Source: Spirochaetales bacterium
GTDB lineage: Bacteria > Spirochaetota > Spirochaetia > Treponematales > Treponemataceae
Reading direction: 5' to 3'
Length of the DNA stretch: 64,000 nt
Assembly: GCA_030540405.1 (NCBI GenBank)
Contig: JAUNWH010000009.1
Span: 2,948-66,947, forward strand
Shown here: positions 1-64,000 of the stretch, piece after piece
Position numbering within the stretch: position 1 is the first letter of the stretch
How the letters are laid out: each line of letters begins with the position of its first letter
Notes under the pieces: generated by a model
What the model saw: only the letters and a program-made list of their open reading frames with translations
The model's database searches: none
Told to the model about the DNA's origin: nothing
Program-made: the position numbers and the translations under genes

Positions 1-2
1 CT

Positions 3-1943
3 GCTAAAAAGCAATTTAAAGGAAAAAAACAAGTTTATAATAGAAAAGATAAAGAAGATTTCTTTGACGAGGAAGAACTTTATCAGAACAAAAAGCATGA
101 TTCAACTCCGGCAAGTGTTGTTCCAGAGAAAATCGAAATCATGGAGACAATTTCCGTTTCTGATCTTGCCCGCAAAATGAATCTTAAGGCAAGCGAAATT
201 ATCGGCAAGCTTATGTCAATGGGAATGATGGTTACAATCAACCAGTCCATTGATTCTGACACGGCGACAATTCTTGCTTCTGAATATAATTGTCAGGTTC
301 ACCTTGTAAGCCTTTACGATGAAACTGTTATTGAAAGCGACAAGGGAAGTTCTGAAGGTGAGCGCACTCGTCCTCCGATTGTTACAGTTATGGGCCACGT
401 TGACCACGGAAAGACAAAAACTCTTGATGCAATCCGCAATGCTGATGTTGCTGCTGGAGAAGCTGGCGGAATCACACAGAAAATCGGTGCTTACCAAGTT
501 TCAACTCCAAAGGGCGTAATTACTTTCCTTGATACTCCGGGACACGAGGCGTTTACAATGATGCGCGCCCGCGGTGCACAGATTACAGATATTGTTGTTC
601 TTGTTGTTGCGGCGGACGATGGTGTTATGCCTCAGACAATGGAAGCTATAAACCACGCAAAAGATGCAAAGGTTCCAATTATTGTTGCTGTCAACAAAAT
701 TGATAAGCCGGATGCAAATCCTGAAAAAGTTATGACGCAGCTTTCTGAGCTTGGTCTTACTCCTGAAGCTTGGGGCGGCGACACTCAATATGTAAATATT
801 TCAGCGTTAAAGCATCAGGGAATTGACGACTTGCTGGATGCGATTCTTATTCAGGCTGAAGTTCTTGAGCTTAAGGCGCAGTATGATTGCCGCGCTGAAG
901 GAAAAGTTATTGAAAGCCGCACTGACCAGGGACGTGGTGTTGTTGCTTCTGTTGTTGTTCAGCGTGGAACTTTGCACATCGGCGATCCTTTGGTTGCAGG
1001 AATTTATTCAGGACGTGTTCGTGCGATTTTCAATGACCGTGGACAGAAAATTCAAGAGGCGACACCTTCAATGCCGGTGGAAGTTCTTGGACTTGAAGCT
1101 ATGCCGAATGCCGGAGATCCTATTCAGGTTACAGAAACTGAAAAAGATGCGCGCGCATTTGCTGCAAAACGCCAGGAACTTAAACGCTTTGAAGATGCAA
1201 AGGCTGTCAAGAAAGTTACGCTCGACAATTTGTATTCAACAATTGAAGCAAGCGAAGTCAAAGAGTTCAAGGTTATTATCAAAGCTGATTTGCAAGGTTC
1301 TGCGGAAGCTCTTAAAACTTCGCTTGAAAAGCTCAGTACAAAGGAACTTAGGCTTGTTGTCATTCATTCAAGCGCGGGTGCAATCAACGAAAGCGATGTT
1401 ACTTTAGCTGCCGCTGATGAAAACGCGATTATTATTGGATTTAATGTCCGTCCGACTCCAAAAGCAAAATCTTTGGCTGAACAGGAAAAAGTTGAAATCC
1501 GCAAGTATAACATTATCTACAAGTGCGTTGAAGAAATTCAGCAGGCCATGGAAGGAATGCTTCAGCCTGACACAAAAGACGAAACAACAGGAACCGCGGA
1601 AGTTCGCAACACATTCAAAGTTCCAAAGATTGGCGTTATTGCCGGATGTTACGTTACAGATGGCGTTATCAAAAAAACTTGCAGTGTGAATGTTATCCGC
1701 GAAGGCGTTGTTATTTACACTGGAAAAATTGCTTCTCTCAAAAGATTCAAGGACGATGCAAAAGAAGTTAAAGACGGATTTGAATGCGGTATCGGAATTG
1801 AAAACTGGCAGGATCTTCAGATTGGAGATCAGCTTGAGGCTTTTGAGACAATCGAAGTTAAACGCAAACTCGGAAAAACTTTGGCAGATGAGCAGGCAGA
1901 AGCAGAAAAGAAAAATGCCGCTGCAGAAGTTTCCGCTGAATAA
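3..1943 (+). CDS. infB: Translation initiation factor IF-2 (5' end outside the window)
   Basis: Frame is open from base 3 (AKKQFKGKK...), so the ATG at 141 is internal. GTPase motifs [13 protein letters not shown] and NKID are present. rbfA follows, as in the conserved infB operon. Confidence 0.95.
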
Positions 1944-1954
1944 AAGGATTTGCA

Positions 1955-2359
1955 ATGGGACAGTATAGAATGGACAGGCTGGGCAACCAGCTTAGGGAAG
2001 AAATTGCAACTCTCATAATGCGCCACGAAGTAAAAGATCCGCGTGTGAATGAATTTCTTACAATAAACCGTGTGGAAGTTGTAAAAGATTTATCATGCGC
2101 GAAAGTCTATGTTTCATCTTTTTTGGATGACGCTTCTGTTGAGCGTGGCGTAAAAGGCTTGCAAAGCGCGGCTGGATTTATTCAGTCTACAATTGCAAAA
2201 AAAGTTTCAATCTATAGATTTCCAAAACTTACTTTTGTAGCAGATTTCAGCATGAAAGAAGGCTATAAAATGGTTCAAAAACTTAATGCGCTGGAAAATG
2301 AATCTAGGCAAATTGAAATCAGCCAAAATGAGCAAAATGCCAGAGAAGACCAAGAATAA
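1955..2359 (+). CDS. rbfA: Ribosome-binding factor A
   Basis: 134 aa. N-terminus RLGNQLREEIATLI...DPRV is typical RbfA. Sits between infB and truB. Confidence 0.9.
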   Translation: MGQYRMDRLGNQLREEIATLIMRHEVKDPRVNEFLTINRVEVVKDLSCAKVYVSSFLDDASVERGVKGLQSAAGFIQSTIAKKVSIYRFPKLTFVADFSMKEGYKMVQKLNALENESRQIEISQNEQNAREDQE

Positions 2360-4190
2360 AGTTTCCGGGGTTATGCTTTATGCAAAGACTCCGGGAATTA
2401 CAAGTTTTTCTTCTCTTTGGAGCATCAAGCATGCCTTGAAAACTGAAAAGGTCGGACATACTGGAACTTTGGATTCTTTTGCTGAAGGCTTGCTTGTTGT
2501 TTTGTCTGGCAATCTTACGCACCTTGTTCCTCATATAACTTCATTTACAAAAACTTATCGGGCTGTTGTTTGCTTCGGAAAAGAGACGGATACTCTCGAT
2601 CCGACCGGAGATGTTGTAAAAACTGGCGTGGCGGCTTCTAAAGAGCAAATTGAAACTGCGCTGAAAAAATTTACTGGAGCAGTTCTGCAAGTTCCGCCTG
2701 TTTATTCTGCGCTTCATGTTGACGGAAAACGTGCAAGCGATCTTGTCCGCGGCGGAAATGAAATTCATCTTGAAAGCAGGCAGGTTTTTATTTATAAAAA
2801 TGAGCTTCTTGATTTTAAAGAGCCTTCAGAAAATGACGCTTGCTCTTATGCGCTGCTTGAAATTGTCTGCTCAAAAGGAACTTACATCCGCGCGCTTGCC
2901 AGAGACATTGCCTCTAGCCTTGGAACTTGTGCCCATTTATGCGCTTTGAGGCGGACTAAAGTCGGACCGTTTGAATTAAAAGATGCGGCGTGTTTTGGCG
3001 AGCTAAAAGAATTTTCAATAGAAAACGGAATTCAAAATGCGCTTTATTTGCAAAAGGAAAAAGAGAAAATCCATCTTCCATTTGAACAAAAAATAAAAAA
3101 ACGCCATGAAGATTCAGCTGAAAAAATTCAAGACATAAGAAATCACTTTTTGCTTTTTTCTCAAAAACTAGCGTCGCTTTGCGGTTTTAGCTGCGATATT
3201 TTAAAGCCTGAATTTGAAAAGTCATATTTGAATGGCCGTCCGCTTTCACAGAAAATGTTTGACATTGCAAGCTGCGGAAATGTTGAAAATGAAATTGCTG
3301 TTTTTTATTCGTCTGGAAATTTCTCCGGAATAATTTGCAAAAACAAAGATTCAAAACTTTCTTATGGTTTTGTTGTTCCGCCTGAAAAAAAAGAATTCAA
3401 AATTTTTTCTTGGAATGAATTTTGCAGTTTGAATTTTCCGATTGAATGGAAATCAAAAGGCTGCGCTCTTACGGTCGGAAGTTTTGAAGCCGTTCATGCA
3501 GGCCATGCTGCGCTTATAAAAACTGCTGTTGCTCAAAAAAAATTTATTTCGGGAATTATAACTTTTTCTTCGCAGATAAAAAATGACGGAACTTGTTCAA
3601 TTTTTACTCTTGAGCAGCGGCTGGAATTTTTCAAGGAGCTTGGACTTGACTTTGCTGTTGTGATTGACTTTACGCAGGATTTTTCAAAAATTGAGGGAGC
3701 TGATTTTATTGAAACTTTGATTTCAGTTTGCGGAATGAAATTTCTTGCTGAGGGTAGCGATTTTAAATGCGGCTACAAAGGCTCGCTTAATATGGAAGAA
3801 CTTGAAAAAATTTCACAGGAAAAAAATTTCGAGCTTTGCAAACAGGATTACGTTTTTTTTGAAGATGAAAAAATCAGCTCAAGCCGCATAAAAAAAGAAA
3901 TTCTTGCAGGAAATTTTATATGCGCGCAGAAAATGCTTTTGCGTCCGTTTGCTTTGGATGTCCGCGGAATTTCATTGAAAGAAAAATCTGCTGGAAATGA
4001 AAATTCGATTTTTGAATTCCGCAATGAGAAAAATCAGATTTTGCCAAAGAACGGAATTTATAAAGTTGCTGCGCTTGATTCTGACGGAAATGTTTTTCAC
4101 ACAACTCTTGAGATTGAAAACGAAAATCTTAGGATTGCGCTTCCGACTTCTGGAATTGCAGAAAAAACAGTCGAGATAAAATTTTGCTGA
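2286..4190 (+). CDS. truB: Fused tRNA pseudouridine-55 synthase (TruB) and FAD synthetase (RibF-like) protein
   Basis: N-terminal half has KTPGITSF...GHTGTLDSFAEGLLVV (TruB catalytic Asp motif). C-terminal half has TVGSFEAVHAGHAALI (FMN adenylyltransferase GxFDxxHxGH). One uninterrupted ORF. True start is probably ATG 2328 or 2373, because 2286 overlaps rbfA. Confidence 0.8.
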   Translation: MRWKMNLGKLKSAKMSKMPEKTKNKVSGVMLYAKTPGITSFSSLWSIKHALKTEKVGHTGTLDSFAEGLLVVLSGNLTHLVPHITSFTKTYRAVVCFGKETDTLDPTGDVVKTGVAASKEQIETALKKFTGAVLQVPPVYSALHVDGKRASDLVRGGNEIHLESRQVFIYKNELLDFKEPSENDACSYALLEIVCSKGTYIRALARDIASSLGTCAHLCALRRTKVGPFELKDAACFGELKEFSIENGIQNALYLQKEKEKIHLPFEQKIKKRHEDSAEKIQDIRNHFLLFSQKLASLCGFSCDILKPEFEKSYLNGRPLSQKMFDIASCGNVENEIAVFYSSGNFSGIICKNKDSKLSYGFVVPPEKKEFKIFSWNEFCSLNFPIEWKSKGCALTVGSFEAVHAGHAALIKTAVAQKKFISGIITFSSQIKNDGTCSIFTLEQRLEFFKELGLDFAVVIDFTQDFSKIEGADFIETLISVCGMKFLAEGSDFKCGYKGSLNMEELEKISQEKNFELCKQDYVFFEDEKISSSRIKKEILAGNFICAQKMLLRPFALDVRGISLKEKSAGNENSIFEFRNEKNQILPKNGIYKVAALDSDGNVFHTTLEIENENLRIALPTSGIAEKTVEIKFC

Positions 4191-4221
4191 TTCACAGAGA
4201 AGTTTGCCGCGCGGCTTAACA

Positions 4222-4249
4222 TTGACTTTTCTTTCTATATCAGTAAAAT
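4222..4249 (+). promoter_or_regulatory. Candidate sigma-70 promoter of rpsO
   Basis: TTGACT (4222-4227), 16-nt spacer, TAAAAT (4244-4249). About 100 nt upstream of the rpsO ATG. Confidence 0.5.
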
Positions 4250-4354
4250 GTAAAGCAGTTCATTCCGTTGTGATTTTGCTTGGAATACAAAGCGCCACTT
4301 TTGTTCCCTGTAAAAATCGAAGGACTGAAAATAAATTTTTATCAGGAGTAAGAA

Positions 4355-4624
4355 ATGGCACTTACAAAAGAAACAACAGCGTCAATCGTTTCAAAATTTG
4401 GAGCAAACGCAAGCGACACTGGAAACTCAAATGTTCAGATTGCTTTGATGACAGAGCGCATTAAAGAGCTTACAGCTCACTGCAAAACTTTCCCAAAAGA
4501 CACTTGCGCTCAGCGTGGTCTTTTAAAAGTTGTTGGTGCTCGCCGCAAGCTTTTGAAATATCTTAAACGCACAAATCTTGAAGGCTACCGCTCTCTCATA
4601 AAAGAGCTTGGAATCCGCAAGTAA
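4355..4624 (+). CDS. rpsO: 30S ribosomal protein S15
   Basis: 89 aa with a typical S15 sequence (GNSNVQIALMTERIKELTAH...RRKLLKYL). AGGAG precedes the ATG. Confidence 0.95.
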   Translation: MALTKETTASIVSKFGANASDTGNSNVQIALMTERIKELTAHCKTFPKDTCAQRGLLKVVGARRKLLKYLKRTNLEGYRSLIKELGIRK

Positions 4625-4648
4625 TTTGGCAGAAAAAATTGGATGATG

Positions 4649-4692
4649 ACGGCAGATGAATTCAAAAATGGATTTACTGCCGTTGTTTTTTT
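4649..4692 (+). terminator. Hairpin plus T-tract between rpsO and pnp (terminator or attenuator)
   Basis: ACGGCAG (4649-4655) pairs with CTGCCGT (4677-4683), followed by TGTTTTTTT. The loop is large (21 nt). Confidence 0.5.
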
Positions 4693-4830
4693 AAGGTGGA
4701 TTCAAATGAATTTCCCTTTGAATATTCTGATAAGAATCAGTCCACCGATTATATGGATTTCTATGAACTGGGAATCGATGTAATCTGTGGATAATCAGAA
4801 GTTCATAAAAAGCATATTTAGGAAACTTTT

Positions 4831-6921
4831 ATGATACAAAGAGTAACCAGAAAAATTGGTGATCAGGAACTTATTCTTGAAACTGGAAAAATCGGAAAGC
4901 AGGCAAATGGCTGTGTTTATGCTCAGATCGGCGGAACTGCTGTAATTGCAACCGTATGCGCTTCAAGTGAAGCAAAAGAAGGACTTGACTTTGTTCCTGT
5001 AACAGTTGAGTACAACGAAAAATTTTATGCCGCTGGAAAAATTCCTGGCGGATTTGTAAAACGTGAAGGCCGCCCAAAAGATAAGGAAATTCTTGTAAGC
5101 CGTCTTATTGACCGCCCGATGCGTCCTCTTTTTGAAACATCTTTTGGCCGTGAAATTCAGATCGTTCCAACTTGCGTTTCTATTGACGGCGTGAATCCTC
5201 CAGACATTCTTGCAGTTCTTGCTTCGAGCGCGGCTGTTTCTATTTCTGACATTCCTTTCCACGGACCTGTTGCAGGTGTTCGCGTTGGATATTTGAATGG
5301 CGAGTATATTTTGAATCCGACTTATGAGCAGATGGAAAAAATTCAGCTTGAAATTGTTGTTGCCGGAACTAAAGACGGTTTTACAATGGTTGAAGGCGGC
5401 GCAAACGAAGTTTCAGAGGAAGTTATGCTTGGAGCTTTGGAAAAAGCGCAGGGATTTATTACCGATATGTGCTTGCTTCAGGAAGAACTTGTAAAACTTG
5501 CCGGAAAAGAAAAACTTCCGCTTGCACCTCTTGATGTAAAACTTGAAAACGCAGATGCAATCAAAGCTGAAGCAATTCCTCTTATGCAGGAAGCTTGTTT
5601 CCAGAAAGGAAAAATGGCGCGCGGAAATGCGGTTAAGGCTGTAAAAGCTAAGATTGCAGAAAAATATTCAGAGCAGCTTGAAGATGAAATTCAGGCAAAA
5701 TTGTTCAACACTTTGTTTGATGACATTCAGTATGATTTGCTTCGCTCAAGCATTCTTGAAAAAGGTCTTCGCATTGACGGCCGCGGCACAGAAGATATTC
5801 GCCCGATTACTTGCGAAGTAAATGTTCTTCCTCGTCCTCATGGTTCAGCTTTGTTTACCCGTGGCGAAACTCAGTCGTTGGCTGTAACAACTTTGGGAAC
5901 TGCAATGGATGAGCAGGTTTACGATGACATTGAAGGCGACAGAAGCGAAAACTTTATTCTTCATTATAATTTCCCTCCATATTCTGTTGGTGAAGTTGGA
6001 AAGCTTACAACTGGCCGCCGTGAAATTGGACACGGAAATCTTGCACGCCGTTCTTTAGCTCCGATGATTCCTTCAAGAAGCGAATTCCCTTATACAATCC
6101 GTGTTGTTTCTGAAATCATGGAATCTAACGGTTCTTCTTCTCAGGCTTCAACTTGTGGCGGATGCTTGTCTTTGCTTGCTGCTGGTGTTCCTATGAAAAA
6201 AATGGTTGCCGGAATTGCAATGGGACTTATCACTGACGGACCGCAGTACAAAAAATATGCAATTCTCTCTGACATTTTGGGAGAAGAAGATCATCTTGGC
6301 GATATGGACTTTAAGGTTGCCGGAACTCGCGATGGAATTACAGGATTCCAAATGGATATAAAAATTGCCGGCGTTTCCATGGATATTATGAGACGCGCTC
6401 TTGAACAGGCAAAACGCGGACGTAATCACATTCTTGACATAATGGAAAAATGCATCAGCAAGCCTCAGCCAATCAGCCCTTACGCTCCAAAAATTGAAAC
6501 AATGAAAATCGCTGTTGATAAAATCGGCGCTTTGATTGGGCCGGGCGGAAAAAATGTAAAAGCTCTTTGCCAGCAGTACAATGTTACAATCAATACTGAA
6601 GATGACGGAACTGTTACAATTTATGGCAAGTCTGGAGTTTCTACTGACGCTGCAAAAGCTGCTATCAAGGGAATCTGCGAAGATCCAGAGCCAGGCACAA
6701 TTTATCAGGGAACTGTAAAGCGCATTATGGATTTTGGCGCGTTTATAGAAATTCTTCCGGGGAAAGAAGGACTTTGCCACATTTCAAAACTTTCAAGAAA
6801 TCGTGTTGAAAAAGTAAGCGATGTTCTTAAAGAAGGCCAGGTTATTCCTGTAAAATTGCTTGAAGTTGACAAAATGGGTCGCTTGAATTTGAGTTACATT
6901 GATGCAATTGAAAGCAAATAA
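4831..6921 (+). CDS. pnp: Polyribonucleotide nucleotidyltransferase (PNPase)
   Basis: 696 aa with two RNase PH domains followed by KH and S1 domains (GTVKRIMDFGAFIEILPGKEGLCHISKL). Confidence 0.97.
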   Translation: MIQRVTRKIGDQELILETGKIGKQANGCVYAQIGGTAVIATVCASSEAKEGLDFVPVTVEYNEKFYAAGKIPGGFVKREGRPKDKEILVSRLIDRPMRPLFETSFGREIQIVPTCVSIDGVNPPDILAVLASSAAVSISDIPFHGPVAGVRVGYLNGEYILNPTYEQMEKIQLEIVVAGTKDGFTMVEGGANEVSEEVMLGALEKAQGFITDMCLLQEELVKLAGKEKLPLAPLDVKLENADAIKAEAIPLMQEACFQKGKMARGNAVKAVKAKIAEKYSEQLEDEIQAKLFNTLFDDIQYDLLRSSILEKGLRIDGRGTEDIRPITCEVNVLPRPHGSALFTRGETQSLAVTTLGTAMDEQVYDDIEGDRSENFILHYNFPPYSVGEVGKLTTGRREIGHGNLARRSLAPMIPSRSEFPYTIRVVSEIMESNGSSSQASTCGGCLSLLAAGVPMKKMVAGIAMGLITDGPQYKKYAILSDILGEEDHLGDMDFKVAGTRDGITGFQMDIKIAGVSMDIMRRALEQAKRGRNHILDIMEKCISKPQPISPYAPKIETMKIAVDKIGALIGPGGKNVKALCQQYNVTINTEDDGTVTIYGKSGVSTDAAKAAIKGICEDPEPGTIYQGTVKRIMDFGAFIEILPGKEGLCHISKLSRNRVEKVSDVLKEGQVIPVKLLEVDKMGRLNLSYIDAIESK

Positions 6922-6941
6922 TTTTATTTAACTTTATGTTG

Positions 6942-6975
6942 AATCCGTCTGTAATTTGCAGGCGGATTTTTTTTG
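6942..6975 (+). terminator. Rho-independent terminator after pnp
   Basis: 10-bp stem AATCCGTCTG / CAGGCGGATT (one G-U pair), 7-nt loop, then a T8 run. Confidence 0.8.
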
Positions 6976-7031
6976 TTTTCGCGAAATTTCAATCTGATGC
7001 AAAACTTTTTGAAATTTGCTAAAATCGTTTT

Positions 7032-8318
7032 ATGCTCGCAAAAAAACAAAATCTTTTAAATAACATAATGCTTATTACTCAGCCAGTTGCAAATTCAAAA
7101 GTTACAACGTTTGGCTTTTACTTTTCAGTTGGAAGCCGTTTTGAAAATGAAGGTGAGCATGGAATCAGCCATTTTACCGAGCACATGATTTTTAAAGGAA
7201 CAAAAACAAAATCGAACCGGGACATATCTCTTATCTTTGACAGAATGGGCGGAATTTTCAATGCTTTTACCGAGCGCGAAAATGTAGGCGTTTACTGCAC
7301 TGTTCCTTCTGAAAATTTGGAAAATTACAAAACGGCATTGGAAACTCTTTGCGATTTGAGTTCGAATTGCACTTTTCCGCCTGAAGAAATGGAAAAAGAG
7401 CGCGGCGTTGTTCAAAGTGAAATTCTTGCTGTTTTGGACGATCCTGACGATTCTGCAATGGATGAAGTTGCGTCTTGTGTTTGGCCGAACCAAAAACTTA
7501 GCCTTGCGATAACTGGAACTTCTGATGATGTTGATTCAATTACGCGGGAGCAGATGGTTGACTGGTATAAAAAATATTTTGCGGAAGGCGAGCTTGTTGT
7601 AATTGTTTGCGGAAAAATTTATGAAGACATTCTTGTTGAAACTTTGCAGAAGCTTCCGCAGCATAAGCCTTCGCAGGAATTTTTTAAGCATCTTCATTTT
7701 CCAGAAAAAGTTGTCTGGAACACAGAAAACCGGATTTTAAAAGCTAAATTCAATCAGACGCAAATTTTTTCTTTGTATCCGCTTTCTTCAAATCTTTCCT
7801 TCAACGATTACATTTCACTTTTGATTTTTAATTCTGCCTCTGGAGAAACTATGAGCAGCCGCCTTTTTTCTTCGCTTCGTGAAAAATCTGGACTTTGCTA
7901 TTCAGTTGGAAGTTTTTACACGACTTATGAAAATGCAGGACTTTGGTGCGCTTATGCTGTTTGTGAAAAAACAAAAGCTGAAGAAGTCTATAAAAAACTT
8001 TCAGAAGAAATTTCGGGATTTGTTGAAAATCAAATTTCAGATGAGGAAATTGAAATTTCAAAAGAGCGTTTGTGCGGCTCAGAAATTCTTGGAGAAACTA
8101 GAACTGCGTTTTTGATGCAGCGTCTTTGGAATTTTTATTCAATGGGATTCCCGCTTTGCGAAACTGAAGAAATTCTGAATAGTATACGTTCAGCTGAAAA
8201 AAATGATATAATCAGTTTTATAAAAAATCTTTTAAATGAAGAAAAAAAATCATCGCTTGTTTATGGACCTGCGCTTTCTTCAAAACAAAAAAAGGAAATA
8301 TTATGCTGGAAAAAATAG
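7032..8318 (+). CDS. M16 family (insulinase-like) zinc peptidase
   Basis: HFTEHMIFKGT inverted zinc-binding motif HxxEH. 428 aa. Confidence 0.85.
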   Translation: MLAKKQNLLNNIMLITQPVANSKVTTFGFYFSVGSRFENEGEHGISHFTEHMIFKGTKTKSNRDISLIFDRMGGIFNAFTERENVGVYCTVPSENLENYKTALETLCDLSSNCTFPPEEMEKERGVVQSEILAVLDDPDDSAMDEVASCVWPNQKLSLAITGTSDDVDSITREQMVDWYKKYFAEGELVVIVCGKIYEDILVETLQKLPQHKPSQEFFKHLHFPEKVVWNTENRILKAKFNQTQIFSLYPLSSNLSFNDYISLLIFNSASGETMSSRLFSSLREKSGLCYSVGSFYTTYENAGLWCAYAVCEKTKAEEVYKKLSEEISGFVENQISDEEIEISKERLCGSEILGETRTAFLMQRLWNFYSMGFPLCETEEILNSIRSAEKNDIISFIKNLLNEEKKSSLVYGPALSSKQKKEILCWKK

Positions 8319-8746
8319 ATTTAAAAATTGTTGCGCAAAAAAATGCTGTTGTACCTGCTTATAAAACAGAGGGTTCCGCCGGTGCTGATGTTTGCGCTTT
8401 GCTGGATTCTCCGATTGTTCTTAAGAAAGGCGAGCGCGCCTTGATTCCTACAGGCTTGAGTTTTGAAATTCCAGCTGGATATGAAATTCAGGTTCGTCCA
8501 AGAAGCGGGCTTGCTTTAAAAAATGGCGTTACTGTTTTGAATTCGCCTGGAACTATTGACAGCGATTACCGCGGAGAGCTTAAAATTATTCTTGCTAATT
8601 TTGGGCAGGAAGATTTTACCGTGAACAGCGGAGATAGAATCGCCCAGATTATAATTTCTCCAGTTACAACAGCGAATTTTATTTCTGTAAATTCTATTTC
8701 TGAAACTTTGCGTGGAGCTGGAGGCTTCGGAAGCACTGGTGTCTAA
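8303..8746 (+). CDS. dut: dUTP diphosphatase
   Basis: 147 aa. Motifs GSAGADV, RSGLA and PGTIDSDYRGEL are present. Confidence 0.93.
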   Translation: MLEKIDLKIVAQKNAVVPAYKTEGSAGADVCALLDSPIVLKKGERALIPTGLSFEIPAGYEIQVRPRSGLALKNGVTVLNSPGTIDSDYRGELKIILANFGQEDFTVNSGDRIAQIIISPVTTANFISVNSISETLRGAGGFGSTGV

Positions 8747-8748
8747 TA

Positions 8749-10095
8749 TTGATGTTGGCAAAAAAAATTTTTGAATTTGTTTACAATAAAATAGACTCGG
8801 CAGTTGTTTTTGCTAGAAAGCAATTTGTTTTTTCTTTTCTTTTTTTTAAACGGAAATTTAAGAAATTAAAACATTTTGAGTTTCAAAGAAAAATTTATAC
8901 AGTTGGATTTTCAATTGGAAGAAAAATTAATTGTGTAAAAATTCAGGCTTTTTTTGCAAAGAAAATTTTCAAGCTGAATTCTGTAAAATCAAATATTTTA
9001 GTGCGCTACATTGCAAAGGAACTTTTACTTTACTTTTTAATTTGCTTTGTTTTTTTCTTTGTCGTGTTTTTTGTAAATCAAATTCTTTTGCTTGCTGAAA
9101 CTATATTGAAGAAAAGAGTTCCTGTGAATTCTGTTTTAAAGCTGATTTTATATTGCTTGCCAAATGTTATTTCCCAGTCTGCGCCGTTTGCAACTCTTGT
9201 TGGATTTTTAATGTGCCTTGGCAGACTTGTTACAGACAATGAAATTTTAATTTTCAGGGCAAGCGGACAACGTTACAGTTTGATTTTAAAATCTGTTTTG
9301 GCAATGGGACTTTTGATTTCAGTTTTTAGTTTTATTATGAATGACTATTTTCTTCCGATTGGAACTTTAAAATACAACCGGCTTTTCAAACAAATTATTG
9401 TGTCAAATCCTGCAATCGAGCTTGAGTCAAAATCTATAAAAAGAATGAACGATTCAACTTTGGTAATTGGAAATGTCAGCAAAAACAATGTTTCTGATAT
9501 TGTTTTGTTTGATTCAGAAAAGGATGGTGTTCAGCGGATTATAATGGCTGAAAATTCCGATGTGAAAAAATCTTCAACTCCGGGCGTAATTATGCAGCTT
9601 GATATGAGCAGTCCGATTGTCTTGAGCCTTGATAAATCTGAAACAGAAAACTATGAATTTATTTCAGCTGAAAAACTGCGCCTGAATATTTTTGAGGATT
9701 CGATTATTTCTTCTAGCAACGGAACTTCGCCTCGTGAAATGACATCGTGGGATTTGATAAAGCGGATAAAAAAAATGAAGCAGGAAAATTCTTCAACGAA
9801 AAAAAGATTAAACACTTTTATACTTGAATGCAATAAAAAATTTTCAGTTCCTTTTGGATCATTTTTTTTCGCATTGTTGGCTTTTCCTCTTGCATTGATT
9901 TTTGGAAAAAAAGACGGGCAGACACTTGGACTTATATTTGGAATAATACTTTCAGTTCTTTATTGGTCGGCAACAATAATCGGACAGATGTTTGGAATCC
10001 GCGGAGGTTACAACGGATTTTGGATGATGTGGACTCCTAATTTTGTAATAGGAATTTTAGGAATCATTCTTTACATAAGGCTCAAGAAAAAATGA
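8749..10095 (+). CDS. LptF/LptG family (YjgP/YjgQ) permease
   Basis: The conserved family N-terminus (RYIAKELLLYFLICF) only begins at GTG 9001. The first 84 codons are K/F/I-rich low complexity, so the true start may be 9001. Confidence 0.75.
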   Translation: MMLAKKIFEFVYNKIDSAVVFARKQFVFSFLFFKRKFKKLKHFEFQRKIYTVGFSIGRKINCVKIQAFFAKKIFKLNSVKSNILVRYIAKELLLYFLICFVFFFVVFFVNQILLLAETILKKRVPVNSVLKLILYCLPNVISQSAPFATLVGFLMCLGRLVTDNEILIFRASGQRYSLILKSVLAMGLLISVFSFIMNDYFLPIGTLKYNRLFKQIIVSNPAIELESKSIKRMNDSTLVIGNVSKNNVSDIVLFDSEKDGVQRIIMAENSDVKKSSTPGVIMQLDMSSPIVLSLDKSETENYEFISAEKLRLNIFEDSIISSSNGTSPREMTSWDLIKRIKKMKQENSSTKKRLNTFILECNKKFSVPFGSFFFALLAFPLALIFGKKDGQTLGLIFGIILSVLYWSATIIGQMFGIRGGYNGFWMMWTPNFVIGILGIILYIRLKKK

Positions 10096-11162
10096 AACTT
10101 GTTTTTTATATGCTCAAGCGTTTCTTTCCAGTTTTTATTGGCGCGGTTATGTTTTTTGTTCTTGTTCTTTGCCTCACAGATTTGTTTATGAATCTTTGGA
10201 ATTATATTTCAAAAAATGTTTCATCGCGCGATGTTGTTTTGATTCTTATTTATTATATTCCAAAAGCGGTCTGGTATGCTGTTCCGATTGCGATGCTTTT
10301 TGCGACTGCTTATATGCTCAGTGATTTTTATGCGCGGAATGAATTGCTTGCGGTTTTTGCATCTGGAATTTCACTTTTTAAGTTTTCAGTTCCGTTGCTT
10401 GCTGTTTCTGTTGCAATGAGTTTTGCTCTTTTCATTTTTGAAGATAATATTGTTGTTCCGACATTTTCAAAAAAAACGCAGCTGCAAGAATCAGTTTTGT
10501 CAAAAGAAAAATCTTTGAACAACAGCAAGATTGTAATTATGGCGGAAGGCGGAAATGTAATTTACAAGGCGGATTTTTTCAACAACAAGGCGGAATCTCT
10601 TTCCAAGCTTTATGTTTTATTTAGAACTGAAGAAAAAAAGCCTGATGCAATTGTTTATGCGCAAAAAGCTTTTTGGAAAAATAATTCTTGGAAACTTGAA
10701 AATGCAGTTGAATACAAATTTCAAGATAAAAGCTTTCTTGTTTGCGATTTGGAAAAAAGATTAGAGGCACGTCTTTTGGAACCTCCAGAAACTTTTAGAA
10801 ATAATACAATTTCTGTCGAGCAAGTGAACACGAAAGAAGCCAGAGAATATATAGAGCATCTTGAAAAAGCCGGACTTCCGAGCGCAGAAGAAAAATCTGT
10901 TTATTATAAAAAATATTCGTTTCCTTTTGTTGTTTTTATTGTTGTTTTTTTAGCGATTGGACTTAGCGGAAAAACTCGTAAAAATGTTTTGCTTGTGAGC
11001 CTTGCAATGAGCATAACGGCAGTTGTTCTGTTTTATGTTCTTCAAATGGTTACAATGCTCATGGCAAAATTTCAAGCTATTCCGCCTTTGTTTGGAGCAT
11101 GGAGTCCGGTTGTGCTTTTTATAATTATCAGCTGTGTTTTGTTGAAATATGCTAAAACTTAA
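10092..11162 (+). CDS. LptF/LptG family (YjgP/YjgQ) permease
   Basis: 356 aa membrane protein with the same topology as the upstream paralogue. ATGA overlap with that gene. Confidence 0.8.
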   Translation: MKLVFYMLKRFFPVFIGAVMFFVLVLCLTDLFMNLWNYISKNVSSRDVVLILIYYIPKAVWYAVPIAMLFATAYMLSDFYARNELLAVFASGISLFKFSVPLLAVSVAMSFALFIFEDNIVVPTFSKKTQLQESVLSKEKSLNNSKIVIMAEGGNVIYKADFFNNKAESLSKLYVLFRTEEKKPDAIVYAQKAFWKNNSWKLENAVEYKFQDKSFLVCDLEKRLEARLLEPPETFRNNTISVEQVNTKEAREYIEHLEKAGLPSAEEKSVYYKKYSFPFVVFIVVFLAIGLSGKTRKNVLLVSLAMSITAVVLFYVLQMVTMLMAKFQAIPPLFGAWSPVVLFIIISCVLLKYAKT

Positions 11163-11188
11163 AAATTTGAAAAATGAGGCAAAGTATT

Positions 11189-12325
11189 ATGATAAAAAAT
11201 TTTTTTGAAATTCATCACGAAGATAAAAATTCCTGTGCTCGGACTGGAGTTGTTCACTTGGCGCATGGAGATATTCAGACTCCTGTTTTTATGCCGGTTG
11301 GAACAAAAGGAACTGTAAAAGCTTTAACAAAAGACGATTTGGAAGAAATTGGATTTGAAATTATTCTTGCAAACACTTACCATCTTTATCTTCGCCCCGG
11401 TGCTGACATTGTTTCTGAAGTTGGCGGACTTCACGGATTTACAAGATGGAACAAAAATTTTCTGACGGATTCCGGCGGATTTCAAGTGTGGTCTCTTTCA
11501 AATCTTCGGAAAATTGAAAATGAAGGAGTTGCATTTAGAAGCACGATTGATGGCAGCAAGCATTTTTTTACTCCAGAAAATGTTGTTCAGACTCAAGTAA
11601 AACTTAACAGCGATATTCAAATGCAGCTTGATGTTTGCTCTGGATATGGAGTTGAAAGGCGCGAGGCTGAACGGGCTTTCCGCTTGTCTTCTGACTGGGC
11701 TGTGCGTGCGATAAAGGAATGGAAGTTTCATTCTGAAAATGGATACAAAGGAATTTTATTTCCAATTGTCCAAGGAAATTTTTTTGATGACCTTAGAAAA
11801 GAAAGCGCGGAATTTGTAGATTCACTTGGAACTCTGGGACTTGCGATTGGCGGATTAAGTGTTGGCGAGCCTGCTGACGTTTTTGTTGAAAAGTTGAAAT
11901 ACACAGTTCAGTTCCTTTCAAAAAGCAAACCTCGGTATGTTATGGGAATTGGAACTCCTGAATATATTCTTGACGCGGTTTCAAATGGAATTGATATGTT
12001 TGATTGCGTTCAGCCTACGCGCATTGCCCGGCATGGACTTTATTTTCATCACAAAGGAATGCTTTCAATTAAGCAAAAAAGATTTGAACGTGATTTTTCT
12101 GCGCTTGATTCTGAATGCAATTGCAAAGTCTGCAAAACTTATTCGCGTGCATATTTGCGCCATATTTTCCGCGAGCAGGAAATTCTTTCTTCTATGCTGG
12201 CAAGCTATCACAATCTTTATTTTTTGCACAATATGATTTTAGAAATCCGCTCTGCAATAGAAAGTGATAAATTTGAAGAATACAAAAAAAATTTCCTTGA
12301 TAATTTTCATTCAAATGAACTTTGA
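11189..12325 (+). CDS. tgt: Queuine tRNA-ribosyltransferase
   Basis: ARTGVVHLAHGDIQTPVFMPVGT, DSGGFQ, and the zinc site CxCxxC...H (CNCKVCKTYSRAYLRH). GAGG lies 8 nt before ATG 11189; the ORF track starts at 11174. Confidence 0.93.
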   Translation: MIKNFFEIHHEDKNSCARTGVVHLAHGDIQTPVFMPVGTKGTVKALTKDDLEEIGFEIILANTYHLYLRPGADIVSEVGGLHGFTRWNKNFLTDSGGFQVWSLSNLRKIENEGVAFRSTIDGSKHFFTPENVVQTQVKLNSDIQMQLDVCSGYGVERREAERAFRLSSDWAVRAIKEWKFHSENGYKGILFPIVQGNFFDDLRKESAEFVDSLGTLGLAIGGLSVGEPADVFVEKLKYTVQFLSKSKPRYVMGIGTPEYILDAVSNGIDMFDCVQPTRIARHGLYFHHKGMLSIKQKRFERDFSALDSECNCKVCKTYSRAYLRHIFREQEILSSMLASYHNLYFLHNMILEIRSAIESDKFEEYKKNFLDNFHSNEL

Positions 12326-12359
12326 TGCCGATAATTAAAAAGATTTGTCTGGAGAAAAA

Positions 12360-14018
12360 ATGAAGAGAAAATTTTTGCTCGCTGCTGTTTCATTGATTTT
12401 TATTTTTGCCTGGTCCCAAGAATCTTCTGCGCCAGAAGTTATTGAAAATATTTTGTCTGAATCTGAAAATTCTCAATCGGAAATTTCTGCGCCAGATGAA
12501 ATTATTTCAAAAGAAACTTCCCAAAATTCTGAAACAGAAATTCCAGAAATTCAGAACGAGGCAAAACCAGAAAATTATGATGCAATTTCTGGAAGCCAGC
12601 CTTCAGAAAATATAAAGTTTAAATATACAAGAGAAAAAATTTATCCAGCAGATGCCCGCCCCAAAAAACATGACAGCTCAAAAAATTATATTGACCGTTC
12701 CAAGGATTATGAAAAAAATTGCAATGACATTTTAAAATACGGACTTGAAGGCCAGATTACAGAACTCATTGATGAGCTTACAAAAAATCAGGACAATCGT
12801 TTTGTTGATGGAATTTATGATTTGTTTCAGGAAACAAAAAGCGTTGCTGTTAAAGAAAAAATTCTTGATTACTTTACTAAACTAAAAGATCCCTGTCTTG
12901 CTTCTTATGCGGTCGAAATTATAAATGATCCTTACGATGAAAAAAATTCAATTGTTGAAAAATGCTTTAAATATGTTTCCGAAGCTGACATAAAAGATGC
13001 GAATCCAGGACTTGTTGATTTAGTTGACAAGGAGGAGGATGCGTATTTTACGGGAGCGCTTTCTGCATTGGGCGAAACAGGCGGAAAGGAAGAAGCTCTT
13101 TTTCTTGCGGATTATCTTGATCGTGATGATTTGAATGTTTCTCAGCGGCAAGCTCTCATGCGTGTTCTTGGAAGAATCAAGGCTGTTGAAACTTGGCAAA
13201 AGATTTCAGAAATTGCAAAAGACGAAAATGAAAATACTTTTGTTAGAATGTATGCTGCGGAAGCGATTGGCGCAATGGAAAAGCCTGAGTCAGAAGATAT
13301 TCTTGTGGAATTATTTGAGTCAAGTGATCCGAATCTTAGAACTTACGTTATAAAAGGAATTTCATATTTCAACGACAAAAAATCTTCAGATTTAATTACG
13401 CAGGCGTTGCGTGATTCTCAGTATAAAGTTCGGCTTGAAGCAGTTTCCGCAGTTGGAAAAAATAGAATTGACAAAGCAGTTCCTTTTTTGATTTTCAGAT
13501 GCAAAGATAAAGACGAGCAGAAGCAAGTAAAGGAAAAATGTTATTTTGTAATTGCAGATTTAAATACTTCTGACGGAAACGATTATTTAATCAGTGTTTT
13601 AAAAGACAAGAAAATTGGAGACGCTACAAAAGCAAAAGTTTCTGCGGCATTGCTGGAATATAATCATGCAGGGACAAATGAAGTTATAGAGCTTGCGCGT
13701 TCAGCATTGAAGAGCGACATTCAGAAAAATTTACGTTATGCGTTGGGAAAGGAATTTGCAAAATATGATCGTTCCGAATTTGCTGATATTTGCGCGGAAT
13801 ATATTGCGAGCGGTGATGTTGCGACTCAAGGCACAGGTCTTGATATTTGGGCGAAAGGAAGATACTCAAGCGTAAAAGCCGCCGTTGAAGAGATTGCAAA
13901 AGATGCAGAGGAGGAAGTTTTGCCAGAAGAAACAGAAAAACCTAAAGGCTATCAGTTTGGAGCAAAAAAGAAAAATGCAAATGCAAAAAAAGCAAAACGG
14001 ATTTTAGACCAATCTTAA
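12360..14018 (+). CDS. Secreted HEAT-repeat protein
   Basis: GGAG then ATG at 12360. Signal peptide MKRKFLLAAVSLIFIFAWSQ, acidic S/E-rich linker, then repeated HEAT-like helices (VRMYAAEAIG, VRLEAVSAVG). Confidence 0.7.
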   Translation: MKRKFLLAAVSLIFIFAWSQESSAPEVIENILSESENSQSEISAPDEIISKETSQNSETEIPEIQNEAKPENYDAISGSQPSENIKFKYTREKIYPADARPKKHDSSKNYIDRSKDYEKNCNDILKYGLEGQITELIDELTKNQDNRFVDGIYDLFQETKSVAVKEKILDYFTKLKDPCLASYAVEIINDPYDEKNSIVEKCFKYVSEADIKDANPGLVDLVDKEEDAYFTGALSALGETGGKEEALFLADYLDRDDLNVSQRQALMRVLGRIKAVETWQKISEIAKDENENTFVRMYAAEAIGAMEKPESEDILVELFESSDPNLRTYVIKGISYFNDKKSSDLITQALRDSQYKVRLEAVSAVGKNRIDKAVPFLIFRCKDKDEQKQVKEKCYFVIADLNTSDGNDYLISVLKDKKIGDATKAKVSAALLEYNHAGTNEVIELARSALKSDIQKNLRYALGKEFAKYDRSEFADICAEYIASGDVATQGTGLDIWAKGRYSSVKAAVEEIAKDAEEEVLPEETEKPKGYQFGAKKKNANAKKAKRILDQS

Positions 14019-14071
14019 GAATGAACGAACCTCCGACGCAAGCGTCGGATATGTATCCTCCGCACGAATCA

Positions 14072-15631
14072 CTACGCATTTTCTTTTATTATTTTTAAGA
14101 TGAAGTATCCGAATTTTTCAGCTTTTATTTCTCCTATTCCGTAGCAGTTTGTAAGTTCTTTTATGTTTGAAGGTTTCTTTTTCGCAATGTCAAAAAGTGT
14201 TTTGTCTCCAAAAATAACATAAGGCGGAACATTTAATTCTCCTGCCGCCTTTTTTCTCCAAGCGCGTAATTTTTCTGATAAAATCTTTTCATTGTTTTCC
14301 AAATTATCAGAAACAAAAAGTTCCCCTGTAGATTTTTTTGATGGTTTTGGAAAGCTTTGGATTTTCTTATGAAGAATTGCATGAGGGTGATTGTAATTAA
14401 TTTTTTTTGATGCACATATATCACAGCAATTTTCTAAAGAAACGCAGTCTTGCCTTGCATCTGAATAGCTTTCCCCAAAGTAAGATAAGAGCGCTTGCCG
14501 TCTGCAAATAGAATTTTCGCAGTAGTTTATCATTCCTTGCAAAAGACTTTCTGATTTAGCGGAATCAAAATTGTCTTTGAAAAAATATCTGATTTTATGA
14601 ATATCTCCTGCGCTGTATAAAAGCAAAGCTTCGGCTTCCAATCCATCACGTCCTGCACGTCCGATTTCCTGATAATATTGCTCTACGGATTTTGGCATAT
14701 CAAAGTGAATCACAAAGCGAACGTCAGGTTTGTTGATTCCCATTCCGAATGCGACTGTGGCAACCATAATGTCGGCTTTGTCTGAAATAAAGTCCTGCTG
14801 ATTTTTTGCCCGCTGCGCATCGTTAAGTCCGGCGTGATAACTCAATGCTTTTATTCCATTTAAGTGCAGTTCTTGCGCAACTAAATCAACTTGCTTCCTT
14901 GAAAAACAGTAAATTATTCCGCTTTGATTCGGGTGATTTTCTATGAAGTTTAGAACCTGTTCTATTGGATTGTCTTTTTTTGCTACTTGAAGAAAAATGT
15001 TCGGCCTGTTAAAACTTGCCATAAATATTTCAGGATTTTCCATCCGCAAATTTTTTATAATATCAGTTTGAACTTGCTTTGTTGCAGTTGCCGTGAGCGC
15101 AAGAAAAACTGATTTTGGAAACTGATTTCTTATATGAGTTATCTCCATGTAGTCCGGCCGGAAATCGTGTCCCCATTCGCTTATGCAGTGCGCCTCATCG
15201 ATTGCAATGCAGTCAACAGAGCTCTTTGATTCTTGAAGCAGCCTTATCATTCTTCCTGAATTCAAGCCTTCCGGCGAAACATAAAGAAGTTTGATTTTTC
15301 CAGATAAAATTTTTTCACAGCATTTTTGATAATAGTTTCTTTCAAGAGATGAATTTAAACAAACAGCAGAAATTCCATAGGATTCGAGTTGCGCTACCTG
15401 ATCCTGCATTAACGCAATCAACGGCGAAACAACGACTGTAATTCCTGGAAGAATGAGAGCCGGAATTTCATAGCATAAAGACTTTCCGCCTCCAGTTGGC
15501 ATGACTGCAAGTGTGTCGCGTCCGTCCAAAACATTTTGAATTATTTTTCTTTGCATCGGTCTGAATAATTCATAGCCAAAAACTGATTTTAAAATATCTT
15601 CTGGTGTTCTGTCGAATAATGTGTAGTCCAT
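14072..15631 (-). CDS. recQ: ATP-dependent DNA helicase RecQ
   Basis: FGYELFRPMQRKII, MPTGGGKS, DEAH box (DEAHCISEWGHDFRP), RecQ C-terminal zinc cysteines and an HRDC domain. Start set at MDYTLFD (15631, AGGAA upstream) because the longer ORF runs through the tRNA-Leu gene. Confidence 0.92.
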   Translation of the reverse strand: MDYTLFDRTPEDILKSVFGYELFRPMQRKIIQNVLDGRDTLAVMPTGGGKSLCYEIPALILPGITVVVSPLIALMQDQVAQLESYGISAVCLNSSLERNYYQKCCEKILSGKIKLLYVSPEGLNSGRMIRLLQESKSSVDCIAIDEAHCISEWGHDFRPDYMEITHIRNQFPKSVFLALTATATKQVQTDIIKNLRMENPEIFMASFNRPNIFLQVAKKDNPIEQVLNFIENHPNQSGIIYCFSRKQVDLVAQELHLNGIKALSYHAGLNDAQRAKNQQDFISDKADIMVATVAFGMGINKPDVRFVIHFDMPKSVEQYYQEIGRAGRDGLEAEALLLYSAGDIHKIRYFFKDNFDSAKSESLLQGMINYCENSICRRQALLSYFGESYSDARQDCVSLENCCDICASKKINYNHPHAILHKKIQSFPKPSKKSTGELFVSDNLENNEKILSEKLRAWRKKAAGELNVPPYVIFGDKTLFDIAKKKPSNIKELTNCYGIGEIKAEKFGYFILKIIKENA

Positions 15632-15797
15632 AGATGGTTCCTGAAAAAATAATGAGTTTTGCAACGCGAATTGAAATGAAATATTTTTTATAGATTCATA
15701 CAAATGATTATACAAAAATGATTCCAAAAATAAAACCTCCATTTTTTTCTGCTTGAAAGGAAATTTTAAAAGCCAAACAAGTTCTGAAAACTTCCTC

Positions 15798-15826
15798 TTG
15801 ATTTTATTTTTATTTTTTGATATAGT
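15798..15826 (+). promoter_or_regulatory. Candidate sigma-70 promoter of tRNA-Leu
   Basis: TTGATT (15798-15803), 17-nt spacer, TATAGT (15821-15826). The tRNA starts 12 nt later. Confidence 0.45.
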
Positions 15827-15837
15827 ATTTATCACTT

Positions 15838-15920
15838 GCCGGCTTGGTGGAATGGTAGACACGAAAGACTCAAAATCTTTTGCGCGCGAGCGTGTCAGAG
15901 TTCAAGTCTCTGAGCCGGTA
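15838..15920 (+). tRNA. tRNA-Leu (anticodon CAA)
   Basis: Hand-folded cloverleaf. Acceptor GCCGGCT/AGCCGGT, D arm GTGG..CAC with AATGGTAGA loop, anticodon loop CTCAAAA, long variable arm, T arm CAGAG-TTCAAGT-CTCTG. No encoded CCA. Confidence 0.88.
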
Positions 15921-15926
15921 TCTTTT

Positions 15927-15953
15927 AGACCGAATTTTGTTCGGTCTTTTTTT
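15927..15953 (+). terminator. Rho-independent terminator after tRNA-Leu
   Basis: AGACCGAA / TTCGGTCT 8-bp stem, 5-nt loop, then T6. Overlaps the comM stop codon. Confidence 0.75.
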
Positions 15954-17517
15954 ATGTCAAAAGGCTCATTGCGCCTGCTGGCTTTTTAAATTTCACAGAT
16001 TCTTCCATTGCTTCTTTTCCGATTATATTTTCTTCCTTCATATCTGAAATTGTTCTTGCAATTTTTATGCAGCTTGAAACAGACCTTGGTGAAAACTCAT
16101 AAGTTTCAGTTGCCTCGTCTAAAATTTTTTTTGCGTCCAAATCCATTTTGCAAAATTCTTTTATTTCCGATGGAGAAAGCCTTGAATTTCTTTTTCCACG
16201 TTTGCGCTGAATTTTTATTGCCGCCGCGATTTCTTTTCGCAGTTCTGATGTTGAAATGCTTTGCGATGAATTTGAATTTTCTATTGAAACTTTTTCAACT
16301 TGAATGCTTAAGTCGATTCTGTCCAAAAGCGGAGCGGAAATTTTTTTCCAATATTGTTCGACTGAGCGGGCAGAGCATAGGCAAAGTTTTTCTTTTGAAC
16401 CGTAGTTTCCGCAGGGACACGGATTCATTGACATTAAAAGCTGAAAGTTTGCCGGAAAAATTGTTGAGCGTCCGGCTCTGCTTAGAGTTACGACTCCTGT
16501 TTCAAGCGGAACTCTTAAAATTTGAAGAACTGATGTTCTAAATTCCGCAGCTTCGTCTAAAAAAAGAGTTCCGTTGTGCGCAAGAGAGATTTCTCCTGGA
16601 CTGCAATGAATTCCGCCTCCGCACATTCCTTCTATTGTAGATGTCTGGTGTGGCTGTCTGAACGGAGCTTTTTTTATTATTCTTGTTCCAGCCTGAAGAA
16701 TTCCTGCAATCGAATAAATCCGAGTTACGCTTTGACTTTCTTCTTTTGTGAGCAACGGAACTAGCGCAGGAAATCTTTGCAGCGAAAGTGTTTTTCCGCA
16801 GCCCGGAGGACCAAACGCAAGCAAGTTGTGTTTTCCTGCTGCCGCGATTTGCAATCCTCTCACAAGTTCTTGTTGTCCGCAAATTTCTTTAAACTCGAAT
16901 TCTTCAGGCGGAAAAAGAATTCCATTTATTTCAACAGCATCTTTTATTGTGTTTCCGTTTTCTTCTTCAATATGCGAAGTTTTGTAATCAGAAAATGATT
17001 CTGTATTTTTTAACGCATTGAAAGCTTCTGTTAAATTTTCTGCGCCAAAAATTTTCATTGTGCGGATTTCTCTTGCTTCCTCAGCATTTGCAGCAGGAAC
17101 AATGCAGTATCTTATTCCGCTTGCATAAGCAGTTGCCGCCGCCGCATGAATTGCTTTTACAGGACGTATATTTCCGTTCAATTCAAGTTCGCCAATCACA
17201 AGAATAGGTTCCATTTGAAATGCAGAATCTTCGTTTTCTAAATTTTCTTTTGCCGATAAAACTGCAAGAGCAATCGCAAGATCGAAGCCGGCTCCCTCTT
17301 TTTTCAAATCAGCAGGAGAAAGGCTTATAAGAACTCGTTCAGGCGGAAACAACAGCCCGGAATTTATAATTGCGCTTTTCATTCTTTCCCGCGATTCTTT
17401 TACCGCATTGTCTGCAAGTCCGACTATGTCAACGGCAGGAATTCCGCGACGCAAATCGACTTCAACTGTAACAAGATTTCCTTCGTAGCCAAAAGGCGAA
17501 AAACAAAAAATTTTCAT
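15952..17517 (-). CDS. comM: YifB/ComM family Mg-chelatase-like ATPase
   Basis: N-terminal Lon-protease-like domain, Walker A GPPGCGKT, Walker B LFLDE. Start taken at MKIFCFSPFGYEG. Confidence 0.9.
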   Translation of the reverse strand: MKIFCFSPFGYEGNLVTVEVDLRRGIPAVDIVGLADNAVKESRERMKSAIINSGLLFPPERVLISLSPADLKKEGAGFDLAIALAVLSAKENLENEDSAFQMEPILVIGELELNGNIRPVKAIHAAAATAYASGIRYCIVPAANAEEAREIRTMKIFGAENLTEAFNALKNTESFSDYKTSHIEEENGNTIKDAVEINGILFPPEEFEFKEICGQQELVRGLQIAAAGKHNLLAFGPPGCGKTLSLQRFPALVPLLTKEESQSVTRIYSIAGILQAGTRIIKKAPFRQPHQTSTIEGMCGGGIHCSPGEISLAHNGTLFLDEAAEFRTSVLQILRVPLETGVVTLSRAGRSTIFPANFQLLMSMNPCPCGNYGSKEKLCLCSARSVEQYWKKISAPLLDRIDLSIQVEKVSIENSNSSQSISTSELRKEIAAAIKIQRKRGKRNSRLSPSEIKEFCKMDLDAKKILDEATETYEFSPRSVSSCIKIARTISDMKEENIIGKEAMEESVKFKKPAGAMSLLT

Positions 17518-17615
17518 GTTTGCTCCAAATAAAAAATTCAAGAATTAAAAACTTTATTATGGAAAAAATAAAAAAAATGCCGCAAATCAAAAAAAATTTG
17601 ATAAAATGCTTTTCT

Positions 17616-18806
17616 ATGGAAATTACAGTTTTGTGCAAAGTCGTTGATAATTTTGGCGATATCGGAGTCATTTTTCGTTTATGCCGCGCGCTTTCCGAGC
17701 TGAAAAAAAATCTTGAAATTCGGCTTGTTGTAAGCAATCTTGATTCGTTTGCAAAAATTTCAAAAGGCATAGATTCCACAAAAACATTTCAGGAATTCCG
17801 CGGATGGAAAGTTTTTGACTGGAACGACAATGCGCTTTGCAAAAAAGAATTTTCAAAAAATCCGCCGGAATTTATTTTGGAATGTTTTCAATGCGGTCGC
17901 CCGGAATGGCTTGAAGAACTTTTATTTTCACCGCAGTTCAATTTAAATGTTCAGATTGTAAATGTTGAATATTTGACCGCTGAATCTTGGGCTGATGATT
18001 TTCATCTATTAAAAAGCGGCACGCGTTCTGCAAAAATTAAAAAAATAAATTTCATGCCGGGCTTTACAAAAAAAACTGGCGGCTTGATTTTGGACAAAAA
18101 TTTCATGTGCTGCCTTTCTGAAAAAAAATTCGCCTTGAATCTTGTAAAACAAAATCTTGATAAAAAAATTCTTTCCGAAGATTTTTCCGATTCATTTAAA
18201 ATTCTTATTTTTTCTTATCCAAAGAATTTTGATTTTTTGGCTTCAGCAATAAAAGAATTTTCTTTTTTAAAAAAAATTATTGTTTTTGTTGCGTCTGGAG
18301 CTGGAGCTGATTCAGCGAAAATTTCCTTGGAAAAATTCAATGTCGATTTTATTTGCCTTCCGTTTATGCAGCAGGAAGTTTGGGACGCTTTTTTGTCGCT
18401 TATGAATTTTTCTTTTGTGCGCGGAGAAGATTCGTTTAGCCGCTGCTGTCTTTTGGGAAATCCGTTTATATGGAACATTTATCCGCAGGAAGAAGAATTT
18501 CACATTGTAAAGCTGAATGCGTTTTTGCAAAGAATAAAAATTCCGCAGATTGAAAAATTTTCTTTTTTGTACAACAGAAATTTTGAAGCCAGATGCTGCC
18601 CAGAAGCTTTGGAAATTCTTGAAGAAAAAAAGCTTCCGTCCGAGATTGAAAAAATAAATTCAGAAATGAAAACTGAAATTCTTTCCTTGCTGAAAAATTC
18701 TGAAAACTTGAAACCGGAGTTTAAGAAGTTTTCCAATGAAATTTTACGGAACGGAAATCTTGCAGAAAATCTTTTGAATTTCCTTGAAACAAGAATTCCG
18801 CGCTAA
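17616..18806 (+). CDS. earP: EF-P arginine-32 rhamnosyltransferase (EarP, DUF2331 family)
   Basis: N-terminus MEITVLCKVVDNFGDIGV matches the EarP signature VVDNYGDIGV with both catalytic Asp residues. Lies immediately upstream of an Arg32-type efp. Start moved to ATG 17616. Confidence 0.8.
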   Translation: MEITVLCKVVDNFGDIGVIFRLCRALSELKKNLEIRLVVSNLDSFAKISKGIDSTKTFQEFRGWKVFDWNDNALCKKEFSKNPPEFILECFQCGRPEWLEELLFSPQFNLNVQIVNVEYLTAESWADDFHLLKSGTRSAKIKKINFMPGFTKKTGGLILDKNFMCCLSEKKFALNLVKQNLDKKILSEDFSDSFKILIFSYPKNFDFLASAIKEFSFLKKIIVFVASGAGADSAKISLEKFNVDFICLPFMQQEVWDAFLSLMNFSFVRGEDSFSRCCLLGNPFIWNIYPQEEEFHIVKLNAFLQRIKIPQIEKFSFLYNRNFEARCCPEALEILEEKKLPSEIEKINSEMKTEILSLLKNSENLKPEFKKFSNEILRNGNLAENLLNFLETRIPR

Positions 18807-18899
18807 AGCAAATTTATTTTGCCTGTGTTTTGAAATGTTGCAATTTTATTTCAGTTCATATATAATTGAATAGCAAGTTTATTATCAAGGAAGTTTATT

Positions 18900-19472
18900 A
18901 TGTTATCAACAAACGAAATTAAAGTTGGAACAGCTTTTATGTTTGAAGGCTCTCCTTTTATTGTTCAGAAAATGCTTGGTCAGAAAGCCGGACGTCAGGG
19001 AATTACAGTAAAGCTTCGTGTAAAAAATATTGTTACAGGCGGAACTCAGGATTTGGGTCTTGATGCTGGTGAAAAATTTGACGATGTTGACCTTGTAGAA
19101 AAAAATGTAAAGCTTTCTTATATCGATGGTGATGACTTTCACTTTATGGATCAGGAAACTTACGAAGACGTTATGCTTTCTAAGGATGACTTGGGAGACA
19201 ACGCTGGATACATTTCTCCAGATGATGATTACGATGTAACAATCACATATTATGAAGGAAAGCCAGTTGGCGTAAAGCTTCCTATCAACGTTGTTCGCGT
19301 AATCACATACTGCGAGCCAGGAATCAAAGGAGACACTTCTGGAAAATCTTTGAAGCCTGCAACTCTTGATACAGGAATGGAAGTAAGAGTTCCTTTGTTC
19401 TGCAACACAGATGATAAAATTGTAATCGACACAAGAGACGGTTCATTTGTAGAAAGAGCAAAAGACAAATAA
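18900..19472 (+). CDS. efp: Elongation factor P (Arg32 type)
   Basis: 190 aa. The loop sequence GQKAGRQG places Arg at position 32 where EpmA-type EF-P has Lys34. Confidence 0.95.
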   Translation: MLSTNEIKVGTAFMFEGSPFIVQKMLGQKAGRQGITVKLRVKNIVTGGTQDLGLDAGEKFDDVDLVEKNVKLSYIDGDDFHFMDQETYEDVMLSKDDLGDNAGYISPDDDYDVTITYYEGKPVGVKLPINVVRVITYCEPGIKGDTSGKSLKPATLDTGMEVRVPLFCNTDDKIVIDTRDGSFVERAKDK

Positions 19473-19516
19473 TTTGTTTTTCCAAAGGAATGGTTTTCTT
19501 TCCTTTGGAATGCCAT

Positions 19517-19591
19517 GACCCCCTAGCTCACTATGGATAGAGCGACAGCCTCCTAAGCTGTAGGTAGCGAGTTCGAACCCCGCGAGGGTCA
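19517..19591 (+). tRNA. tRNA-Arg (anticodon CCT)
   Basis: Hand-folded. D arm GCTC/GAGC, anticodon stem ACAGC/GCTGT with loop CTCCTAA, T loop TTCGAAC. There are two C-A mismatches (acceptor 6-67, T stem 52-62). No encoded CCA. Confidence 0.75.
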
Positions 19592-19611
19592 AAGATATGC
19601 TTTTAAGATTC

Positions 19612-19643
19612 AAGGCAGTTTTACACTGCCTTTTTTATTTTTT
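19612..19643 (+). terminator. Rho-independent terminator after efp and tRNA-Arg
   Basis: AAGGCAGT / ACTGCCTT 8-bp stem, 5-nt loop, T-rich tail TTTTTATTTTTT. Confidence 0.8.
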
Positions 19644-19821
19644 AATCAAGTTTTTATAAAATTCAATTGATAAGAAAAAATTATAGATTTTGCAAAACTA
19701 ATATAAACTTCTTTTTCTCGTCTCTATTGAAAATCATCAGAAAAAAAAGTATATTTATTCTATATGGAATCAGAAGGCTTAAAGCTATTTCAATTCTGAC
19801 TCTAAGCATAGGAGTAATCGA

Positions 19822-21684
19822 ATGACAGTTAATGACATCAAACATGCCAAAATCAAGGCATGGATTGAAGAATGTGTTAAGATGTGTGAGCCGGACAATG
19901 TTGTTGTTTGCGATGGTTCTACAGCCGAATATGACCGCCTTATGAAAAAATGCGTAGATGCAGGCCTTGCAACTCCGCTTACAAAAAAGCCCAACAGCTT
20001 CCTTTTCCGCTCACTTCCGAGCGATGTTGCACGTGTTGAGTCACGCACATTCATTTCTTCTGTAAAGGAAGAGGATGCCGGTCCTACAAACCACTGGATT
20101 GATCCTAAAGAGCTCAAGGCTACAATGAAAGGCCTTTACACAGGATGTATGCACGGACGCACAATGTACGTTATTCCGTTCTGCATGGGACCTCTCGGCT
20201 CACCAATTGCAAAATACGGAATCGAGCTTACAGACTCTGAATACGTTGTTCTTAACATGGACATCATGACACGCGCCGGCGAAAAAGTTTGGGAATACTT
20301 CGGTACGGACGGAGACTTTGTTCCATGTCTTCACTCAGTCGGCAAGCCGCTCAACAACGGCGAAAAAGACAACGGTGTCTGGCCTTGCGCAGATGTTGAG
20401 CACAAATACATCAGCCAGTTCCCAGAAGAACGCCTTATTTGGTCTTATGGTTCTGGATACGGTGGAAACGCTCTTCTTGGAAAGAAATGTTTCGCTCTCC
20501 GCATTGCAACTGTAATTGCACGCGAAGAAGGCTGGCTTGCTGAACACATGCTTATCCTTAAGCTTACAAACCCTGAAGGAGAAGTTAAATACGTTACTGG
20601 CGCATTCCCTTCTGCATGTGGAAAAACAAACCTTGCAATGCTTATTCCTACAATTCCTGGCTGGAAAGTTGAAACAGTCGGCGATGATATTGCATGGATG
20701 AAATTTGGAAAAGATGGCCGTCTTTATGCTATCAACCCAGAAGCAGGATTCTTTGGCGTTGCTCCAGGAACATCTGCTGAATCTAACAAGAACGCTCTTG
20801 AAGCTGCTTCAAAGAACACAATTTTCACAAACTGTGCTCTTACAGAAGACGGAGACGTTTGGTGGGAAGGAATCGGCTATCCTGCAAAGGGCAAGCTTGT
20901 TGACTGGAAAGGAAACACACGCGACGCTCTTCCAAAAGACAAATCTCCTAAGGGCGAAGAATTCGCTCATCCAAACGCACGCTTTACAGCGCCTGCAAAA
21001 CAGTGCCCTTGTATCGCTTCTGACTGGGAATCTCCAGAGGGCGTTCCGATTTCTGCAATCCTGTTCGGTGGACGCCGCCCGTCAACAGTTCCGCTCGTAC
21101 ACCAGAGCCGCAACTGGAACCACGGTGTATTCCTTGGATCTATCGTAGGTTCAGAAATCACTGCCGCTTCTACAATCGATGCTTCACAGGTTGGAAAAAT
21201 CCGCCGCGACCCATTCGCAATTCTTCCGTTCTGCGGATACAACATGGGCGACTACTTCCAGCACTGGATCGACGTTGGCGCAGCAGCAGCTAAACGTGGT
21301 GAAGAAGACAAGCTTCCTAAGATTTTCTATGTAAACTGGTTCCGCAAGGACGAAAACAACAAGGATCTTCCAGGCGGATTCATGTGGCCAGGATACGGCG
21401 ACAACAGCCGCGTTCTTGCATGGATTTTCGACCGCTGCGACGGAAAAGACAACTACGTTGACACACCAATCGGATTTATGCCAAAAGAAGGCGCTCTCAA
21501 CCTTGACGGTCTTGCAGACGTTTACAAGGCTCAGATTCCAGCAATCACAGCAGTTGACAAGGAAGGCTGGCTCAAGGAATGTAAAGACATCCGCGAAAAT
21601 CATTATCCAAAGTTCGGCAAACATCTTCCAAAAGAATTGGCAGACTGTCTTGACGATTTGGAAATCCGCTTAAACAAAGCTTAG
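19822..21684 (+). CDS. pckG: Phosphoenolpyruvate carboxykinase (GTP)
   Basis: 620 aa. GTP-type PEPCK kinase-1a motif [13 protein letters not shown] and the conserved block [17 protein letters not shown]. Confidence 0.95.
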
Positions 21685-21693
21685 TTTTTCCGG

Positions 21694-21738
21694 GCGAGTT
21701 TGCTGCAAAGCAAACTCGGTAAGCAACCGCAAGGTTGC
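21694..21738 (+). repeat. REP-like double-hairpin element, copy 1
   Basis: CGAGTTTGC-TGCAAA-GCAAACTCG, then GGTAAG, then GCAACC-GCAA-GGTTGC, starting 10 nt after the pckG stop. Homologous element at 43901-43946. Confidence 0.7.
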
Positions 21739-21878
21739 GACATGATTTAGGGTTTATCAAAACCCTAAAAACGGCTGAGTCAAGGTCTTGAGCGTAAGCG
21801 TACCTTGACCTGACGTATTTGGAATCACGTCTTAACAAGGCATAAGCCAATAAATAAATCGAAAGGTTTATAATGAAA

Positions 21879-21912
21879 AATCCCGCTGGAATTTCTTCTG
21901 GCGGGATTTTTT
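21879..21912 (+). terminator. Rho-independent terminator about 200 nt downstream of pckG
   Basis: AATCCCGC / GCGGGATT stem, 14-nt loop, then a T-run. Confidence 0.7.
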
Positions 21913-21937
21913 ATTTTCTTTGTGTTTTATTATGCCG

Positions 21938-21965
21938 TTGCAATCTCTGTGTTTTGCAATATAAT
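21938..21965 (+). promoter_or_regulatory. Candidate sigma-70 promoter of the NlpC/P60 lipoprotein gene
   Basis: TTGCAA (21938-21943), 16-nt spacer, TATAAT (21960-21965). Confidence 0.55.
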
Positions 21966-22013
21966 GTAGTTGTTCAAATCTTAATTTTATCAGCCCCGTA
22001 AAATACTATACAC

Positions 22014-22021
22014 GGGGGGGG
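22014..22021 (+). repeat. G8 homopolymer in the 5' UTR/Shine-Dalgarno position of the NlpC/P60 gene
   Basis: GGGGGGGG followed by TAGAA and the GTG start at 22027. Confidence 0.95.
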
Positions 22022-22026
22022 TAGAA

Positions 22027-22572
22027 GTGAAAAGCAAATTTATATTTGCTCCTTTTTTGTTCTGTTTTGCCATTCTGTTTGTTTCCTGCAATTTTAACAA
22101 TGATTCCGATGATACTACTGAAATAGACTGCCCTGCGGAAATTGCTTCCCGCGCGTTCCGATTTGCTGAATTGTACAAAGATTCTGATACGGTTTATGAG
22201 CTGGGCGGTCAATCTCCAGTCCGTTCCGCTATTGCCATAGACTGTTCTGGGCTTGTCGTGATGTGCTACAAGTATGCAATGGTCGATACAAAATATTCTT
22301 TGCCTGTTTCGGACATGACGGCGGGTTATATGTGCGAATGTGCTTCGTCTCACGTTACGCTAGAGCAAATGCGGCAGGGCGATTTGATTTTCATGGGCGA
22401 GGCGGATTCTTCCAATGTGTCGCATATCGCGCTTTTTGACCGGCTAGAAAACGACAATGTCTATTTTATCGACAGCACGGAAAAAGACGGCATAAGCGGT
22501 GTTACTTGCCGATATTATCCTTCCAGTGATTCGCGCTTTAAGTCGTTCGGCGTGATGAGAATTCAATATTGA
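22027..22572 (+). CDS. NlpC/P60 family cell-wall hydrolase lipoprotein
   Basis: Signal peptide with lipobox FVSC. Catalytic Cys motif DCSGLVVMCY and downstream His (VSHIALF). GTG start. Confidence 0.8.
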   Translation: MKSKFIFAPFLFCFAILFVSCNFNNDSDDTTEIDCPAEIASRAFRFAELYKDSDTVYELGGQSPVRSAIAIDCSGLVVMCYKYAMVDTKYSLPVSDMTAGYMCECASSHVTLEQMRQGDLIFMGEADSSNVSHIALFDRLENDNVYFIDSTEKDGISGVTCRYYPSSDSRFKSFGVMRIQY

Positions 22573-22710
22573 CGGAAAACAAATTTTTCAGATTCCGCTG
22601 GAAGTTTTCTAATATGATTTTTTTGGAAAATAGACAGTCTTTCAATTTTAAATTTTACTGCTCTTAACTTTTTACTTTAAATTCGTGGTGTTTTTCTGTA
22701 TAATCGGCTT

Positions 22711-24375
22711 ATGAGCATTTCGAGCATATTGTCTATATTCCTTCAGTTTTTTGGCAGTCTTTGTTTTCTTCTTTTTGGAATGAAAATGATGAGCGATGGA
22801 ATCCAGAAGTCTGCGGGAGACAAACTTCAGGCTGCTCTTCATCTTATGACAGGAAACCGTTTTACCGGATTTTTTACAGGCTGTTTTTTGACTATGATAA
22901 TTCAGTCTTCCGGGGCTACAACTGTCATGGTTGTTTCTTTTGTAAACGCCGGGCTTATCGAGCTAAGCAAGTCGATTGCCGTGATTTTGGGCGCGAATGT
23001 CGGAACAACGATAACGGCTTGGATTGTTGCGATATTCGGCTTTAACTTTGAAATTTCAGCATTTGCAATTCCGCTTTTTGGCATTGGCTATCTTTTTACA
23101 GTTATAAAGAAAATCAGAAATCCGGGGCTTGGTCAGGCCGTCATGGGATTTGGAATTCTTTTTATTGCCTTGCAGTGGCTTTCAAGCACAATTTCGCTTA
23201 ATTCAGGCTCAATGAATTTTCTTCCTGCCTTGCAAGACAAAGGAACTTTTAGCTATCTTATTGCTTTTGTAATCGGAATTTTTGTTACTGCAATGATTCA
23301 TTCTTCTTCCGCTATGACGGCAATTGTAATTACGATGGCATACAACCAAATTCTTACTTGGCAATTTTCCGCGGCAATTATAATCGGAAGCAACGTCGGT
23401 TCAACTATAGATTCCGTTATGGCTTCGTTCGGAGCGAACGCAAATGCAAAGCGCACAATGCTTGTTCATGTTCTGTTTAATTCGTTTACTGCAATTGTCG
23501 CCTTGATTTTTATAAAGCCTTTTACGCAGTTTGTGGATTTAATTGTTCCGGGAACTGTTACAGAAAATATTACAATGCACATAGCGATGCTTCATTCAAT
23601 GTTCAACATAATCGGCTCGCTTTTCTTTATGCCGTTTGTGAATCCTCTTTGCAAGCTTACGCATATTCTTATAAAAGACGACAAAGCTTCACTTCCTTCT
23701 ATATATAAGTTTGAATTTCCTGAACGCGCCGCGCATGAGTCTCCTACAATTCCTGTTGTTTCTGCGCAAATGGAAGTAAGGCGTATGGCTGATATTTCCG
23801 TGCAGATGTTTGACAGGCTTCAGTACGGGCTTACTGATTTGTCCGGGCGTTTTGCTGTGGATCATTACGATAATCTTGTGCGCGAAGAAGATTACCTTGA
23901 CCAGATGCAGGAACAGCTTACAAAGTATCTTTTAAAATGCGCCCAGCTTGATATTGATGACAAGCTCCGTGAAAATATCAATGTAATGATTTCGATTACA
24001 GGCGAACTTGAGTCTATGTCTGATGACTGCCTGAGCATTGGCGTTTATTTGAAGCGCATAACGGAAAAGCACTACGTATTTAAAAAAGAAGATTTTGACC
24101 GCCTGATTCCTTATCTTGAGCTTGCACGGCAGCTGCTTCAGTTTATTTACAAAAATATCAACAAGGCTCTTTCAAAAGAACAGCTTGATTTTGCAAATGA
24201 ACTTGAATCTCAGATTGACGCGGAACGTAAAGCCTTGAAAAAAATAGCTCGAAAACGCCTTGAAGACGGGGCAGATGTAAAAGCCGAGCTTTTGTACATG
24301 GATTTAGTGCGCCAGATAGAAAAAATAGGCGACCGTTGCTTTAACATTGCAGAGCAGCTTGCCCTTACAAAATAA
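22711..24375 (+). CDS. Na/Pi cotransporter family protein with C-terminal PhoU-like domain
   Basis: 554 aa. N-terminus FLLFGMKMMSDGIQKSAG with duplicated Na_Pi_cotrans repeats, then a helical PhoU-like C-terminal part. Confidence 0.85.
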   Translation: MSISSILSIFLQFFGSLCFLLFGMKMMSDGIQKSAGDKLQAALHLMTGNRFTGFFTGCFLTMIIQSSGATTVMVVSFVNAGLIELSKSIAVILGANVGTTITAWIVAIFGFNFEISAFAIPLFGIGYLFTVIKKIRNPGLGQAVMGFGILFIALQWLSSTISLNSGSMNFLPALQDKGTFSYLIAFVIGIFVTAMIHSSSAMTAIVITMAYNQILTWQFSAAIIIGSNVGSTIDSVMASFGANANAKRTMLVHVLFNSFTAIVALIFIKPFTQFVDLIVPGTVTENITMHIAMLHSMFNIIGSLFFMPFVNPLCKLTHILIKDDKASLPSIYKFEFPERAAHESPTIPVVSAQMEVRRMADISVQMFDRLQYGLTDLSGRFAVDHYDNLVREEDYLDQMQEQLTKYLLKCAQLDIDDKLRENINVMISITGELESMSDDCLSIGVYLKRITEKHYVFKKEDFDRLIPYLELARQLLQFIYKNINKALSKEQLDFANELESQIDAERKALKKIARKRLEDGADVKAELLYMDLVRQIEKIGDRCFNIAEQLALTK

Positions 24376-24454
24376 AAAAGGGCTGCCTAAAGCATTATGA
24401 AGTTTATTTCATTATGCGCTTTTTTGGCAGCCAGGTTACTATAAATAATTTTAG

Positions 24455-24769
24455 TTATTTATAGCTGATAGCAATTCCGCTCATGTTGTAACTGTTGAAT
24501 GTAAAAATAAGGAACACTGTTTTCTTTGTGTCAACTTTTACATTTACAACATCATCGCATTCTGGATACTTTTTCTTTGCTTCTGCATAAAGCTTGCTAT
24601 AGCCAGAATTTGTGGCAGAAGACTTTACTTCTACACGTCCAAGAACTTCATAGCTTTGCGCATCACCTGGAAAAGCTCCTGCATCACTAAGTGGTGTCAT
24701 AGAAATGCAGCCTGTTAGTGTTGCCGTCAAAATCAGCATAGACAACAATAAACCTACTCCTTTTTTCAT
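24455..24769 (-). CDS. Small lipoprotein of unknown function
   Basis: GGAGG then ATG at 24769. Signal peptide MKKGVGLLLSMLILTATLTGC with lipobox LTGC. 104 aa. The longer ORF (to 24829) would run through its own promoter. Confidence 0.75.
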   Translation of the reverse strand: MKKGVGLLLSMLILTATLTGCISMTPLSDAGAFPGDAQSYEVLGRVEVKSSATNSGYSKLYAEAKKKYPECDDVVNVKVDTKKTVFLIFTFNSYNMSGIAISYK

Positions 24770-24798
24770 ATTTACCTCCAGAAAAAATAGGATACTGT

Positions 24799-24825
24799 AT
24801 TGTACCCCCCCCGGGATTCTGTCAA
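24799..24825 (-). promoter_or_regulatory. Sigma-70 promoter with a G8 tract in a 15-nt spacer
   Basis: Minus strand reads TTGACA-GAATCCC-GGGGGGGG-TACAAT. RBS and ATG follow about 20-30 nt downstream. Confidence 0.7.
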
Positions 24826-24850
24826 GCATTTTTTTATAAAAAACTTTTCT

Positions 24851-24879
24851 TTGCTTTTTGGAATATTCCGTAGTATAAT
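24851..24879 (+). promoter_or_regulatory. Candidate sigma-70 promoter of hpf
   Basis: TTGCTT (24851-24856), 17-nt spacer, TATAAT (24874-24879). Confidence 0.55.
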
Positions 24880-24952
24880 ATTATTGTAATCTTAAAAAGA
24901 TTGCGGCGGCAGTTTGCTGCGGGATTTAAATATATTTATTAGGAGAAAAACT

Positions 24953-25243
24953 ATGACAAAATCAATATCTGCACAGGGCTTTACTTTGGATTCAGACCAG
25001 ACAGCTCTTATCAACAAAAAACTGGAGCGCATAAGTTACGCTGAAAATCTTATCGTTGACTTGATTATGCACGTAAAGGAAGATAAAAAATTCTACTTTG
25101 ATACAACTGTTAACTTTAGATGGGGTGGAAATGCTCATGTTACAGGCGATGACTTTGACTTTGCGGCTGCGCTTAACAAAATGATGGATGTTCTTGATAC
25201 AAAAATCAAGAAAGAAAAAGATAAGGTCCAGGAGAAAAAATAA
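24953..25243 (+). CDS. hpf: Ribosome hibernation promoting factor / sigma-54 modulation protein (short HPF/RaiA type)
   Basis: AGGAG then ATG at 24953. 96 aa. C-terminal DDFDFAAALNKMMDVLDTKIKKEKDK matches the HPF signature. Confidence 0.8.
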   Translation: MTKSISAQGFTLDSDQTALINKKLERISYAENLIVDLIMHVKEDKKFYFDTTVNFRWGGNAHVTGDDFDFAAALNKMMDVLDTKIKKEKDKVQEKK

Positions 25244-25289
25244 TTTTTTCAAAAAAGTAGTTTCTGTATTTGAACTTTAAAACAATTCG

Positions 25290-25315
25290 GGCTGTCTAAA
25301 ATGGCAGCCTTTTTT
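25290..25315 (+). terminator. Terminator after hpf
   Basis: 7-bp stem GGCTGTC / GGCAGCC (one G-U pair), loop TAAAAT, then T6. Abuts the rpoN stop codon. Confidence 0.55.
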
Positions 25316-26747
25316 ATTGTCTGTTGTATGAAGAATCTATGCTGAGCCTGCTTCTGTATTTTGCAACTGTTCTGCGTGCAATTTTTATTCCAGATTTTTC
25401 TAGCTCTTCTGAAAGTTTTTGGTCGCTCATTTTTTTTCCGACGGAAGAGTTCAGTATTTTTTTTAGCTCTGCCATTGCTTTGTCTTGGCTTATTGTTTTG
25501 TTTTTTTTGCTTGCGGCGTTTGTGAAAAAATATTTTATTTCAAAACGTCCCCATTCACATTGAAGAAATTTGCTGTTTGCCATTCGTGAAATTGTTGTTT
25601 CGTGGACTTTAAGTTTGTCCGCAATGTCTTGCTGTCTTAAAGGAACCAAGTTGCCTTGCCCGTGCAGGAAAAAATCAGTTTGAATCCGCACAATTTCTAT
25701 GCAGGCCTTTAAAAGCGTGCTTTGCCTGAATTCCAAAGTGTCTAAAAAATCTTTTGCTTTTTTTATTTCAGTTTTTATTGATGAAGAATTTTTTTCATTG
25801 TTTTTTGCAAGCTTTAAAAATTCCGGGTTTATTGAAATTTGCGGGAAGTTGTCTTTTGCAAGCCTCACGTTCCAGGAATTTTTTCCAGCCGAAACAATGT
25901 TATCTTCAATCTGATTTTCTTGAAATCCTTCCTGAATTTTTTCCACGTAGACATCTGGAGAAATAAAATGAATTTCTTTTGTGCTGAAATTTCTCGCAGG
26001 AAAAGGATCTAGCGTCCGTATAAAATTAATGGCTTTTTCCACATCTTGAATTGTAGGATTTAAATTTAGATATTTTTCATTTTGGGAATTTGCAAAAAGT
26101 TTTTTCTGTTCCAAAAGATATTCTTGGATTTTCTGGAGAACTTTTTCAGGACGAGGCGGATCAAGAAATTTTAGTTTTCCGTCTAAAATAAAAATTGCAA
26201 GAAGCGGCGCATTTTCTTTTTGTTCTGCCTGCACAAGCAAGCTTTCTTCTGTGTTTGTAACGCACACTCCGCAAGGTTCAAGCTGTCTTACAATTCTAAT
26301 GCATTTTTCCAAAAGTCCCGGTGTTTGCAGTTTGTCTTTTTTGTCAAGAAGTGAAATCGGCGCAAGAATATAAAATCCTTTTGCGTCAAGATTGTAGATG
26401 AGTTTTTCGCATAAAGTTTTTTCAGTTGCGCCAAGACGCATTGCATTCAGCTGGGACAAAAGATGTTCCTGCAAAGATTCCCGCTCATCCGCTTTTGCTT
26501 CAAGCGCCGCCTGAAAATTTTCACTTGCTTCTTCGCCGCTTGCACTTGCTGATGATACTTTTGTTCCGTCCCAGTTTGTTCTGTCTTTTGTTATGACTAG
26601 CGCAGGATTTTCTTCCGCAGCTTTATAGATTTCTTCAGTCAAATCTTTTGAGTTCATGGCTAAAAGTTTTAATGCCTGAATTTGCTTTTGGCTCATTATT
26701 TGAATTTGAGACTGAATCTGTCTTTGCTGAAATTCTAATCCTGTCAT
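25314..26747 (-). CDS. rpoN: RNA polymerase sigma-54 factor
   Basis: 477 aa. Gln-rich N-terminus (QQRQIQSQIQIMSQKQIQ), HTH region and RpoN box ARRTVAKYR. Confidence 0.95.
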   Translation of the reverse strand: MTGLEFQQRQIQSQIQIMSQKQIQALKLLAMNSKDLTEEIYKAAEENPALVITKDRTNWDGTKVSSASASGEEASENFQAALEAKADERESLQEHLLSQLNAMRLGATEKTLCEKLIYNLDAKGFYILAPISLLDKKDKLQTPGLLEKCIRIVRQLEPCGVCVTNTEESLLVQAEQKENAPLLAIFILDGKLKFLDPPRPEKVLQKIQEYLLEQKKLFANSQNEKYLNLNPTIQDVEKAINFIRTLDPFPARNFSTKEIHFISPDVYVEKIQEGFQENQIEDNIVSAGKNSWNVRLAKDNFPQISINPEFLKLAKNNEKNSSSIKTEIKKAKDFLDTLEFRQSTLLKACIEIVRIQTDFFLHGQGNLVPLRQQDIADKLKVHETTISRMANSKFLQCEWGRFEIKYFFTNAASKKNKTISQDKAMAELKKILNSSVGKKMSDQKLSEELEKSGIKIARRTVAKYRSRLSIDSSYNRQ

Positions 26748-26856
26748 TTCTTAATTATAATTGCAATTTTTATAAAATTCAATTTTGCTTTTGAGCTTGC
26801 CAAATCTTTTGTTTTCTCTTATGGCTAAAAGTGAAAAATATCTATATAATTTTTTT

Positions 26857-28176
26857 ATGGAAAATTTTGAGCAGTTTGGAATACAAATCCCAGAAATTCT
26901 TTTGCCTAGAAAAAAGAATTTAAAGACTTGGTGTGTTGTGGCGTGCGATCAGTATACGCAGGATTTTGATTATTGGAAAAAAGCAGAAGAAATTGCTGGT
27001 GATTCTCCTTCAACTTTGAATTTGATTTTGCCGGAAATTTTTCTTTCTTCTCCAGATAAAAAAGAGCGAATAGAAAAAATCCGTCAGACAATGAAAAAAT
27101 ATCTTGATGAAAATATTTTTGATTCGCCTGAAAAAGAATTTATTTATGTTGAACGAAAAACTTGCTACGGAAGAGTTCGTCGCGGTCTTGTTGCTGCGAT
27201 TGATTTGGAAACTTATGAATGGAAGCCGTTTTCAAAAAGTTTAATCCGCGCCACGGAAGCTACTATTCCAGAAAGAATTCCAGTGCGAAAAGAAATTAGA
27301 AGAGGTGCGCTGCTTGAGCTTCCGCACATTATGCTTTTGGTGAATGATCCTGAACATTGTCTTGTTGAAGAAGCTGGCAGTGAGGCTAAAAAAGATCCGC
27401 CGATTTATAACGGAGATTTGATGATGAATGCCGGCCACATTTCAGGCTGGGCTGTAAAATCAAAAGAAGCCTTTGAAAAAATTTTTTCTGCGCTTGAAAA
27501 ATTAAAAAGAGAAAATTCTGACGGCGATGGAAATTCTTTTTTGTTTGCTGTTGGAGACGGAAATCATTCTTTGGCAACTGCAAAAGCTGTTTGGGATGAA
27601 TGCAAAAATTCTGATTCGCCAGATTTAAATGCGCGTTATGCTCTTGTTGAAATTGTAAATATTTATGATTCCGGTCTGACTTTTGAGCCGATCCATCGTG
27701 TGCTTTTTAATTGCGACGCTTTTAAATTAATTTCTTTTTTAAATGAAAAGCTTAATGGAGAACTTGTAGAAGAAACAAGTGAAACTTCTTTGAAAAAAAA
27801 TGTAAAAAATTTCAAAGCGGATTTTGGCTTTGTTTTTAAAGAAAATGAAAAGCAAAAATATTTCAGAGTAAAAACAAAAATTCAAGAACTTGCAGTCAGC
27901 CGTCTTCAGCCGTTGCTTGATGAATTTATTTCCTGCAACAAAGAAATTGAAATTGACTACATTCATGGCAATGAAGAAGTTTTTAGACTTGGCGCGCAGA
28001 AAAACGCAATTGCAATTCTTCTTCCTCCAATTGCAAAAGATTCATTCTTTGAAACAATTTCTAACCGCGGACCTTTGCCTCGAAAAAGTTTCAGCATGGG
28101 AGAAGCCAGTGAAAAAAGATTCTATCTTGAGTGCCGAAAACTTTTTTCAGCCGATAGACTTTCAGTTAATCCTTAA
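26857..28176 (+). CDS. DUF1015 family protein
   Basis: Family-typical blocks (VACDQYT, AVGDGNHSLATAK, LPRKSFSMGEA). Start at ATG 26857 (MENFEQFG). Confidence 0.8.
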   Translation: MENFEQFGIQIPEILLPRKKNLKTWCVVACDQYTQDFDYWKKAEEIAGDSPSTLNLILPEIFLSSPDKKERIEKIRQTMKKYLDENIFDSPEKEFIYVERKTCYGRVRRGLVAAIDLETYEWKPFSKSLIRATEATIPERIPVRKEIRRGALLELPHIMLLVNDPEHCLVEEAGSEAKKDPPIYNGDLMMNAGHISGWAVKSKEAFEKIFSALEKLKRENSDGDGNSFLFAVGDGNHSLATAKAVWDECKNSDSPDLNARYALVEIVNIYDSGLTFEPIHRVLFNCDAFKLISFLNEKLNGELVEETSETSLKKNVKNFKADFGFVFKENEKQKYFRVKTKIQELAVSRLQPLLDEFISCNKEIEIDYIHGNEEVFRLGAQKNAIAILLPPIAKDSFFETISNRGPLPRKSFSMGEASEKRFYLECRKLFSADRLSVNP

Positions 28177-28190
28177 GTATAATCGTTGCT

Positions 28191-29516
28191 ATGATCGTAA
28201 TGAAATTTGGCGGAAGCTCAGTTGCAAATGCTGACCGCATTAAACATGTAGCCGAAATAATTCAGGCATATAAGGATGAGCGTCCCGTTGTTGTTTTAAG
28301 CGCAATGGGAGATACAACAGATCATCTTCTTGAAGCTGCTGACATGGCAGTTAAGGGAACTGTTGATATTGAAAAAATTGAAAAGCTTCATATCGAAACA
28401 GAAAAAAAACTTGGTGTTTCTGTTCCAGAAATAAAAGAATTGCTTGCTGAATTGAAAACGCTTCTTACTGGAATAAGCATGCTGCATGAACTTACAAAAC
28501 GAACTAGAGATTATCTTGTGTCTTTTGGCGAGCGTATGTCCGTGCGCATGATGTCAGCTTATCTTTGTTCTCTTGGAACTGAAGCGAATGCATTTGATTC
28601 CTGGGACATTGGATTTGTGAGCGATTCAAATTATATGGCGGCTGAGCTTTTGGATGAAGTCTGGGAAAATATTCCGAAGCATCTTGACGGATATAAAAAC
28701 GGAACTTCAGATGAAATTCCTATAGTAACTGGTTTCATTGCTAAAGATAAAAACGGAATCATAACAACTTTAGGGCGCGGCGGAAGCGACTTGAGCGCAA
28801 CGATGATTGGCGCGGCAATGCAGGCAAAAGAAATTCAGACTTGGAAAGATGTTGACGGAATTATGACAACAGATCCTCGCATCGTAAAAGAAGCCCGCCC
28901 TGTTGACGAAGTAACTTATGAAGAAGCTCAGGAACTTGCAATGTTCGGAAGCCAGGTTCTTCATCCGCGCAGCATGATTCCTTGCAGAAAAACTGGAACT
29001 CCTGTCCGCGTAAAAAACAGCTACAACATAAAAAGCCGCGGCACGCTTATTGTTGAAGAGCACACAGGAATTCGTCCTCTTGTTACAGCAATTACAAAAG
29101 TAAAAAATGTAACGCTCATAGACATTCAGTCTAGCCGTATGCTTGGGGCTGCCGGATTTCTTGCGCATATTTTCAATCAGTTTTTAAAATGGAATATCAG
29201 CATTGACGTGATTGCGACTTCCGAAGTTTCTGTAAGCTTGACTGTAGATGGAAAAACAGATTTGTCAGGACTTATTGAAGATTTAAAGCGTGTTGCTGAT
29301 GTCAACGTTAAAACAGGCAAGGCTATTGTTACAATAATTTGCGACGCTTCAAGATCCAGTGTGATTATTGCAAAGGCATTTGACGGACTTTCAAAAGAAG
29401 GAATAAATGTTCAGATGATAAGCCAAGGAGCAAGCAAAGTCAACATAAGCATGCTTGTAGATACAGAGCAGGCGGATAAAACTGTTGAAGCAATTCATTC
29501 AGTTCTTTTTGCCTGA
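28191..29516 (+). CDS. lysC: Aspartate kinase
   Basis: MKFGGSSV N-terminus, LGRGGSDLSA motif, C-terminal ACT domains. Confidence 0.93.
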   Translation: MIVMKFGGSSVANADRIKHVAEIIQAYKDERPVVVLSAMGDTTDHLLEAADMAVKGTVDIEKIEKLHIETEKKLGVSVPEIKELLAELKTLLTGISMLHELTKRTRDYLVSFGERMSVRMMSAYLCSLGTEANAFDSWDIGFVSDSNYMAAELLDEVWENIPKHLDGYKNGTSDEIPIVTGFIAKDKNGIITTLGRGGSDLSATMIGAAMQAKEIQTWKDVDGIMTTDPRIVKEARPVDEVTYEEAQELAMFGSQVLHPRSMIPCRKTGTPVRVKNSYNIKSRGTLIVEEHTGIRPLVTAITKVKNVTLIDIQSSRMLGAAGFLAHIFNQFLKWNISIDVIATSEVSVSLTVDGKTDLSGLIEDLKRVADVNVKTGKAIVTIICDASRSSVIIAKAFDGLSKEGINVQMISQGASKVNISMLVDTEQADKTVEAIHSVLFA

Positions 29517-29534
29517 TTTTTGGGAGGATTACTA

Positions 29535-30326
29535 ATGAAAATTGCATTGGTTGGATATGGAAAAATGGGACACATGCTTGAGCAGTCCGCATTGTCGTTT
29601 GGACATTCAGTTGTGTCTACAATCGATGTTTTTGCGCCAGATGCCAAAGTGAAAATTTCCGCAGGAGACAGCAAGGCTCTTGCAGATGCAGTTGAATCTA
29701 GTGGTGCAGATGGAATAATTGAATTTACTCATCCGTCTTCTGTTCTTGAAAATATAAAGGCGCTTCTTCATTTGAAAATTCCTATGGTGGTTGGAACTAC
29801 AGGCTGGAATGACAAAAAAGATGAGGTCGCTTCTCTTGCTGCAAAGTGTGGCGGAACAATTATGACAAGCGCGAATTTTTCCATTGGTGTTAATATTCTT
29901 TATAAAATTGTAGAAGATGCCGCTCGTCTTGCAAATAAATTTTCTGAGTATGACGCTGCGATTTGGGAAATGCATCATAATCAAAAAGCAGACAGTCCTT
30001 CTGGAACTGCGCTTGAAATCGCTAATCATTTGCTTTCTGAATTCAAAAGAAAAAATTCAATTGTAACAAATGAGTTCAAGGAAAAGCCTTTGCCGAGCCA
30101 GCTTCATGTTTCTTCTACAAGATGCGGTTCAGTACCGGGAACACATAAAGTTTTCTTTGACTGCGAAGCTGATACAATTGAAATTACGCACACAGCAAGA
30201 AGCCGCAAGGGATTTGCAAATGGAGCAGTTCACGCTTTGGAAAATCTTTCTTCCATGCTGAAAGAAGGCAGCCTAAAGCCTGGCGCATTGTATGGCATGA
30301 ACGATGTTTTTCCTGAATTGTTTTAA
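29535..30326 (+). CDS. dapB: 4-hydroxy-tetrahydrodipicolinate reductase
   Basis: MKIALVGYGKMG Rossmann N-terminus, EMHHNQKADSPSGTA motif. GGGAGG lies before ATG 29535. Confidence 0.9.
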   Translation: MKIALVGYGKMGHMLEQSALSFGHSVVSTIDVFAPDAKVKISAGDSKALADAVESSGADGIIEFTHPSSVLENIKALLHLKIPMVVGTTGWNDKKDEVASLAAKCGGTIMTSANFSIGVNILYKIVEDAARLANKFSEYDAAIWEMHHNQKADSPSGTALEIANHLLSEFKRKNSIVTNEFKEKPLPSQLHVSSTRCGSVPGTHKVFFDCEADTIEITHTARSRKGFANGAVHALENLSSMLKEGSLKPGALYGMNDVFPELF

Positions 30327-30373
30327 AACTTTAAGGTAATTTTTTTTCATAAATCAGCCGATAAACTAACGGT

Positions 30374-31246
30374 ATGATTATGACTAAAAAATTCGAATAT
30401 AGAAAAAATATTTTGTTTCTTTCAATTCTTTTTTTGACTGTCTGTTTTTCTTTTGCAGAAACTCATACAGTCGAAAAGGGAGAGACTTATTATTCAATCA
30501 GCCGCAAATATGGAATTTCTGTGGATCAACTTTGTGCTGTAAACAATCTTACTGTAAACGATGTTTTAAAAGTTGGACAGAAACTTTCAATTCCAGAAAA
30601 AAATACTGAAAAAAATTCTTTGCCTTCAGTTTCGCCTTCAAAAAATCCATCTAATGCAGAAAGAAAATTTGACACATACACAGTTCAAAAAGGCGACACT
30701 TTTTATAGAATTGCAAAAGTGAACGGAATTTCTGTTGAAGAACTTAAAGCTTTGAACAATCTTGATTCCGATACAGTTTTAAAGGCCGGACAGCGTCTTA
30801 AAATTCCTGTTACAATTGTTGACACTTCGGCTTCTCTTCCTAGCTTGCCTTCAAGTGATCCTCGCAAATATTCAGAGAAAAAAGGCGACTCAAGTTTGAC
30901 TTGGCCTGTAAAAAATCCGACGGTAACTTACATGAAAGGAAAAGTCAGCGGCGTTCAGCTTAGCGCGCAGAAAAATGAAAGCGTAACTGCAATCCGCGCG
31001 GGAACGGTTATGTATGTTGGAAACTACAGAGGCTATGGGCAAGTTGTTTTTGTTCAGGCGAAAACTGGACACATTTATGTTTATTCAGGGCTCGGCTCTA
31101 TAAAAGTCCGCAAAGGTGATTATGTTGTGTTTGGCGATTCTTTGGGAACAGCGGGAACAGACAGCATAAAAGGCACAACGCAGATTTGTCTGATGGTTTT
31201 TCAAAAGTCAAATCCTGTTGATCCTGCAAAAGCTCCAAGAGGCTAG
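30374..31246 (+). CDS. LysM-domain protein with degenerate LytM (M23) domain, NlpD/EnvC-like
   Basis: Signal peptide and two LysM repeats (HTVEKGETYYSISRKYG, YTVQKGDTFYRIAKVNG). The C-terminal M23 fold lacks the HxxxD and HxH metal ligands. Confidence 0.8.
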   Translation: MIMTKKFEYRKNILFLSILFLTVCFSFAETHTVEKGETYYSISRKYGISVDQLCAVNNLTVNDVLKVGQKLSIPEKNTEKNSLPSVSPSKNPSNAERKFDTYTVQKGDTFYRIAKVNGISVEELKALNNLDSDTVLKAGQRLKIPVTIVDTSASLPSLPSSDPRKYSEKKGDSSLTWPVKNPTVTYMKGKVSGVQLSAQKNESVTAIRAGTVMYVGNYRGYGQVVFVQAKTGHIYVYSGLGSIKVRKGDYVVFGDSLGTAGTDSIKGTTQICLMVFQKSNPVDPAKAPRG

Positions 31247-31278
31247 CTTTTTTCGCCTGCCTCTTTTTTAAACTAAAA

Positions 31279-32634
31279 CTAGAGCTTGTCGAGCATTGTC
31301 TTTTTTATTCTGTGCATAAAAAATGCAGAAAGGCTGATTGCAAAAATTTCAGCAACAAGAAAGCAGAACCAGACGTTTTCAAGTTTTTCAGTACGTGAAA
31401 GAAAGTATGCCACAGGAAGCAAAACAATTATCTGTCTTACAAAAGAAACAGTCATGCTTAAAAAAGATTTTCCTAAAGCCTGAAAAGTTGATCCAAATGT
31501 AATTGCGATTGCCGCTCCAATAAAGCTTGGTGCGATAATTCTCATTGCCGTGCATCCAATTTCAAGCATGTGTTCGCTTGCCTTGAAAAGCATTAAAAGT
31601 TCCGCTGGAAAAAGTTCAAAAATTACAATGCCGAATATCATAATTGAAACTGCGATTAAAATTGTTGATTTTACAGTTTTCTTGATCCGCTCTGCGTTTC
31701 TTGCTCCGTAGTTGTATGAAATAATCGGAACCATTCCTGTTGTAAGTCCGAATACCGGCATAAAGATAAAGCTATTCAGTTTAAAATAAACTCCATAGAC
31801 TGCGATTGCTGTTGCGGAAAAAGTTCCAAGAATTAAATTCATTCCATAAGTTGTAACAGAATTTATAGACTGGAGAAGAATTGAAGGAATTCCGATTTTA
31901 TAAATCTGGCCAATTATCAGAGAGCTTGGTTTGAATCCTTTTAGCTTAAAATGTATATCAGGATTTTTTTTCAGATTGAAATAAAGCGAAACTGCCGCAG
32001 AAAAAATTTGCCCGATGACTGTTGCCCATGCCGCGCCTGCCATTCCCATTTTGGGAAAAGGACCGATTCCAAAAATCATAAGCGGGTCAAGAATTATATT
32101 TGTGATTGCTCCAACAAGCTGTGTTATCATCGTATAAAATGTTCTTCCTGTTGCCTGTAAAAGCCTGTCTGACATTGTTGAAACAAAAAGTGCGAATGAT
32201 GCCATTGTTATTATTTTTAAATATTCGCTTCCGAATTGAATAATCTGCCCATCGCTAGTCTGTGTTTTTAAATAAGGCTTTGTAAAAAGAAATCCAAGAA
32301 TAAGAAACGCAATAAAACTGCAAACTGAAAGGAAGAGTCCATTCATGGCGATTTTGTTTACAGCGTCGCTGTCTTTTTGCCCAAGCTTCATTGCTAGAAG
32401 CGCATTTACACCGATTGCTGTTCCTATTGAAACTGCGATCATAAGTGTTTGAACAGGAAATGCAAGCGATATTGCAGTCAGCGCATTTTCATTTATCTGC
32501 GCAACAAAAATGCTGTCAACGATATTGTAGCATGCCATTACCAGCATTGAAAGCATAATTGGCAACGACATATTTAAAAGAAGTTTTGTTACAGGCATTA
32601 CGCCCATTTTGTTTTCTTTGATATTTTCTGACAT
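31279..32634 (-). CDS. MATE family efflux transporter
   Basis: 451 aa, 12 predicted TM segments, MATE-typical N-terminus (LLNMSLPIMLSMLV). Confidence 0.85.
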   Translation of the reverse strand: MSENIKENKMGVMPVTKLLLNMSLPIMLSMLVMACYNIVDSIFVAQINENALTAISLAFPVQTLMIAVSIGTAIGVNALLAMKLGQKDSDAVNKIAMNGLFLSVCSFIAFLILGFLFTKPYLKTQTSDGQIIQFGSEYLKIITMASFALFVSTMSDRLLQATGRTFYTMITQLVGAITNIILDPLMIFGIGPFPKMGMAGAAWATVIGQIFSAAVSLYFNLKKNPDIHFKLKGFKPSSLIIGQIYKIGIPSILLQSINSVTTYGMNLILGTFSATAIAVYGVYFKLNSFIFMPVFGLTTGMVPIISYNYGARNAERIKKTVKSTILIAVSIMIFGIVIFELFPAELLMLFKASEHMLEIGCTAMRIIAPSFIGAAIAITFGSTFQALGKSFLSMTVSFVRQIIVLLPVAYFLSRTEKLENVWFCFLVAEIFAISLSAFFMHRIKKTMLDKL

Positions 32635-32682
32635 TCGCCAATGTTATATTAAATTGTTTTTTTTATCAATTAGTATTTTTAT

Positions 32683-33333
32683 TTAGAACAATTCTGCCTG
32701 AATCGGATTTCTTTTGATTTTGCTCATTGAAAAATTTTTCTGCCTGTCCATTGTGTCGCTTATTATCCGCTTGAAAAGTTCCATGCACAGTCTTGCGTCG
32801 TCATCTGCTCTGTGTGCGGCTTTTGCTTCTATTCCGAATCTTTTTGCAAGGCTTTGAAGTTTGTACTGGCCTTTTTCCTGTTCCTTTATGAAATCAGGAT
32901 ATGCCCATCTTGAGGCATTCAATGTGTCTATGCAGATATTTGGAAGTTCTGGATGATTAAATCTTTTTAGCTCTGAATTTACGAAGCCCAAGTCAAACTG
33001 CGCATTGTGCGCTACAAGAACTGCTTCTTTTCCGCCTAGAAAATTTAAAAACTGCGGAACGGCTTCTTTTGCGCCTGGACAGCATGAAATCATTTCGTCT
33101 GTGATGTGTGTAAGATTTTTTATGAACTGCGGAAGTTCTATTGGCGGTTTTATTAAAATATCAAACGGTTCTCCAATAAGTCCGTCGCAGTTGAATTTTA
33201 TAGCGCCGATTTCTATTATAAATTCTTTTTCAGCTTTTAGACCTGTGGTTTCTGTGTCGAATGCTACAAAAGTTTTTCCTGAATAAAATTCCTTTGCGAG
33301 ATTTCTAAAACTGTTGAAGATTTTTAATGCCAT
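32683..33333 (-). CDS. DnaQ-like 3'-5' exonuclease
   Basis: Exo motifs FDTETTGL, HNAQFDLGF and HRADDDA. Start taken at MALKIFNSF. Confidence 0.8.
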   Translation of the reverse strand: MALKIFNSFRNLAKEFYSGKTFVAFDTETTGLKAEKEFIIEIGAIKFNCDGLIGEPFDILIKPPIELPQFIKNLTHITDEMISCCPGAKEAVPQFLNFLGGKEAVLVAHNAQFDLGFVNSELKRFNHPELPNICIDTLNASRWAYPDFIKEQEKGQYKLQSLAKRFGIEAKAAHRADDDARLCMELFKRIISDTMDRQKNFSMSKIKRNPIQAELF

Positions 33334-33398
33334 AAGTTGAAAAAAAACGGCATCCGCAAAAAATATTACGGATACCATTGTTGCTTTTTTTTTTAGAT

Positions 33399-35180
33399 TT
33401 AGACTGCTGCGTTAAGAACTGCGTTTATTTCTTCTGAAATATCTGAGCAGAGCTTGTCGGCGGCTTTCTTTGCTTCTTCCAAAGCTTCGTCTGTTTTTGC
33501 AGAAACAGGAACTGTGCTGTTTATGTAGAATTTAATCTTTGGTTCTGTTCCGCTTGGGCGTGCACTTACAATTGTCCCGCCTTCAAGAACGAACTGAAGA
33601 ACATTGCTCTTTGGCCACGGAAGACTTTCTTTTACAGACGGATTTGCTGGATCAAAAGCAACCTGCTGCTGAATGTCGCGGATTTTTACAACTTTCTTTC
33701 CGCCAAGAGAAGTAAGTCCTTCTGTGCGGAGTTTTGTCATGATTCCGCCCATGATTTTTGGACCTTGTACTCCAGGGAAGTATTTGCTGATTGCGCGGTC
33801 TTCAAAAAGTCCGTATTCCTTGTACATATCGTTCAAATGTTCAAGAAGCGATTTTCCTTTGCTTGCCCAGTAAAGAGTCATTTCTGCGCACATTGCGGCA
33901 GCTGAAATTCCGTCCTTGTCGCGTACTTCTGTTTCTACAAGATAACCGTAGCTTTCTTCAAGTCCGAATACGTAGTTTCCGCTTCCGTCTTTTTCCATCT
34001 GGCCTTCATCATAAGCAATCCACTTGAATCCTGTAAGACATTCTTTTACAGCTACGTTGTATTTTTTTGCAATTGAATCAACGAAAGGTGAAGTTACGAT
34101 TGAGCGGATAAGAACTGGTTTTTCCGGCATCTTGTTGAATTCTTTTTTTGAAAGAAGAACATAGTCTGCAAGAAGCGCGCCCATTTGGTTTCCTGAAACA
34201 AGAACGTATTTTCCGTTTTTGTCTGGGAATGCAGTTCCGAATCTGTCTGCGTCCGGATCTGTTGCCATTACAACATCAGCCTTTTCTTTTTCTGCAAGTT
34301 CAACTGCCATTTTAAGCGCTGGAGCTTCCTCTGGATTTGGCTTCTCTACTGTAGGGAAGTCGCCGTTTCCTTCGCGCTGTTCTGGAACTGTGATTACATT
34401 TAGTCCAAGGTCTCCAAGAACTTTTTCAACGTGCATTGCGCCTGTTCCGTGGAGCGGAGTGTATACAACTTTTACGCTGCTTGCTTTTTCTTTTATAAGT
34501 TCAGGACGATATAGGTTTGACTTTATCATTGCCTGGAATTTGTCATCAATTTCCTTGTCGATTAAAACAATTTTTCCTGCCTTTACAGCTTCGTCTTTTT
34601 CGATAAGCTTTACTTCTTTTACTGCGTTGACTTCATCGATGATTCCCTTGTCATGCGGTTCAACAACCTGCGCGCCGTCGTCCCAGTAAGCTTTGTAGCC
34701 GTTGTACTGTGGCGGATTGTGGCTTGCAGTTACAACAACGCCAGTTTTGCATCCAAGAATTCTGATTGCGTAAGAAAGTTCTGGAGTAGGGCGAAGCGAA
34801 GTGAAAAGGTATGCTTTGATTCCATTCGCTGCAAAAACTCTTGCAGTGATGTCAGAAAATTTATCGTGGTTGTGGCGGCTGTCATAAGCTACACATGCGC
34901 TCAATGTGCCGTTCTTTGCTTCTTCTGGAAATGCCTTGATTAAATAATTTGCAAGACCTTGAGTTGCTTTTGAAATGTTGAGAGTGTTCATACGGTTTGT
35001 TCCGCCGCCCATTACGCCGCGAAGTCCGCCTGTTCCAAATTCAAGGCTCTGATAGAAACGGTCTTCCAGTTCAGCCATGTCTTTTTTTGCAACTAAATCT
35101 TCAACTTCCTTGCGGAAAGAATCGTCTTTTTCTTCTGCAATATATTTTGCAGCTCTTTCAAGTATTTCTTTCTCTTCCAT
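33399..35180 (-). CDS. Phosphoglucomutase/phosphomannomutase family phosphohexomutase
   Basis: 593 aa. Active-site TASHNPPQYNGYK, Mg loop DPDADR, sugar loop EESYG. Confidence 0.9.
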   Translation of the reverse strand: MEEKEILERAAKYIAEEKDDSFRKEVEDLVAKKDMAELEDRFYQSLEFGTGGLRGVMGGGTNRMNTLNISKATQGLANYLIKAFPEEAKNGTLSACVAYDSRHNHDKFSDITARVFAANGIKAYLFTSLRPTPELSYAIRILGCKTGVVVTASHNPPQYNGYKAYWDDGAQVVEPHDKGIIDEVNAVKEVKLIEKDEAVKAGKIVLIDKEIDDKFQAMIKSNLYRPELIKEKASSVKVVYTPLHGTGAMHVEKVLGDLGLNVITVPEQREGNGDFPTVEKPNPEEAPALKMAVELAEKEKADVVMATDPDADRFGTAFPDKNGKYVLVSGNQMGALLADYVLLSKKEFNKMPEKPVLIRSIVTSPFVDSIAKKYNVAVKECLTGFKWIAYDEGQMEKDGSGNYVFGLEESYGYLVETEVRDKDGISAAAMCAEMTLYWASKGKSLLEHLNDMYKEYGLFEDRAISKYFPGVQGPKIMGGIMTKLRTEGLTSLGGKKVVKIRDIQQQVAFDPANPSVKESLPWPKSNVLQFVLEGGTIVSARPSGTEPKIKFYINSTVPVSAKTDEALEEAKKAADKLCSDISEEINAVLNAAV

Positions 35181-35239
35181 AATATCTGCTTCCTTTTATT
35201 GAAAAATTAACTAAGTCTAACATAGTTGATTTTTTTTTT

Positions 35240-36439
35240 CTATAGCTCTGATTCTTTGCTCAAAAGTTTTTCAAGTGTTTGGAAACATCCAATCTCTTCA
35301 AGCAAACTTTTCATTCTAATTTTTGCTTCCTGGCTTTTTAAATTGCCTGACTGTTTTTTTACAGCGCGGATTAAAATGTTTTTTGGAGTGTGGCTCATGT
35401 CGATGAATTCTAAAAGCTGAACTGTGTATCCGCATTGCTCAAGAAGTTCTGCGCGGATTGCATCAGTTGCAATTGCGGCAAACCGTTCACGTAAAATTCC
35501 AAATCTTTCAATTGAAGCAAATGGACTTTCTGATTTGACTTTTTGTTTTTCGAGCTGGCTGTTTATTTCGTGCTGGCAGCAAGGAACTGAAAGAATTGCT
35601 TTTGCATTATGTTTAACTGCATAGTCGAGTGCGAAGTCTGTTGCTGTGTCGCAGGCGTGAAGTGTAATTATGATGTCTGGAGTTTCTTCAGATGAATAGT
35701 CTGCAATGTTTCCCACTTTGAATTCAAGATTTTTGCATCCAAGTTTTTTTGCAAGCGAATCGCAGTTTTTTATTACGTCTTCTTTTAAATCAAGACCGGT
35801 TATGTAGACAGGAGTTTTTTTCAGTTCAGTCAAAAAATAATAAACTGCAAAAGTTAAATAAGATTTTCCTGAGCCGAAGTCAACAATTCTTAGCGGACTT
35901 TCCTGAGTGTAAGAAGCTCCATTTAGATTTTCAATGTTTTCAATTATGTCGTTTATAAATTCGAGGAATCTGTTTATTTGCCGGAACTTGTCATATTTTT
36001 GCGCGACAACTTTTCCGTCTTTTGTCATAACTCCAAGTTCAACTAAAAAAGGAACAGGAATGCCTTCTTGCAAAATATAATTTTTTATTCGGTTGAAATT
36101 ATTTGAAAACTTTTGTTCCGCTGAAAAATTTTTTGCTGCTTTTCTGAAAACTTTTATTTCGCCTTTTTTATTTGCCATTGTTGTAATTTCTTCTGTGTCC
36201 GTTTTTATGATGCAATTTTTAAAAGCTGTTCCTGCGTGCTTTTCAATAAATTCCCGCGCTTGTTCTGCAGTGAAACTTTTTTGAAACGCCTGCTTTTCTG
36301 TAAAAAATTCAGCTTGAAATTCATTTTGCTTTTTTGCGGAAGGAGATGGATTTCTCCAGATTCGGATTTTTATATAAGGCTTGCCAAAAATTTCCGGGCA
36401 AGTTTTTGACGGCTTTGAAAATATTGCGCTTAAAATCAT
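35240..36439 (-). CDS. Class I SAM-dependent methyltransferase
   Basis: SAM-binding motif I VDFGSGKSYL. 399 aa. Confidence 0.7.
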   Translation of the reverse strand: MILSAIFSKPSKTCPEIFGKPYIKIRIWRNPSPSAKKQNEFQAEFFTEKQAFQKSFTAEQAREFIEKHAGTAFKNCIIKTDTEEITTMANKKGEIKVFRKAAKNFSAEQKFSNNFNRIKNYILQEGIPVPFLVELGVMTKDGKVVAQKYDKFRQINRFLEFINDIIENIENLNGASYTQESPLRIVDFGSGKSYLTFAVYYFLTELKKTPVYITGLDLKEDVIKNCDSLAKKLGCKNLEFKVGNIADYSSEETPDIIITLHACDTATDFALDYAVKHNAKAILSVPCCQHEINSQLEKQKVKSESPFASIERFGILRERFAAIATDAIRAELLEQCGYTVQLLEFIDMSHTPKNILIRAVKKQSGNLKSQEAKIRMKSLLEEIGCFQTLEKLLSKESEL

Positions 36440-36542
36440 ATTTTTATATTAGCACAAACATTTGTTTTTGAGGATAGCGCATTTTTTATGACCTTTACAT
36501 TTTTATTATAAATGATATATTTCTACAGAAAGGGTTACAAAG

Positions 36543-37895
36543 ATGTCAGTTAAAAAAGATTTTTCTGAAGGTCCGCTTTTTAAAAATATTTTGATTTTCA
36601 GTTTGCCTCTAATTTTTACAAATCTTCTCCAGACTTTTTTCAACATGACTGATATTGCGGTTCTGGGACGATTTGCAAGTCCGTCTTCTGTTGGCTCGGT
36701 TGGCTCTACGGTAATTCTTGTTTTTTTATGCACAGGAATTCTTATTGGATTTGGTTCTGGCGTTAACGTCATTGTGGCGTTTTTTATAGGCGCGAAAAAT
36801 AACAACGACATTTGCGAAACTGTTCATACTTCCGCAGTTGTTTGCCTTGTTGCGGGGTTCATTGTCGGTGTCGCCGGAATAATTTTTTCCCGTTCCGTTT
36901 TGAACTTGATGAGCACAAAGCCAGTTCTTATTGAAGGCGCGGTTTTGTACTTTAGAATTTACATGGTTGGACTTCCTGCTCTTGCTTTTTATAATTTCGG
37001 AAATGGAATTCTTAGCGCGGAAGGAGATACAAAGTCGCCTTTGCTTTTTCTTTTTATTTCTGGAATTTTCAATGTTGTGCTGGATTTGCTTTTGGTTATT
37101 CATTTTAAAATGGATATTGCCGGAGTTGCAATTGCAAGTGTTGTTGCGCTTTATGTTTCAGCATTTCTTGTTTTTATAAAACTGCACAGAAAAAATGATT
37201 CTCTTGCGCTGCGTTTTTCCAAGCTTAAAGTCAATAAATCGAAACTTGTTCGGCTTTTAAAAATTGGAATTCCTGCCGGAATGCAAAATGCGATTTTTGG
37301 ATTTGCAAATCTTTTTATTCAGATTGGAGTTAATTCTTTTGACGCTTCTATGGTTGTTGCAAATTCCGCAGCTTCAAATTCAGATCCGCTTGTCTACAAT
37401 GTTATGAGCGCATTTTATGTGGCTTGCTCAACTTTTATAGGACAGAATTATGGTGCTGGAAAAAAATCCAGAGTTTTAAAAAGCTATTTTATAAGTCTTG
37501 CCTGCTCGTTCTTTTTTGCATTGTTCTTAGGCCTTTTGCTTTTTGCGTTTGGAAGAAATTTTATTTCAATTTTTATTTCAGATCCTTCGATTGTGGAACT
37601 TGGAATGAAGCGGCTTTCGATAATGGCTTGCTCTTATTGCATTTCAGCATTTATGGATTGCACTATTGCGGCTTCCCGCGGACTTGGTCAGACTTCCGTT
37701 CCGACTGTAATTGTTATTCTTGGTTCATGTGTTTTTAGAATCGCCTGGATTTTTACTGTGTTTGCATATTTTAAAACAATTGAATCTCTTTATTTGCTTT
37801 TTGCTTTTTCCTGGACGATTACCGCTGCGGCAGAAATTTTTTATTTTGCAAAACTTTACAAACAGAAGTTTTCAGCTTCCGCATTAAAAGCATGA
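36543..37895 (+). CDS. MATE family efflux transporter
   Basis: 450 aa, 12 TM segments, N-terminus FSLPLIFTNLLQTFFNMTD. Confidence 0.85.
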   Translation: MSVKKDFSEGPLFKNILIFSLPLIFTNLLQTFFNMTDIAVLGRFASPSSVGSVGSTVILVFLCTGILIGFGSGVNVIVAFFIGAKNNNDICETVHTSAVVCLVAGFIVGVAGIIFSRSVLNLMSTKPVLIEGAVLYFRIYMVGLPALAFYNFGNGILSAEGDTKSPLLFLFISGIFNVVLDLLLVIHFKMDIAGVAIASVVALYVSAFLVFIKLHRKNDSLALRFSKLKVNKSKLVRLLKIGIPAGMQNAIFGFANLFIQIGVNSFDASMVVANSAASNSDPLVYNVMSAFYVACSTFIGQNYGAGKKSRVLKSYFISLACSFFFALFLGLLLFAFGRNFISIFISDPSIVELGMKRLSIMACSYCISAFMDCTIAASRGLGQTSVPTVIVILGSCVFRIAWIFTVFAYFKTIESLYLLFAFSWTITAAAEIFYFAKLYKQKFSASALKA

Positions 37896-37985
37896 TAATA
37901 AGATTCGCTTTCAATATTGATGGGCTTTTGAAACTGGCGCATATTAATTGAAAATTATTACTATATAATCTATAATGGTTTAATC

Positions 37986-38741
37986 ATGGGAAAGGTATTT
38001 GTTTTTGTTAATCAGAAAGGTGGCGTTGGCAAGACTACATCTGCTATAAATATTGGGGCGTATATTGCTGTTGGCGGAAAAAAAGTTCTGCTTGTTGATT
38101 TTGACAGCCAGGGAAATATGTCTAGCGGCGTTGGAGTCAGCAAAAAAAAGCCTACCATTTATGAACTTCTCGCTGGTCAGTCCACTATTGACGAAACTAT
38201 AAAACATTCTGGTGTAAAAAATCTTGATGTTATAAGCGCGTCTATTGATTTGTCCGGCGCGGCGATTGAGCTTGTAGATCAGGAAAACCGCGAATACTTT
38301 TTAAAAAACGCCATTGCTTCTGTCCGTGAAAAATATGATTACATTCTGATTGACTGTCCGCCTTCCCTTGGAATTCTTACTTTGAACGGACTTGCCGCCG
38401 CAGATGCTGTTCTTGTTCCTATGCAGTGCGAGTATTTTGCGCTTGAAGGAATTACTCTTCTTTTGCAGACAGTAAAAAAAGTTCAGGAAAGCATAAATAA
38501 AAATCTTGTAATCGGCGGAATATTTTTTACGATGTATGATTCCAGAACTCGCCTTGCGCAGGATGTTGTTATGCAGGTAAAAAGCTATTTTAAAGATGTT
38601 GTTTTCAATACAATTATTCCGCGCAACGTAAGACTTTCAGAAGCGCCTTCACATGGCGAGCCGATTTGCATTTATGATCCGAATTGTGTTGGCGCAAAAA
38701 GCTATCAGAGACTTGCAGAAGAGGTAATCAGCCGTGGCTAA
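37986..38741 (+). CDS. parA: Chromosome partitioning ATPase ParA/Soj
   Basis: Deviant Walker A NQKGGVGKTT. 251 aa. Followed by parB. Confidence 0.93.
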   Translation: MGKVFVFVNQKGGVGKTTSAINIGAYIAVGGKKVLLVDFDSQGNMSSGVGVSKKKPTIYELLAGQSTIDETIKHSGVKNLDVISASIDLSGAAIELVDQENREYFLKNAIASVREKYDYILIDCPPSLGILTLNGLAAADAVLVPMQCEYFALEGITLLLQTVKKVQESINKNLVIGGIFFTMYDSRTRLAQDVVMQVKSYFKDVVFNTIIPRNVRLSEAPSHGEPICIYDPNCVGAKSYQRLAEEVISRG

Positions 38742-39687
38742 ACATCAGGGATTGGGAAAAGGTCTTGGCGCCTTGATGCAGGAAGCTGATTTGTCTGAGG
38801 AAGTTTCTGAAAATGGAGTTCAGCTTAAGGAAAGTGCGTCTCCTGTAAATTTAAATCTTCCGGCTGGAATTTCTTCTGACGAAAACGGAACTCTTTGGGT
38901 TGATCCGGCTCTTTTAAAACCGAATCCTCGTCAGCCGCGAACTTACTTTGATGATGAAAAACTTGCGGAGCTTACAGAGTCAGTGCGCAAGGAAGGAATT
39001 CTTTCGCCTGTTATAATAGAAGATGCAAATGACGGAACATTTTTTATCATTGCAGGTGAACGCCGTACCCGCGCAGCAAAAGCCGCAGGTCTTGCAAAAA
39101 TTCCTGTTCAGCTTAGAAAATATTCAGAGCAAAGAAAACTTGAAGTTGCGCTTATAGAAAATATTCAGCGTACAGATTTGAATGCGCTGGAAGAAGCCCA
39201 GGCTTATTATGATTTGATGGAGCTTGGAAATTTGACGCAGGATCAGGTTGCGGAGCGTGTTGGAAAAAACAGATCTACTGTTGCAAACTGTCTTCGCCTT
39301 TTAAAGCTTCCAGAAGATATTCAGAAAGCTCTTGTTGCAGATTCAATTTCTTCTGGACACGCGCGCGCCATTTTAAGTTTGGAAAATGATTCTGACAAGC
39401 GGATTCTTTTTGGAAAAATAATTGGACAGGGACTTTCTGTAAGGCAGTCTGAAAATATCGCCAAGGAAATGAAAAGCGGAATTTCTTCAGCAGCAAAAAC
39501 TGATTTTAAGCCAGAGCCAAAAAAAGATCCGAATCTTGCGGCTCTTGAGCAAAAGCTTATTGAGCGGCTTGGAACAAAGGTTCAGTTGAAAGGCGGATTT
39601 AGCAAGGGAACAATTTCTATAAATTATTTTTCTTCTGAAGATTTGGACCGCATTTTTAACTTGATTGTGCCAGACGCAAACTTGTAG
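38734..39687 (+). CDS. parB: Chromosome partitioning protein ParB/Spo0J
   Basis: ParB box PNPRQPR...GERRTRAAK and HTH region. 8-nt overlap with parA. Confidence 0.93.
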   Translation: MAKHQGLGKGLGALMQEADLSEEVSENGVQLKESASPVNLNLPAGISSDENGTLWVDPALLKPNPRQPRTYFDDEKLAELTESVRKEGILSPVIIEDANDGTFFIIAGERRTRAAKAAGLAKIPVQLRKYSEQRKLEVALIENIQRTDLNALEEAQAYYDLMELGNLTQDQVAERVGKNRSTVANCLRLLKLPEDIQKALVADSISSGHARAILSLENDSDKRILFGKIIGQGLSVRQSENIAKEMKSGISSAAKTDFKPEPKKDPNLAALEQKLIERLGTKVQLKGGFSKGTISINYFSSEDLDRIFNLIVPDANL

Positions 39688-39800
39688 TTTCTCTGAATTT
39701 TTTTTTTAAATTTGCCTGGAAGAGTTTATATTCTGATGTTTGCTTGCGTAAAAGCTCGTTCATTTGAAAAAAATGCGGCAAAAGTTTATAATCATTGAAA

Positions 39801-40955
39801 ATGTCTGCAAAAAAACAAAACAGGAAAAGAACTGAAAAAAAAAGAACTCCTCGTAAAAAAAAGCCAAAGATAATTCTTGACAATAAAAGTGTTATGCTTT
39901 TATCCGCATCGATTATTTTCTTGTGTGCAGTTTTTCTTTCCATGGCTTTTGTTTTTTCATCTCCAAAAAAAGAAAAGCAGCCAAAAGTTGCGAATGTTGA
40001 GCAGCCGGTTTTGCGTCAGGAACAAAAAATCAAGTCTGCTGAAAAAAATAAAATTTCAGAAAATATAAATCAGCCGAAAAAGGTTCAGCCTGAAAAAAAG
40101 GAAGCTGTTAAAAAGCCAGTTGAAATTCAGCCTGAAGTAAAAAAAATTCCATTTGAGAAAAAAACACAGCCAATTTCTAAGCCGGAAGTAAAAAAAGAAG
40201 AGCCTAGAATTGCTTCTGTAAATCCGCCTGCAAAAAAAAATGAAGAAATAAAAATTGAAAAATATTCAATTCCGCCTGCAAAAAATGGAGCGACGCTTGT
40301 TTTTATAATTGATGACGGCGGATACGACACTTACAATTTAAAGCTTTACACAAGTCTTCCTTTTCCAATTGCGATTGCGGTTCTTCCAAAACTTGCGCAT
40401 TCAAAAGACTGTGCAACTATCGTAAGAAATTCGGGACAGGAACTTATGCTTCATCAGCCAATGCAAGCTCAGAATTTAAAGCTTAATCCAGGTGAAGGCG
40501 CGATTTTGCCTGATATGTCTTTGAGTGAAGTTTATAAACAGGTTTCAGAAAATATTGCGGAAATCGGACCGATAAAAGGTCTTAACAATCATGAAGGTTC
40601 TCTTATAACTTGTGATGTTATGAAAATTGGTGCGGTTCTTGATGCGGTTCTTGACAACGGAATTTTCTTTGTGGATTCCAGAACTTCCGCGCAGACAAAA
40701 GCTCCTCAAGCCGCATTGGAACGAGACATGAAAATTCTTGAGCGTGATGTTTTTATAGACGACATAATTTCTAAAGATGAAATGCTTGCTCAAATTTACC
40801 GCGGACTTGGAATTGCAAATAAAAATGGAAAAGTTATAATGATTGGCCACGTTGATAAATCTGCAAAAATTCTTCCGCAGCTTTTAAATGATATGTATCC
40901 ATATTTAAAGCAGAAAGGATACAAGTTCGCTTTTCCTTCGCAGATTCAAAAATAG
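39801..40955 (+). CDS. Divergent polysaccharide deacetylase (YibQ-like) with Lys-rich N-terminus and TM anchor
   Basis: FIIDDGGY...LPFPIAIAVLP...NNHEGS blocks typical of the family. ATG 39801 (the ORF track uses TTG 39795). Confidence 0.75.
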   Translation: MSAKKQNRKRTEKKRTPRKKKPKIILDNKSVMLLSASIIFLCAVFLSMAFVFSSPKKEKQPKVANVEQPVLRQEQKIKSAEKNKISENINQPKKVQPEKKEAVKKPVEIQPEVKKIPFEKKTQPISKPEVKKEEPRIASVNPPAKKNEEIKIEKYSIPPAKNGATLVFIIDDGGYDTYNLKLYTSLPFPIAIAVLPKLAHSKDCATIVRNSGQELMLHQPMQAQNLKLNPGEGAILPDMSLSEVYKQVSENIAEIGPIKGLNNHEGSLITCDVMKIGAVLDAVLDNGIFFVDSRTSAQTKAPQAALERDMKILERDVFIDDIISKDEMLAQIYRGLGIANKNGKVIMIGHVDKSAKILPQLLNDMYPYLKQKGYKFAFPSQIQK

Positions 40956-40982
40956 TTTTACTTGTAATGTATTGGAGTATAT

Positions 40983-42020
40983 ATGAAAGTTCTTGGAATA
41001 GAATCTTCTTGTGATGAAACTGCCTGCGCAATTGTTGAAGACGGCAAAAAAATTTTAAGCAATGTTGTTGCAACGCAAATTCCTTTTCATCAGATTTATA
41101 AAGGCGTTGTCCCGGAAATTGCAAGCCGAAAACATGCTGAATGGATTCTTCCGGTTGTAAGACAAAGCCTTGAAGATGCTCATTTGAATCTTGATGAAGT
41201 TGATGCGATTGCCGCTACAAATCGTCCGGGGCTTATGGGCGCGCTCTTGGTTGGACTTACTTTTGGAAAAACTTTGGCATGGGCTTCTGGCAAGCCTTTT
41301 ATAGCTGTAAACCACATGCTTGGACACATGTATGCTGCTCATCTTGAAAATGACATTCCTTATCCGTACATTGGACTTTTGGTTTCCGGCGGACACAGCA
41401 TTATTTCAAAAGTGAATGGCTTTGACGACTTGGAAATTTTAGGAACTACAATTGATGACAGCGTTGGAGAAGCGTTTGACAAGGTTGCAAAATATTATGA
41501 CTTGGGTTATCCGGGAGGAGTTATAATTGACAGGCTTTCTAAAAACGGAAATCCAGATGCGTTCACTTTTCCTCTTCCAAAACTTGATAAAGGAGAACAT
41601 CGTTATGATGTTTCTTTCAGCGGATTGAAAACTGCAGTAATCCATCAGGCTGATATGTTTTTAAATTCAGGATTTGAAAAGTCAGTTGAAAATATCGCGG
41701 CGTCTTTTCAGGAAACTGCTTGTAGAACTTTGGTTTTAAGATTGCTTAGGGCGGTGGAAGACACAGGTCTAAAAACTGTTGTTGCTGGCGGAGGTGTTGC
41801 TGCCAATTCACGGCTTAGAGCGATGCTTGCTGAACATAAAGAAATCAACTGCATTTTTCCTCCTTTAAAATTATGCGGAGACAATGGCGCGATGATTGCC
41901 GGCGTTGCGTATCATTTTCTTAAGCGAGGAGAAACAAGTCCGTTGAATACAACAGCTTGCGCAAGAATTCCGCAGTTTAAAAGAGGACTTGCAAATCTTG
42001 AAGCATTTGGAAGAAGATAA
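40983..42020 (+). CDS. tsaD: tRNA N6-adenosine threonylcarbamoyltransferase
   Basis: MKVLGIESSCDETA N-terminus and HMLGHMYA metal site. 345 aa. Confidence 0.95.
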   Translation: MKVLGIESSCDETACAIVEDGKKILSNVVATQIPFHQIYKGVVPEIASRKHAEWILPVVRQSLEDAHLNLDEVDAIAATNRPGLMGALLVGLTFGKTLAWASGKPFIAVNHMLGHMYAAHLENDIPYPYIGLLVSGGHSIISKVNGFDDLEILGTTIDDSVGEAFDKVAKYYDLGYPGGVIIDRLSKNGNPDAFTFPLPKLDKGEHRYDVSFSGLKTAVIHQADMFLNSGFEKSVENIAASFQETACRTLVLRLLRAVEDTGLKTVVAGGGVAANSRLRAMLAEHKEINCIFPPLKLCGDNGAMIAGVAYHFLKRGETSPLNTTACARIPQFKRGLANLEAFGRR

Positions 42021-42065
42021 ATTTTTGTGCTGAAATTCAGATTGCCTTTCAAAAACATTCTGACT

Positions 42066-42093
42066 TTTACAAATCCGTATATTTTTGTATAAT
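42066..42093 (+). promoter_or_regulatory. Candidate sigma-70 promoter of the ilvD-ilvB operon
   Basis: TTTACA (42066-42071), 16-nt spacer ending in TG, TATAAT (42088-42093). Confidence 0.5.
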
Positions 42094-42199
42094 GGAAATT
42101 AGTTTCAAAAATGGACTGGCTTTTGAAGCTCTTTTATATAGAAAAATACATTTTAAAACTTTTGATTTTTAAAGAAAGTTTTTATACCGAGGTTCGACT

Positions 42200-43891
42200 A
42201 TGACAAAAAAATCTGACAATGCTTGTAAGGGTGTTGCACGCGCGCCGCACCGTTCTCTTTTTTATGCTTCTGGTTATACTGATGAGGAATTGGATCAGCC
42301 GCTGGTTGGTGTTATTTGCGCTAAAAATGAACTTATTCCGGGGCACATTGAGCTTGACCGGATTGCGGAGGCTGTTAAGGCTGGCGTTAGAATGGCTGGT
42401 GGAACTCCGATTGAATTCCCGGCGATTGGTGTTTGCGACGGAATTGCGATGGGCCACGAGGGAATGAAATATTCGCTTGTTACACGCGAGCTTATTGCCG
42501 ATAGCGTTGAATGTGTTGCAAAGGCTCACCAGTTTGACGCTTTGGTTATGATTCCAAACTGCGACAAGATTGTTCCGGGAATGCTTATGGCTGCCGCTCG
42601 TCTTGATTTGCCGACTGTTTTTGTTTCCGGCGGTCCGATGATGCCGGGGCATCTTCCTGGAAATGATGCTTCAAATCCTTATTCCGGCAAGAATCTTTCG
42701 CTTACAGATATGTTCGAGGCTGTCGGCGGTCTTGCTGTCGGAAAAATCACTGAGGAGCAGCTTAAGGAAATGGAGCACAGGGCTTGTCCGGGTTGCGGCG
42801 CTTGTTCTGGAATGTTCACTGCAAACTCAATGAACTGCCTGACTGAAGTTCTTGGTCTTGGGCTTCCTGGAAACGGAACAATTCCTGCTGTAACTGGCGA
42901 AAGAATCGCGCTTGCAAAGCACGCTGGTATGGCTGTTATGAATTTGTATAAGAAAGGAATTACTGCCCGTCAGATGATGACAGCTGAAAATTTCCGCAAT
43001 GCACTTACAGCGGACATGGCGCTCGGATGTTCTTCCAACACAATGCTGCACGTTCCTGCGATTGCGCACGAGGCTGGAATTGACATTGACTTGCACGAAG
43101 TTAATAAGATTTCAGAAAGAACTCCGAACCTTTGCCATCTTGCACCGGCAGGACACACTTTTATGTGCGAGCTTGATGATGCCGGCGGTGTTCAGGCTGT
43201 TCTTGCCGAGCTTGCAAAAAAGAATCTTATAAATACATCTTTGATTACCGCTACAGGAAAAACAATTGCGGAAAATATCAAAGGCGTAAAAAATAGAAAT
43301 CCTGAAATCCTGCGCCCGATTGAAAATCCGTTCAGCGACAATGGCGGAATTGCGATTTTGTTCGGAAACCTTGCGCCAAACGGAACTGTTGTAAAACGTT
43401 CAGCCTGCGCTCCTGAGCTTATGCACCATACAGGTCCGGCCCGCGTATTCAACGACGAAAGCGAGGCGATGGAAGCTGTTCAAAAGTCAAAGATTAAGCC
43501 GGGCGATGTTGTTGTAATCCGCTACGAAGGTCCAAAAGGCGGTCCTGGAATGCGCGAGATGCTTGCGGTTACAGCGGCACTTGCAGGTCAGGGCTTGGAC
43601 AAGCAGGTTGCGCTCATTACAGACGGACGGTTCAGCGGTGCTACACGTGGAGCGTCGTTGGGACATTGTTCGCCGGAAGCAGCTGTCGGCGGTCCGATTG
43701 CGCTTGTTCAGGAAGGCGATAAAATCACTTTGGACATAAACAACTACAAAATCCATCTTGAAGTAAGCGACGAGGAACTTGCCGCCCGAAAAGCAAAGTG
43801 GGTTGCCCCGGAGCCAAAAGTAAAAACTGGCTATCTGGCGCGCTACGCTAAGCTGGTAAGTTCAGCCGATAAAGGAGCAATCTTACAGTAA
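42200..43891 (+). CDS. ilvD: Dihydroxy-acid dehydratase
   Basis: 563 aa. Blocks [22 protein letters not shown]-like [13 protein letters not shown]. Confidence 0.95.
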
Positions 43892-43900
43892 AATAATTGT

Positions 43901-43946
43901 GCGAGTTTGCGAAAGCAAACTCGGTAAGTAGCCGTAGGCTACGACC
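43901..43946 (+). repeat. REP-like double-hairpin element, copy 2
   Basis: CGAGTTTGC-GAAA-GCAAACTCG, then GGTAAG, then TAGCC-GTA-GGCTA, starting 10 nt after the ilvD stop. The first stem is identical to the copy at 21695, and the second stem differs by compensatory changes. Confidence 0.7.
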
Positions 43947-44008
43947 GGATAAGGGAGCTATTTTACAATAACCAGTGTTCTGCGAGTTTGCCGTAAGACT
44001 ACGATTCT
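43945..44008 (+). repeat. Degenerate second copy of the ilvD 3' end plus a truncated REP-like element
   Basis: GAT AAG GGA GCT ATT TTA CAA TAA again encodes DKGAILQ-stop. It is followed by GCGAGTTTGC-CGTAAGACTACGA, in which the hairpin core is deleted. Confidence 0.65.
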
Positions 44009-44044
44009 TCAGTAAATAAAAAAAAATAAAAGGAATATTAAGAA

Positions 44045-45778
44045 ATGAAAATTACAGGTTCACAAGTTGTTATAGAATGTCTTATAGAACAGGGAGTTGA
44101 TACTGTTTTCGGTTATCCAGGCGGAAACATTCTTAACATTTATGATGCTCTTTATAAAAATTCAGGCAGAATAAATCATATATTGACTGCGCATGAACAA
44201 GGTGCCGCTCATGCTGCGGATGGATATGCTCGTGCAACTGGAAGAGTTGGAGTGTGCATGGCAACAAGCGGTCCGGGTGCTACAAATCTTGTAACTGGAA
44301 TCGCAACTGCATATATGGATTCAAGTCCGATTGTCGCAATTACTTGCAATGTTCCAAACAATCTTTTGGGAAAAGATACGTTTCAGGAAATTGATATTAC
44401 TGGTGTGACTATGCCGATTACAAAGCAAAACTTCATGGTTCGCGATGTAAAGGATTTGGCAAAGACTATCCGCGAGGCATTTTTTATCGCAAAGACCGGA
44501 CGCCCTGGTCCTGTTCTGATTGATATTCTAAAAGACGTTACTGCTGCGGAAGTTGAATTTGAACCGCTTTCAAAAGAAAATGAAAGAAACGGTATTCTCA
44601 TAGAAAATCATTCAAATTTAAAAAGAATCGCTGAAATAAATATTCCTTCAGAAGAAAATATAAAAAAAGTTGCAGAGCTGATAAATAATTCAAAACGCCC
44701 TTTTATTTATGCTGGCGGCGGAATTGGAATAAGTGGCGCAGAAAAAGAACTTCTTGAGCTTGCGGAAAAAGCAAATATTCCTGTTAGTGAAAGTCTTATG
44801 GCCCGCTCATCGTTCCCGGCAAATCATCCGCTATGCACTTGGATGATTGGAATGCACGGAACAAAAGCAAGCAACATGGGCGTTACAGAGTGCGACCTTT
44901 TGATTTCTCTTGGCTCAAGATTCAGCGACCGTGTTATTTTGGATTCTTCTAAATTTGCGCAGAAAGCAAAAGTTGTCCATATTGATATTGACCCTGCGGA
45001 AATTAATAAAAATATTCCAGCTTACACATCGCTTGTTGGAGATTTAAAGCAAATCCTTAGCCGCCTTATTCCTTCCGTTGAAAAAAAAGAACGCAAGGAA
45101 TGGATTGAGCAAATTCAGGCATGGAAAAAAGAATATCCTGAATGCTACGACAAAAACCCTGAACATTCTATAAATCCAAAATTTATCTGCGAATGTATAA
45201 ACAAAATTGCAGGTGAAAATACATTTATCACAACTGAAGTTGGACAACATCAGATGTGGACAGCTCAGTTTTATCCGTTCACAAAGCCTAGGACTTTTAT
45301 AACTTCCGGCGGATTGGGAACAATGGGATTTGGAACTGGTGCTGCAATGGGAGTTCAGTTTGCGGACAAAAATAACCGCGTTGTACATATCGCAGGCGAT
45401 GGCTCGTTCCGCATGAATTGCAATGAACTTGCGACAATTCAGCATTATAATCTTCCGATTGTAATTATTGTTGTGGACAACCACGCGCTTGGAAATGTAA
45501 GAATGTGGCAGCGTCTTTTCTACGGAAAAAGATTCAGCCAGACAACTCTTGACTTTGGACCGGACTGGTGCAAGCTTGCCGATGCTTACGGAATTAAAGG
45601 CTACAAGGCGAGCAATGCAAAGGAATTTGAAAAAGTTTTCAAGGAAGCTTTTGAAGCAAAAAAGCCGGCAGTAATCGATGCTGAAGTTGACATTGACGAA
45701 ATGGTTCTTCCGATGGTTCCAGGCGGAAAACCGATTTACGACATGATTATGAAACTCAGCGAAGAGGTTATGAACTGA
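44045..45778 (+). CDS. ilvB: Acetolactate synthase (acetohydroxy-acid synthase) large subunit, anabolic type
   Basis: 577 aa. TPP enzyme blocks FGYPGG, TSGPGATN, GRPGPVLIDILKDV, GLGTMGFG. Confidence 0.93.
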   Translation: MKITGSQVVIECLIEQGVDTVFGYPGGNILNIYDALYKNSGRINHILTAHEQGAAHAADGYARATGRVGVCMATSGPGATNLVTGIATAYMDSSPIVAITCNVPNNLLGKDTFQEIDITGVTMPITKQNFMVRDVKDLAKTIREAFFIAKTGRPGPVLIDILKDVTAAEVEFEPLSKENERNGILIENHSNLKRIAEINIPSEENIKKVAELINNSKRPFIYAGGGIGISGAEKELLELAEKANIPVSESLMARSSFPANHPLCTWMIGMHGTKASNMGVTECDLLISLGSRFSDRVILDSSKFAQKAKVVHIDIDPAEINKNIPAYTSLVGDLKQILSRLIPSVEKKERKEWIEQIQAWKKEYPECYDKNPEHSINPKFICECINKIAGENTFITTEVGQHQMWTAQFYPFTKPRTFITSGGLGTMGFGTGAAMGVQFADKNNRVVHIAGDGSFRMNCNELATIQHYNLPIVIIVVDNHALGNVRMWQRLFYGKRFSQTTLDFGPDWCKLADAYGIKGYKASNAKEFEKVFKEAFEAKKPAVIDAEVDIDEMVLPMVPGGKPIYDMIMKLSEEVMN

Positions 45779-45779
45779 T

Positions 45780-46169
45780 ATGAAAAAGGAGCTCAGAGGG
45801 GAAGAGCGTTTTAATGAGATTGGGCGTATTGATTGTGAACGTATCTGCGCCTTGCCCGGAGTCCTTGAAGATATAAGCATGTCTGGATTCAGCGCGCATT
45901 TTCCAAATCCTGTCTTTGTAGATGTGGAAGATGAATATACTGTATTTATAACTTTTTCCCGGCAGGATTTTTCACGTCCGCTTGAATTTGTCTGTGTTCC
46001 AAAATGGAAAAACGAAGACGAAAGTGAAACTGAAATTGGATTTAAGATTTTGCGTTCTCCGGATTCTCCTGCATTGGCTTCCTTTATAAACAGCCTTCAG
46101 GAAAATTCAGAGGAAAATCCAGATCTTGCCGATATGATTATTTCTCCAGAAGCGGAATTTGTAGAATGA
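45780..46169 (+). CDS. Single-domain PilZ protein (predicted c-di-GMP receptor)
   Basis: RGEER (RxxxR), and 21 residues later DISMSG (DxSxxG). 129 aa. ATG is 1 nt after the ilvB stop, and its stop overlaps the next gene start (ATGA). Confidence 0.75.
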   Translation: MKKELRGEERFNEIGRIDCERICALPGVLEDISMSGFSAHFPNPVFVDVEDEYTVFITFSRQDFSRPLEFVCVPKWKNEDESETEIGFKILRSPDSPALASFINSLQENSEENPDLADMIISPEAEFVE

Positions 46170-47149
46170 GCATTTCAATAGAAAAAATTTCAGGCGCGGC
46201 TTTTCTTCCTTTTCCAGAAATGGATGGAATTTTAAAGGACGAGCTAAAAGAACGTTTTTCTGTTTCTATGGAAAACGCTATTTCTTACGGGGAACTTCTT
46301 TACATTCCTGACTACAACGCAAAAAATTCTGACGGAACTTTTAAAGTTCCTTACTTTTGCAGAAGCGCAATGCTTGAGCCTTTCATTTTGAAATTTGATT
46401 CAATTGGAGAAGCTTCCGGCGAGTTGAAAAAAATTCAGCGTTCCTGGGCTTCATGCAGTTCAACTTGTTTTAGAAGAGCCGCATTGATTCAGGAAAAACT
46501 TCCGTATATAAATTTCAAGCCCAAAAATTTTCCTGTAAAACTTCCTGCATCAGAAATTGGACTTTTTTGTTTGCTTGACAAAGGTGAAATGATTGCTTCC
46601 GCAAAAACTTCCAGTCCTCTTCCTGCAGGAAAAATTTCATTTATAGAAGACCATGAAAATCCTCCGAGCCGTGCGTATTTAAAAATTCAGGAAAGTCTTT
46701 CTGTTGCAGACAGCATTTTTGGCTGCGGACTTCCTTCTGCTTCTTCAAGGTGCTTTGAAGCTGGAGCGTGTCCCGGCGGCTGGACTTACGTTCTTGTGAA
46801 TTTAGGCGCAAAAGTTTTTGCAGTTGACAGAAGCGAGCTTGTTCCGTCTTTAATGAAAAATCCGCTTGTTGAATTTTTGGCGCATGATGCTTTTACGTTG
46901 AAGCCTGAATCTCTTGGAGAATTTGACTGGGTTTTCAGCGATGTGATTTGCTACCCTGAACGTCTTCTTGAATGGATAAAAATGTGGCTTGAAAGTGGAA
47001 AAACTAAAAAGATGATTTGCACAATAAAAATGCAGGGAAAAACTGATTGGAATCTGATTTCAAAGTTTGAAGAAATTCCAGACAGCAAAGTTGTGCATTT
47101 GAATTACAACAAGCACGAGTTGACTTTTTTACATTGCCAGAACGACTGA
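46166..47149 (+). CDS. rlmM: RlmM-like 23S rRNA 2'-O-ribose methyltransferase (FtsJ fold)
   Basis: GACPGGWTYVLVNLGAKVFAVD matches the RlmM SAM-binding block GACPGGWTYQLV. 327 aa. Confidence 0.7.
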   Translation: MSISIEKISGAAFLPFPEMDGILKDELKERFSVSMENAISYGELLYIPDYNAKNSDGTFKVPYFCRSAMLEPFILKFDSIGEASGELKKIQRSWASCSSTCFRRAALIQEKLPYINFKPKNFPVKLPASEIGLFCLLDKGEMIASAKTSSPLPAGKISFIEDHENPPSRAYLKIQESLSVADSIFGCGLPSASSRCFEAGACPGGWTYVLVNLGAKVFAVDRSELVPSLMKNPLVEFLAHDAFTLKPESLGEFDWVFSDVICYPERLLEWIKMWLESGKTKKMICTIKMQGKTDWNLISKFEEIPDSKVVHLNYNKHELTFLHCQND

Positions 47150-47164
47150 AAGAAATTTTGAAAT

Positions 47165-47587
47165 TTATTTTATCATAAGAATTGTTCCAGCTGTCAAAAG
47201 AGCCATTCCTGCCAACGTTCTTGCCGTGAACTGTTCATGCAAAAAAATAAACGCAAGAATTAATGTAAGAACAACACTCATTTTGTCGATTGGAACAACT
47301 TTTGAAGCTTCACCGATTTGCAGCGCCTTGTAATAGCATAGCCAGGAAGCTCCTGTTGCAAGCCCTGAAAGAATTAAAAATATCCAGCTTCTTTTGTTTA
47401 TTTCGGAAATGTCAGATTGCGCGCTTGTTACAAACACCATGAGACAAGACATTGCAAGAACAACCGCAGTTCTTATTGCTGTTGCAAGATTTGAGTTTAC
47501 GCCGTCAATTCCTATTTTTGCAAGAATTGAAGTTAGCGCGGCAAATACAGAAGATAAGATTGCAAAAATTAACCACATAATTTTCAT
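47165..47587 (-). CDS. Small EamA-domain (DMT superfamily) membrane transporter
   Basis: 140 aa with 4-5 TM segments and a single EamA-like repeat. Confidence 0.7.
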   Translation of the reverse strand: MKIMWLIFAILSSVFAALTSILAKIGIDGVNSNLATAIRTAVVLAMSCLMVFVTSAQSDISEINKRSWIFLILSGLATGASWLCYYKALQIGEASKVVPIDKMSVVLTLILAFIFLHEQFTARTLAGMALLTAGTILMIK

Positions 47588-47588
47588 T

Positions 47589-47629
47589 AAAAAAAAAGAG
47601 ACTGCTTGTAAAAAGCAATCTCTTTTTTA
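47589..47629. terminator. Hairpin flanked by A- and T-runs; terminator of the minus-strand ABC operon
   Basis: AAGAGACTGCTT / AAGCAATCTCTT stem (one mismatch). T9 on the minus strand and T6 on the plus strand. Confidence 0.7.
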
Positions 47630-47646
47630 GTTTCCTTTTTGTTTTA

Positions 47647-48483
47647 TTAAAGTTTTCCGCCTTCAACTACAAGAGCGTCTGCGTCAGAGTCTGCTCCATA
47701 AGTTGAACGAAGTGTCGCTTCATAGTCAGCATGGAAAAAGTTTTCTTTTCCAAGTTCTACGATTTCATTGTTTAGCCATTCAAGAAGACTTGAGTTTCCT
47801 TTTTGAACTGCGGCGGCGATTGTGTCAAGTTCACCAAGGCTTTCAATTCCAACTTTATATCCCGGATTTTCCAAAGCCCAGGCAAGAACTTCTGTGTTAT
47901 CTGTTGACATTCCGGCTCCTCTTCCGTCAAGCAGGGCGGCGTAGGCTTCTGAATACTGATCGAATTTTAAAAGCTCAACTTCTGGATAATTTTTTGTAAA
48001 ATAAGTTTCAGCTGTAGTTCCTTTGCTGATTATAAGTTTTTTTCCAATCAAGTCTTCAGGCTTTGTAACGAGAGCTGATTCCGGGGAAACAACTCCAAGC
48101 GCAACCTTCATATATGGAAGCGCAAAGTCAACTTTTTCTGCACGTTCTGGAGTTACAGTGAAGTTTGCAAGAACAATGTCAACTTTTCCTGTAACAAGAA
48201 ATTCAACGCGGCTTGCGGCTTCAACTGGAACGTACTTTACTTTTACGCCAAGATCTTTTGCAATGCGGTTTCCAAAGTAAACATCGTATCCTTGGTACTC
48301 GCCGTATTCATCAACATATCCAAATGGCTTTTTGTCGCTGAAAACTGCTATTTTTATTTCTCCGCTTTTCTTTATCTGCTCAACAGTTCTTGCGGAAGTT
48401 TTGTTTTCTTTTGCGCAAGCTGAAAATAAAGCAAGGAGTGTTGCGATTCCGGCGGCAAGAATAGTTCCGTTTTTTGTTTTCAT
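47647..48483 (-). CDS. Polar amino-acid ABC transporter substrate-binding lipoprotein
   Basis: Lipobox LFSAC and a family-3 SBP fold (FGYVDEYGEYQGYDV). Confidence 0.88.
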   Translation of the reverse strand: MKTKNGTILAAGIATLLALFSACAKENKTSARTVEQIKKSGEIKIAVFSDKKPFGYVDEYGEYQGYDVYFGNRIAKDLGVKVKYVPVEAASRVEFLVTGKVDIVLANFTVTPERAEKVDFALPYMKVALGVVSPESALVTKPEDLIGKKLIISKGTTAETYFTKNYPEVELLKFDQYSEAYAALLDGRGAGMSTDNTEVLAWALENPGYKVGIESLGELDTIAAAVQKGNSSLLEWLNNEIVELGKENFFHADYEATLRSTYGADSDADALVVEGGKL

Positions 48484-48550
48484 AGTTCTACCTCTTTTGT
48501 TTAAGATAGAATAAACATACTTATTCGATAGGAAAATGTCAAGCGCAATT

Positions 48551-49303
48551 TCAATTATTTTTTACTTTGTCGAACATAAAGGCTTTTAGGAATTTTCTAG
48601 CGCGCTCAGTTTTTGGATTGTTGAAGAATTGTTCTGGCTTTGATATTTCTACAATTTTTCCTTCATCAATGAAAACAATTCTGTCTGCAACTGCACGGGC
48701 AAATTCCAGCTGGTGGGTTACAATTACCATTGTGCGCCCTTCTTTTGCAAGGTTTACCATTACGTCCAAAACTTCCCGCACCATTTCCGGGTCAAGAGCC
48801 GCTGTAACTTCATCGAACAAAAGAACTTCTGGATGCATGCAAAGCGCGCGTACAATTGCGACTCTCTGTTTTTGTCCGCCGGAAAGTTCTCTTGGATATG
48901 AATCTTTTTTTTCAAGAAGCCCGACTCTTTCAAGCCAAAGTTCTGCTTCTTTTTTTACGCCATCAGAATTTCTTCCCTGCGCTTTTACAGGTCCAAGCAA
49001 AATATTTTTTTCAACAGTTAAATGCGGAAACAAATCGTAGCTTTGAAAAACCATTCCGATTTTTTGGCGGATTAAATGCATGTTCTTTTTTCTGTTGCTG
49101 ATTATTTCGCCGTCCAAAAGAATTTCGCCTTGCTGAATTTCTTCAAGCCCGTTTATGCATCTTAAGAGTGTGCTTTTTCCGCAGCCTGAAGGTCCTAAAA
49201 TCACTACGACTTCTCCGCGCTCAACTTCAAGCGAAACTCCATTTAAGATTCCACCAACTTTTGGAAATTCTTTTTTTATGTCTTTTATTTCTAGCAAGCT
49301 CAT
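48551..49303 (-). CDS. Amino-acid ABC transporter ATP-binding protein
   Basis: Walker A GPSGCGKST, signature LSGGQKQR, Walker B LLFDE. Confidence 0.93.
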   Translation of the reverse strand: MSLLEIKDIKKEFPKVGGILNGVSLEVERGEVVVILGPSGCGKSTLLRCINGLEEIQQGEILLDGEIISNRKKNMHLIRQKIGMVFQSYDLFPHLTVEKNILLGPVKAQGRNSDGVKKEAELWLERVGLLEKKDSYPRELSGGQKQRVAIVRALCMHPEVLLFDEVTAALDPEMVREVLDVMVNLAKEGRTMVIVTHQLEFARAVADRIVFIDEGKIVEISKPEQFFNNPKTERARKFLKAFMFDKVKNN

Positions 49304-49321
49304 TTTTTTTACTCCAAAGTT

Positions 49322-50047
49322 TTAATTGTCTTTTTGACGTTTTTCAAGTTTTCCCGCAAGAATTGAAAGCGGCCAGCAGACTATAAAATACATGAAAAAA
49401 ATAACAGCATAGACTGCGATTGCGGCTGTGGGAACTGTAAGCCGGTTTGCGTCAATTATTTGCTGACCGATTTTTACAACTTCGATTACGCTGACAAAAA
49501 CTACAATTGAAGTTGTCTTTATCATTCTTGTTATTAAGTTCATGGCAAGCGGAATAAGCCTGCGCAAAGTCTGTGGAATAATTACGTAAATGTAAATCTG
49601 CTTTTCGTTAAGTCCGATTGATTTTGCGCTTTCGTACTGATGACGCGGAATGCTTTCAAGCGCACCTCGCACAAGATCTCCCATTTCCGCTGTTCCCCAA
49701 AGTGTGAACACAAGAACAGATGCCGCTTCTCCGCTGATTGAAATTCCGAATGCCCGCGTAAGTCCGAAGTACGCCAGAAAAAGCAAAACAAGCTGAGGCA
49801 TAATGCGCATGAACTCAAGATAAATTTTGCAGGCAATCTGAAGCGGTTTTATTCTTACAGTCATAAGCGCGCCAAGCAAAAATCCAAGTATAATTGAAAA
49901 AACTACGGAAACCGCCGCAATTTCAATTGTAACAAGAAGTCCCTGTAAAAGCCGCAGAAAATTTTTTCCCATGAAAATTACGCTGAATGAATTTGTAATT
50001 GAATCAAGCATTTCCGAACTGTGCATAGCGTAGCTTCCTTTCTGCAA
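49322..50047 (-). CDS. Amino-acid ABC transporter permease
   Basis: HisM/GlnP-type permease with EAA-like loop. The start probably lies at an internal Met, since 50047 overlaps the upstream permease by 44 nt. Confidence 0.85.
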   Translation of the reverse strand: MQKGSYAMHSSEMLDSITNSFSVIFMGKNFLRLLQGLLVTIEIAAVSVVFSIILGFLLGALMTVRIKPLQIACKIYLEFMRIMPQLVLLFLAYFGLTRAFGISISGEAASVLVFTLWGTAEMGDLVRGALESIPRHQYESAKSIGLNEKQIYIYVIIPQTLRRLIPLAMNLITRMIKTTSIVVFVSVIEVVKIGQQIIDANRLTVPTAAIAVYAVIFFMYFIVCWPLSILAGKLEKRQKDN

Positions 50048-50705
50048 ATGAACTTAAAATTGTTATTGGCAAAAGTAAAATAAAATATGAAACAACTAAA
50101 AGAAAAAGCGCTTCTTCTGTTTTGTAGTAAAGACCGATTAAATCTTTTGCAATATACATAAGATCTGCGAGGGCGACTGCGCTGAACATTGAAGTTTCTT
50201 TTATAAGGAACATTGTGTTTGCGCAAATTCCTGGTATTGAAACTGAAAATGCCTGAGGAAGAATTACAAAGCGCACAATCTGAAATTCTGTAAGCCCAAT
50301 GCATCTTCCTGATTCAAGTTGAACTCTTCCAACTGTTTCAAGCGAGCTTCTGAATGTTTCTGCCATGTAGCTTCCGCCTAAAAAAGTCAAGCCGATAATT
50401 CCGCATTGCTCAGAAGAAAGTTTTATTCCCATTTTTGGAAAAGCGAAATATAAAAAAAACAATTGGATTAGCAATGGCGTGTTCCGTGAAAGTTCTGTGT
50501 ACGCTTTTACAATTTCTTTTGCAACAGGAATTTTCCAATAGCGGATTACGGCGCAAAAAAGTCCTAGAACAATCGAAAGAACAACTCCTGCAAGTCCAGC
50601 TTTTAAAGTTAGAATCGCAGCTTTTTCGTACAGAGGAATCACTTGATGAATAAAGCCAAAGTCCATAATTCCTATAAGTCTAATTGGAAAAGAAATATTG
50701 GTCAA
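50004..50705 (-). CDS. Amino-acid ABC transporter permease
   Basis: 233 aa HisQ/GlnP-type permease. First permease gene of the ABC cluster (the OmpA-family gene lies directly upstream). Confidence 0.85.
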   Translation of the reverse strand: MTNISFPIRLIGIMDFGFIHQVIPLYEKAAILTLKAGLAGVVLSIVLGLFCAVIRYWKIPVAKEIVKAYTELSRNTPLLIQLFFLYFAFPKMGIKLSSEQCGIIGLTFLGGSYMAETFRSSLETVGRVQLESGRCIGLTEFQIVRFVILPQAFSVSIPGICANTMFLIKETSMFSAVALADLMYIAKDLIGLYYKTEEALFLLVVSYFILLLPITILSSFAERKLRYAQFGNA

Positions 50706-50735
50706 CAGACTTTTGCTTTAAAAATTTCCGCTGAA

Positions 50736-51959
50736 TTATTTGTCCATGATTGTGATTTCAACGCGGCGGTTTCTTGCTTTTCCTTCTTCGGTTCTGTTGG
50801 TTGCGACTGGACGTTCCGCTCCAAAGCCTTGAGTGAACACGTGGAATCTGTCCCGCACATTCAGTCCGATTAAATATTCTGCCACTGCGCTTGCTCTTTC
50901 TTCACTTAGAATTTTCCGCATTTTTTCTGTTCCAGCAAGAGCTGTGTGTCCTGTAACTAAAATGTCGTTGTCCGGCCAGTTTTCAAGAATTTTTGCAATC
51001 TGCTGAATTTTAAGTTTTTCACTTTCCAAAAGAACTGCGCTGTCAGGCTCAAACTGAATGTTTTCTATTGCGATTGTAAGTCCTTTTTCATCCGGCTTTA
51101 CGGTAACATTTTCAAGTCCAAGTTCTTTTATTTTTTTCTGCACGGAAGAAATATTTTCAGTTGTATTTGTTCTTGCGAATTCCGTAACTTCTGCATGGGC
51201 TGTTCCTCTGAATTCAAAAATATTTCCGGCGGCAGTTTCTATAAAAATTTTGAATGATTCTGAATAGTGATCAATCGCACCTTTTTCATTGTCCCAAGAA
51301 ATTGTCTCGTCGCTGAATCCACGAGTTGTAACTGGATAATCATTAAGCTCGTAATTTTGAATCGGAGGATTTTCCATGTACATCGTGTAGCGGACTCTTA
51401 TTTTATAAAGCCCGGAATTTTCATCGAGTCCTTCGTAAGTGTACTCAGCATTGAAAGGAACTTTGTACGGCTTTTCAATTCCAAATCCTTTTCTTAAGTC
51501 GTGGGCTTCGTGTCCTTTTGCAGTCCATTTTTCTCCCGGCAAAATTTCTTTGTCTGGAAAAATCGGAACATCGCGCACGGTCGGCATAAAGTATTCGTCT
51601 GCAATTGTGTAAGTTCCGTTTTTGCTTCTTTTAAAAATACTTTTGTAATCTTCGCCGTAAGAAAATCTTGCGCCTGTGTAAGTTCCTGTGGAATCTTCTG
51701 TTGTCATAAAAATGCAGTCGTGAATTCCCTGTCCGTCTTTTGTTACGTCTGTAATTTCCGCGGAAACTCTGTTTATGATTATTGAATGATGGCTTTTGCG
51801 GTGATTTACAAAAATGTCCTCATCAACTGTTGAAAGAATTCTGTAGCGGTCGCCTTTCTGATATTTGAATTCGAATTTAACACCTTCTGAATTTTCCTGC
51901 GCAAAAAATAAAGATGCAAAAATTAGCAAAACTGAAATCAATAAGATTTTTCTTTTCAT
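50736..51959 (-). CDS. OmpA-family protein with signal peptide
   Basis: Start at MKRKILLISVLLIFASLFFAQ (51959). C-terminal OmpA domain (GHTALAGTEKMRKILSEERA...NRRVEI). Confidence 0.85.
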   Translation of the reverse strand: MKRKILLISVLLIFASLFFAQENSEGVKFEFKYQKGDRYRILSTVDEDIFVNHRKSHHSIIINRVSAEITDVTKDGQGIHDCIFMTTEDSTGTYTGARFSYGEDYKSIFKRSKNGTYTIADEYFMPTVRDVPIFPDKEILPGEKWTAKGHEAHDLRKGFGIEKPYKVPFNAEYTYEGLDENSGLYKIRVRYTMYMENPPIQNYELNDYPVTTRGFSDETISWDNEKGAIDHYSESFKIFIETAAGNIFEFRGTAHAEVTEFARTNTTENISSVQKKIKELGLENVTVKPDEKGLTIAIENIQFEPDSAVLLESEKLKIQQIAKILENWPDNDILVTGHTALAGTEKMRKILSEERASAVAEYLIGLNVRDRFHVFTQGFGAERPVATNRTEEGKARNRRVEITIMDK

Positions 51960-51981
51960 GCTGATATGATAAAATTGAATC

Positions 51982-52422
51982 ATGGAAATTTCAACAGTGC
52001 ATGAACTTTTAAACGGAAAATTTATTTTTTGCATTTCGATGATTTGCATGATGCTGATTGGCTTTGTCTTGGGTAGAGCCGTACAGAAGTTAAAAAATTC
52101 TTCAGAATTTAAAAAGCAAAGAAAAGATGCCGTAAACAGAAGCCGAGCAGTTTTGGGCGGGCAGTTCAGCGAGCAGATTTCTCCATTTTTGCCTGGCTTT
52201 CCGTGCAATCCGGGCGACGTGCGGTTTGTAGGCAAGCCAATTGATTTTGTTGCTTTTCCTGGAAGCGCAGAAGGCGACGATATAGAAGAAATTTATTTTA
52301 TAGAAGTAAAGTCCGGGCAGAGCAAGCTAAGTCCACGGGAAAAACAAATCAAGCTGGCAGTAGAACAGGGCAGAGTAAAATATATTGAATATAGAATTCC
52401 CGATGTAAACAGCAATCATTAA
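51982..52422 (+). CDS. Membrane-anchored endonuclease related to archaeal Holliday-junction resolvases (COG4741-like)
   Basis: N-terminal TM helix, then DVRFVGKPIDFVAF...IYFIEVKSGQSKLSPREKQI, matching the restriction-endonuclease-like core D...E-V-K. Confidence 0.65.
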   Translation: MEISTVHELLNGKFIFCISMICMMLIGFVLGRAVQKLKNSSEFKKQRKDAVNRSRAVLGGQFSEQISPFLPGFPCNPGDVRFVGKPIDFVAFPGSAEGDDIEEIYFIEVKSGQSKLSPREKQIKLAVEQGRVKYIEYRIPDVNSNH

Positions 52423-52427
52423 AAATT

Positions 52428-54194
52428 TTAGTTGGTGCTTTTGCTCAAGTTTTCTACAAGAAGTTTTTCGCATTGTTCTTTTGGCATTGGCTTTCCCAGC
52501 AAAAATCCTTGAATTGTGCGGCAGTTGAATTTCTGAATCATTTTCAACTGCTCTTCATTTTCAACGCCTTCGGCAATTGTGTTCAAGCCCATTTTAGAAA
52601 CAAGCGAAATAATGCTTTCTGTAAGGTTCGCTTCAAATCCGTCTTTTGCCGCAATGTTTGAAACAAACGACTTGTCAATCTTTAAAGTTGTAAGCGGCAG
52701 AAGCTGCAAATATCTTAAAGAAGAATATCCTGTTCCAAAGTCATCGAGCGAAAGTCCCACGCCTTGCTCTCTTATTTTGTTCAGCTTGGATATTGTGTCT
52801 TCCACGTTGTCAATAAGAACGCCTTCTGTAATTTCAATTTCAAGATGCTTTTTGTCTATTCCGGATTTTTCAATTTTCTTAAACAGCTTTTCAATAAAAT
52901 CTTCTTGAACAAATTGAACTGGAGAAACATTCACAGACATTATTCCGTTGAAGCTGAATTTCATTTCCCATTCTTTTATTGTTGCAAGCGCAGTTGTCAT
53001 AACCCAGTCGCCAAGCGGAACAACAAGATGAGTTTCTTCTGCAAGCGGAATGAACTGCTCAGGACTTATCCAGCCTAAGTCGCTGTCGTACCATCTAAGA
53101 AGCGCTTCAAATCCACGCAGCTCTTTTGTTTTTGCGTCAAACTGCGGCTGGTAATAAAGCTGAAAATTTCTGCTTGCCATTGCCTTTGACATTTTTGTTT
53201 CGATATTCAGCTTGCTTAGGAATTTTTCCTGCATGAGCGAATGGAAGCAAGCGACATTGTTTTTGCCGTTTTTCTTTGCTTCTATTTTTGCCATGTCAGC
53301 GAATTTTAAAAGATCTTCGGATTTTTTTGAGTCGTCCGGGAAAATTGCAATTCCGCCTGAAATTCCAATTCCTTCCGCATTTAAAAATCTCAAGGCTTTC
53401 TTTGAAATTCCAATTGCTTCATCGCGGTCTTTTATGTCTTTGTACAGAAGCACAAATTCATCTCCGCCGAATCTTGTAGCAGTAACAGCTTTTGACTCCA
53501 TCAGCTTGAGAATTGTTGCAACTTGCTTTAAAAGCTCATCGCCTGCGTTGTGTCCTCTTGAGTCATTGATGTCTTTCATGTTGTCAATGTCAAACAAAAG
53601 AATTCCAAATTTTCCATTTTTTTCAGTCGCTTCTTTTATCTGAACTTTCATCATTGTAGAAAGCCATGAACGGTTGTAAAGGTCGGTAAGGGAATCGTGA
53701 TATGCCGCAAACAAAAGCTGCTCGTTTAGCTGCTGGATATTTTTTAGTTGCGAATCCAAATTCAGTCTGCTTGACTTTAGCTGGCTTGTTACTTCCTCAA
53801 GTTTTTTGTTCTGCTCGCTTAGCGCGGACTCGTATTCTTTTGCCTGCGAGACGTTTGTCAGCGAAACTGCAACGTAATCGCCCGGTACGCATTTTTCCAC
53901 AAGCTGAATCCATATAGAAAAGTTATGCGAGTAAAAAGTTTCTTCAATTGTTTTTTTTGTTTTTATAGTTTCAACCGCCATGTCAAACCAGTTTATATCT
54001 TGGCTGATTTTTTCCTTGAAACTTGAAAACAGAACGCCTTCCTTTATAAAATTTTTTGTAAGGTTTCTGAAACATTCATTTACATAGACAATTGAAAAGT
54101 CCGTTATTTTTTCGTCCTGCTTTACTGGAACTGCAATAATAACCGCAGCAGGGATTGTGTCCAAAATAGTTTTATATTCAGAAAGTTCAAGCAT
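52428..54194 (-). CDS. PAS-GGDEF-EAL c-di-GMP turnover protein
   Basis: Intact GGDEF (RFGGDEFVLLY). Intact EAL motifs (FEALLRW, DDFGTGYSSL, EGVE). N-terminal PAS-like region and a coiled coil. Confidence 0.92.
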   Translation of the reverse strand: MLELSEYKTILDTIPAAVIIAVPVKQDEKITDFSIVYVNECFRNLTKNFIKEGVLFSSFKEKISQDINWFDMAVETIKTKKTIEETFYSHNFSIWIQLVEKCVPGDYVAVSLTNVSQAKEYESALSEQNKKLEEVTSQLKSSRLNLDSQLKNIQQLNEQLLFAAYHDSLTDLYNRSWLSTMMKVQIKEATEKNGKFGILLFDIDNMKDINDSRGHNAGDELLKQVATILKLMESKAVTATRFGGDEFVLLYKDIKDRDEAIGISKKALRFLNAEGIGISGGIAIFPDDSKKSEDLLKFADMAKIEAKKNGKNNVACFHSLMQEKFLSKLNIETKMSKAMASRNFQLYYQPQFDAKTKELRGFEALLRWYDSDLGWISPEQFIPLAEETHLVVPLGDWVMTTALATIKEWEMKFSFNGIMSVNVSPVQFVQEDFIEKLFKKIEKSGIDKKHLEIEITEGVLIDNVEDTISKLNKIREQGVGLSLDDFGTGYSSLRYLQLLPLTTLKIDKSFVSNIAAKDGFEANLTESIISLVSKMGLNTIAEGVENEEQLKMIQKFNCRTIQGFLLGKPMPKEQCEKLLVENLSKSTN

Positions 54195-54266
54195 AAAATT
54201 CCTTTACATTTTTTAATTGAAAATGCTGAAAAAAAACTTTTGCAAGTCTTTAGCAGCATTAAAAAT

Positions 54267-56144
54267 TTATTCCCAGCCAAATGTCGCAGGCGGCTTGTTT
54301 GTAAGATCAAAAAATATTGCGTCAACATAAGGCAGCTTGGAAATTTCCTGCACAATGTCCATAAGAAGATCCTGCGGAAGCTGTGCGAACCTTGCTGTCA
54401 TTACGTCTTCCGAACAAAGCGGGCGCAAAACAAAACTGCATCTTTCCTTTGATAAAGCATAAGGCAAGTTGATTGTAAGATGCTGGAAAATTTTATTGTA
54501 CCATCCGCTTTTGTGAAGAGCAGTAAGAACTATGTCGTCGGCATCTCTTGTCTGGTCAAGACGCTCTTTTGTGCAGTAGCCTTCCTGAAGCTTTAAGTCT
54601 TCATCTTTTACCGAAGGATTTTGCCACAAACGGATTATCGTTCTGTTTATAAATGACGTGCTGTTTGTAATCTGGCTTGATGCGGCTTCAAGTTTTTCCC
54701 ATTTTTTTGGAAGATGATAAAAGCCGTTTTCCATTTTTGCAAAACTTATTACAGACGGAAATCTATAAGTGCGGAAGTCTCCCTGAACGCCTACAGACTT
54801 TACAGGCAGAATGTATTTTTCAAGATTCGCAGAACATTTTGCGCAGAACATTTCAAGCTGGACTTTTGAAATTTCTTCCTGAGCTTTTTTAAATTCTTCT
54901 TTATCATTTTCCGGCATAGTTCCGTTGGAGCAAAGCACGTTGATACTTAATCCAGGTCCTGGAAACGGATGGCGCATTACAAGCTCATCTTCAAGACCAA
55001 GTTTTTTTCCAATTGCACGAACTTCATCTTTATACAAATCTTTTAGAGGCTCAATAATCAAGCCTTTTTCAATTAGCTTTTGTATTCCGTCTACGCGGTT
55101 ATGATGAGTTTTTATTACATTTGAATTTTTTGTTCCGCCGCTTTCAATGATGTCCGGATACAAAGTTCCCTGCGCCAAAAGCCATTTGTTTTCATCGAGT
55201 TTTTGCTTTGCCACAACTTCATTGCGCACTGTAATAAAATTTTCACCAATCGCCATTCTTTTTTTCTGCGGGTCAGTAAGGTTTTCTACAGCCTTTAAGA
55301 AACTTTTGCTTGCGTCTTCAACAATGAAATTTGAAAATCCGTGGCTTTTGTATGCCTCTTCAACTTTCTTGCTTTCATTCTTGCGCATAAAGCCGTTGTC
55401 TATGTGAAGTCCCAAAACTCTTTTCTGTCCCAAAGCTTTGTTTAAAAGCGCAAACGCCACAGTGGAATCAACTCCGCCGCTTAAAAAGAGAAGAACATTT
55501 TTATCGTTTGCCTGATTTTTTATAGAATCAATTATGTGGTTCAGAACTGTGTCCTGATCCCAGTTTCTTTCCATTCCGCAGAACTTCGCAAAGTTTTCAA
55601 GAATTTTATTTCCGCAAGGAGTGTCTTTTACTTCGCAGTGGAACTGAAGGCTGAATCGTTTTTTTTCAAGATTCTGAAGCGCGGCGAATTCGCAGTCCTT
55701 TGTAGAACCGACAGTTTCAAATCCGTCTCCTGGTTTTACAACAGCGTCCTGATGGCTCATCCAAACTTGCTGCGGACTTTCAATTTCTTCAAACAGCGGA
55801 CAGTTTATATTTTGATTCAGTTCTAAAGTTGCAAATCCAAATTCTCCGACTAAGGCTTTCTGTGCTTTTCCGTTGTAGCCGGTTTGAACTACATAATGTC
55901 CGTAGCAAAGACCAAGAATTGGAATATCAAGCTTAAGAATTTCAGAATTGAATTCAGGAGCATTTTTATCATAGATACTGGACGGACCTCCGCTAAGCAC
56001 AATTCCTTTTGCATTTTTGAATGTTTCAAGCCCGGCGGAAGGCAAGGCGATTTCTGAATAATAACCCATCATGCGGAATCTTTTTGCAATAAGATGGGCA
56101 TACTGGCTTCCAAAATCTAAAACAACAATTTTTAAACGTTCCAT
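54267..56144 (-). CDS. guaA: GMP synthase (glutamine-hydrolysing), long eukaryote-like form
   Basis: GATase N-terminus, ATP-PPase SGGVDSTV, C-terminus KPPATFGWE. 625 aa with an enlarged dimerisation region containing LPVKSVGVQGDFRTYRF. Confidence 0.9.
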   Translation of the reverse strand: MERLKIVVLDFGSQYAHLIAKRFRMMGYYSEIALPSAGLETFKNAKGIVLSGGPSSIYDKNAPEFNSEILKLDIPILGLCYGHYVVQTGYNGKAQKALVGEFGFATLELNQNINCPLFEEIESPQQVWMSHQDAVVKPGDGFETVGSTKDCEFAALQNLEKKRFSLQFHCEVKDTPCGNKILENFAKFCGMERNWDQDTVLNHIIDSIKNQANDKNVLLFLSGGVDSTVAFALLNKALGQKRVLGLHIDNGFMRKNESKKVEEAYKSHGFSNFIVEDASKSFLKAVENLTDPQKKRMAIGENFITVRNEVVAKQKLDENKWLLAQGTLYPDIIESGGTKNSNVIKTHHNRVDGIQKLIEKGLIIEPLKDLYKDEVRAIGKKLGLEDELVMRHPFPGPGLSINVLCSNGTMPENDKEEFKKAQEEISKVQLEMFCAKCSANLEKYILPVKSVGVQGDFRTYRFPSVISFAKMENGFYHLPKKWEKLEAASSQITNSTSFINRTIIRLWQNPSVKDEDLKLQEGYCTKERLDQTRDADDIVLTALHKSGWYNKIFQHLTINLPYALSKERCSFVLRPLCSEDVMTARFAQLPQDLLMDIVQEISKLPYVDAIFFDLTNKPPATFGWE

Positions 56145-56194
56145 AAAATATAATTATACCTCATATCCAGGTTTTAGCCAAGTTAAATGGAATT

Positions 56195-57484
56195 TTATTC
56201 TATGGCTGAAAACGTTCTCTTGGAGTATTTTCTTATTTGCGAAAGTGCTTTTACTCCGATTTTTGGATTTTTTTCTATGAGCTTTTGGAACACGGAATAA
56301 GGGATTTTTATGATTTTTGATTTTCCAATTGAAACGGCGTCTTCCTGTCGGTGCTTCTTTAAAAGACATTCGCCTTCGCCAAAAAATGCGCCTTGATTTA
56401 AAACCTGTCCTTCATTTTTGTGTATAAGCAAAATGCTTCCGCTCGCAATGTAAAAGCAGAATTCACTTTTTGAATTTTTTCTGTATACAAAGTTTCCGTC
56501 GTTGAAATTTAATGCGTGGGAATTTTTCTTAAGAAGAAAATACGGATTTATAAAAAGAAACCGCTTTATGTTTGAAAGAAAATTTCCATCTTGTTTTTCA
56601 GGCAGAAGATAAAGCTCGCATAAAAGCAGCGTTTCAAAAAACTGATAGACGTAAAGCCACTGCGCAAAAAAGAAAAAAATTATAAAGAAAAAAAACACGC
56701 CCATAAGAATTACAATGATGTTACTTAAAACTCCGTAGACCATGTTGTAGCGGTTTATATTTACAAACAGGTGGAAGACTTTTGTAAGAATCCAAAACGA
56801 AGCGCAAGTTCCTGCAGAAGATAAAATGCTTATTCCCCAGGACGGATTTGTTCTGCTTCCAAATTTATACGTGAAAGCTGTTGCCGCAAATAAAATTATA
56901 AACGGAACAAAGCCAGCCGCTGTTTTAGAAATCAAATCTGCAATGTGATTCAGAGGCTCAAGAATTCCGTAGAACTTTGGAACAAGCACTATTGTCTTTA
57001 AACTGATTGCTATGAAAATTATCAGCGAAAATAAAATTACAAAAAGCGCTTCCCCGATGAAAACAAGAAACATATTTTTTACAGGACGAGACTTTGCATC
57101 TTTTCCAAAAATTCTTTTCAGACCTACAATCACCGAACTGAAAAATCTTCTTGACATCCAGACTACAGCCGCAATAATCACAACTTCAAAATTTGTAATA
57201 AGCTTAAGCGACTTTGGAAGCGAATCTTCAATGCTTATAATCTGGCTTGAAAACGGACTTGAAGAAATTAGCGCGGAAACAGTTTCCGGGGAAGCGTGCA
57301 GACCCCTAAGAAGCACAACGCAAATAATCATGCTGATTGGAACAACTGAAAGCAAAAATCCAAATGCGCAGGCAGAAGCAGAAGAAATCAAGTCGTTCGA
57401 AAAAAACAAACTTGAGCTTAAGTAAAGCGACTGCACAATGCTGAACAGCGAAATTTTTTTCAGCTGCTTTTTTCCTAAAGTCAT
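56195..57484 (-). CDS. YihY/BrkB-family membrane protein fused to a C-terminal cyclic-nucleotide-binding (CAP_ED) domain
   Basis: Six TM segments of the YihY type, then FYIASGSILLI...GAFFGEGECLL...IKIPYSVFQKLIEKNP (CAP_ED beta-roll with FGE). Confidence 0.75.
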   Translation of the reverse strand: MTLGKKQLKKISLFSIVQSLYLSSSLFFSNDLISSASACAFGFLLSVVPISMIICVVLLRGLHASPETVSALISSSPFSSQIISIEDSLPKSLKLITNFEVVIIAAVVWMSRRFFSSVIVGLKRIFGKDAKSRPVKNMFLVFIGEALFVILFSLIIFIAISLKTIVLVPKFYGILEPLNHIADLISKTAAGFVPFIILFAATAFTYKFGSRTNPSWGISILSSAGTCASFWILTKVFHLFVNINRYNMVYGVLSNIIVILMGVFFFFIIFFFFAQWLYVYQFFETLLLCELYLLPEKQDGNFLSNIKRFLFINPYFLLKKNSHALNFNDGNFVYRKNSKSEFCFYIASGSILLIHKNEGQVLNQGAFFGEGECLLKKHRQEDAVSIGKSKIIKIPYSVFQKLIEKNPKIGVKALSQIRKYSKRTFSAIE

Positions 57485-58380
57485 GAAAAATTGTGTCCGG
57501 GCTGGCTTGAAAAAGTTGAAGGCTTGGACTTGGATTTCGTTTTTGCCGCAAAGTTGTAGTAGTCCATTTGCGCATAGTCAGTGTCGTCCTTGCGGTTTTC
57601 ATTTATGGAAAGAATCATTTTGTCTTCAATCGTTTTAAAAACATATTGGCGGATTTCATCTTTTACAGCTGAAGGAGTTTGCGGCGCAAGAAGAAGCACC
57701 CAGATTGTTCCTTGTTCTGTTTTTTTTACGGCGAAAATAACGGCTTCTGTTACAACCTGCTTTGTTCCAAGCCTGAGCGTTACATCCTGCAATATGTAGT
57801 TTTTTGCAATTATGAGGCTTTCAAGGCCGGCGGGAATTTTTACAGCCATTCCAACAGAACTTAAGTCAAAAAGTTTGAGCTGGTGCATTTTGCTTCCGTG
57901 GTTCCAGAATAAAGCGGCGTCTTTGTCGTGCATTAAATTTGCCCGGATGTATTGCCGCCTTCCTTTTGCGTTTGTCTTGGTAAGAATATTTTGTATTCGC
58001 TCGGAAACTTTTTCTATTCCATCTGAAAAATCAATTACGCTGTTTTCTGAATCTGAAAATCTTGAGAACAGTTCAATTTCATTTGGCTTTATTTTTTCGG
58101 AAATGACGGTCGCCTGAATTGTCTTGAGGCTTTCTTCCTTATCAAAGCTGCGCAGAAAGTTGAACCAAGCTCCTATTGAAAGCTGCGCGTCAATGTTTAT
58201 AAATAGAACAGAACCGGGGTTTTTCCGCAGAAGATTCTTTGCGTCCCTGAAACTTTCGATAATGTAGACTTCATATTCTTTTTTCCGCAGACTGCTTATA
58301 ATGTCTTTTTTTACCGCATAAGCAGGATTCAAGAAGAATATTTTTCTGCCATACATATCGAAGTCTGTCTGTTCTGCCAT
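57481..58380 (-). CDS. Receiver-like (pseudo-REC) plus PilZ domain protein
   Basis: Canonical RRQYIR (RRxxxR) and DLSSVG (DxSxxG). The N-terminal 120 aa have an alternating beta/alpha receiver-like pattern without the acidic pocket. ATGA overlap with the downstream gene. Confidence 0.8.
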   Translation of the reverse strand: MAEQTDFDMYGRKIFFLNPAYAVKKDIISSLRKKEYEVYIIESFRDAKNLLRKNPGSVLFINIDAQLSIGAWFNFLRSFDKEESLKTIQATVISEKIKPNEIELFSRFSDSENSVIDFSDGIEKVSERIQNILTKTNAKGRRQYIRANLMHDKDAALFWNHGSKMHQLKLFDLSSVGMAVKIPAGLESLIIAKNYILQDVTLRLGTKQVVTEAVIFAVKKTEQGTIWVLLLAPQTPSAVKDEIRQYVFKTIEDKMILSINENRKDDTDYAQMDYYNFAAKTKSKSKPSTFSSQPGHNFS

Positions 58381-58400
58381 TTATTATATCCTAGCTAGAT

Positions 58401-58429
58401 ATTATAAGCCTGCTTGTTGAATTTTGCAA
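58401..58429 (-). promoter_or_regulatory. Candidate sigma-70 promoter of the PilZ / YihY-CAP_ED operon
   Basis: Minus strand reads TTGCAA (58429-58424), 17-nt spacer, TATAAT (58406-58401). Confidence 0.55.
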
Positions 58430-58512
58430 ATAACAAAACAGACTTGCCATACTGAACAAAATGCACAGCATGGCTTTGTTGCGGACAAACTTATGTCTGA
58501 CCTTAAATTCTT

Positions 58513-59973
58513 TTAGAAATCTGCGAGTTTTGGTGCCCGTGGATAAGGAATTACGTCGCGGATATTTTCCATCCCTGTAACGTAACGGATAAGGCGCTCA
58601 AAGCCTAGCCCGAATCCTGAGTGAGGCACGGTACCGAATCTGCGCAAATCAAGATACCATTGATAGTTTGACATATCCATCTTGCGTTCCTCGCACGCCT
58701 TGAGCAATTTTTCGTAGTTTTCTTCACGTTCAGAACCGCCAATCAGTTCACCAATTCCAGGAACAAGAACATCAACAGCCTTTACAGTTTTTCCGTCGTC
58801 ATTCTGTTTCATGTAGAAAGATTTTATTTCTTTTGGATAGTTAAAAACCATTACAGGGCAACCGAAAATCTTTTCTGTAAGATAACGTTCGTGTTCAGTT
58901 GCAATGTCGCAGCCCCAGTACGGCTTGAATTCAAATTTCGCTCCGTTCTTTTCTGCTTCTTCAAGTTTTGCAATCGCGTCTGTGTAAGAAATTCGCACGA
59001 ACTTTGCTTTTGCGACTTTTTCAAGGCTTTCAATAAGACCAGGCTGAATTCTTTTGTCAAAAAATTCCAAGTCTGAGCGACATTTTGTTAAAGCCCAGTT
59101 CAAAAGATATTTTACAAAATCTTCCTGGATATCCATGTCGTCATCAAGGTCAAAGAACGCCATTTCCGGCTCAATCATCCAGAATTCAGCCAAGTGGCGC
59201 GGAGTATTTGAATTTTCTGCGCGGAAAGTAGGTCCAAAAGTGTAAACGCGGCTTAATGCGGTTGCCATTGTTTCTGCTTCAAGCTGACCGGAAACTGTGA
59301 GCGATGCCTTTTTGCCGAAGAAATCTTTTGAATAGTCAACAATTTTATGCGCGTCCTCAATTTTCATTCCACCAGCGCCTGCTTTTACGCCAAGCTCAGC
59401 AATTTTTTCCATGGAAAGAGTTGTAACCTGAAACATTTCGCCTGCGCCTTCACAGTCAGAGCAAGTAATTTCCGGTGCGTTGATGTACTGGAATCCGCGC
59501 TCCTGAAAAAACGAGTGAACGGCAAAAGCCATCTGGTTTCGCACACGGTAAACTGCGCCAAAAGTATTTGTTCTGGCACGAAGATGAGCGTTTGTGCGAA
59601 GATATTCCATGGACATCCGGTTTTTCTGCAACGGATATTCTTCCGGATTGCATGTGCCAAGACATTTTAGGCTTTCAAGAGTAACTTCCACAGCCTGACC
59701 GCTAGCCGGCGAAGAAATCAGAAGCCCTTCCGCGCGGACAGAAGCCCCGGTATTCAATTTTTTTAATTCTTCTTCTATATTATTTACATTTGCATTTGGA
59801 GAAGGTGAATTTCTGTCAAAAGTAAGCTGAATGTTTGCGAAGCAGCTTCCGTCATTTACCTGAATGAAAACAAGATTTTTTGAATCGCGTACAGAACGAA
59901 TCCATCCGCAAACTGTAACTTTTTGACTTTCCGGTTTTGTAGAAAGCAAATCTTTGATAAGAATAGGTGTCAT
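58513..59973 (-). CDS. asnS: Asparagine--tRNA ligase
   Basis: Class IIb motifs including FRAENSNTPRHLAEFWMIEPE and GLGFERL. 486 aa. Confidence 0.93.
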   Translation of the reverse strand: MTPILIKDLLSTKPESQKVTVCGWIRSVRDSKNLVFIQVNDGSCFANIQLTFDRNSPSPNANVNNIEEELKKLNTGASVRAEGLLISSPASGQAVEVTLESLKCLGTCNPEEYPLQKNRMSMEYLRTNAHLRARTNTFGAVYRVRNQMAFAVHSFFQERGFQYINAPEITCSDCEGAGEMFQVTTLSMEKIAELGVKAGAGGMKIEDAHKIVDYSKDFFGKKASLTVSGQLEAETMATALSRVYTFGPTFRAENSNTPRHLAEFWMIEPEMAFFDLDDDMDIQEDFVKYLLNWALTKCRSDLEFFDKRIQPGLIESLEKVAKAKFVRISYTDAIAKLEEAEKNGAKFEFKPYWGCDIATEHERYLTEKIFGCPVMVFNYPKEIKSFYMKQNDDGKTVKAVDVLVPGIGELIGGSEREENYEKLLKACEERKMDMSNYQWYLDLRRFGTVPHSGFGLGFERLIRYVTGMENIRDVIPYPRAPKLADF

Positions 59974-60030
59974 AATTCTACAGTTTAATGAATTGATTTT
60001 ATATGGTCAATTAATGTTTTTAATCTGAAA

Positions 60031-60126
60031 GCGGTTCCTATTCTAAGCGGAAAGTGATTCCTGTTATAATAGGAAGGCAGTTCCTGTTTGAACAAAATAT
60101 TCATTCCTGCTGTAATAGGAACACTT
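60031..60126 (+). repeat. Four TTCCT-initiated units at exact 23-bp phasing (two diverged 46-bp tandem units)
   Basis: TTCCT at 60035, 60058, 60081 and 60104. Units 2 and 4 are near-palindromes TTCCTGTTATAATAGGAA and TTCCTGCTGTAATAGGAA. Confidence 0.85.
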
Positions 60127-60356
60127 TGTTTACTTTAGTAGGAATGTCTACAATTTTACACTGTATATAAATTTATACAGATAATTTTTTGCTTATCTGT
60201 CTACTTTTTTGTAATTTGATTCTGATTTTTCACTTTTTCTTTTTTCAGTAATATAATTTTTAGATTTTCTCTAAAATTGTATTTCCTTGAATTGCAAGAA
60301 AATATGTGTTAATTGAAATAAAAAAAAACTGTTTTTAAGCTGTGATCTTCTTAACT

Positions 60357-60372
60357 TGGCATAATATATGCT
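60357..60372 (+). promoter_or_regulatory. Candidate sigma-54 (-24/-12) promoter of the RpoS-like sigma gene
   Basis: TGGCAT-AATAT-ATGCT. GG and GC have exactly the spacing of the TGGCAC-N5-TTGCW consensus. The ATG lies 39 nt downstream. Confidence 0.6.
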
Positions 60373-60410
60373 ATTATACTATGAGATTAAAAAAGTTATG
60401 GAGTTTTGTT

Positions 60411-61229
60411 ATGGAAATTGATGTTGCCCACGGATACCTGGATTCATTGAAAAAATATCCGCTGCTTTCCGCCGATGAAGAAATCGCGCTTGCAAAAAGA
60501 ATCAAGTCTGGAGACAAGGAAGCGTTCAATCTTCTTGTAAATTCCAATCTTAGGCTTGTTGTGAGCGTTGCAGGAAGATTCAATAAAGGCGCATCTTGCA
60601 TTATGGATTTGATTCAGGAAGGAAACCTTGGACTTATGACTGCTGTCCAAAAATTTGATCCGGCATTTGGAACTAGATTTTCAACTTATGCCTACAGATG
60701 GATTGTGCAGCGTATAATGAAATTCATCAGTGCTAACAGTTCTCCGATTTTGCTTCCGGTGCACAGGGAATCTCTTTTGCGCCGTATCCAGAAGTTTCAG
60801 AATATTTTCTTTCAGCAGAACGGAAGAGAAGCCACGGTCAAGGAACTTGCGCTTTTTGCTGGAATTTCAGAAGAGAGGCTGAATGATGTTCTTGATACTT
60901 CTTATACAGTCGCATCTCTTGATGTTGAAGTTGCTGATGAAGGAAAAACGGTTTCGCTAGGCGATGTTATCCCGGACACGGCGTTTTCTCCAGAAGAACT
61001 TGCGGTCAGAGAGGATTCCAAAAGCTGCGTTAATTTTTTTATGGATTCTTTAACAGGAATAGAAAAGAGTGTTTTGTGGCATCGTTATAATTTTGACTAT
61101 GACTTGCATTCAAAAAGTTTGCGTGAAGTCGGTAAAATTGTCGGGCTGAGCCAAGAGGCGGTGCGCCAGGCTGAGCTCCGTGCCAAAAAACATCTTAAAT
61201 CTGCAATGGAGAGTGTTTTTGCTGTTTAG
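60411..61229 (+). CDS. Group-2-like alternative sigma-70 family factor (RpoS-like)
   Basis: Region 2 NLRLVVSVAGRF...DLIQEGNLGLMTAVQKFDP...FSTYAYRWIVQRI. Region 4 SLREVGKIVGLSQEAVRQAELRAKKHL. GGAG lies 7 nt before ATG 60411. 272 aa. Confidence 0.88.
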   Translation: MEIDVAHGYLDSLKKYPLLSADEEIALAKRIKSGDKEAFNLLVNSNLRLVVSVAGRFNKGASCIMDLIQEGNLGLMTAVQKFDPAFGTRFSTYAYRWIVQRIMKFISANSSPILLPVHRESLLRRIQKFQNIFFQQNGREATVKELALFAGISEERLNDVLDTSYTVASLDVEVADEGKTVSLGDVIPDTAFSPEELAVREDSKSCVNFFMDSLTGIEKSVLWHRYNFDYDLHSKSLREVGKIVGLSQEAVRQAELRAKKHLKSAMESVFAV

Positions 61230-61284
61230 GGCATTTTAGTCAGTTCTTAGTCTCCTTTTACTGTCAATTTCTCTTGCGCAGGTT

Positions 61285-61333
61285 GAGGGGCTTCGGTTGT
61301 GATTTTATTCAGCGCCGAAGCCTCTGTTTTTTT
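61285..61333 (+). terminator. Rho-independent terminator after the sigma gene
   Basis: GAGGGGCTTCGG ... CCGAAGCCTC (bulged stem) followed by TGTTTTTTT. Confidence 0.7.
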
Positions 61334-61367
61334 ATAAAGGTGTGTTTATCAATCCATTTAAAATGGC

Positions 61368-62303
61368 TTATTTTATTTTTATAGGTTCGGAGTCTATAGA
61401 TGCTGTTCTCCACATAAAATTTTCTTGACCTTCCATTTCAAGTTCAAAACTGTATGCATATTGTGCAATTAGGTGAGATTTGTTTGAACTGTCAAGAAAA
61501 TATTTGAATCCCTTTGATAATAACTCTGTATTATATTTATTTGAACAATAAGCTATGTTATTTGGGGTGCGATCAACTGCTTCGTATAATTCTTCCGAAG
61601 ATATTATTTCTTGCACGTCTCCTTTATAGTTTCCAAGCCAAAGAACTTCATTGTCAATGTCAGTTGCATCCCAGTTAATAGTGCTGCTGTTTGTTACGCT
61701 GTAGCTTATGAATGCCTTTACATTTTTCGCTTCTGGAGGAATGCAATCAATTATTTGGCAAGTTGGTTTTGTTCCATCGTATGACAGGTTCAAGTGTCTG
61801 CTTGATTTTAAATTTGAATAATCGATGTCGCCAATTCCATCTGTAGCAGTAATAGTTAGGAAATCTTCATAAGCATTTAGTCTGTCTCCGATTTCTATCT
61901 TAACACAAAATTTATATTTTTCTCCTGGCTCGCATAAAGGATAAAGAAAACTGAATTGTTCATTTGAAATTAATGGCACGTCTAGCTTTGTGCTGTACAA
62001 TCCATTTTCTTCAATTCTTTGAATTGATATGTATGTTGTTCCTTTTGGAGGCGTGATTGAAAATTTTATTCCGCCTTCTACTGCTGCACATTCTACTCGA
62101 TCGGTTTTTGTAATTTCAGCATATTCTCCTTCCTTTTTTATTTTTCGGCTTGGATTATATATAACACCGTCTTTCTTGATTCTAAGGTCAAGAACTCTTG
62201 AACTTGTATCATCTGAATCTGAACTGCTTGATCCGTCGGAACAGCTTGAAAAACAAATTGCACAAATCAATGAAATTCCAAAAATAAAGTTTCTAATTTT
62301 CAT
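61368..62303 (-). CDS. Lipoprotein of unknown function
   Basis: ATG 62303 preceded by GAGG. Signal peptide MKIRNFIFGISLICAICFSSC (lipobox FSSC), then an S/D-rich linker. 311 aa. Confidence 0.75.
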   Translation of the reverse strand: MKIRNFIFGISLICAICFSSCSDGSSSSDSDDTSSRVLDLRIKKDGVIYNPSRKIKKEGEYAEITKTDRVECAAVEGGIKFSITPPKGTTYISIQRIEENGLYSTKLDVPLISNEQFSFLYPLCEPGEKYKFCVKIEIGDRLNAYEDFLTITATDGIGDIDYSNLKSSRHLNLSYDGTKPTCQIIDCIPPEAKNVKAFISYSVTNSSTINWDATDIDNEVLWLGNYKGDVQEIISSEELYEAVDRTPNNIAYCSNKYNTELLSKGFKYFLDSSNKSHLIAQYAYSFELEMEGQENFMWRTASIDSEPIKIK

Positions 62304-62322
62304 TATAAAATACCTCAAGGTT

Positions 62323-62349
62323 ATTTTACCCCCCCCTAAATTTTGTCAA
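62323..62349 (-). promoter_or_regulatory. Sigma-70 promoter with a G8 tract in a 15-nt spacer
   Basis: Minus strand reads TTGACA-AAATTTA-GGGGGGGG-TAAAAT. Same layout as 24799-24825. Confidence 0.7.
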
Positions 62350-62425
62350 TCGTCCCGGCCATAAAATTAGGGTTTACGCATGAGAATAAATTTACACAGG
62401 AATTCAAATGTGATAAAATTTCCTC

Positions 62426-62590
62426 ATGGTGGAAGGATTTTTTGAGGAGATATCGGACAGCCGGCAGGAATGGAAGGTCTTGCACATCATTGATGAGATA
62501 CTGACAATCGTGATGTGCGGAGTAAGCGCCGGAGAGCTGACGATACACGGCATCCACGCATTTTCAACGATACATAAAAATCTACGTTGA
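62426..62590 (+). pseudogene. N-terminal stub of an ISAs1-family transposase (DDE_Tnp_1-associated domain)
   Basis: Translates to MVEGFFEEISDSRQEWKVLHIIDEILTIVMCGVSAGELTIHGIHAFS, then stops after 54 codons. The pattern FxxIxDxR...H.L.DIL.I.. is typical of ISAs1 N-termini. No DDE domain follows. Confidence 0.6.
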
Positions 62591-63539
62591 CGAAAATGCT
62601 CTTTCTGAAAACTGCAGCGGACAGTTCTTTTTGACAGGCTCGCAGATGTTCTATCTTATGAAAAATGTGAGCGAGTCTCTGGCCGGGCGTGTCGGAATTA
62701 TTTCGCTTTATTCGTTCAGCCGCCGGGAAATTTTCAGCCTTGATTCTGTTCCTTTTTTGCCGGCGAATGATTTTTCAAAAATCAAAAAGACTTCCGGAAA
62801 ATCTTCCGTTTTTGATGATATTTACCGCGGCGGAATGCCAAAAATGATTACAGACCCGGAGCTTTCTCCGGAGGATTTTTTTGGCTCTTATATGCAGACT
62901 TATTTGGAGCGCGACATCCGCGATTTAATCAATATAAAAAACGAGTCAAAATTCCTGAAATTTATTTCGTGTGCGGCCGCAAGAACTGCTCAGGATGTGA
63001 ATCTGTCTGACATTTCAAAAGATGTCGGAATCGACGGAAAGACGGCCGAAAGCTATCTGAGCATTCTTGTCGCATCCGGAATCGTCTATCTTCTTTCGCC
63101 TTATTCCGCAAACACGATAAAACGGATTGTAAAGCGTCCAAAGCTTTATTTCATGGACACGGGACTTTGCTGCTATTTGAGCCTCTGGAACAATCCTCAG
63201 GCTCTGGAAGTTTCCGCGATGGCAGGAAATATGTTTGAGACATACGTTGTTTCGGAAATCATAAAAAGCTATGCGAATGCCGGAATTGATGTGCGCAACA
63301 GGCTTTTTTACTACCGGGACAACAACAAAAAAGAAATTGACTTGCTGATAGTTCAGAACGGAAAAATCTATCCTGTCGAGATAAAAAAAGGAGCAAATCT
63401 GGCAAACGATGCCCTGAAGAATTTCAGCGTGCTTGAAAGCCTTGGAATGGAAACCGGAGACGGCGCGGTAATCTGTCAAAGCGATATGATAGTTCCGCTT
63501 GACAAAAAGAATAGCCTGATTCCATTTGAATATATTTGA
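62541..63539 (+). pseudogene. AAA ATPase of the AAA_14/DUF4143 family, 5'-truncated
   Basis: Frame is open from 62541 (YVDE...FFLTGSQMFYLM...SESLAGR). The DUF4143 block TYLERDIRDL...PKLYFMDTGL is intact, but the Walker A region is absent and replaced by the IS stub. Confidence 0.65.
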
Positions 63540-63618
63540 AGCGCGATGCGGCAGTTGAAATTGCAAACAGGAAAACAAAAAATGCAGATGAAGAAATATA
63601 AGCCGGGAGAAAGTTGAA

Positions 63619-63927
63619 ATGGAACTAAATTCTTCAAATAGTCCGAAAAGACAAATAAAAGGTTATGCGAATTTTAAGCGCGCTGAACTTATCGCAAGCC
63701 ACCCGGACTTGAAGAATCCTGACGACCCGAACATAATTTCAATAAAACGTTTTGCTTCTGCCGCTGAACTTTCAAACAGGTCTAAGAGCGAAGTTTTGAT
63801 TACTGTAAAGGAAAGCATTGCCAACGGGCATCATATTTATTCAATCGAGCTATTTAAAATAAATAAAGCCTCCGAAAAATTCAGAGGCTTGAGTGACGCG
63901 GCCAAAAACGGCGAACAGGGGAACTAA
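63619..63927 (+). CDS. Hypothetical protein (orphan, 102 aa)
   Basis: The only long ORF in this stretch. No recognisable motif. Lies in the decayed accessory patch and may be a gene fragment. Confidence 0.3.
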   Translation: MELNSSNSPKRQIKGYANFKRAELIASHPDLKNPDDPNIISIKRFASAAELSNRSKSEVLITVKESIANGHHIYSIELFKINKASEKFRGLSDAAKNGEQGN

Positions 63928-64000
63928 CACACCTCACGTCCATAATTTGAATATAACATAACAAGAATTGAATGTCAAACAGAAACAAATGCAAATGCAG

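Follow-up and report, generated by a model that had tools for sequence, protein, structure and literature searches.

A G tract of variable length in the promoter spacer of a lipoprotein gene: a candidate phase-variation switch in gut treponemes

Results

A G8 tract separates the predicted promoter hexamers of a 104-aa lipoprotein gene

The DNA analysed here, a stretch of 64 kb referred to as the window, comes from a gut Treponema. The window is 91–93% identical over 8 kb to contig_161 of Treponema sp. UBA6852 (L036), and the related contigs were obtained from Hadza and Nepalese human gut metagenomes. The gene of interest encodes a 104-aa lipoprotein (its ORF starts with MKKGVGLLLSMLILTATLTGC) and is oriented divergently to the gene for a ribosome hibernation factor (24914–25243); this second gene has its own promoter (TTGCTT-N17-TATAAT), and rpoN lies beyond it. 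The features of this locus, referred to as locus 1 (24455–24860, minus strand), are as follows:

24826–24860, minus strand: A/T-rich stretch AAAGAAAAGTTTTTTATAAAAAAATGC, 5' of the -35 hexamer, conserved in lineages A and B (defined below)
24820–24825, minus strand: predicted -35 hexamer TTGACA, a perfect consensus, kept in the orthologous promoters (TTGACT in the P0013 lineage)
24813–24819, minus strand: non-repeat portion of the spacer, GAATCCC, the same in L001, L002, L036, L153 and L169
24805–24812, minus strand: homopolymer of eight G's abutting the -10 hexamer, the hypermutable element, recognised from the sequence and from its length alleles
24799–24804, minus strand: -10 hexamer TACAAT, predicted from the sequence
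24791–24795, minus strand: predicted transcription start zone, 5–9 nt 3' of the -10 hexamer, placed by standard sigma-70 geometry
24775–24779, minus strand: Shine-Dalgarno sequence GGAGG
24455–24769, minus strand: target gene, an ORF for the 104-aa lipoprotein with lipobox LTGC and its ATG at 24769

The initial annotation had read TTGACA-GAATCCC-G8-TACAAT on the minus strand, with a spacer of 15 nt, followed by GGAGG and the ATG of a 104-aa lipoprotein. Reading the strand back from 24825 to 24799 gave this same arrangement, the 15 nt being made up of GAATCCC and the G8, and the GGAGG (24779–24775) and the ORF of 104 aa with its LTGC lipobox were found downstream. Thus, locus 1 has a homopolymer of at least about 7 nt between recognisable, predicted -35 and -10 hexamers, as the contingency loci of the porA and tp0126 type do. 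The A/T-rich stretch at 24826–24860 possibly plays an UP-element-like role.

Other structures at this site were considered and set aside. A terminator-like hairpin (24808–24789) was rejected, as its 5' arm precedes the predicted start and no gene in the same orientation reads into it. The CCCGGG palindrome was dropped as a functional unit, or cruciform, because the C's are absent from locus 2 and from lineage C, and a G-quadruplex was rejected since there is one G run only at the site. A fold check of the predicted 5'UTR of locus 1 gave no notable structure.

The 104-aa protein has 22 homologs, all from Treponema-type metagenome contigs, and the only one of these that is named is from a Treponema MAG. 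The search against Pfam assigned no family, that against NCBIfam returned only weak matches to Leptospira lipoproteins (E ~0.01), and a profile search of the PDB gave nothing below E 0.36. The AlphaFold model (pLDDT 77) has a beta-alpha-beta-beta arrangement, and its matches to dodecin-like folds were non-significant only. Neither family searches nor comparison with the PDB by sequence or by fold placed the protein with Tpr or OmpW, in agreement with its earlier description as an unrelated lipoprotein. It does qualify as an envelope-type target, as does the protein of locus 2: both have predicted lipoprotein signal peptides, with lipoboxes LTGC (locus 1) and FSSC (locus 2).

G8 tracts are rare in the window and lie 5' of lipoprotein genes

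The GC content of the window is 35–44%. As had been claimed, long G or C runs are rare in it: just three runs of 7 or more were counted in the 64 kb, at 22014–22021 (plus strand), 24805–24812 (minus strand) and 62329–62336 (minus strand). Overlapping G7 matches number 6, compared with a mean of 0.58 in shuffled sequences, and 6 was reached by one of the 100 shuffles. The complete layout, TTGACA-N7-G8-TAnAAT, occurs twice, both times on the minus strand (24799–24825 and 62323–62349), and in none of the 100 shuffles; the pattern search therefore returned exactly the two sites that had been noted from the sequence. Using a strict regular expression for lipoprotein signals, we found four lipoprotein genes in the window, three of which have a G8 at most 50 nt 5' of the start codon. 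The fourth (start at 48483) has the promoter TTGACA-N17-TATGTT and no G tract. Note that the initial annotation had put all three tracts directly 5' of lipoprotein genes, which is correct, but the third of them (22014–22021) lies outside any -35/-10 spacer. The features of these two further loci are:

62323–62349, minus strand: second copy of the layout, TTGACA (62349–62344), AAATTTA, G8 (62336–62329) and TAAAAT (62328–62323), with a spacer of 15 nt
61368–62303, minus strand: target of locus 2, a 311-aa lipoprotein with lipobox FSSC (MKIRNFIFGISLICAICFSSC), identified as an ORF with a lipoprotein signal
22014–22021, plus strand: third G8, 5 nt before a GTG, in the 5'UTR at the Shine-Dalgarno position and not in a promoter spacer
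22027–22572, plus strand: NlpC/P60 lipoprotein gene behind the third G8, identified by a domain match

The protein of locus 2 belongs to a large and diverse Treponema family (598 homologs) that includes T. succinifaciens, and an NCBI 'Spirochaetales bacterium' MAG encodes a protein with 100% identity to it. Exact-sequence look-ups of the locus-2 and locus-3 proteins gave no match, and homologs were compared instead. In the syntenic orthologs of locus 2 (83% identity) the promoter reads TTGACA-AAACTC, then G9 in 13 contigs or G10 in 2, then TAAAAT. The T. succinifaciens homolog (55% identity) has a nearly identical promoter, with G8 in 2 cases and G9 in 4, and conservation is far higher in its promoter, 5'UTR and signal peptide than in the mature protein. 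A gene for a 272-aa, group-2-like sigma factor (60411–61229, plus strand) is convergent to the lipoprotein gene of locus 2 in the window; its best NCBIfam matches are the RpoD/SigA and RpoS models, all under their cut-offs; this adjacency is retained in the orthologous loci at 83% identity (L186–L200).

Upstream of the third G8 there is a conserved promoter, TTGCAA (21938–21943), N16, TATAAT (21960–21965). The third tract is also G8 in UBA6852, although the intergenic DNA around it shares only 78% identity (21938–22045, plus strand, in the window; 3010–3085, minus strand, in L036). In the predicted fold of this 5'UTR the G run pairs with an upstream CCCCG, or UCUCG in UBA6852 (z-scores -2.0 and -2.3), and the predicted hairpin covers the bases ahead of the start codon in both genomes. 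If this third tract is a switch at all, it would act differently from the tracts in the spacers.

Tract length differs between otherwise identical contigs

The promoter of locus 1 was retrieved from other assemblies, all of them short-read metagenome assemblies and some with a coverage of only 2–5x. In lineage A (at least 95% protein identity) the tract is G8 in the window, L153 and L169, and G9 in L001, L002 and L036. The window and L001, which possibly derive from one and the same sample, align over 1,269 bases with 0 substitutions, and their sole difference is G8 versus G9. Another contig of this lineage, L003, ends inside the G tract, which may be a hint, the only one in these data, of tract lengths that vary within a population. 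Lineage B (84% identity) has the promoter TTGACA-AAGTCCC-Gn-AGG-TATCAT, and its three contigs L004, L005 and L006, with 0 substitutions over 1,735 bases, carry G10, G6 and G10, that is, spacers of 20, 16 and 20 nt.

Lineage C (66% identity) lies in a chromosomal neighbourhood that differs from that of locus 1. Nine of its contigs align over 2,213 columns with 21 substitutions, and the indels are confined to the tract and to one other, single-base site. Among them, L010 shows no substitutions relative to L012, L014 and L015 and has G9 where these have G8. In the tenth contig of this lineage, L007, the tract is interrupted (G6CG) and the spacer measures 15 nt. Lineage D (64% identity) has TTGACT-N9/10-G9-TATGAT, with spacers of 18–19 nt. 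The position of the poly-G in the promoter of locus 1 is thus retained in orthologs down to 64–66% protein identity.

Two further lineages of homologs of the 104-aa protein have a T9 in place of the G's (L201–L210 and L214–L217) and served as a control. Their promoter consists of TTGCTA or TTGACA, N6, T9, G and TATAGT, with a spacer of 16 nt, and it showed no length change in the 14 contigs, which argues against generic assembly noise at homopolymers. In three other contigs (L211–L213), a T run in a terminator tail about 80 nt 5' of the promoter is T9 in L211 and L213 and T8 in L212; these strains also differ by substitutions, which shows that length changes between diverged strains are not confined to G runs. 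The poly-G read artefact of two-colour Illumina sequencing was considered as a source of the tract itself and was rejected, as the tract sits within fixed flanks in dozens of independent assemblies.

Across strains, then, the tract is not invariant: G8/G9, G6/G10 and G8/G9/G10 were found with unchanged flanks. In the pairs of contigs free of substitutions it is the only difference over 1.2–2.2 kb, in support of the earlier proposal of a slippage-prone tract that alters the promoter spacer. Moreover, the 16-nt spacer that had been predicted to arise by the addition of one G exists in nature, in the G9 alleles of L001, L002 and L036.

Spacer lengths and a recurrent promoter cassette in Treponema

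About 82 Treponema promoters of the poly-G type were collected. Their spacers measure 14, 15, 16, 18, 19 or 20 nt, 15 being the commonest length, and none of the ~82 has a spacer of 17 nt. The plausible ordinary promoters of the window (4222, 19727, 36494, 42066 and 48542) have spacers of 16–17 nt. The polymerase therefore appears to be conventional, and the two 15-nt poly-G promoters would be sub-optimal as they stand.

A scan of metagenomes for TTGACA-N2-3-TCCC-G6+...TAYMAT returned 49 loci. About 38 of these (L137–L185) represent one Treponema cassette, TTGACA-AATCCC-G8/G9-TACAAT, with a conserved hairpin in the 5'UTR (GCTGAATTTTTTCAGC) and a signal peptide of the form MRKFAKISAVLAAM...C, often followed by a poly-Asp stretch. 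This MRKFAKIS cassette is fused to varied mature lipoproteins and occurs in multiple copies per assembly. Its tract is G8 in 12 copies and G9 in 25, with no other lengths, giving spacers of 14 or 15 nt. The cassette was also seen at L019, L025, L075 and L087. Contigs from a bin labelled Desulfovibrionaceae (CAVKBG01) carry it too, so this bin probably includes Treponema contigs.

A more general pattern, TTGACA-N6-7-G8-N0-2-TAnAAT, was searched for in one genome per species and matched at least 120 loci (L017–L136); it limited the spacers to 14–17 nt, and is therefore uninformative on the preferred spacer, and the proportions of the taxa are indicative only. Among the matches listed there are Treponema, other spirochaetes, many uncultured gut Clostridia, Planctomycetota, Saccharibacteria, Microcystis and others. 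Among these same listed matches, the optional N0-2 bases are nearly always extra G's, giving the layout TTGACA, N6-7, G8-11, TAnAAT, and most precede ORFs with N-termini that resemble signal peptides or lipoproteins. Several genomes have multiple matches (DVOJ01, CALVYR01 and SVIS01, at least 3 each).

One contig, L157 (OIYF01003408.1), is 99.6% identical to L153 and L169 on the side of the hibernation factor gene and rpoN, up to the last base of TACAAT. Past this junction, which corresponds to position 24798 of the window, it carries the 5'UTR and the gene of an unrelated lipoprotein of the MRKFAKIS cassette. Either recombination at the poly-G promoter common to both loci replaced one gene by the other, or the contig is a chimera, joined in assembly across the ~27 nt that the two sequences share.

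Discussion

Our results make it likely that locus 1 is controlled by a sigma-70-type promoter whose spacer consists in part of a slippage-prone G homopolymer, and that shifts in the length of this homopolymer tune the transcription of the lipoprotein gene. Slipped-strand mispairing at replication would gain or lose G's, each of which would change the spacer by one base (the natural range being 14–20 nt) and so alter how the two hexamers are aligned on RNA polymerase. The outcome would be heritable and reversible changes, ON/OFF or graded, in the transcription of the downstream lipoprotein gene. Since tract length differs between otherwise identical strains, it is probably a mutational dial on expression, as in the syphilis spirochete. 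We infer that the predicted hexamers form a working promoter, that tract length alters its transcription, that certain lengths are ON and that switching takes place within a population or clone. Both window genes are probably low or OFF at G8, because their 15-nt spacers are 1–2 nt shorter than those of ordinary promoters of the same genome (16–17 nt); the G9 and G10 alleles would be stronger than the G8 of the window.

It could be argued that the real tract is fixed and that its apparent changes in length are artefacts of sequencing or assembling a G homopolymer. The comparators are short-read assemblies, some of them of low coverage, and most of the differences are of a single base and could, at low coverage, be consensus errors. 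However, a gap of 4 bases (G6 versus G10) between contigs otherwise identical over 1,735 bases is not explicable as a consensus error, and the T9 at the same promoter position is unchanged in 14 contigs. Moreover, the tract is the only indel in alignments of 1.2–2.2 kb, bar the one single-base indel in lineage C, and both lengths recur across several independent samples. We consider such an artefact very improbable. A tract that does change in length might still have no regulatory effect, being GC-rich filler or a by-product in a weak constitutive promoter, and its polymorphism would then be neutral. Most alleles do lie at 14–16 nt, with none at 17, and the interrupted variant in L007 retains the 15-nt spacer, both of which fit with neutrality. 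Against this, a G8–G10 run should decay quickly in a genome of 39% GC, but the tract is found at the same place across orthologs at 55–66% protein identity and in unrelated lipoprotein families, and is absent elsewhere in the 64 kb. To our knowledge, spacer changes of 1–5 nt affect sigma-70 promoters in every system tested, which also counts against neutrality, and we find this explanation unlikely.

The main rival is that the poly-G affects transcription by a route other than the spacer, as at tprE/G/J/L of T. pallidum, where eight or fewer G's are permissive, transcription starts ~4 nt past the tract, with the co-operation of a CRP-like regulator; G8 would then be the ON state. PMC7864442 describes this as a second treponemal mechanism in which a spacer effect is ruled out for tprL, and the lengths observed here cluster at G8–G9 however long the rest of the spacer is, with spacers of 14–16 and never 17 nt. 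However, TTGACA and hexamers of the TAnAAT type (with the variants TTGACT, TATCAT and TATGAT) flank the tract across lineages, which is the geometry of tp0126 and porA. In addition, N7 with G8 and N6 with G9 at locus 2 both add up to 15, suggesting that the spacer is constrained as a whole. Taken together, we judge a tpr-like mechanism to be rather unlikely, and favour the control of transcription by spacer length.

The absence of 17-nt spacers could plausibly mean that the majority population carries mainly OFF or weak alleles, as may be expected for variable surface antigens. Another reading is that a perfect -35 and -10 with a 17-nt spacer would be too strong. A third is that the optimum would not be that of E. 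coli, or that the mechanism is the tpr-like one discussed above.

More speculatively, gut treponemes may possess a portable poly-G promoter module (TTGACA, N6-7, G8-10, TAnAAT, a conserved 5'UTR and a lipoprotein signal peptide) that is common to many unrelated lipoprotein genes and possibly exchanged between them. It would provide combinatorial phase variation of surface lipoproteins, as the vlp genes of Mycoplasma do, with a default spacer that is deliberately sub-optimal (14–16 nt) or a length optimum that is non-canonical, and similar modules might be widespread in uncultured gut Clostridia. We put this forward tentatively, as a possibility with the odds against it. In support of it are the at least 38 cassette copies with only G8 or G9, the several copies per assembly, the gene switch exactly at the -10 hexamer in L157, and the at least 120 generic matches across phyla, mostly upstream of secreted proteins. 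Such a module might extend to several lipoprotein families and perhaps to more than one phylum.

Poly-G phase variation in treponemes has so far been studied only in T. pallidum, an experimentally difficult pathogen. The gut treponemes that show the same promoter-spacer design here are commensals; they belong to the T. succinifaciens group and are typical of non-industrialised human populations. Several unrelated lipoprotein genes carry the design, and public metagenomes already contain natural alleles of different length. These findings suggest that surface lipoproteins have long been under stochastic control throughout the genus, and that this is not an adaptation of the pathogen. T. succinifaciens can be cultured, and it carries the switch candidate of locus 2, which makes it a tractable model for the function of the tract. 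In practical terms, expression studies may miss the lipoproteins concerned or find them variable, and mis-calls and breaks are to be expected at the tracts in assemblies.

Comparison with known systems

In the vlp system of Mycoplasma hyorhinis, several lipoprotein genes likewise have a homopolymer, a poly-A, in the promoter spacer. These genes are clustered. Their promoter, 5'UTR and signal peptide are shared and conserved, their mature regions diverge, and the ON state corresponds to a 17-nt spacer. The MRKFAKIS cassette of Treponema resembles this design of a shared promoter and divergent mature regions, and differs from it in having poly-G instead of poly-A.

A literature search on poly-G or phase variation in T. 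succinifaciens and other gut treponemes found no relevant paper. The spacer mechanism as such is already established, in the same genus and in Neisseria, and the evidence supports well that the loci of this gut treponeme add a new case to it. The precedent in T. pallidum that the initial annotation had invoked (tpr genes and TP0126) is borne out by PMC7864442, which reports that 76% of 17 poly-G tracts tested in this species vary in length. In Neisseria meningitidis porA, as PMC7864442 presents it, the poly-G also separates the -35 and -10 hexamers, and when G's are lost the spacer falls below 17 nt and transcription is lowered or abolished; porA differs in belonging to another phylum and in having a porin as its target, and its commonest ON state has a 17-nt spacer.

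The tprE/G/J and tprL genes are similar to our loci in that treponemal poly-G tracts, which vary in vivo from 7 to 11 G's according to PMC7864442, lie 5' of envelope protein genes. In the account given there, tprE/G/J need eight G's or fewer and the start of tprL lies 4 nt after its tract. The difference is that the tpr tract overlaps the -10 region, with the start ~4 nt downstream and the spacer mechanism ruled out, whereas here a predicted, canonical TAnAAT follows the tract.

The closest parallel is tp0126 of T. pallidum, which encodes an OmpW homolog. The genus is the same, the G homopolymer lies between sigma-70-type hexamers and the gene behind it encodes an envelope protein that has a signal peptide. 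As summarised in PMC7864442, citing Giacani 2015, the length of the tp0126 tract sets transcription, which is optimal at a 17-nt spacer; the natural spacers found here are 14–16 nt (18–20 nt in two lineages) and never this optimal 17. The target also differs, being an unrelated 104-aa lipoprotein without a Pfam family. Finally, the host is a commensal gut treponeme of 39% GC in which a G8 is rare, compared to ~53% GC in T. pallidum.

Follow-up and report, generated by a model that had tools for sequence, protein, structure and literature searches.

The sigma factor gene, its ribosome-binding site and rpoN

The window, by which we mean the whole stretch of DNA analysed, comprises 64,000 nt from Spirochaetales bacterium (assembly GCA_030540405.1, contig JAUNWH010000009.1, positions 2,948 to 66,947 of the forward strand). 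It holds a gene for a group-2-type sigma-70 family factor and a gene for sigma-54, the coordinates of which are as follows:

25314-26747, minus strand: rpoN (sigma-54), intact, 477 aa, recognised by its Pfam domains, TIGR02395 and the RpoN box
60400-60403, plus strand: ribosome-binding site GGAG, 7 nt 5' of the ATG of the sigma gene
60411-61229, plus strand: gene for the group-2-type sigma-70 family factor, 272 aa, from the ATG at 60411 to the end of the stop codon at 61229
61286-61333, plus strand: intrinsic terminator of the sigma gene, with a G+C-rich stem of 12 bp and seven U after it

Both genes had been called in a first-pass annotation of this DNA, and both calls are borne out. The reading frame, the GGAG motif and the sigma-70 regions 1.2, 2, 3 and 4 found by Pfam, with no region 1.1, agree on a group-2-like factor of 272 aa. 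The rpoN product has all three Pfam domains, scores 312 bits with TIGR02395 (cutoff, 277 bits) and carries the RpoN box ARRTVAKYR. The terminator has a folding energy of -27.8 kcal/mol (z = -3.6), and the sigma gene is predicted to be monocistronic.

The first-pass annotation also labeled the factor "RpoS-like", which fits its domain layout but not an assignment to the RpoS equivalog. The protein reaches no curated NCBIfam equivalog; its top model is of the cyanobacterial RpoD type (202 bits), and the proteobacterial RpoS model TIGR02394 gives 189.3 bits against a cutoff of 378.7. Among solved structures it matches Firmicute SigA (162 bits) and RpoS (127 bits), a roughly equal likeness. Like RpoS and other group-2 factors of proteobacteria, it spans regions 1.2 to 4.2 without region 1.1, within about 270-330 aa, and it is presumably a non-essential, alternative factor; in the structure comparison its likeness to SigA is at least as great as that to RpoS. 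Because the RpoS cutoff is missed and SigA and RpoS are about equally close, "RpoS-like" as used here is a statement about the predicted layout of a group-2-type factor, and not about orthology to proteobacterial RpoS.

A probable sigma-54 promoter element precedes the sigma gene

Upstream of the ribosome-binding site lie the following features:

60356-60372, plus strand: predicted sigma-54 -24/-12 promoter TTGGCATAATATATGCT (16-mer TGGCATAATATATGCT at 60357-60372), recognised by GG/GC spacing, matrix score and conservation
60383-60385, plus strand: predicted transcription start, 12-14 nt past the GC doublet, leaving a 5' UTR of 26-28 nt

The invariant GG and GC doublets described in the first-pass annotation are found at 60358-59 and 60370-71, separated by exactly the N10 that is typical of sigma-54 promoters. 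TGGCATAATATATGCT agrees with TGGCACG-N4-TTGCW at 9 of the 12 specified positions, and departs from the better form present in relatives by having TGGCAT, not TGGCAC, and ATGC, not TTGC. The end of the motif is 38 nt from the ATG, by a recount that corrects the 39 nt given earlier, and TGGCA is 54 nt from it. Going by the sigma-54 rule and by the mapped start of the Borrelia burgdorferi rpoS transcript, transcription would begin near 60383-85. As the in-frame ATG at 60381 would then fall outside the mRNA, this position agrees with 60411 as the start codon. The predicted 5' UTR contains the GGAG ribosome-binding site, and both the orientation of the element and its distance from the gene are plausible for a promoter.

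Taken by itself, such a motif is weak evidence, and its support comes from conservation. TGGCA-N7-TGCW is found once in the window, against 1.72 matches expected from shuffled sequence, and 79 of 100 shuffles had at least one match. For one pre-specified spacer of 400 nt, read on one strand, the probability of a chance match is about 0.5%. The estimate of "well below 1 percent" in the first-pass annotation is therefore about right for a spacer chosen beforehand but does not hold across the window. A more discriminating score was obtained with a sigma-54 matrix for which 13 orthologous sites from other species were used, a type of scoring that the first-pass annotation had proposed. With this matrix the site reaches 25.0 bits and is an outlier: the runner-up in the window scores 15.9 bits, and in 20 shuffled windows the top score was between 8.4 and 17.1 bits. 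The runner-up sites are at 3408, inside an ORF, and at 58990, and apart from the element at 60357-60372 no site in the window exceeded the shuffle range.

The element is conserved in front of orthologous sigma genes

Homology searches with the sigma factor listed first a large family from Treponema and Spirochaetaceae, whose members have about 270 aa, and then proteins of Clostridia and cyanobacteria; no Borrelia protein was among the matches listed. An exact copy of the window protein is not on record. A scan of genome contigs with generic sigma peptides gave mostly cyanobacterial group-2 sigma factors and at least nine spirochaete loci. Orthologous loci were fetched by protein similarity alone. 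The non-redundant set consists of 19 orthologue regions, with protein identities of 36-80%, from Treponema (including the cultured T. brennaborense), Spirochaeta sp. and unclassified metagenome-assembled spirochaetes.

TGGCAY-N5-NKGCW was present 28-100 nt 5' of the start codon in 18 of the 19 regions, and the other has TGGTAC with the same spacing. In the first set to be analysed all 15 regions, including those of Spirochaeta sp. and an unclassified spirochaete, had the element 41-100 nt before the start codon. Five further loci (L116 to L120) were held out and fetched after the criteria had been fixed. Four of these carry the strict element (L117, L118, L119 and L120, the last from the complete genome of T. 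brennaborense DSM 12168, CP002696, with the promoter near 1513867, which is L120 position 9940); L116 has the TGGTAC variant TTGGTACACTTATTGCA, in which GG and GC are correctly spaced. When the regions were aligned on the element, information was high only over (T)TGGCAC and TGC(W), and the flanks were unconserved. The element was absent from all 70 upstream regions of non-spirochaete homologues. Relatives at 92-96% protein identity (L089-L114) all have TGGCAC where the window has TGGCAT. Orthology of some of the loci is supported by synteny, in that a divergent asnS and a gene for a protein of about 300 aa without a Pfam match accompany the sigma gene in the window, L085, L086, L087 and L116.

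The GG/GC element is thus kept in orthologous intergenic regions, as the first-pass annotation had suggested should be checked. That the window site is a functionless chance match in AT-rich intergenic DNA would be compatible with the frequency of the loose pattern in shuffled windows, but not with an element that recurs in the orthologue regions while its flanks do not, that is missing from the controls, and that scores some 25 bits where no shuffle exceeds 17. We reject this reading, which the conservation data effectively refute. Most probably, 60356-72 is a functional sigma-54 (RpoN) promoter for the sigma gene, the expression of which would then depend on RpoN. The wiring of the RpoN-to-RpoS type proposed in the first-pass annotation gains support from the conserved element lying directly before a group-2-type sigma gene.

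Sigma-70-like sequences in the spacer

The spacer also contains matches to sigma-70 promoters:

60229-60257, plus strand: TTCACT-17-TATAAT, sigma-70-like, 10/12 match to consensus, possible basal promoter, between the upstream palindromes (below) and the sigma-54 promoter
60351-60380, plus strand: TTAACT-18-TATACT, sigma-70-like, 9/12 match to consensus
60369-60377, plus strand: extended -10-like TGcTATTAT, overlapping the -12 element, perfect TGn plus TATTAT, strain-specific

The earlier statement that no comparably good sigma-70 promoter was to be seen is thus not quite right, as TGcTATTAT and TTAACT-18-TATACT exist, although conservation favours sigma-54. The sigma gene could be driven mainly by housekeeping sigma-70 from one of these two, with TGGCA...TGC being incidental or secondary. 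The extended -10 is a perfect one and TTAACT-18-TATACT agrees at 9 of 12 positions, and in the window strain the extended -10 and an upstream sigma-70-like promoter could supply some or all of the transcription. Against this, the hexamer is not conserved even among close relatives: in those at 92-96% identity it reads TAATAT, TAGTAT, TAGTGT or TTATGT, whereas TGGCA and TGC are fixed, and it is missing from many distant orthologues. Promoter-like matches are also not more frequent in the spacer than expected (6 vs 4.3 in shuffles), and a sigma-70 promoter would not account for the constancy of TGGCA, 10 nt further upstream, across 18 of 19 lineages. We regard mainly sigma-70-driven expression as distinctly improbable. 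Because the hexamer varies among near relatives, we take the extended -10 to be a feature of the strain and the sigma-54 element to be the conserved one, and the extended -10 was demoted as the main promoter. Reading TTGGCA as a -35 box was also rejected, since no conserved -10 lies 16-18 nt downstream of it and the fixed TGC would remain without explanation. The promoter at 60229-57 is poorly conserved in close relatives.

An arrangement of this kind has been described at E. coli glmY, where a sigma-70 promoter overlaps the sigma-54 promoter and is conserved only in some genera (PMC3045617). There, as at the locus analysed here, the sigma-70 -10 hexamer lies over the -12 element and is kept in some lineages only. 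The window strain combines TGGCAT with a gained perfect extended -10, TGcTATTAT, which may mean a shift towards sigma-70 read-through. Searches of the spacer for known RNA elements gave no credible match in Rfam.

Tandem palindromes lie upstream of the sigma-54 promoter

We describe here conserved palindromes upstream of the sigma-54 promoter that are new: the orthologue regions share 18-bp palindromes with the consensus (C)TGTMTA-N6-TAKACA(G). In the window the corresponding features, to which no strand is assigned, are:

60145-60162: weaker palindrome TGTCTACAATTTTACACT, candidate activator site 1, 10/12 match, 212 nt 5' of TGGCA
60161-60180 (core 60162-79): perfect palindrome CTGTATATAAATTTATACAG, candidate UAS/enhancer, 12/12 match, 195 nt 5' of TGGCA
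60177-60200: inverted repeat ACAGATAA-N8-TTATCTGT, adjoining the palindrome, in a block (about 60176-60212) conserved in close relatives

With a threshold of at least 10 of 12 matches to TGTMTA-N6-TAKACA, one or more palindromes were found 104-337 nt upstream in 18 of the 19 orthologue regions, compared with 2 of 71 control regions. Most orthologue regions have two or three in tandem, at a spacing of 17-40 nt. The remainder of the window (63.5 kb) has two such sites, and 60162-79 is the sole perfect TGTAT-N8-ATACA in the window. As the motif was first noticed in 14 of the regions tested, independence from its discovery can be claimed only for the five held-out loci and for the cases next to activator genes described below; all five held-out loci have palindrome copies. 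The palindromes accompany the sigma gene regardless of the upstream neighbour, be it asnS, metH, a helicase gene or a radical-SAM gene. Helical phasing of AA/TT in the DNA between the palindromes and the promoter was significant in five orthologues; in the window spacer there was no significant signal of an intrinsic bend by this measure (p about 0.3).

The same module occurs beside activator genes

Metagenome contigs were scanned for the exact composite of CTGTAT-N8-ATACAG, 158-188 nt of spacer and TTGGCAY-N6-TGCW. Twenty-seven loci were retrieved, of which 21 have the sigma gene directly downstream. In three of the remaining six the module is accompanied by the gene of a GAFTGA-containing activator: this gene directly precedes the module in L108 and L112, and in L101 it lies one gene downstream. 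Extra copies of the palindrome, beyond what the scan pattern required, are present in L101 and L112. The L108 and L112 activators consist of a receiver, an AAA+ domain and a Fis-type helix-turn-helix, and their recognition regions are near-identical. GlrR is the top model for both; for the L112 protein the score is 472 bits against a cutoff of 763, with AtoC next, and JGI fragments that match its C-terminus carry the name GlrR. The L112 activator is, on these scores, GlrR/AtoC-like rather than a GlrR equivalog.

In L112 (10237-11927) and L108 (1646-3390) the activator genes are directly followed by CTGTAT(A/G)GAAAACCATACAG palindromes and a sigma-54 promoter. The gene driven by the module promoter codes for a 43-aa Cys-rich peptide in L112 and for a secreted Cys/Asp-rich repeat protein in L105 and L108. 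A different gene is found in L115 (Ga0099364_10026402, reverse strand 6621-6839), where a sigma-54 promoter, TTGGCACACTTCTTGCT, identical to that of L004, is preceded by three tandem palindromes of the TGTATA type and two of the form TGTGGT-N6-ACCACA. The module gene there is not a sigma gene but codes for a small protein whose N-terminus is hydrophobic and pilin-like (MGTQQILMIVLSVIIVGAAIAVG...). The same activator may have a second target in this pilin-like gene.

The geometry has a counterpart in E. coli, where the glmY sigma-54 promoter is preceded, at a distance of more than 100 bp, by three TGTCN10GACA sites to which GlrR binds (PMC3045617). GlrR (QseF) at glmY and the spirochaete loci have in common several 18-bp TGT-N12-ACA palindromes more than 100 bp 5' of the sigma-54 promoter. 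They differ in the half-site, which is TGTC at glmY and mostly TGTATA here, in the target, which is a small RNA there and a sigma factor gene here, and in phylum. Since the same module adjoins GlrR/AtoC-like genes, and since the site geometry and layout match those of GlrR, on balance we favour the view that the palindromes serve as an enhancer for an activator of the NtrC family.

An enhancer is not a given in spirochaetes, because Rrp2 of B. burgdorferi works without one: no site was found in the 238 bp upstream of its rpoS promoter (PMC1976401). The sigma-54 promoter could thus be real and the palindromes bound by some other, unrelated regulator that is a dimer, for instance a repressor of an upstream sigma-70 promoter or a protein like BosR or LexA, while the activator acts from solution as Rrp2 does in Borrelia. 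The sigma-70-like promoter at 60229-57, just 3' of the palindromes, would suit a repressor of this kind, and the CTGT...ACAG arms resemble the arm of a LexA box. That promoter is unconserved, however, and the palindromes go with the sigma gene whatever its upstream neighbour. Their distance of about 100-340 nt, their tandem copies and the 18-bp TGT-N12-ACA form are those of GlrR-type sites, and the same type of palindrome adjoins activator genes and sigma-54 promoters in unrelated loci. A role of the palindromes other than that of an enhancer therefore seems unlikely to us, if less so than sigma-70 control of the gene.

No GAFTGA-containing ORF was found in the 64-kb window, and an activator gene placed near the sigma gene, as in Borrelia, was looked for and rejected, there being none in the window or the spirochaete loci. 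T. denticola has an Hpk2-Rrp2 pair, of which Rrp2 (TDE1969) is a predicted sigma-54 activator described as unstudied (PMC12070737).

Other features of the neighbourhood

Between asnS and the palindromes, at 60035-60150 of the window, there is a run of TTCC(T)-N8-10-(A)GGAA inverted repeats, for example TTCCTGTTATAATAGGAA and TTCCTGCTGTAATAGGAA. These repeats persist in the close relatives L111 and L094 and are absent in L081, where asnS is not a neighbour; they may be an array of regulator sites for asnS. The protein of about 300 aa whose gene keeps company with asnS and the sigma gene in L085, L086, L087 and L116 is encoded in the window at 57481-58380, on the minus strand, and has 299 aa. 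Its RRQYIR and DLSSVG motifs recall the RxxxR and DxSxxG of c-di-GMP-binding PilZ domains; Pfam found neither PilZ nor any other match in it. Next to it, at 56195-57484 (minus strand), is the gene for a fusion protein with a BrkB-type membrane domain and, at the C-terminus, a cyclic-nucleotide-binding domain; this fusion also adjoins the syntenic block in L087. On the other side of the sigma gene, at 62631-63539 (plus strand), a DUF4143 protein with a TTG start has only the last part of AAA_14 (profile positions 95-128), and its gene may be 5'-truncated.

Comparison with the Borrelia cascade

In the Lyme disease spirochaete the central switch for virulence is the RpoN-RpoS cascade, a regulatory network that the Borrelia literature consulted describes as novel. 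The rpoS gene of B. burgdorferi has its promoter, TTGGCACAGTTTTTGCA, 62 bp 5' of the start codon; the transcription start has been mapped 14 bp past the GC, and expression of rpoS needs both RpoN and Rrp2 (PMC1976401). The promoter also requires BosR, which is bound beside it (PMC3037356).

In Borrelia (BB0771) as in the window, a spirochaete gene that is monocistronic and codes for a sigma-70 family protein of about 270 aa has a sigma-54 promoter immediately in front of it, which distinguishes both from E. coli rpoS, a gene not transcribed from a sigma-54 promoter. TTGGCACAGTTTTTGCA is nearly the same as the TTGGCAYnnnnnWTGCW of the Treponema-type loci, and the distance of 62 bp to the start codon falls among those found here (28-100 nt across the orthologues, 38 nt in the window). 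The two differ upstream of the promoter. Borrelia Rrp2 needs no enhancer there, whereas 18 of the 19 orthologue regions have the tandem palindromes 104-337 nt upstream, so that activation of the Treponema-type loci would not be expected to be enhancer-independent. A BosR-type repeat beside the promoter was not seen in the window. Moreover, no activator gene lies within 60 kb upstream of the sigma gene of the window, in contrast to the rrp2 of Borrelia, which is located a few genes from rpoS. Hence the circuit, which we liken to that of Borrelia by its promoter and layout and not by orthology, would be of the Rrp2-RpoN-RpoS kind, but probably enhancer-dependent.

A model for the circuit

According to the model that we propose, RNA polymerase with RpoN would bind the -24 GG and -12 GC elements at 60356-72 and form a closed complex that is unable to open alone. 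A response-regulator ATPase of the NtrC family (Rrp2/GlrR/AtoC type), encoded elsewhere in the genome, would bind as dimers to the palindromes at 60145-60179, once switched on by its kinase or a small phosphodonor. Both this use of the palindromes as activator-binding sites and the type of activator are what the sites and their neighbours in other loci lead us to infer. The activated ATPase would then oligomerise, loop the AT-rich DNA in between (about 195-212 nt) and open the promoter with ATP. The transcript, starting at about 60383-85, would have a short leader with the GGAG ribosome-binding site and be terminated at 61286-61333. Finally, the new sigma factor would redirect RNA polymerase to its own regulon, which would make the circuit a two-step sigma cascade.

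Implications

Every related spirochaete locus that was examined shows this layout, suggesting that a cascade of the RpoN-to-RpoS type is widespread in spirochaetes. It is conceivable, although we lean slightly against it, that the cascade is ancestral in Treponema, Spirochaeta and Borrelia and was enhancer-dependent from the outset, with TGTMTA-N6-TAKACA as an Rrp2-type site and the Borrelia form as a later simplification; as part of that same tentative reading, the cascade would not be an adaptation of Borrelia to life in tick and mammal. The literature searched yielded no account of a Treponema sigma gene driven by RpoN, although older notes may have predicted one, and the searched text of a 2025 survey of sigma-54 regulons that includes Spirochaetia does not mention such a gene.

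The whole of this result is a computational prediction, and its value is in the experiments that it makes possible. Should Treponema and Spirochaetaceae as a whole share this wiring, it would offer a testable target for the orphan Hpk2-Rrp2 pair and for RpoN in oral, gut and digital-dermatitis treponemes, together with a candidate DNA site for the activator. It would also provide an evolutionary frame for the origin of the enhancer-independent, BosR-assisted version of the cascade found in Borrelia.

Follow-up and report, generated by a model that had tools for sequence, protein, structure and literature searches.

A candidate poly-G contingency promoter upstream of a lipoprotein gene, conserved and of variable tract length among gut treponemes

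Repeats located in the spacer between the -35 and -10 hexamers switch surface lipoprotein or fimbrial genes in bacteria such as Mycoplasma hyorhinis, whose vlp lipoprotein genes have a poly-A run there, and Haemophilus influenzae, where TA repeats occupy the spacer of the fimbrial genes hifA/B. G tracts in the same position are known from a treponeme and from Neisseria. The OmpW homologue tp0126 of Treponema pallidum has a poly-G tract between -35 and -10 with an optimal spacing of 17 nt (Giacani et al., 2015 in PMC7864442), and the spacer G tract of N. meningitidis porA acts as a “volume control,” spacers below 17 nt first lowering and then abolishing transcription (van der Ende et al., 1995 in PMC7864442). 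Also described are G tracts of 7–11 nt that vary within T. pallidum strains in vivo, and tracts upstream of the surface-protein genes tprE/G/J and tprL whose length modulates promoter activity (PMC7864442). The tpr tracts reach over the -10 region, 4 nt from the start, with eight or fewer G's being permissive (PMC7864442), and this position means that spacing is not the mechanism there. In the literature searched, the one treponeme in which promoter poly-G phase variation has been studied is T. pallidum, a pathogen that cannot be cultivated, and no functional analysis of such variation in commensal or gut treponemes was found; comparative genomics has only counted G/C tracts per genome, with the fewest in the commensal T. 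ruminis (PMC8049484).

In the window, i.e., the whole 64-kb stretch of DNA that was analyzed (GC content 38.7%), the minus strand carries a -35 hexamer TTGACA (62344..62349) that matches the consensus perfectly, followed by a 7-nt non-repeat spacer part AAATTTA (62337..62343) and a G8 homopolymer (GGGGGGGG, 62329..62336; C8 on the plus strand), which abuts the -10 hexamer TAAAAT (62323..62328) and brings the total spacer to 15 nt. A first-pass annotation had read a promoter of exactly this layout, with the G8 touching the -10 (minus strand, 62349..62323), and the letters match it throughout; the elements it had placed downstream, namely GAGG, the ATG at 62303-62301 and, within the 311-aa reading frame, an FSSC lipobox and a Ser/Asp-rich linker, are all present as well. 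We infer that TTGACA and TAAAAT are the hexamers used. With just 19 nt between the -10 and the ATG, the Shine-Dalgarno motif GAGG (62313..62316, minus strand; 9 nt 5′ of the ATG and starting 7 nt past the -10) falls at the extreme 5′ end of the predicted mRNA, and a transcription start near 62316 would leave a leader of about 13 nt that opens at the Shine-Dalgarno motif. A promoter scan of the window misses the site (spacer 15 nt) because it allows only spacers of 16–18 nt, and its silence is therefore not evidence against a promoter. Other registers that would yield a 17-nt spacer were inspected by eye and rejected, GATTGA as -35 or AAATAA as -10 matching at 1–2 of 6 positions. Tract-free promoters in the window have spacers of 16–17 nt.

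Like the vlp and hifA/B genes, this promoter (locus 1) has its repeat between -35 and -10 of a putative surface-protein gene, and it shares with vlp a conserved 5′ region (promoter and signal peptide) joined to divergent mature regions; both systems differ from it in repeat type and phylum, and the vlp genes form multigene clusters, whereas there is a single copy per locus here. The likeness to tp0126 (PMC7864442) extends to the genus, an envelope protein gene downstream and a sigma-70-type spacer poly-G of variable length, and that to porA to the G tract in the spacer. Both sequence-level features of this class, a homopolymer of at least about 7 nt in the spacer between recognizable hexamers and a tract that is polymorphic on constant flanks, are found at locus 1. 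The differences are that tp0126 is an OMP gene of a 52.8%-GC pathogen, whereas locus 1 serves an uncharacterized lipoprotein gene of a 38.7%-GC gut commensal, and has a tract that abuts the -10 and spacers of 14–16 nt. porA encodes a porin in another phylum and its common lengths include the full-ON state, whereas at locus 1 the 17-nt state occurs in 0 of 47 assemblies. The tpr genes also have G tracts of 7–11 nt that vary within strains 5′ of Treponema surface-protein genes; locus 1, in contrast, retains an intact TAAAAT after the tract and TTGACA before it, and the tpr-type arrangement is not found.

The promoter is not the only one of its kind in the window. A pattern search allowing up to two mismatches matched twice in the 64 kb, at 62349..62323 and at 24825..24799, with 0.00 matches expected from 100 dinucleotide-preserving shuffles, which bears out the earlier contention that chance is a poor explanation for two promoters so alike. 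The second (locus 2; 24799..24825, minus strand; one mismatch to the pattern) reads TTGACA-GAATCCC-G8-TACAAT with a spacer of 15 nt, its G8 touching the -10, and, as the first-pass annotation had noted, it belongs to an unrelated lipoprotein gene (104 aa, lipobox LTGC; 24455..24769, minus strand), which lies 29 nt downstream. Measured against an analytic first-order expectation, G/C runs of 5–7 are rare in the window (1 seen, ∼18 expected), whereas three runs of at least 8, all of exactly 8, were found where 0.095 were expected. All three are situated at most 30 nt upstream of lipoprotein genes, that is, at three of the approximately four such genes that a crude lipobox scan detects in the window. 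The fourth encodes an amino-acid ABC substrate-binding protein, and its promoter, TTGACA-N17-TATGTT without a tract, provides a control from the same genome of what normal spacing looks like.

The third G8 (22014-22021, plus strand), which comes in addition to the two tracts of the first-pass annotation, is found 5 nt 5′ of the GTG of an NlpC/P60 lipoprotein gene (22027-22572), in a 5′UTR/Shine-Dalgarno position downstream of a TTGCAA-16-TATAAT promoter (21939-21966), and may represent a translational rather than a transcriptional contingency site. In Treponema sp. UBA6852 (L058) this tract reads G8-TAAAA-ATG (L058:3038-3045), and in a further assembly (L159) a deletion of ∼135 bp has cost the NlpC/P60 gene its start codon together with tract and promoter. 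A hairpin between a C-run and a G-run around the 22014 tract was considered and rejected, as it is absent from L058. Three other promoters of the window, of the type TTGAAA-17-TATAAT/TATCAT (37948-37976 and 39764-39792, plus strand; 51994-51966, minus strand), end 6–9 nt 5′ of their own start codons, and judging from this distance the genes behind them may give rise to leaderless mRNAs.

The gene downstream of locus 1 (61368..62303, minus strand) encodes 311 aa plus stop, beginning with a signal peptide (62241..62303, minus strand; lipobox FSSC, Cys21), and the family shows hardly any variation in residues 1–44. An identical sequence is listed as a hypothetical protein in a “Spirochaetales bacterium” MAG; 598 homologs are found in uncultured Treponema and T. 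succinifaciens, and an exhaustive profile search recovered only 83 cluster representatives. Searches of Pfam and NCBIfam returned no family, and a profile search against PDB sequences returned no relative. Residues ∼88–230 recur, sometimes 7–16 times, in giant cell-surface proteins with SLH, Big_13, FN3 or List_Bact_rpt domains. An AF2 model of the protein, with a beta-rich mature part, is of low confidence (pLDDT 57), and the weak tandem FN3-like matches that Foldseek retrieved with it are for this reason just a hint; with low confidence we regard the protein as a cell-envelope lipoprotein with beta-sandwich modules. As surface exposure of a lipoprotein cannot be deduced from sequence in a spirochaete, “surface” is to be understood here as predicted.

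A hairpin (61286..61325; MFE -19.3 kcal/mol, z = -2.0) separates the lipoprotein gene from a convergent gene for a sigma factor, and since a T-run follows it on the plus strand only, it is likely the terminator of the sigma gene, possibly shared with the lipoprotein gene. The sigma gene (60411-61229, plus strand) encodes a 272-aa group-2-like sigma-70 factor (RpoS/RpoD-like) that scores below all NCBIfam cut-offs; the adjacency of the two genes is also found in the sister species, and nothing in the sequence points to this factor reading the G-tract promoter. On the promoter side, the IS remnant that the first-pass annotation had placed next to the lipoprotein gene is indeed there, as a Pfam DDE_Tnp_1_assoc fragment (62426-62587, plus strand) within a 54-aa reading frame (62426-62590, plus strand) left from the N-terminus of an ISAs1-type transposase, with an AAA/DUF4143 gene that is truncated at its N-terminus behind it (62631-63539, plus strand). 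The sister species retains the small sigma-70-family gene and asnS on one side of the lipoprotein gene, and on the promoter side has a Lactamase_B gene instead of the IS remnant and the truncated DUF4143 gene. Homology to the sister species breaks off at ∼62371, ∼27 nt 5′ of the -35, where relatives have the Lactamase_B gene, and the rearrangement thus spared the promoter cassette. In the T. succinifaciens clade the lipoprotein gene is located downstream of rpmB.

For comparison, 28 loci encoding five homologs (83% and 54–55% identical) were collected, together with 21 loci from an independent metagenome collection; the names of many of these assemblies point to human gut studies, e.g., the Hadza sets. 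A 5′ cassette (62169..62370, minus strand) consisting of an upstream block CTAATTTTATGGCCGGGACGA, the promoter, the Shine-Dalgarno motif, the signal peptide and the Ser/Asp linker is conserved nearly base for base in 45 other gut Treponema assemblies (T. succinifaciens and relatives), in front of mature proteins that are 46–55% identical. Its kept form is TTCTAATTTCA..GCCGAACC.C-TTGACA-AAACTC-Gn-TAAAAT-RACCTTGAGGTAYTTAT-ATGAAAATTAGAAAC. TTGACA is the same in 45/45 orthologous cassettes, the non-repeat spacer part of the relatives measures 6 nt (AAACTC), TAAAAT is kept with the exception of three loci with TACAAT, CCTTGAGGTA around the Shine-Dalgarno motif is kept in all relatives, and a conserved block extends from -75 to -36, upstream of the -35. 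Between the window and the T. succinifaciens clade, nucleotide identity amounts to 80–92% from -35 to +135 from the ATG, to 54–65% in the remainder of the gene and to ∼35% outside; identity that is high in the 5′ part and low beyond it indicates that a conserved expression cassette has been combined with a mature domain that diverges.

The tract is the sole variable part of this arrangement: among loci with the same protein, the flanks show 0 differences over 900 positions of the CDS and 0–1 over 94 positions upstream, and the tract is G8 in 14, G9 in 29 and G10 in 2 of the 45 orthologous cassettes. Within single protein groups, G8 and G9 occur three times each (P0049), G9 eight times and G10 twice (P0005), or G9 five times and G8 once (P0021, with the tract of L027 read by eye). 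In a register-safe comparison, three downstream haplotypes were distinguished and the tract varies inside two of them (L017 with G9 and L018 with G8; L019 with G8 and L020 with G9), from which it follows that the changes are recurrent and not one inherited event. Both G8 and G9 are found in SPAdes contigs of 56x and 66x coverage from one study. The window (7+8) and its commonest relatives (6+9) have the same spacer total of 15 nt, and over the 47 family-1 assemblies, window included, spacers of 14 nt (15 assemblies), 15 nt (30) and 16 nt (2) were counted, with 17 nt in 0/47 of these consensus contigs. The G-tract spacer of a distant homolog (L190) is exactly 17 nt.

Some loci depart from this picture. 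One (L189) has an interrupted tract, G7A, and in another, on a metagenome contig (L172:∼290-335), a different sequence takes over upstream, precisely from the tract on (…GCTT-G9-AGG-TAAAAT, no -35); the tract is a breakpoint there, either of recombination or of assembly. A sweep of a lipoprotein allele between strains had been suggested by a CDS with 0 differences between flanks that seemed ∼2% diverged; it was ruled out, as the identical block spans ∼2.1 kb and the differences correspond to neighboring genes and alignment shifts.

Locus 2 can be followed in relatives, too. L058 and a second assembly (L159) are syntenic with the window at 22–25 kb and read TTGACA-GAATCCC-G9-TACAAT, against G8 in the window, so that the length polymorphism whose absence would have spoken against the first-pass annotation is seen at both loci (G8/G9/G10 and G8/G9). 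A clade in another gene context (P0126, protein 66% identical) has TTGACA-TTTTTC(C)-G8/G9-TATAAT with spacers of 14–16 nt, and in one strain of the locus-2 family the tract has decayed to G6CG (L149). In the P0129 clade (L161–L170) the G tract is replaced by T9 (TTGCTA-AAATGC-T9-G-TATAGT, spacer 16), and this run is invariant in 10/10 assemblies, which makes it a natural contrast of poly-T and poly-G stability.

When one genome per species was scanned for TTGACA-N5-8-G≥8-N0-3-TAHAAT, at least 120 loci (L029–L148) matched. Among the matches listed, at least nine Treponema loci are upstream of lipoprotein genes, and many others stem from MAGs of gut Clostridia and Bacilli, besides further groups. 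The genes behind the matches listed have signal-peptide-like N-termini more often than control ORFs (46% vs. 14%, p = 1e-11), and the same holds for lipobox-like N-termini (16% vs. 2%, p = 3e-8), which suggests that a “phasome” of putative poly-G promoters could be widespread in gut bacteria. The recurrence at lipoprotein genes of other Treponema genomes includes a cultured organism: in the rumen isolate T. bryantii NK4A124 (NZ_ATWV01000011.1; L118), TTGACA-AAGCGGTC-G9-TACAAT, with a 17-nt spacer, is situated upstream of a gene for an 823-aa lipoprotein. A Treponema paralog family with the N-terminus MRKFAKISAVLAAM...GC has TTGACA-AATCCC-G8/9-TACAAT (L032:4072-4097, L119, L044:6986-7011, L134), a promoter core nearly equal to that of locus 2, and again joins conserved signal peptides to divergent mature parts. 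Two members of this family are found in one MAG labeled Desulfovibrionaceae, which is probably mis-binned.

We consider it probable that locus 1 is a simple-sequence-repeat contingency promoter that obeys the classical spacer model. The spacer of a near-consensus sigma-70-type promoter (TTGACA/TAAAAT) would contain a hypermutable G tract; at replication, slipped-strand mispairing would add or remove single G's, each change would shift -35 and -10 relative to each other in distance and rotational phase and would thereby alter the transcription of a monocistronic lipoprotein gene, and the outcome would be heritable, reversible expression variants in the population. The unrelated gene at 24.8 kb would be governed by the same design. 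That the tract length differs between otherwise identical strains makes the tract very probably a mutational expression switch, and the reading of the first-pass annotation as contingency loci gains from the polymorphism at both loci and from the recurrence in other Treponema. Under this model a weak or OFF promoter is predicted for G8 (15 nt) and the maximum for G10 (17 nt), with G9 at 16 nt in between, although for this specific assignment of G10 to the ON state we find slightly more room for doubt than for belief. As the spacers measure 14–16 nt and never 17 nt, the majority state in the assemblies is predicted to be weak or OFF, and populations may sit mostly two or three slips short of the optimum. 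The recurrent changes on identical haplotypes are consistent with heterogeneity within populations, but they do not amount to a rate.

The prevalence of short spacers could be read differently, with a hypermutable regulatory tract that does not follow the classical 17-nt spacing and whose short forms (G8–G9, spacers 14–15) are the expressed state, length acting on open-complex formation or on the geometry of RNA polymerase and a bound factor at the conserved block 5′ of the -35. We regard this as unlikely, even though spacers of 14–15 nt occur in 45/47 assemblies and 17 nt in none, the window and its commonest relatives reach 15 nt by different routes (7+8 and 6+9), and the block at -75 to -36 is conserved. 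In Bordetella fim, a C-tract between an activator site and the -10 offers a comparable arrangement. A precedent within the genus is tprE/G/J of T. pallidum, where eight or fewer G's are permissive (PMC7864442), but there the tract overlaps the -10 beside the start, which is not so at the 62.3-kb promoter. Here, as at tp0126 and porA, the tract lies between clear hexamers (a perfect TTGACA and a near-consensus TAAAAT), the G-tract spacers of L190 and of T. bryantii L118 are exactly 17 nt, and the modal length is explained equally well by populations that are mostly OFF. It is likewise an unlikely extension that gut treponemes possess a phasome of conserved 5′ cassettes and diversifying mature domains outside the classical 17-nt rule; two variants would fit, default-OFF bet-hedging with the ON state two or three slips away, or a tract that tunes the geometry of RNA polymerase and a bound factor with short spacers active.

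Switching as such is put in question if the tract is nothing but a static element of the promoter, or a hotspot of neutral mutation, in front of a conventionally regulated gene, which would agree with most assemblies sharing one or two lengths and with the T9 that stands in the same place, invariant in 10 loci, in one clade of locus 2. This seems improbable to us: G/C runs are avoided, yet runs of at least 8 are kept at orthologous promoters whose proteins are ∼50% identical, all three tracts of the window sit at lipoprotein genes, and genes for secreted proteins are enriched downstream among the matches listed. The interrupted tracts (G6CG in L149, G7A in L189) demonstrate that decay happens, and retention elsewhere therefore implies selection. 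That the length polymorphism is an artifact of sequencing or assembly, the tract being real but stable, we hold to be highly improbable. Homopolymers of at least 8 have a raised indel error and all data are consensus contigs from many pipelines, so that length differences between assemblies could in part be homopolymer consensus errors, but both states occur in 56x and 66x contigs that one study produced with one assembler, the remaining homopolymers of this ∼1 kb (T6, A-runs) show no differences, and the lengths are limited to 8–10 in a tract far shorter than assembler k-mers. G tracts of equal length in T. pallidum, moreover, vary by fragment analysis (PMC7864442).

Publications on T. pallidum tp0126 and on N. 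meningitidis porA already describe the contingency mechanism that we favor, and no new principle is involved. What is added is the structure of conserved cassettes with divergent domains, the short modal spacers and the cultivable relatives, in a device that has been kept throughout the T. succinifaciens-like gut treponemes and is polymorphic between hosts. T. pallidum being a difficult organism in which to study this mechanism, T. bryantii NK4A124 offers a cultivable and tractable model of it, and the type strain of T. succinifaciens is a cultivable model as well. If the phasome outside the 17-nt rule were real, it would characterize commensal gut spirochaetes in general and, judging from the scan of MAGs, might also be a trait of many gut Firmicutes. 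Our comparison suggests that commensal spirochaetes, too, may vary their predicted surface lipoproteins stochastically, a behavior that would bear on host immunity, phage pressure and strain persistence.
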